Assembly (NCBI GenBank): GCA_039801225.1
Contig: JBDRUH010000035.1
Span: forward strand, 1-15,979
Source: a candidate division WOR-3 bacterium
GTDB lineage: Bacteria > Hydrothermota > Tepidihabitantia > Tepidihabitantales > Tepidihabitantaceae
Reading direction: 5' to 3'
DNA length: 15,979 bases
Part shown: positions 1 through 15,979 of the stretch, in pieces
Layout of the letters: each line of letters opens with the position of its first letter
Numbering within the stretch: position 1 is the first letter of the stretch
Notes under the pieces: model-generated
The model's input: only the letters and a program-made list of their open reading frames with translations
What the model was told of the DNA's origin: nothing
The model's database searches: none
Translations under genes and position numbers: made by a program

Positions 1-1
1 T

Positions 2-1108
2 ACCCTAACTGAGGTAAAAACGCCGGCACAATTGCGGGCGTTCATCCAATTACCCTTTTGCCTTTACCGAACTAACCAGAACTGGGTGCCACCGTTAAAA
101 AGTGATGTGGCGGCATTACTTGATTTCCATCATCACCCATTCTGGGAGCATGCCGATGGCACATTGTTCCTTGCCGAAAGGGAGGGCAAGGTGATAGGCA
201 GAATCAGCGCCCATATTGACCACAACTACAATAACCTCTGGAATGAAAAACTGGGCTCTTTTGGCTTTTTTGAGTGCATTGACGACCAGGAGGTTGCCAA
301 CGCCCTGTTTGATGCCGCAGCGGAGTGGGTGAAACGCCGGGGGATGACCGTCTTGCGCGGACCGATGAGCCCCTCCTCCAACGATGAGTGGGGCTTTCTC
401 CTTGAGGGTTTTGATAAGCCACCGGTGATTATGATGCCCTATAACCCGGAATACTACCTCCGGCTGGCAGAAAACTGGGGGCTGAGAAAGGCAAAGGACC
501 TGTTCGCCTTCATTAAATACGCCGACACCCCGATGCCGGAGCGGCTGAGCGCGCTGGCAGAAAGGTTGCGTCAGAACCCACGGATTACGGTGCGACCGGT
601 TAATATGCGCCGGTTGAAATCGGAGATGGTGATTATCCGCGACCTTTACAACTCCTCCTGGGAGAAGAACTGGGGCTTCTCGCCGATGACGGAAAAGGAG
701 ATGGACCTGCTCGCCAAGAACTTAAAGACCTTTGCCGACCCGAATATGGTTCTTTTGGCGTTTTACGATGGTAAGCCGGCTGGTCTGTCAATTACCCTGC
801 CGGATATGAACCAGGTACTCCGGCACCTGAATGGAAAACTGGGACCGCTCGGTTTGTTGAAGTTTCTCTATTACCGGCGGCAGATTACTAATGCCCGGGC
901 GATTGTCTTCGGGTTCAAGGCGGAGTTCCGGCGGCTCGGTTTGCCGGTCTTGCTCTTTTACGAAACCGAACAGTATATGCGAAGGAAAAATTACCGCTGG
1001 TGCGAACTGTCCTGGAATCTGGAGGACAACCGACTGATCAATGAATTTGACCAGGAACTGGGCGCCAAGATTTATAAGAAATATCGGGTGATGGAGAAGC
1101 CAATTTAG
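2..1108 (+). CDS. GNAT-fold N-acetyltransferase-like protein (YghO-like family), 5'-truncated by the window edge
   Basis: The frame is open from position 2 (TLTEVKTPAQLRAFIQLP...), so the true start lies upstream of the window. Family motifs seen: GRISAHID, FGFFECIDD, LRGPMSPS, MMPYNPEYY, WEKNWGF, ELSWNLEDN, YKKYRV. Confidence 0.8.
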   Translation, partial: TLTEVKTPAQLRAFIQLPFCLYRTNQNWVPPLKSDVAALLDFHHHPFWEHADGTLFLAEREGKVIGRISAHIDHNYNNLWNEKLGSFGFFECIDDQEVANALFDAAAEWVKRRGMTVLRGPMSPSSNDEWGFLLEGFDKPPVIMMPYNPEYYLRLAENWGLRKAKDLFAFIKYADTPMPERLSALAERLRQNPRITVRPVNMRRLKSEMVIIRDLYNSSWEKNWGFSPMTEKEMDLLAKNLKTFADPNMVLLAFYDGKPAGLSITLPDMNQVLRHLNGKLGPLGLLKFLYYRRQITNARAIVFGFKAEFRRLGLPVLLFYETEQYMRRKNYRWCELSWNLEDNRLINEFDQELGAKIYKKYRVMEKPI

Positions 1109-1110
1109 CC

Positions 1111-2640
1111 CTACTCCCACTCAATTGTTGCTGGCGGTTTTGAGGAGATGTCATAAACTACCCGGTTAATACCTGGCACCTCATTGATAATCCGGCTGGC
1201 AACCCGGGCGAGTAGTTCTTCGGGCAGTCTTGCCCAGTCTGCGGTCATCGCATCGGTTGAGGTCACTGCCCGCAGCGCCACCACATTCTCATAGGTGCGC
1301 CGGTCGCCCATAACCCCAACTGAGCGCACCGGCAAAAGCACCGCCAGTGCCTGCCAAACCCGATGATAATAGCCAGAGCGGCGTAGTTCGGAGATAAAGA
1401 TATGATCTGCCATCCGTAACATAGCCAGCCTTTCCGGTGTAACCTTACCGATGATGCGGACCGCCAGACCGGGACCAGGAAAGGGGTGACGGGCTAAAAT
1501 CTCCTTTGGTAAACCCAGCGCCTTTCCCAATTTACGCACCTCATCTTTGAACAGTTCTTTTAACGGCTCAATCAACTCAAACTTCAGGTCTTTAGGCAGA
1601 CCACCGACATTGTGATGGGTTTTGATCGTCGCTGAGGGACCACCCAATGCTGAACGAGACTCAATTAAATCCGGATAGAGTGTGCCTTGAGCCAGGAAGC
1701 GAATTGGTCCGAACCGCTCCGCCACCTCCTCAAACACCCGGATGAAGAGATTGCCAATAATTCGGCGCTTCTCTTCCGGTTCGGTAACACCACGCAGTTT
1801 CTCAAGAAAACGGTCTGCCGCGGGCACAAACCGCACTGGCATTTTCTGGCGCAGGGTGGTGAGCACCCATTCTGGCTCACCCTGGCGCAAAAGACCGTTG
1901 TCCACAAACACCGTAATTAGTTTTCTACCGAGCGCCCGATAAAGCAGGGTTGCCATCACCGTGGAATCCACCCCGCCCGAAACCGCACATAAAACCTTCT
2001 CCCTGCCCACTTGCGCTTTTATCTCCGCGGTCTTTTCGGCAATGAACTCCCGCATCCTCCAGTTTGCTTTTAAGCCCGCCACCCGGAAAAGGAAATTGCT
2101 TAGGATTTTTCTACCCAGGGGCGTATGCTCAACCTCAGGATGAAACTGGAGTCCATAAATCTTTCGGTTTTCATCCGCCATCGCCGCAATCGCCAGCCTG
2201 CCGGTCTTACCCAGTTTAACAAAACCTAATGGTAGCCGGCTGACCGAGTCGCCATGGCTCATCCATACCAGAAACTCCTGGGGAAGACCTTTAAACAAAG
2301 GAGTCTCCTTTACCCGGTGGAGTTTTGCACCGCCATACTCTCTAATACCTGCTGGTTTTACTTTACCTCCTAACAGGTGGGCGGTAAGTTGCATACCGTA
2401 ACAGATGCCAAGAATCGGGATGCCGATGTGAAATATTCCCGGGTCGGGGAGGGGCGCATCCGGTGCTGTTACGCTTGCCGGACCGCCGGAAAAGACAATC
2501 GCTCCCGCCCTCTTTCTCAATATATCTTTGCAATCGGTGGTAAATGGAACGATTTCCGAGAATACACCCAGTTCTCTGATGCGTCGGGCTATTAACTGGG
2601 TATACTGCGAGCCAAAATCAAAAACTAATACCCGGTCCAA
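1111..2640 (-). CDS. guaA: GMP synthase (glutamine-hydrolysing)
   Basis: DFGSQYTQLIARR N-terminus, class I glutamine amidotransferase GICYG and FHPE, PP-loop SGGVDS, IKTHHNVGGLP, HPFPGPGL and C-terminal SKPPATIEWE. Confidence 0.98.
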   Translation of the reverse strand: MDRVLVFDFGSQYTQLIARRIRELGVFSEIVPFTTDCKDILRKRAGAIVFSGGPASVTAPDAPLPDPGIFHIGIPILGICYGMQLTAHLLGGKVKPAGIREYGGAKLHRVKETPLFKGLPQEFLVWMSHGDSVSRLPLGFVKLGKTGRLAIAAMADENRKIYGLQFHPEVEHTPLGRKILSNFLFRVAGLKANWRMREFIAEKTAEIKAQVGREKVLCAVSGGVDSTVMATLLYRALGRKLITVFVDNGLLRQGEPEWVLTTLRQKMPVRFVPAADRFLEKLRGVTEPEEKRRIIGNLFIRVFEEVAERFGPIRFLAQGTLYPDLIESRSALGGPSATIKTHHNVGGLPKDLKFELIEPLKELFKDEVRKLGKALGLPKEILARHPFPGPGLAVRIIGKVTPERLAMLRMADHIFISELRRSGYYHRVWQALAVLLPVRSVGVMGDRRTYENVVALRAVTSTDAMTADWARLPEELLARVASRIINEVPGINRVVYDISSKPPATIEWE

Positions 2641-2643
2641 GAG

Positions 2644-3057
2644 TCAACGAGGATTGTTGGTTGATAAACTGTCACTTAGTAGCACATCGCATACTCCAGA
2701 AGCCTTGCCATAAAGAAGGATACATTGACGGTAGATATCGCCGGAAAACCTCCCTTTCTTTTCGGTGCGCCACTGCTCCACGGTTACCTTCAGGTCGCGA
2801 ATTGTTGCCTCCAGTGCCGGGAGTTGGCGTTGTAATTGCAATCGGAGCCAGGGGCTTGCGGTCTCCATCCGTTTCCGGATCTGCTCCACCTTACTTTCCA
2901 ACTCCGCAATTCTCTCCTCATAAGCCTTGATGGTATCGGCGCCAACTTCAAAGATTATAACCCCCGCCTGTTTCGTCCGCTCCCGGGAAAAGTTGAAAAT
3001 GACCGCACCGGCAAGCACTGCGACGACTATTAACAGAAACCAGAAAAGTGCCTTCAC
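2644..3057 (-). CDS. Hypothetical membrane-anchored coiled-coil protein (137 aa)
   Basis: GTG start with an AGGAGGT RBS overlapping the leuS stop. Hydrophobic N-terminal helix, then heptad-rich helices. Fills the gap between leuS and guaA in the same operon. Confidence 0.75.
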   Translation of the reverse strand: MKALFWFLLIVVAVLAGAVIFNFSRERTKQAGVIIFEVGADTIKAYEERIAELESKVEQIRKRMETASPWLRLQLQRQLPALEATIRDLKVTVEQWRTEKKGRFSGDIYRQCILLYGKASGVCDVLLSDSLSTNNPR

Positions 3058-3066
3058 ATTTACCTC

Positions 3067-5532
3067 CTATGAAATAACGATGTTCATTACCCGGCCGGCG
3101 ACATATATCACCCGCTGGATTTTTTTATCGGCAATAAACTCCCTTACCGCCTTGTCGGCAAGCGCTACCTTTTTTACCTCCTCCTCGGTTGCCTGGCGTG
3201 GTACTATTACTTTTCCCCGAAGTTTACCATTAATCTGCACCGGTATCTCCATCGTATCAAAGGAGAGAAAGTTTTCATCCCACTCCGGTAGCCTTTCCGA
3301 AAAAATTGACCCTCTATCAGGATAAAATCGGTGCCACAACTCTTCAGCCAGGTGGGGGGCAAATGGCGCCAGAAGAAGGGTAAATCGCTCTAGGGCAAAC
3401 CAATAAACCGCTGAACTTTTATCCGGAAAGAGATATAAGACATTGAGAAACTCCATCAGGGCGGCAATGGCGGTGTTGAACTGGAAATTCTCGGCATCTT
3501 GCACCACCTTCTTGTGGGTCTGGTTCAGTCTGATGTAAAGTTCTCGTTCCTTTTCCGCCAACCGCTCGGGCGCTACACCAATGTCCGAAGGCCGAGGACC
3601 GACGCTGTTAAATAACCGCCATATCCGAGACAGAAATCGCTTGACACCGGTTACCATCTCGTCACTCCACTCTAAGGGCTTTTCCGGTGGTGCCGCGAAG
3701 AGCACCGCCAGCCGGGCACAGTCGGCACCGTGCTCTTCAACAAACGGACCCACCCAGACTCCATGCCGCTTGGACGAGGACATCGTCTTGCCTTCTAAGG
3801 ATACCATCCCTTGAGTATGGAGGACCTGGCAGGGCTCTTTTACCGCTACCATCCCCATATCGTGCAAAACCCGGGTAAAGAATCGGAAGAAAATCAAATG
3901 TCCGCAGGCGTGCTCAATCCCGCCGATATATTCATCTATTGGCAACCACCTGTTTGCCTCTTCGGGCGCAAATGGCAACCGTTCATTATGAGGGTCGGTG
4001 TAACGCAAATGATACCAAGAGGAGTCAACAAAGGTGTCCATTGTATCCGGGTCCCGCTTTGCTGGACCCAAGCATTTCGGGCAGGTGGTATTGATAAACT
4101 CTTCAACCCCGGCAAGAACCGATTTACCCTTCGGTTTGTAATCCTTTACAGTGGGCGGTAAAAGGACCGGCAGTTGTTCATCAGGAACCGGCACAATGCC
4201 ACATCGCTCGCAATGAATCATCGGAATTGGCGTTCCCCAGTAACGCTGCCGGGAAATCAACCAGTCCTTAAGGCGGTAAAGAACCTTGCGCCTGCCCAGC
4301 CCGCGCCGTTCCAGATAGTCAATCATCCGGTTAATTCCCTCTTCGGAGGGGGTGCCGTCAAACTCACCGGAATTGACCATTATCCCCGGCGCGGTGTAAG
4401 CCTCGGTCAGCTCATCGGGAAGAAGTTTTCGGTCTGGGGGTGTAATTACCACTTTAATCGGCAGGTTATACTTCCGGGCGAACTCAAAATCCCGCTGGTC
4501 GTGCCCAGGAACACCCATCACCATTCCTGTCCCATAGCCGGCGAGAACGAAATCGGCAATGTAAATCGGCAGCCGCTCCCTGGTTAACGGGTGGAGGGCA
4601 AATCTACCGGTAAAAACCCCTTCCTTTTCCTTACCCGCGGCGATACGCTCAATCTCCGGCTGTAAAAGCACTCGGGCGCAAAACTCCTTCACCCTTTGGG
4701 CATAAGGGGTATTTTCCGCTATTGACTCAGCCAGTGGCGCATCGGGCGCCAAAGCCAGAAATGTTACGCCGTAAAGCGTGTCCGGACGGGTGGTGAATAC
4801 CGGTAGCGGTGTGCCATCATCCAACTGAAAAACCACCTCCACCCCCTCGGACCGTCCGATCCAGTTTCGCTGCATCGTCCGAACGCTCTCGGGCCAGCCG
4901 GTGAGTTCGTCAATCCCGTCCAAGAGTTCCTGAGCATAATCGGTAATTTTAAAAAACCACTGGGTCAATTTCTTTTTCTCAATCGGTGTGGCACAACTTG
5001 AGCGATAGCACTTACCATCAGCGGTTACCTGCTCATTTGCCAATACTGTTTGACATCTCGGACACCAGTTAACATAAGCCTCTTTCCGGTAGGCGAGTCC
5101 GCGCTCGTAAAATCGCAGGAATAACCACTGATTCCAGCGATAATATTCTGGCAGGCAGGTAGTAACCTCCCGGTCCCAGTCATAGCCGATACCCAATAGT
5201 TTCAAATTCCTTTTACAGAGATTGATTGAATCAAAGGTCCAGACCCAGGGTGGAATATTGTGCTCAATTGCGGCGTTCTCCGCTGGCAGACCAAAAGCAT
5301 CCCAGCCAAATGGATGTAGGACATCATACCCCTGCAACTTCCTCAGCCGACAGATACAATCCCCGATGCAGTAGTTACGGGCATGTCCCATATGCATATC
5401 GCCCGATGGATAAATAAACATTACCAGAACATAGTATTTCTTCTTTGGGTTTGGTGGTGTCTGAAAAACCTTCTTTTCCTCCCAGAACTTCTGCCAGCGT
5501 AGTTCAATTTCTCTAACTGGGTATTCACTCAT
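3067..5532 (-). CDS. leuS: Leucine--tRNA ligase (821 aa)
   Basis: MFIYPSG-HMGH (HIGH motif), GWDAFGLPAENAA, CP1 editing motifs FTTRPDT and GTG..MGVPGHDQRD, ISRQRYWGTPIP, DTMDTFVDSSWY. Start reassigned from 5610 to ATG 5532 because of a GGAGGTG RBS and an ATGA overlap with the holA stop. Confidence 0.97.
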   Translation of the reverse strand: MSEYPVREIELRWQKFWEEKKVFQTPPNPKKKYYVLVMFIYPSGDMHMGHARNYCIGDCICRLRKLQGYDVLHPFGWDAFGLPAENAAIEHNIPPWVWTFDSINLCKRNLKLLGIGYDWDREVTTCLPEYYRWNQWLFLRFYERGLAYRKEAYVNWCPRCQTVLANEQVTADGKCYRSSCATPIEKKKLTQWFFKITDYAQELLDGIDELTGWPESVRTMQRNWIGRSEGVEVVFQLDDGTPLPVFTTRPDTLYGVTFLALAPDAPLAESIAENTPYAQRVKEFCARVLLQPEIERIAAGKEKEGVFTGRFALHPLTRERLPIYIADFVLAGYGTGMVMGVPGHDQRDFEFARKYNLPIKVVITPPDRKLLPDELTEAYTAPGIMVNSGEFDGTPSEEGINRMIDYLERRGLGRRKVLYRLKDWLISRQRYWGTPIPMIHCERCGIVPVPDEQLPVLLPPTVKDYKPKGKSVLAGVEEFINTTCPKCLGPAKRDPDTMDTFVDSSWYHLRYTDPHNERLPFAPEEANRWLPIDEYIGGIEHACGHLIFFRFFTRVLHDMGMVAVKEPCQVLHTQGMVSLEGKTMSSSKRHGVWVGPFVEEHGADCARLAVLFAAPPEKPLEWSDEMVTGVKRFLSRIWRLFNSVGPRPSDIGVAPERLAEKERELYIRLNQTHKKVVQDAENFQFNTAIAALMEFLNVLYLFPDKSSAVYWFALERFTLLLAPFAPHLAEELWHRFYPDRGSIFSERLPEWDENFLSFDTMEIPVQINGKLRGKVIVPRQATEEEVKKVALADKAVREFIADKKIQRVIYVAGRVMNIVIS

Positions 5533-6608
5533 ATTTTCACCTCCTGAATTGGCTGCGTTGACCGGTTGTGGGAGGAATCGAGCGTCTTTTGCCCAATGCC
5601 TACCGTCCACATATCAATGAGCACAAAAGGCTCGGGATGTCCGGTAAGAATCGCCACATCAATTAAATAAAGTTTTTCCAGTGCCCGGTTTATCCCTTCT
5701 TCACTCCAGAGATTAAGCGCCTCTTGTGGCGCCCGCCATAGCCGCCCAATTGACCATTCTCCGGTCTTCACTCTTAAAAGGTCAATCAGCGCATGAGTTA
5801 GCCAGGCGATTATTGTCACCGGCTCCTCACCCAACTTCTCCAGTCGGCGGAGAACCTTCAGCGCGGTAACCGTGTCCCGCAGGGTTACCAACCTCACATA
5901 CTCCCCTAACTCAAATGCCCGACTCATTCCCGCATAACGCCGGATCGCATTCTCATCAACCGTCTCACCGGCGCTAAAAATTACACCCAACTTCCGCAGT
6001 TCCCCTTTAAGCACACCAGTATCTTCACCGCAGGTTGCCACTAAAAACTCCAGTACCTCCGGTGTTATTCTCAAGCCCAACTCCTTTGCCTGGACCTGTA
6101 AAAACTTCACCAACCCCTCACCCTGAGGTGGCTGACAATCCACAATCGCGCTCTCCTCGCCAACCCCCTGCAGTATATTAGCTATTCGCCTGTTCAGACC
6201 TCCCCAAGGTGTCCGGTAATCCTCGCTGTAGAAAACCACCGCTGTTGCGCTATTAGGGGTATGTTTCAGACCGGTAAAGAGTTCACTATTCAACTTCTCG
6301 GAAAGCACCTGGATATCCCGGATGACCATTAGCCTTCTTTTTGAACTGAAGGCTGGTTGCCGGGTGCGCTGAATCAAAAGCGCTATCGGCAATTCGGCAC
6401 CGATATCTTTACCATAGACCGTCTCGTAGTCAAACGCCTCCATCCCTGGGGAAACTAATTTCTCCTTCAAAATTTGCACTATTGCCTCGCCTCTCTCCCG
6501 GTCTTCTCCTAACAGGAGATAAACCGGGCGAATTTTCCCAGTTGCAATCTCCTTGATGATACTCTCTGGCGAGTAAAATTCTTTCTTTTTTTCTTTTACC
6601 ACTGCCAC
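5529..6608 (-). CDS. holA: DNA polymerase III subunit delta
   Basis: PVYLLLGED N-terminal motif, 'PAFSSKRRLMVIRD' resembling the HolA 'pffg.rrlvvv' motif, ELRKL, about 350 aa, adjacent to leuS as is common. The start may be the second GTG at 6602. Confidence 0.85.
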   Translation of the reverse strand: MAVVKEKKKEFYSPESIIKEIATGKIRPVYLLLGEDRERGEAIVQILKEKLVSPGMEAFDYETVYGKDIGAELPIALLIQRTRQPAFSSKRRLMVIRDIQVLSEKLNSELFTGLKHTPNSATAVVFYSEDYRTPWGGLNRRIANILQGVGEESAIVDCQPPQGEGLVKFLQVQAKELGLRITPEVLEFLVATCGEDTGVLKGELRKLGVIFSAGETVDENAIRRYAGMSRAFELGEYVRLVTLRDTVTALKVLRRLEKLGEEPVTIIAWLTHALIDLLRVKTGEWSIGRLWRAPQEALNLWSEEGINRALEKLYLIDVAILTGHPEPFVLIDMWTVGIGQKTLDSSHNRSTQPIQEVKI

Positions 6609-6609
6609 A

Positions 6610-6637
6610 ATTTTAACCAGTATTCAACTCCGGTCAA
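6610..6637 (-). promoter_or_regulatory. Putative sigma70-type promoter for the holA-leuS-guaA operon
   Basis: The minus strand reads TTGACC-N16-TAAAAT. A GTG (6602) lies 7 nt after the -10 box, which suggests a leaderless transcript. Confidence 0.55.
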
Positions 6638-6706
6638 GCCTCAATCTGCTGGCGGCCGCCAGCCGTCACGGGACACGAGCCACGGTAACGGACTACGGCG
6701 TTCCGC

Positions 6707-6734
6707 TTGATTTTCCTTTGAAATTGGTTAGATT
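6707..6734 (+). promoter_or_regulatory. Putative sigma70-type promoter for the Mut7-C/hutH/ABC operon
   Basis: TTGATT-N16-TAGATT, 9 nt before ATG 6744, with no SD sequence in between. Confidence 0.5.
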
Positions 6735-6743
6735 TTATCCTAA

Positions 6744-7208
6744 ATGAAGCAAGCCAATAAACCCCGACTTTTTTGCGATGTTATGCTGGGCAAACTGGCG
6801 CGTAAGTTGCGCCTTTTAGGGCTGGATGTTCGTTACGAGCGAAATTTGAAAGGAATGACCGCCTATCGTCAAGCAAAGGCTGAAGGCAGGCTGTTTCTTA
6901 CCCGCCAGCACCGTTTTCGCAATATGCCCGATGTTCTTTATGTCAACAGCGATAAAATTGCCGAACAACTGGAACAGATGAGTCGGGTTTTCTCTCTCAA
7001 GGCGAGCGAAGAGGATGCCGAGAGAGGCATATTGACGAGGTGTTCAGTTTGCAATGAGTCTTTAATAAAGATCACCCGGGAGCAGGCAAGACCCGGAATC
7101 CCATTTTATATCTATCAGATCCACAATAATTTCCGCCGGTGTCCCAAATGCCAACGGATTTACTGGCCGGGTAGCCATATTCAGGAAATTCTAAAGAAAG
7201 GAGTTTAA
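6744..7208 (+). CDS. Mut7-C RNase domain protein (PIN-like fold plus Zn ribbon, DUF82-type)
   Basis: CDVMLGKLARKLRLLGLD N-terminus, LFLTR, TRCSVCN and RCPKCQRIYWPGSH zinc-ribbon motifs. Confidence 0.9.
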   Translation: MKQANKPRLFCDVMLGKLARKLRLLGLDVRYERNLKGMTAYRQAKAEGRLFLTRQHRFRNMPDVLYVNSDKIAEQLEQMSRVFSLKASEEDAERGILTRCSVCNESLIKITREQARPGIPFYIYQIHNNFRRCPKCQRIYWPGSHIQEILKKGV

Positions 7209-8731
7209 TGACGGTGGTAATTGATGGTAAAAGTTTAAGTATAGAAAGTTTAGTCCGAGTTGCCCGGGAGCGGGAGAAGGTGGAACTTTCTCAAGAGGCC
7301 CGGGAGCGAATTGCCCGCTGTAGAAGTTTTGTGGAAAAAAAGATTGCCGAGCGGGCGGTAATGTATGGGATAACCACCGGCATCGGTGAACTGTCCGAGG
7401 TAATTCTCACCCCGGAGCAAACCCGACAGTTTCAAAGGTATTTAGTTTATTCCCATTCTGCCGGTTGCGGTGAGCCGTTACCCGAGGAGGTAGTCAGAGC
7501 CGGGATGTGCTCGCGGGTCAATGTATTAGCGATTGGTAATTCGGGAATCAGATTGAAGGTTGTGGAAACGCTGGTGGAAATGTTAAATAAAGGTGTAACG
7601 CCGGTGGTTTTTGATCGGGGCTCGGTTGGCGCCTGCGGCGACCTTTCGCCGATGAGCCAGATGGCTCTGGTGCTTTTGGGTGAGGGTGAGGCGTTTTATC
7701 AGGGGAAACGGCTGAGCGGTGCCGAGGCGATGAAAAGGGCTGGTATTGAAATAATTGAGTTTGAGGCTCGCGATGGTCTGGCAACAATCAACGGCTCAAA
7801 TATGACCGCTGGTATGGGCGCCCTGCAACTTTTTGACGCCAGCCGATTCTTTAAAACTTCCGAGATTGCTGCCGCGCTAACATTAGAGGTCCTCAACGCC
7901 AATATGGCGGCATATGACGAACGGATTCACAAAGTGCGGGGCTATGCCGGTGCGGTCACCTGCGCTGAGAACATCAGGCGCCTGACAGAGGGGTCGGAGA
8001 TGCTCAAACAACCGGGCAAGAAAGTTCAGGACGCCTATTCGCTTCGCTCCACTCCCCAGGTGGTGGGTGGTGCCAAGGATGCGCTAAAATGGGCGCGGCA
8101 GATGTTTGAAACTGAGTTAAATGGCGTCGGTGATAACCCGCTCTTTTTCCCGGATGATGAGGCATATCTCACCGGCGCCAACTTTCAGGGGACACCTTTG
8201 GCACTGGCGCTGGATTTGGTTGGCTCGGCAGTAACGATGATTGCCGTTCTTTGCGAACGCCGAACAAATCGGCTCTTAAATCGCAACCTTTCAGTAGGGC
8301 TGCCGGCTTTCTTAACCAAGGGTGCCGGAATGTTTTCCGGTTTGATGCTCACCCAGTATACTCAAGGAATGCTTATCTGCGAAAACCGAATTCTCTCCGC
8401 GCCAGCCGCGACCGGCTCAATTCCCGCTGCTGCCGACCAGGAGGACTTTGTCTCAATGTCCTTTACCTCAGCCCTGAAGACCCAGCGAATTCTTGACAAC
8501 GCCTGGTATGTGGTAGCGATTGAACTGTTAGCCGGTGCCCAGGCGGTTGAGTTCCGTAAACCTTTGCAGTTAGGTAAGGGGACAAAGGTGGTTTACGAAC
8601 TTATCCGTCAGGAGGTGCCGAAATTGGATGAAGACCGCCCTTTGCAGTATGATATCAACCGCCTCACCCAACTGGTGCGCTCCGGTAGACTCTTGCAAGC
8701 GGTTGAGGCTGAAGTCGGTCCTTTGCAGTAA
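7208..8731 (+). CDS. hutH: Histidine ammonia-lyase-like MIO-dependent aromatic amino acid ammonia-lyase
   Basis: YGITTGIG, LVYSHSAG (His-type selectivity residue), GSVGACGDL MIO loop, LATING, QDAYSLR..PQV, DNP, QEDFVSM. Overlaps the upstream stop (TAATG). Confidence 0.8.
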   Translation: MTVVIDGKSLSIESLVRVAREREKVELSQEARERIARCRSFVEKKIAERAVMYGITTGIGELSEVILTPEQTRQFQRYLVYSHSAGCGEPLPEEVVRAGMCSRVNVLAIGNSGIRLKVVETLVEMLNKGVTPVVFDRGSVGACGDLSPMSQMALVLLGEGEAFYQGKRLSGAEAMKRAGIEIIEFEARDGLATINGSNMTAGMGALQLFDASRFFKTSEIAAALTLEVLNANMAAYDERIHKVRGYAGAVTCAENIRRLTEGSEMLKQPGKKVQDAYSLRSTPQVVGGAKDALKWARQMFETELNGVGDNPLFFPDDEAYLTGANFQGTPLALALDLVGSAVTMIAVLCERRTNRLLNRNLSVGLPAFLTKGAGMFSGLMLTQYTQGMLICENRILSAPAATGSIPAAADQEDFVSMSFTSALKTQRILDNAWYVVAIELLAGAQAVEFRKPLQLGKGTKVVYELIRQEVPKLDEDRPLQYDINRLTQLVRSGRLLQAVEAEVGPLQ

Positions 8732-8749
8732 GCAAGGAGTTACTTTTGG

Positions 8750-9472
8750 GTGAGTGATGCGGTTGCTGTAAGAGACCTGGTTCGCACCTATGGGACGCTC
8801 CGGGCGGTTGATGGCATCTCCTTCACCATCCGTCCTGGTGAAATCTTTGGGCTAATCGGACCGAACGCCTCAGGAAAAACCACCACCCTGCGGGTAATCG
8901 CCACACTTTTGAAGCCAACATCAGGTGAGGTAAAGGTCTTTGACCTGGATGTGGTAAAACAGGCTAATGCGGTGCGACGGCTCATTAGTTATCTGCCCGA
9001 AGAGGCGGGTGCCTATAAAAACCTTTCTGGCATTGACTACCTTAGGTTTATGGCCACATTCTACACCAAAGATACCGTTGAACGGGATAAAATGGTTGAA
9101 AAGGGAATGGAAATAGCCGGTCTGGCGCGCCGGATTAAAGATAAAGTTGCCACCTATTCCAAGGGGATGGCGCGAAAACTGCTCCTGGCGCGTGCCTTAA
9201 TGGTAATGCCAAAACTGGCAATTCTTGATGAGCCAACCTCCGGCTTAGATGTTGAGAACTCAATGGAAATCAGGGAAAAGATCAAAAGTTTCTCCCGGGA
9301 TGGCACAACATTCCTCATCTCCTCTCACAATATGCTTGAGGTTGAGTTCCTCTCCGACCGGGTTGGAATCATCCGGCAAGGGAAAATTATCGCCTTGGGC
9401 ACACCAGAGGAGTTAAAGTCCCGCTATAACGCTTTAAATCTTGAAGAGGTCTTTGTCAAAGTAGAAGTATGA
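8750..9472 (+). CDS. ABC transporter ATP-binding protein (ABC-2/NatA-like exporter)
   Basis: Walker A GPNASGKT, signature YSKGM, Walker B ILDEPTSGLD, H-loop SSH. Confidence 0.95.
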   Translation: MSDAVAVRDLVRTYGTLRAVDGISFTIRPGEIFGLIGPNASGKTTTLRVIATLLKPTSGEVKVFDLDVVKQANAVRRLISYLPEEAGAYKNLSGIDYLRFMATFYTKDTVERDKMVEKGMEIAGLARRIKDKVATYSKGMARKLLLARALMVMPKLAILDEPTSGLDVENSMEIREKIKSFSRDGTTFLISSHNMLEVEFLSDRVGIIRQGKIIALGTPEELKSRYNALNLEEVFVKVEV

Positions 9473-10752
9473 GGGTTCTCGGCACAATTATTGTGAAAGA
9501 GATGAGGGAATTATTAACCCGGAAGATGCTTTTGCCCTTTGTGGCGATAATGGTTCTCTTCCTCTTCATCGGCAGGGCGATCCGCGGGGAACGGGCAAAG
9601 TCATCAGCACCCCAGCCGCTCTTGGTGGTCGTGCACGACACCGCCAGTATCATTGACACCCTTATCAGCCGGCTGGAGAAGAGTGGTTTCATCATCACCC
9701 GGACCGATGCCTCAAAAGACGCGGCGCTGAAGCGGGCACAGGAGGAAAACTTTTCTGCCTTATTGGTTTTTCCCGAGAGCATCGCCCAGCAACTGGCAAA
9801 AGCCGAGTCAGTTACCATTGAGGTTTATACCATCATTAAAGGTTTTTCTTTTGCCCGGGTCATCCGGAGCGTGAAGATTAAATCCACTTTTAACCAGATA
9901 AACTCCGAACTATCTCAAAAAACTCTGCAAAACCTCCTTCCCAATCTGCCGGTAGAAAACATCCAGCAGCCGCTCAAGACCGGTGAATTTGTTGTTCTGA
10001 AAGGACGGGTCGCCAAAGGCACTCCGGAACTAATTCAGGGGCTGATAATCTCCCAGACCTTTCTCATCCCGATTATCTTTTTAATGGTAATCATCTATGC
10101 CAGCCAGATGATTGCCGCATCAATCGGTCAGGAAAAGGAGAATAAAACCTTAGAGACTCTTCTTACTGTTCCGATAAACCGGGTAGCAATTGTGATTGGT
10201 AAGATGCTCGGTGCTGCTGTTACGGCAGTGGTTATCTCGGCAATATTTATGGGCGCACTGGTTTATTACGGCACCGCCTTTTCCGAAATAGACCAGCAAA
10301 CTCCTTCCTCAACCAATGTTGACCCTAGTCTACTATATCGGTTGGGGTTAAATTTTACCCCGGAAGCGCTTACCATTATTGGTCTTACCCTTTTCCTGGC
10401 GATTCTTGCCGCGCTCGCCCTCGCTACCCTCCTTGCGGTCTTTGCCGATGATGCCAAAAGCGCCCAGGCGGCAATCACCCCTTTAATGCTTCTTTGCCTT
10501 ATCCCTTACTTCTTCACGATGCTCTTTGACATCAATACCCTTTCCCTGCCTTTAAAAATTCTTCTCTTCGCCATCCCTTTCTCTTACCCTTTTTTAACCC
10601 CTCAGGCGCTCATCTTCGGAAATTATCCTTTGATTCTCTTGGGCATCGGCTATATGCTTTTCTTCTCGGCAACAGCCATCCTCATCACCGCCCGAATCTT
10701 TGCTACCGATTACCTCCTTACCGCCCGGCTCCGTCTCTGGCGTCGGCGGTAA
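9469..10752 (+). CDS. ABC-2 type transporter permease (NatB-like)
   Basis: N-terminal KEMRE plus TM helix, large extracytoplasmic domain, EKENKTLETLLTVP...IVIGK motif and several C-terminal TM helices. ATGA overlap with the ATPase gene. Confidence 0.92.
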   Translation: MRVLGTIIVKEMRELLTRKMLLPFVAIMVLFLFIGRAIRGERAKSSAPQPLLVVVHDTASIIDTLISRLEKSGFIITRTDASKDAALKRAQEENFSALLVFPESIAQQLAKAESVTIEVYTIIKGFSFARVIRSVKIKSTFNQINSELSQKTLQNLLPNLPVENIQQPLKTGEFVVLKGRVAKGTPELIQGLIISQTFLIPIIFLMVIIYASQMIAASIGQEKENKTLETLLTVPINRVAIVIGKMLGAAVTAVVISAIFMGALVYYGTAFSEIDQQTPSSTNVDPSLLYRLGLNFTPEALTIIGLTLFLAILAALALATLLAVFADDAKSAQAAITPLMLLCLIPYFFTMLFDINTLSLPLKILLFAIPFSYPFLTPQALIFGNYPLILLGIGYMLFFSATAILITARIFATDYLLTARLRLWRRR

Positions 10753-10793
10753 AAGTAAATTCCTTTGGGAGTTAAACTTGGGAGAGTATGGGT

Positions 10794-10822
10794 AAAAAAA
10801 CAGGGTCCGAATGGACCCTGTT
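10794..10822 (-). terminator. Intrinsic terminator of the 409-aa gene (possibly bidirectional)
   Basis: Stem AACAGGGTCC-gaat-GGACCCTGTT with an A-run at 10794-10800 (U-tract on the minus strand), located between convergent genes. Confidence 0.8.
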
Positions 10823-10841
10823 CCTATGGAAAAACGATTCT

Positions 10842-12071
10842 TCAGTTGCTCACAACTACCCTTACGCTCTCCTTACCTGACCTTAAGATATAAACACCGG
10901 GCTGAGAAACCGGAATAAGGTTTGCGCCTTTGGTAACTGAGAATTTGCCAACCGCCCTTCCGGAAGCGTCAAAAACCTTAACCTGAGCATCTTCAGCCGA
11001 CTGCAGCGCGATTGACTGTTTGCAGGGGTTAGCAAGAACCCGCAGCGCCCCTTTGCTGGATGTTGCCCTTCTTCCTTCTTCTATCCCGACAATTTCCGAC
11101 TGCTTGAGAATTGTGCCCACGGCACCGACCGCATAGCCAACGAATAACTCTGCCTCAATCGGATAGGGTGGCACAAACCAGACCCCGCGTAAATTCATCT
11201 CTGTCCCACTAGGCTGGGGGTTCCACAACGGCCCACCTTGATTTACAAATATCTGCCCACCAGCGCCAACCACATATGCCCGATTCATATCTTTGGGGAC
11301 AGAGACCCCATAGAATATCTGGTCCTCAGGTAGTTGCGCCCTGGTCCAAGTTTTCCCGGTATCCCGTGTGGCAAAGACAAAAGAGTCGCCAACGATATAG
11401 CCTGAAGAGGGGTCGCCGGGAGCGAAACAGATACCGGTCCAGTTGGGTGATTTGCCGACACTGAGTAACTCAAAACTGGCACCGCCATTAAGCGTCCGGG
11501 CAGCAAATCCGTTTCGCCCTAACACAAAACCGATTTGTTCCGTGGGAAAGTGCACCATATTACCCATCGCCATCGGCCAGGTGCTCAGTTCATATTTCAC
11601 CCAGGATTGTCCGCCGTTGGTGGTTTTGAATACCCTAGTACCGCCATTCCTTCGGCAACCGGCAATATAGCCAACATCACTACTGGGAAAGTGAACACCA
11701 GCCAGGTCAAGGGTCTCTGGAGCGGCACCGATATCTATAGATGTCCAGGTTGCACCGCCGTCGGTTGTTTTCCGCACGCTATTGAAACCACCCACGATAA
11801 ATCCGGTATTGTTGTCGGTAAACCAGACCGAAGCCCAGGTCAAAAAACCGCCTGGCGAGATATCAACCCATTCTGCTCCAGCGTTGGTAGTCTTCAAAAC
11901 GGTGCCCATCATTCCAACCGCATAGCCCACCGTGTCATTTACCGGAAAGTGAACTGCACTGAGGTCGTTTGTTGTACCGGAGTTCAGGGGAACCCAGGTG
12001 GCAAATAAGAGGGTGCCAGGGACAAGGAGCAGGGTGAGAACTACTGAAGAGACGCGCTTTTTAAAAAACAT
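10842..12071 (-). CDS. Secreted YCF48/BNR (Asp-box) beta-propeller protein with a T9SS-like C-terminal sorting domain
   Basis: AGGAGG RBS and signal peptide. Repeats KTTNAGAEW, KTTDGGATW, KTTNGGQSW, RTLNGGASF, ATRDTGKTW with YCF48-like 'L.AVHF...GYAVG..G'. C-terminus GIEE...NP...VKVFDASGR...GVYILR...RVVV. Confidence 0.88.
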   Translation of the reverse strand: MFFKKRVSSVVLTLLLVPGTLLFATWVPLNSGTTNDLSAVHFPVNDTVGYAVGMMGTVLKTTNAGAEWVDISPGGFLTWASVWFTDNNTGFIVGGFNSVRKTTDGGATWTSIDIGAAPETLDLAGVHFPSSDVGYIAGCRRNGGTRVFKTTNGGQSWVKYELSTWPMAMGNMVHFPTEQIGFVLGRNGFAARTLNGGASFELLSVGKSPNWTGICFAPGDPSSGYIVGDSFVFATRDTGKTWTRAQLPEDQIFYGVSVPKDMNRAYVVGAGGQIFVNQGGPLWNPQPSGTEMNLRGVWFVPPYPIEAELFVGYAVGAVGTILKQSEIVGIEEGRRATSSKGALRVLANPCKQSIALQSAEDAQVKVFDASGRAVGKFSVTKGANLIPVSQPGVYILRSGKESVRVVVSN

Positions 12072-12143
12072 TCTTCCTCCTTTTTAAAGCTTACCTCTTT
12101 CTGCGCCACCCCTTTTTAGTTCGCAGCGCTTGGCTTCAAGTTC

Positions 12144-12178
12144 TAAACCAAGAACCCAAAACCAAAAACTAACAACTC
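12144..12178. repeat. Five degenerate tandem heptamers (nnAACyn)
   Basis: TAAACCA AGAACCC AAAACCA AAAACTA ACAACTC. Confidence 0.5.
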
Positions 12179-12210
12179 TTTCCACAGGAGTGGCGCTTAA
12201 CATTGATAAC

Positions 12211-12238
12211 AATATACTCAACAATTCCCATTTGTCAA
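12211..12238 (-). promoter_or_regulatory. Putative sigma70-type promoter for the 409-aa gene
   Basis: The minus strand reads TTGACA-N16-TATATT, immediately downstream of the upstream gene's terminator. Confidence 0.65.
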
Positions 12239-12251
12239 CAAGTTGCACATT

Positions 12252-12287
12252 AAATAAAAAGGGGCGACCAGATCTGGTCGCCCCTTT
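12252..12287 (-). terminator. Intrinsic terminator of the capsid-like gene
   Basis: Perfect 30-bp palindrome AAAGGGGCGACCAGATCTGGTCGCCCCTTT (12258-12287), 3 nt after the TAA stop. On the minus strand the GC stem is followed by TTTTTATTT. Confidence 0.85.
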
Positions 12288-12290
12288 CTC

Positions 12291-12659
12291 TTACGGACCT
12301 GGCGGACTGATGGTGAAAACCTGTTCACGAATCGCCTCCAGAACCGGCTGCGCCAGACCACGCGCCACCCACTTCTGCATCAGCACATTCACCTCCCGCA
12401 TCAGCGAATCGCCGGAAATACCCTGTCGCTGCAAACGCCACAACTCCCGGGCAAAGTTCAGATAGAACGGATAGTTAATCGTCGCAACACTTTCACCATC
12501 AAGCACCTGCTTCACCTGTGTCTCCAGCGCCACAATCTCAGGAAAGGTAGCCTGCATATTCGCCACCATCGTTGAGCGCAACTCCTCAAGAATCGCCTTG
12601 ATTCGTTCTGGAGAGGTCTTAGCGCTCCACCTGGCAATCCGCTTCAAGAGATTACTCAT
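12291..12659 (-). CDS. 122-aa alpha-helical protein resembling the major capsid protein of rudiviruses/Adnaviria (SIRV2-type fold)
   Basis: Start reassigned to ATG 12659 (AAAGGAGGTG RBS at 12675-12666), with a terminator directly after the stop. By-eye colinear match to the SIRV2 coat protein recalled from memory: R.A.W.AK, P....IL, N.Q...P, V..VL, Y..F, SG..L...N.L, VL.A. That this is a real CDS is highly likely; the family call is moderately confident. Confidence 0.7.
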   Translation of the reverse strand: MSNLLKRIARWSAKTSPERIKAILEELRSTMVANMQATFPEIVALETQVKQVLDGESVATINYPFYLNFARELWRLQRQGISGDSLMREVNVLMQKWVARGLAQPVLEAIREQVFTISPPGP

Positions 12660-12665
12660 TTTAAA

Positions 12666-12742
12666 CACCTCCTTTCTGCGGCAGATTTTCTCTAGCGCCG
12701 TCCTTGCCGCATTAAGGACGGTCGTTTTTCCTCTCCGACCAT
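12666..12742 (-). promoter_or_regulatory. Structured 5' leader (hairpin plus possible pseudoknot) abutting the SD of the capsid-like gene
   Basis: Stem CCGUCCUU/AAGGACGG (12721-12698). Its loop UGCGGC is complementary to GCCGCA (12682-12677) next to the SD. A competing stem AUGGUCG/CGACCGU lies upstream. Confidence 0.4.
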
Positions 12743-12877
12743 TAAGACCCAAAAACGGGAAAATATTAACGGGTGAACTTGAATGGGCTATCAGCCCTTG
12801 CTGTAGATTTTACTCAGGATGCCAAATAACCGATTAGAGCGGTTGGTCTCTCCTCTTTCTCTTAGACAACGCCTCTT

Positions 12878-12972
12878 TGTAGGGCAAGGCTTCAGCCTTG
12901 CCTCCCTTTTTCTCTATGGAACCTGCCCGAATCGGGTAGAGGATGGACGCAAACCTAAAGGTTTGCCCTACA
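12878..12972. repeat. GTAG-family REP doublet (REPIN/MITE-like)
   Basis: TGTAG-GGCAAGGCT-TC-AGCCTTGCC at 12878-12902 and, inverted, TGTAGG-GCAAACCT-TT-AGGTTTGC at 12972-12949. Shared terminal inverted repeat TGTAGGGCAA. Confidence 0.7.
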
Positions 12973-12995
12973 GCCCATTAAAGGCAAAATTCAGT

Positions 12996-13985
12996 TTATC
13001 TTGTTATAAGTATCGCCTTTCCGCCAATGTTAGCCCCTTGCTGTTTCAGCCGTAGGATATAAATCCCTGCCGGAAGCGAATTGATGTTCACCGTCCATTT
13101 CTTCTCTTTGTCCGCGGAAGAGAGTTCCAGTCTCTTGACCAGTCTACCTGCCCGGTCATAAAGTTCGCATAAAACCGGTTGACAATTTCTGGTCTGGGCA
13201 TAGGCGGTAATAGTTAAGGTGTTCCGACAGGGATTAGGTTTCACTTCAACCCGCCCGAGCACCGCTGCCATTTGGTAGCCACCAATTCCAATAGGTGGAG
13301 CAGAGGCGAAGATTCCAGCGCCGTTCGTCCCGGCAAATACCCTTGGATTCGCACCACCCCGTACCGCTATTGACAGGATATTGACACTGGTCAGCCCCTC
13401 GTTCACCTGCTGCCAGGTAATACCGGCATCGGTCGTAAGATATACCCCAGAACTGGTGCCGGCATAGATGACACTTTCATTTTCCGGTAGAACACCCAGC
13501 GCCCGCACATTAGTGAAAGAACCGATAAGAGTCCAGGTAGTTCCACCATCATTTGATTGGAAAACACCCTGACTGGTGCCGGCATACCAGCATTCACTCC
13601 CGGCAATAAGAGCGTAAACCGCGCCAATAAGTCCATCCCCGGTATGAACCCAGGTGGCGCCGAGGTCGGTGCTCTTAAGAAGCAGTTTGTAGGAATAAAG
13701 AGAATCACCGCCTATTATGATGTGGTTGGGGTCAGAAGGGTCAATTAACAACGCATTGGCGCGGGCGATAGAGTCAGGCAGAGTGTCAAGGAACCAGGTG
13801 GCACCACCATCGGTCGTCCAAGAGGTTTGAATCCGATAGGCACCATTAATATAACCATAGCCAGCGGTAAATATTATGTCCGGATTGGTTGGTACTACTC
13901 CTAATGCGGCACCATCAGTGAGATAACTTGCTTGTTGTATCCAGACGGACCCGCCGTCTGTGCTCTTAAAGAGCTCGGCGTTTCC
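12996..13985 (-). CDS. C-terminal fragment of the split beta-propeller gene with a T9SS-like CTD
   Basis: The frame is open from 13985 (GNAELFKSTDGGSVW...TTDGGATW...) into the 251-aa ORF at 12996-13751. Confidence 0.6.
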   Translation of the reverse strand, partial: GNAELFKSTDGGSVWIQQASYLTDGAALGVVPTNPDIIFTAGYGYINGAYRIQTSWTTDGGATWFLDTLPDSIARANALLIDPSDPNHIIIGGDSLYSYKLLLKSTDLGATWVHTGDGLIGAVYALIAGSECWYAGTSQGVFQSNDGGTTWTLIGSFTNVRALGVLPENESVIYAGTSSGVYLTTDAGITWQQVNEGLTSVNILSIAVRGGANPRVFAGTNGAGIFASAPPIGIGGYQMAAVLGRVEVKPNPCRNTLTITAYAQTRNCQPVLCELYDRAGRLVKRLELSSADKEKKWTVNINSLPAGIYILRLKQQGANIGGKAILITR

Positions 13986-14402
13986 TCAACCTGACCCCTC
14001 CAACGCCCAGACCGTTGCCGGGTCAAACGGATGCACCGCCATTGCGCAGATATTACCGCAGGAAAGGAACTCCGGACACCTTTCCCAGGTGTTACCATTA
14101 TCAAACGAGCGATAGACCGCATTGTCCTGACATTCGGTGTAAATCGTATTGTCATCCCCGGCCAGAGCGAGCACCTTTATTTTGTTAAAAGAGAAATTGC
14201 CCGATATCTCCTGCCAGGTATTACCAAAATCGGTGGAACGAAAGATGCCGGCTTTTGTTCCACAGTAAACCGTGCCACTTGTCATTGGGTGAGGCAATAA
14301 CGCATACAATAAACCACCATATATTCCGGTGCCTATCTCAACCCAGGTTGCACCACTGTCGGTGCTTCTATAGAGCCTGCTACTGGTGGTGGCATAAAGT
14401 AT
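13986..14402 (-). CDS. Middle fragment of the split beta-propeller gene, ending at the in-frame TGA
   Basis: ILYATTSSRLYRSTDSGATW, RSTDFGNTW, RSFDNGNTW...VWALEGSG*. No credible start of its own. Confidence 0.5.
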   Translation of the reverse strand: MLYATTSSRLYRSTDSGATWVEIGTGIYGGLLYALLPHPMTSGTVYCGTKAGIFRSTDFGNTWQEISGNFSFNKIKVLALAGDDNTIYTECQDNAVYRSFDNGNTWERCPEFLSCGNICAMAVHPFDPATVWALEGSG

Positions 14403-15009
14403 CGCCGCAGTCACTTGACCGGTGCAGCGTCGTTGCGCCAATCCCGCGATACCCACCGACATATATCACATTGGTGTCAATTGGGTCAACAGCCAACGAA
14501 TAGCCATAGGAAGGGGCGGCGGTGTCACAGAAAAAAACCTGCCAGTTAACCCCGGCGTTAATTGAACGGGCAAGCACCGTCCGATAAACACTGCCGGCGT
14601 AATTATAACCGACCGCATAGAGGACCTCGGGGTTAAGCGGATTAAATCTCAGCGCCCGAAAATAGTTGCTACTCGGCAGAGAATAGACGCTCCAGGATGC
14701 GCCACCATTAGTGGTTTTATAAAGCGCGGCGCCGGTAAGGGCATAAACCACCTCCGGGTCACTCGGGTGAACCAATATATTCTGAGGATAGGTTGGAATC
14801 TGTCCTGAGGTAAAAAACCAACTTTCTCCGCCATTGGTTGACTTTACCAAATTGGCCGGACTGGCATAAGGAGCAAGGTAGATTGTTGGCGGGTCAGCAG
14901 TGGCGATGCCTCCAGAATAGATTGGACCGCCATTTGGTCCAATTGCTGTCCAGGCACTAAAACCGACAGCCACAACCACTGGCATTAACACAATAAAGGC
15001 GCGCATCAT
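14380..15009 (-). CDS. N-terminal fragment of the split beta-propeller gene (signal peptide plus BNR repeats)
   Basis: MMRAFIVLMPVVVAVGFSAWTAIGPNGG, KSTNGGESW, KTTNGGASW, RSINAGVNW. The frame is lost after RSSDCGDT. Confidence 0.6.
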   Translation of the reverse strand: MMRAFIVLMPVVVAVGFSAWTAIGPNGGPIYSGGIATADPPTIYLAPYASPANLVKSTNGGESWFFTSGQIPTYPQNILVHPSDPEVVYALTGAALYKTTNGGASWSVYSLPSSNYFRALRFNPLNPEVLYAVGYNYAGSVYRTVLARSINAGVNWQVFFCDTAAPSYGYSLAVDPIDTNVIYVGGYRGIGATTLHRSSDCGDTLCHHQ

Positions 15010-15025
15010 TTTACTCCTTTGAGAA

Positions 15026-15054
15026 AAATTAACCGATAATTCGCCACCAGTCAA
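15026..15054 (-). promoter_or_regulatory. Putative promoter of the split beta-propeller gene
   Basis: Minus strand TTGACT-N17-TAATTT just upstream of the AAGGAG RBS. Confidence 0.45.
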
Positions 15055-15204
15055 TACCAGTAAATAGAACCCTTTTCCCGCCTCCTCACAAACCGCGGCT
15101 CCTATCTTACCGCTCTCTTTTATAAGAAACTCCTCCCACCTTCATTCTCTTCTTCCTATCCGAGTTCCACCGCTAATCCCTAAGGTCAAACATCTCAGGA
15201 CGAA

Positions 15205-15242
15205 TATATAAAGCCAGATGGCGCGCCACGGCGCGCCATCTG
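15205..15242 (-). terminator. Probable intrinsic terminator of the 15265-15978 gene
   Basis: 13-bp inverted repeat CAGATGGCGCGCC-ac-GGCGCGCCATCTG (15215-15242), 22 nt after the stop, followed by a weak GCTTTATAT tail. Confidence 0.6.
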
Positions 15243-15264
15243 ATGGTTCTAATTCCAGCGTCAA

Positions 15265-15978
15265 CTAATGGAGGACGACCATCTTCTCTTTCACAAAGAA
15301 ATCACCGGCACGGAAATAGCAGAAATAGACACCCTCAGCCGTGGGCAATTTACCTTTACCAACATCCCAGTTGAAATTATAAAAGCCCGGTGAACGCTTG
15401 CCATTCATCAGCACCTTGACAACTTCGCCGGCACTGTTTAAGACCTTAAGGTCAACATTTGTTTCTTGTGGCAGATAAAACCTGATATTGACACGGGATT
15501 TAACCGGATTGGGCTGGATTACGGCAAAAGGTTGGGATGGATGAGAGTTGAAGGTTTTTTCGGTTATTGCGCCTGGCTGCTTGATTTCAAAGACATCACT
15601 TTCGTCATAGGCTTCAGGATTGTCAACATTACTGATCTTCACCTTGCAGTTGGTGCTCGGGGTATTGGGAATGTCCCATCGGTAATAACCGTTGTTATTC
15701 GTATTTGTAATAATTGAACTCCAAGTCGCGCCGCCGTCGGTTGAATACTCAATCTTTGCATCGCTGAAGACACCAGTCCAGTTCCAGGTGATATAATACT
15801 CCCTGCCCACTATCCAGATATCATTTGCCCTTGGAGAAGTTACGGTTATTTCCTGCGCTGCGATGGCAAAGACATTACTTTCGCCATAGGCTTCAGGATT
15901 GTCAACATTACTGATTTTCACCTTGCAGTTGGTGCTCGGCGTATTGGGAATCGTCCATTCATACTGACCATCATTACC
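15265..15978 (-). CDS. C-terminal part of a large secreted protein with tandem ~93-aa Ig-like (Kre9/KNH-like) repeats and a T9SS/FlgD-like CTD; 5'-truncated by the window edge
   Basis: The frame is open to the window end. Repeat unit ITVTSP....W..G..Y.ITW...KIEYSTDGGATW..I...N.G.Y.W.IPNTPSTNCKVKI. CTD PNP...V.LKVLNSAGEVVK.L...WD...GVYF...KMVVLH. Confidence 0.85.
   Translation of the reverse strand, partial: GNDGQYEWTIPNTPSTNCKVKISNVDNPEAYGESNVFAIAAQEITVTSPRANDIWIVGREYYITWNWTGVFSDAKIEYSTDGGATWSSIITNTNNNGYYRWDIPNTPSTNCKVKISNVDNPEAYDESDVFEIKQPGAITEKTFNSHPSQPFAVIQPNPVKSRVNIRFYLPQETNVDLKVLNSAGEVVKVLMNGKRSPGFYNFNWDVGKGKLPTAEGVYFCYFRAGDFFVKEKMVVLH
15588..15951. repeat. Intragenic direct repeat: 85 bp at 15588-15672 and 15867-15951 (offset 279 bp = 93 codons)
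   Basis: Only 4 mismatches by eye. Encodes IPNTPSTNCKVKISNVDNPEAY(G/D)ES(N/D)VF twice. Confidence 0.85.
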
Positions 15979-15979
15979 G

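Follow-up and report, generated by a model that had tools for sequence, protein, structure and literature searches.

A bacterial chromosomal homologue of the adnavirus major capsid protein and its gene family in WOR-3-type genomes

The 122-amino-acid protein P0001, encoded in the genome of a candidate division WOR-3 bacterium, is almost certainly a homologue of the major capsid protein of Adnaviria (SIRV2 type), and its gene is very probably a functional cellular gene. The gene lies on the minus strand of a DNA stretch of 15,979 nt, the whole of which is referred to below as the window. Homology is supported by sequence profiles, by profile-profile comparison and by the predicted fold, and the likeness to the coat protein of SIRV2 that the initial annotation had put forward proved to be far beyond chance in Pfam, profile-profile and fold searches alike. 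P0001 is a homologue of a capsid protein and is no part of a virus; its gene does not belong to a virus genome as defined by linear dsDNA, terminal inverted repeats, virion genes and an archaeal host.

Three Pfam families matched P0001 at E<=10 (PF12193, PF21733 and PF21660), with PF12193 giving an E value of 3.3e-5 over residues 6-112. Taken alone, P0001 scored 24.5 bits against PF12193, 0.7 bits below the gathering cut-off of 25.2 bits, while of 49 family members 42 matched PF12193 at E<=0.01, with a best value of 4.6e-9, and none matched another family. A search of the PDB with the family profile retrieved the coat proteins of SSRV1 (6wq0) and SIRV2 (3j9x) at an E value of 1.1e-4, with weaker matches to proteins of AFV1 and SFV1. 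Alignment with six rudiviral coat proteins in hhalign reached a probability of 96.2% and an E value of 2.6e-9 (107 columns, 25% identity). Conservation between the bacterial and viral sequences is greatest in a motif of the N-terminal arm, which reads RIAKW.AKF in the former and RYAKWQAKF in the latter. The sequence-profile similarity between the P0001 family and the PF12193 family is significant. When P0001 was compared by tblastn with 50,697 records of phages and archaeal viruses, the sole match was at chance level (E 6), and scans of IMG/VR with the family profile A1 and the element profile A5 identified no relatives.

The AlphaFold model of P0001 (pLDDT 92.6) contains helices at residues 2-14, 17-55, 60-78, 83-99 and 104-113, in a predicted arrangement of a long N-terminal helical arm followed by a C-terminal helical bundle, as in the adnavirus coat proteins. 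A structure search had been suggested as a check in the initial annotation, and adnavirus coat proteins led both of the searches performed. Foldseek aligned the model with 3j9x at TM 0.81/0.77 over 120 columns, including the N-terminal arm, and its ranks 1-9 consisted of adnavirus coat proteins only. VIA-align, which is independent of Foldseek and covered 48,161 chains, likewise placed only adnavirus coat proteins at ranks 1-7, with Z scores of 13.2-8.2 (best match 6wq0, Z 13.2, 120 residues), to be read with the caveat that helical proteins often score middling in structural comparisons. That last tendency, together with the score of P0001 alone just under the gathering cut-off, is what could be said for convergence or a chance similarity of helical bundles unrelated to Adnaviria. 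Such an origin of the likeness is extremely improbable given the matches of most family members to PF12193, the motifs that align in register in hhalign, the full-length structural match that takes in the N-terminal arm, and the agreement of two independent fold searches.

The closest known systems are the rudiviral major capsid proteins (SIRV2 gp26/ORF134, 3j9x; SSRV1, 6wq0; PF12193, Sulf_coat_C), which are in the same length class as P0001 (134 versus 122 aa), share its predicted fold, and can be aligned with it in register over the full length (shared R..KW.AKF, Y..G, GP/SG and VL(D/E)A), although identity is just 18-25%. The P0001 gene lies in a bacterial chromosome amid housekeeping genes, whereas the rudiviral genes lie in linear archaeal virus genomes. 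Also unlike the rudiviral case, there are at least two paralogues per genome, and no glycosyltransferase or virion genes are located near the P0001 gene. The fold of the predicted model also matches the coat proteins of Lipothrixviridae, Tristromaviridae and Ahmunviridae (AFV1, 5w7g; SFV1, 6d5f; SIFV, 6wq2; PFV2, 6v7b) with Z scores of 11.4-6.5. The viruses of these families form heterodimers from two coat paralogues, and the P0001 family likewise has at least two types per genome; however, the two paralogues in the genome of P0001 are located on separate contigs and are not adjacent, unlike the paired viral genes.

The adnavirus coat fold has been described as unique and absent from other viruses (ICTV profile 2025, PMC12282232). 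No description of bacterial homologues of adnavirus coat proteins was found in the literature, although an earlier mention is possible; searches joining Adnaviria with WOR-3 returned nothing, and those for PF12193/Sulf_coat_C led to an archaeal-virus preprint. If the order to which this genome belongs has captured the coat protein for use on its own chromosome, P0001 and its relatives would be the first members of this fold from cells, and the first from bacteria, the fold having been regarded as restricted to archaeal filamentous viruses. A conserved and expanded family on bacterial chromosomes ends the isolation of this fold, provides a handle on the open question of the origin or later fate of the capsid protein, and may represent a new case of capsid domestication by cells. 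In addition, P0001, which at 122 aa should be easily expressed, would allow A-form DNA wrapping to be tested as a cellular chromatin strategy.

The open reading frame proposed in the initial annotation is real, and its strand, which had not been given, is minus (Table 1). The protein sequence quoted there was correct in its letters but ended seven residues short of the C-terminus (...FTISPPGP). The near-perfect Shine-Dalgarno sequence and the gene's own terminator were both confirmed; the latter sits immediately 3' of the stop codon, and the GAAAGGAGGTG context is also present upstream of most of 49 non-redundant type-1 genes. The gene is monocistronic in the window, so that the description 'stand-alone' holds in this respect, although the genome has a second paralogue and the gene is a member of a large multigene family. 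Pfam scans of 14 other open reading frames of the window identified a GNAT acetyltransferase, GMP synthase, leucyl-tRNA synthetase, Mut7-C, an aromatic amino-acid lyase, an ABC-2 transporter and BNR/Sortilin-type proteins, one of them ending in a type-9-secretion sorting tail. The same scans found no integrase, glycosyltransferase, replication or virion gene among these 14, in agreement with the absence of viral genes from the window that had been noted initially.

Table 1. Coordinates of the P0001 gene and its associated signals within the window.
Feature	Position	Strand	Basis and details
CDS P0001 ('type 1' paralogue), 122 aa	12291..12659	minus	Translation; stop codon 12291-12293
Shine-Dalgarno AAAGGAGGTG	12666..12675	minus	Read from sequence; 6 nt upstream of ATG 12659-12657
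Intrinsic terminator of P0001 gene	12256..12289	minus	Terminator scan; 15-bp stem, 8 G-C pairs, T-run
Promoter-like box common to P0001 gene and C6 paralogue	12731..12772	minus	Near-identical box upstream of C6 paralogue
-35-like TTAATA	12769-12764	minus	Within promoter-like box
-10-like GTCTTAAT	12748-12741	minus	Within promoter-like box
Leader hairpin	12696..12724	minus	Arms 12724-12716 and 12703-12696; loop 12715-12704 with GCGGCA
CTGCCGC	12678..12684	minus	Just 5' of the Shine-Dalgarno; complementary to hairpin loop, partly to the Shine-Dalgarno

Upstream of the P0001 gene, no promoter was recognised by a standard sigma-70 scan. The promoter-like box that this gene shares with the second paralogue of the genome (C6; G000:C6:39641-40003) is distinctive, and in the 1.5-Mb assembly the combination of box core, upstream part and following open reading frame occurs at these two paralogues only. 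A degenerate pattern of the box, built from the same sequences in which its matches were then counted, had 13 matches across 1.51 Mb of loci, with 11 of these matches 30-81 nt upstream of family genes. Across nine orthologous leaders, RNAalifold predicted a 10-pair stem for the leader hairpin, and eight of its pairs have changes on both sides that preserve pairing in at least one sequence. The 7-mer CTGCCGC is identical in eight of the nine leaders and differs by one base in the remaining one (L034), and RNAalifold pairs this stretch with the Shine-Dalgarno. Judging from complementarity, CTGCCGC could possibly form a pseudoknot with the hairpin loop or a helix that masks the Shine-Dalgarno, a pairing that we can only infer because it lacks covariation. 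Rfam detected no family at threshold in 12200-13050, and its weak matches fall on the terminator hairpin.

The search for paralogues and homologues that the initial annotation had recommended revealed a family that is widespread in one order. The genome of P0001 contains two copies. Each of the 35 other genomes sampled from its order (WOR-3-type MAGs) has family matches, between 2 and 21 of them, whereas none was found in 165 genomes from the rest of the phylum. Each genome has at least two diverged paralogue types, and most family members are 121-125 aa in length. Homologues occur on contigs of up to 327 kb, and the synteny of family loci is kept within genera. When the other open reading frames of the window were compared with those surrounding the best-matching copies in 14 genomes of other genera, no counterparts were found except two weak matches to paralogous surface proteins, and because window synteny is absent there, no positional orthologue of the P0001 gene can be defined outside the genus. 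Purifying selection acts on both core paralogues (dN/dS 0.08-0.35 across 21 pairs), with values of 0.11-0.26 for the P0001 gene against six orthologues.

Family copies are located amid housekeeping and surface-protein genes. From translations, the region around the C6 copy reads as TonB/ExbBD-type and other cellular genes, and a Pfam scan of the three open reading frames beside that copy identified one domain of unknown function and nothing else. The neighbourhoods of these two copies and of 16 loci in a genome with 22 copies bore out the non-viral, chromosomal context: none of them contained genes for an integrase, replication, a glycosyltransferase or other element functions, and the 16 loci had no virion genes. 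In the 22-copy genome, several copies adjoin Eco57I-type restriction-modification, Fic/DOC, nucleotidyltransferase, HTH_31 and M78-peptidase genes. Among 201 collected proteins with lengths of 100-135 aa, almost all from this family, the median pI was 9.2 and the median net charge +3, and some family members are acidic, with pI values down to 5.05. Some metagenomic relatives have a beta-rich C-terminal extension or are tandem fusions, such as P0156, which has 258 aa and two matched stretches; forms of this kind are also reported for archaeal viruses in a preprint (10.1101/2025.08.23.671958).

Outside the order, the closest relatives of the family are found on circular virus-like contigs of 7-15 kb (loci L118-L197 and L108-L114). 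These contigs have the gene order [GT2 glycosyltransferase]-[A]-[B]-[large ORFs], where A and B are tandem coat genes, and they also encode glycosyltransferases, a Dam-type methyltransferase and a lectin-like protein. By similarity they are nearest to P0001, with median scores against family profile A1 of 88.9 bits for the element 'A' coat gene, 38.7 bits for the 'B' gene and 22.2 bits for rudiviruses. P0001 is 34-40% identical to its relatives on the five contigs found first (L108-L114), and the YPFYL.FGRE motif is common to the P0001 family and the circular-contig coat proteins. The circular contigs have 60-66% G+C and carry glycosyltransferase, methyltransferase and lectin-like genes, whereas the genome of P0001 has 48% G+C and the window gene has no such neighbours. 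If the order did capture an adnavirus-like coat protein for its own use, the circular elements would be a new Adnaviria-related group, possibly with bacterial hosts and with circular rather than linear genomes. The tandem-coat elements broaden the genome architectures known for the adnavirus coat fold.

In each of two quick trees, the chromosomal clade and the A-type gene of the elements were neighbours. In the first, which was rooted on rudiviral coat proteins, one long-branch chromosomal row fell outside the chromosomal clade, while in the second, from which seven rows had been dropped, the grouping of the chromosomal clade with the A-type had a support of 81. An AU test did not reject a grouping with the B-type, although the log-likelihood of the original tree was 25.3 higher (p-AU 0.885), and because the alternative grouping is left standing, the direction of transfer is not fixed by the trees. 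As a separate matter, integrated copies of the circular elements were sought within the order with the B-type profile, and 66 genomes yielded only weak matches, of 48 bits at best, at known chromosomal copies.

The family is recurrently associated with genes for ECF-like sigma factors. Of 129 family ORFs in 89 loci, 37 are within three genes of a same-strand ECF-like sigma gene; 26 sigma-like ORFs were identified in 26 of the 89 loci, from at least two families of the order, and 21 of the 23 that were scanned matched Sigma70 region 2 or region 4. The association takes the form of a recurrent one-strand cassette, [capsid-like x1-3]-[ECF-like sigma]-[capsid-like], in which relatives of P0001 are located directly downstream and also upstream of the sigma gene; an example is the sigma gene L038:6467-7135 with its downstream copy at L038:7226-7597. 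The gap between a sigma gene and the downstream copy ranges from 0 to about 320 nt and is often 90-320 nt, the copies downstream of sigma genes are preceded by their own conserved leader, and in some cassettes an extra small ORF or an ORF of 251-274 aa lies between the sigma and capsid-like genes. In the tree, the window's clade adjoins the clade that contains 17 of the 19 copies located directly downstream of a sigma gene. The window itself contains no sigma gene, and the two ECF-like sigma genes in the genome of P0001 are on contigs C17 (8230-8805) and C8 (6488-7009), far from both family copies.

With regard to function, we tentatively favour, with somewhat less than even confidence, the view that P0001 has been domesticated to coat DNA or to serve in the nucleoid and that an alternative sigma factor controls its expression; our confidence in DNA coating itself likewise falls a little short of even. 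The ancestor of the order would most likely have taken the family gene from a virus-like element and then domesticated it, and P0001 would retain the ancestral activity of the capsid fold. Its N-terminal helices, with the conserved R..W..K motif, may bind and wrap dsDNA with no sequence specificity, P0001 probably being dimeric when it does so; if P0001 wraps dsDNA as proposed, it would thus act in nucleoid association or DNA protection, as a protein that is small, basic and highly translated. Both paralogue types of this genome may be co-regulated from a private promoter outside the sigma-70 consensus, and such a promoter, together with the ECF sigma linkage seen elsewhere, would lead one to expect that an alternative sigma factor switches on expression of the family, as for spore SASPs or Dps. 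Within this scheme we infer DNA binding, dimerisation, an A-form effect, stress control and the direction of transfer. The full scenario, in which the order captured an adnavirus-like coat protein and co-regulated paralogues wrap parts of the chromosome, possibly in A-form, on an alternative-sigma signal, is doubtful.

A DNA-coating role would be consistent with the pI of P0001 (9.6), the motif in its N-terminal arm, the strong Shine-Dalgarno, and the monocistronic gene with its own terminator, and the tandem fusion P0156 would fit a dimeric unit. The net charge of P0001 is just +3 and is spread across both halves (+2 for residues 1-55 and +1 for the rest), which, like the occurrence of acidic members, goes against DNA coating. 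P0001 has no Bac_DNA_binding domain of HU/IHF-type nucleoid proteins in Pfam, and because its genome already encodes an HU-type protein (G000:C40:8858-9124), the family fills no obvious gap. A role as a replacement for HU was accordingly rejected. The expansions to about 20 copies beside restriction-modification, Fic/DOC, HTH_31 and M78-peptidase genes look more regulator- or defence-like than expected of a chromatin protein.

Small acid-soluble spore proteins (SASPs) are the products of small monocistronic genes that are scattered in multiple copies, have strong ribosome-binding sites and are transcribed by an alternative sigma factor; the proteins coat dsDNA, pushing it towards the A-form. 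The likeness of P0001 to the alpha/beta-type SASPs of Bacillota would be one of gene organisation and proposed action only; there is no sequence or fold relation, and P0001 matched no SASP family in Pfam at E<=10.

There are several other potential explanations for the family. Its sigma linkage fits a regulatory partner equally well, and the family may be a soluble anti-sigma or sigma modulator, or the main effector of a small sigma regulon, in place of a general DNA-coating protein. We consider this unlikely, although the one-strand cassette recurs across two or more families of the order, nearly all scanned sigma-like neighbours match Sigma70 domains, the window's clade adjoins the sigma-downstream clade, and a small all-helical protein encoded downstream of an ECF sigma is usually an anti-sigma. 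The often long gaps and separate leaders are unlike the usual tight coupling of anti-sigma genes, however, and the intervening ORF of some cassettes could be the real anti-sigma. Both copies in the genome of P0001 are remote from its ECF-like sigma genes, which also counts against a sigma-linked reading here. No anti-sigma structure is present among the matches listed by Foldseek or the top 50 of VIA-align for the P0001 model, which weighs neither for nor against likeness to an anti-sigma domain.

It is also conceivable, though distinctly unlikely, that the domesticated capsid protein is antiviral, either as a decoy or dominant-negative coat that poisons the assembly of filamentous viruses or by coating incoming DNA; such an activity can be likened to capsid-derived restriction factors. 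The variable, lineage-specific expansion of paralogues, the proximity of copies to restriction-modification, Fic/DOC, HTH_31 and M78-peptidase genes in the 22-copy genome, and the existence of virus-like circular contigs with closely related coat-gene pairs would all fit this activity. However, many copies are amid housekeeping genes, the purifying selection on the core paralogues bears no arms-race signature, the element-type 'B' coat gene was not found in 66 genomes of the order, and adnavirus-like viruses of bacteria are not known (PMC12282232; PMC10848233). A structural gene, whether leftover or still working, that belongs to an integrated virus or mobile element so far unrecognised and has no cellular role would account for a fold otherwise known from virions only (PMC12282232) and for a multi-copy, scattered family whose window neighbourhood is non-syntenic with 14 loci of other genera. 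This explanation is very unlikely, as element genes are absent from the neighbourhoods of both copies and of the 16 loci, relatives are absent from the IMG/VR scans, most members are stable in length, and positions are stable within genera. Similarly, the suggestion in the initial annotation of a trace of a bacterial Adnaviria-like element is possible for the origin of the family but fits the present-day gene poorly, because every other sampled genome of the order keeps the family, on which purifying selection acts.

A complex of P0001 with the C6 paralogue, predicted from alignments A1 and A7 and run without controls, scored 0.27, under the mark of 0.32, which speaks neither for nor against pairing. 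The ESM Atlas, which contains the P0001 sequence, offered no usable neighbour. The source of the gene is an uncultured bacterium of hot-spring type. A true RNA run gave no matching contigs, and a hot-spring run filed as metatranscriptomic, though probably of DNA, contains small contigs at >=95% identity, among them one of 170 nt that covers 12534-12703 with two differing letters.

The 122-aa protein P0001 is established as a homologue of the adnavirus coat protein. In a search with P0001 alone, residues 6-112 matched PF12193 (Sulfolobus virus coat protein) with E 3.3e-5 and 24.5 bits, where the gathering cut-off is 25.2; the protein also matched the SIRV2 virion protein 3j9x over its full length at E 0.0011. 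A word-indexed search returned 78 homologues, nearly all of 121-125 aa, whose named sources were "candidate division WOR-3 bacterium" or "bacterium" MAGs with contigs of up to 327 kb. PF12193 was found at E<=0.01 in 42 of 49 aligned homologues (best 4.6e-9), and no other Pfam family matched any of the 49. The profile of this alignment (A1) retrieved SSRV1 (6wq0) and SIRV2 (3j9x) from the PDB at E 1.1e-4, with the AFV1 and SFV1 coat proteins as weaker matches, while profile-profile comparison with six rudiviral coat proteins drawn from GenBank records gave a probability of 96.2% (E 2.6e-9, 107 columns, 25% identity). In the AlphaFold2 model built on A1 (pLDDT 92.6), a long N-terminal helix (17-55) leads into a helical bundle. 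The model's best nine Foldseek matches in the PDB were all adnavirus coat proteins (3j9x: TM 0.81/0.77 over 120 columns), and a Foldseek-independent alignment against 48,161 chains ranked seven adnavirus coat proteins first (Z 13.2-8.2; PFV2 Z 6.5). The initial annotation was thus right to claim SIRV2/Adnaviria capsid homology, as PF12193, the profile-profile probability and the 3j9x superposition agree, and adnavirus coat proteins lead both fold searches in the profile and structure checks that it had proposed. The residues it quoted for the ORF are correct; seven C-terminal residues were missing.

According to the 2025 ICTV profile, adnaviruses have archaeal hosts only and linear genomes of 17.6-41.5 kb (PMC12282232), and the accessible text of a 2024 review describes adnavirians as apparently unconnected to bacterial or eukaryotic viruses (PMC10848233). 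In the literature PF12193 (Sulf_coat_C) was encountered for archaeal viruses only, in a preprint; no publication joining Adnaviria and WOR-3 was found, nor, by title or abstract, any on bacterial homologues, with partial coverage that makes an earlier mention possible. Precomputed PF12193 labels on three database proteins indicate that automated annotation has reached the family.

P0001 belongs to a family of adnavirus-type coat proteins that is chromosomal, conserved and expanded in bacteria. An exhaustive HMMER search of 1.84 billion cluster representatives retrieved 607 of them with E<=1e-3, of which 144 had E<=1e-10. Within the phylum, 36 of 201 genomes matched, comprising the window's own and all 35 other sampled genomes of its order (19/19, 4/4, 3/3, 8/8 and 1/1 in families f1 to f5), compared to none of 165 from other orders. 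Genomes of the order carry 2 to 21 matches; at least five small genomes besides the window's own have exactly two, one strong and one weaker by the type-1 profile. The window's assembly (1.50 Mb, 72 contigs, 88.8% complete) holds a second copy on contig C6 (C6:39641-40003; 121 aa, 41% identity to P0001), in a region that reads from translations as TonB/ExbBD-type and other cellular genes; in a Pfam scan, the three ORFs beside it yielded one domain of unknown function and nothing else. The gene had been described as stand-alone, which holds in that it is monocistronic but not in that it belongs to an expanded family with a second copy in the same genome.

A quick tree of the chromosomal proteins resolved the window's clade (9 rows) and a neighbouring clade (43 rows), together termed type 1, and a third clade (43 rows; type 2) that includes the C6 paralogue. 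Within the window's clade, dN/dS was 0.08-0.35 in 21 pairs, most of them saturated at synonymous sites; the least saturated had dS 0.33 and dN 0.03. Neighbourhoods are kept within genera and are not conserved between the window and 14 loci of other genera. One genome has 22 copies across 16 loci. Among the neighbours there, Rho, EF-G, ClpB, succinyl-CoA ligase and urocanase are housekeeping genes; others encode secreted beta-propeller proteins, Fic/DOC, HTH_31 proteins, an M78 peptidase and, in two cases, Eco57I-type restriction-modification enzymes. None of the 16 loci showed a neighbouring virion, integrase or replication gene. In genus g95 (G219-G229), genomes of 2.6-4.7 Mb have up to 19 matches even to the weak B-type profile, which suggests that the largest expansions occur there. 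In P0167 and P0226 a beta-rich stretch of ~100 aa extends the C-terminus, and in P0156 (258 aa) two capsid-like domains are fused head to tail; the three recall beta-extended and fused coat proteins of archaeal viruses reported in the accessible part of a preprint.

Around P0001 (see table), Pfam scans of the 14 other ORFs of the window recovered cellular genes only, with no integrase, replication, glycosyltransferase or virion gene among them, which bears out the initial description of a window free of viral genes. The strong SD and the gene's own terminator, also noted there, are both present. Immediately 3' of this terminator lies a near-consensus sigma-70 promoter (12211-12238, minus; TTGACA, 16 nt, TATATT; 11/12 matches), which presumably drives the BNR/Ycf48-like gene at 10842-12071. 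At 12996-15054 (minus), three ORFs in succession (224, 158 and 251 aa), which overlap in part, all match BNR/Sortilin repeats, with the secretion sorting tail only on the last; they may be one surface-protein gene broken by frameshifts or assembly errors.

Features of the P0001 gene, its surroundings in the window, and sigma cassettes at loci of relatives
Feature	Position	Strand	Description
Promoter-like box, ~42 nt	12772-12731	minus	TTAATA, 17-nt spacer, CTTAAT within GTCTTAATGG
5' leader hairpin	12724-12696	minus	Common to window clade; RNAalifold, 9 sequences
Shine-Dalgarno site AAAGGAGGTG	6 nt 5' of ATG	minus	Read from sequence
P0001 CDS	12291-12659	minus	ATG-initiated ORF, 122 aa (translation)
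Terminator	12289-12256	minus	15-bp stem, 3' of P0001 stop codon
GNAT acetyltransferase, GMP synthase, leucyl-tRNA synthetase	window neighbours of P0001		Pfam
Mut7-C, aromatic amino-acid lyase, ABC-2 transporter	window neighbours of P0001		Pfam
Several BNR/Sortilin-type proteins	window		Pfam; one with type-9-secretion sorting tail
Sigma cassette examples	L092:3432-5372, L096:1-2506, L076:2500-5357, L048:3531-7372, L038:6467-7597	one strand	

The promoter of the family genes in this genome is private. A standard scan upstream of the P0001 gene gave no sigma-70 promoter; a near-identical copy of the promoter-like box stands upstream of the C6 paralogue, and in the whole assembly the complete box with an ORF behind it occurs at these two genes only. 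Its GTC-containing -10 element resembles, we presume, those of ECF-type promoters. A degenerate form gave 13 matches in 1.51 Mb of fetched loci; 11 precede a type-1 or type-2 gene by 30-81 nt and none precedes a sigma gene, a count that reflects specificity and not independent discovery, as the pattern was derived from the same sequences. In the leader, 8 of the 10 pairs predicted by RNAalifold are preserved despite two-sided changes in one or more of the 9 sequences. The loop of the hairpin, GCGGCA(G), hardly varies and has its complement in CTGCCGC, a 7-mer immediately before the SD that is identical in 8 of 9 leaders and pairs with the SD in an RNAalifold alternative. A loop-CTGCCGC pseudoknot or an SD-masking switch at 12678-12724 is possible, both pairings being predictions since the bases are almost invariant. 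No Rfam family matched the leader.

In relatives, the commonest neighbour is a protein of 170-320 aa (26 ORFs in 26 of 89 loci, which hold 129 family ORFs), and 21 of 23 scanned match Sigma70 region 2 and/or region 4, some also an ECF model. Thirty-seven of the 129 family ORFs have a sigma gene no more than three genes away, an enrichment that is qualitative because the loci are partly redundant (regions fetched twice). Usually one to three family genes precede the sigma gene and one follows it, all on one strand. The clade adjoining the window's accounts for 17 of the 19 tree rows that have a sigma gene upstream, and a single type-2 sub-clade for 7 of the 8 that have one downstream. Two ECF-like sigma genes are present in the window's genome, on contigs C17 and C8, and no family gene adjoins either. 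In some cassettes an extra ORF of 88-122 aa separates the sigma gene from the copy after it, and in others one of 251-274 aa with a weak phrog_14939 match.

The family could act as a DNA-coating or nucleoid-associated protein, the role that we place first and to which we give a little less than an even chance. We favour it because the modelled fold is kept whole, down to the arm at the N-terminus with which the virion proteins wrap DNA, and because R..KW.AKF, the best-conserved motif shared by the viral and bacterial proteins, lies in that arm. The proteins are also mostly basic (pI 9.6 for P0001; median 9.2 for 201 collected proteins of 100-135 aa, almost all from the family), the natural fusion P0156 exists, and the genes look suited to high expression, with a consensus SD, monocistronic arrangement and own terminator. 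SASP genes are multi-copy, scattered, monocistronic and controlled by alternative sigma factors, and the organisation of the family recalls them, an analogy that we also count for DNA coating. However, the net charge of P0001 is just +3, acidic members exist, the genome already has an HU-type gene, and expansions adjoin defence-like and regulatory genes. The sigma linkage would suit an anti-sigma-like or regulon-effector role equally well as DNA coating.

The nearest kin of the chromosomal family are previously unnoticed circular virus-like elements. A GTDB scan yielded five short contigs, binned to unrelated phyla, with two or three family genes ~10 nt apart. A metagenome scan with the alignment of their first coat gene (A5) found 158 relatives, of which 80 loci (L118-L197) were kept; together with the five (L108, L110, L111, L113, L114), 72 of 85 loci have exactly two adjacent family genes and 8 have three. 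The common order is GT2 glycosyltransferase, A (~120 aa), B (~126 aa) and a large ORF. Other conserved ORFs encode GT1 glycosyltransferases, a D12 (Dam-type) methyltransferase, a Laminin_G_3 lectin-like protein and a protein with an SO2946-like C-terminal domain, while most ORFs had no Pfam or PHROG match. In Nitrososphaeria viruses, according to the accessible part of a preprint, a glycosyltransferase gene typically adjoins the SIRV2-like coat gene (10.1101/2025.08.23.671958). Four contigs (L125, L122, L165, L132; 7.1-10.8 kb) begin and end with the same 79 or 127 nt in direct orientation and without mismatch, which indicates circular assembly, and imperfect end overlaps on four longer contigs give units of 10-15 kb. 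Their G+C content is 60-66%. The B-type profile matched SIRV2 (E 2e-4), SSRV1 and AFV1 in the PDB, and no relatives were found in IMG/VR; the contigs may represent a new Adnaviria-related group with non-linear genomes. The A-type gene is closest to the chromosomal family in profile score (median A1 bits: A-type 88.9, B-type 38.7, rudiviruses 22.2). No true B-type gene was found in 66 genomes of the order (best match 48 bits, at known copies), which leaves the elements without a link to WOR-3 hosts.

The chromosomal clade is monophyletic in a tree that omits five long-branch rows and one locus of swapped gene order (42 rows, SH-aLRT 100). It adjoins the A-type genes in quick trees, with support of 81 in the second, while the alternative of grouping it with B-type genes is not rejected by an AU test (log-likelihood of the tree as built 25.3 higher, p-AU 0.885). 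We infer from distribution, not from trees, that a virus-to-cell transfer gave rise to the chromosomal family, because the cellular family occurs only in one order of one phylum and the fold spans several archaeal virus families (PMC12282232) and the circular elements.
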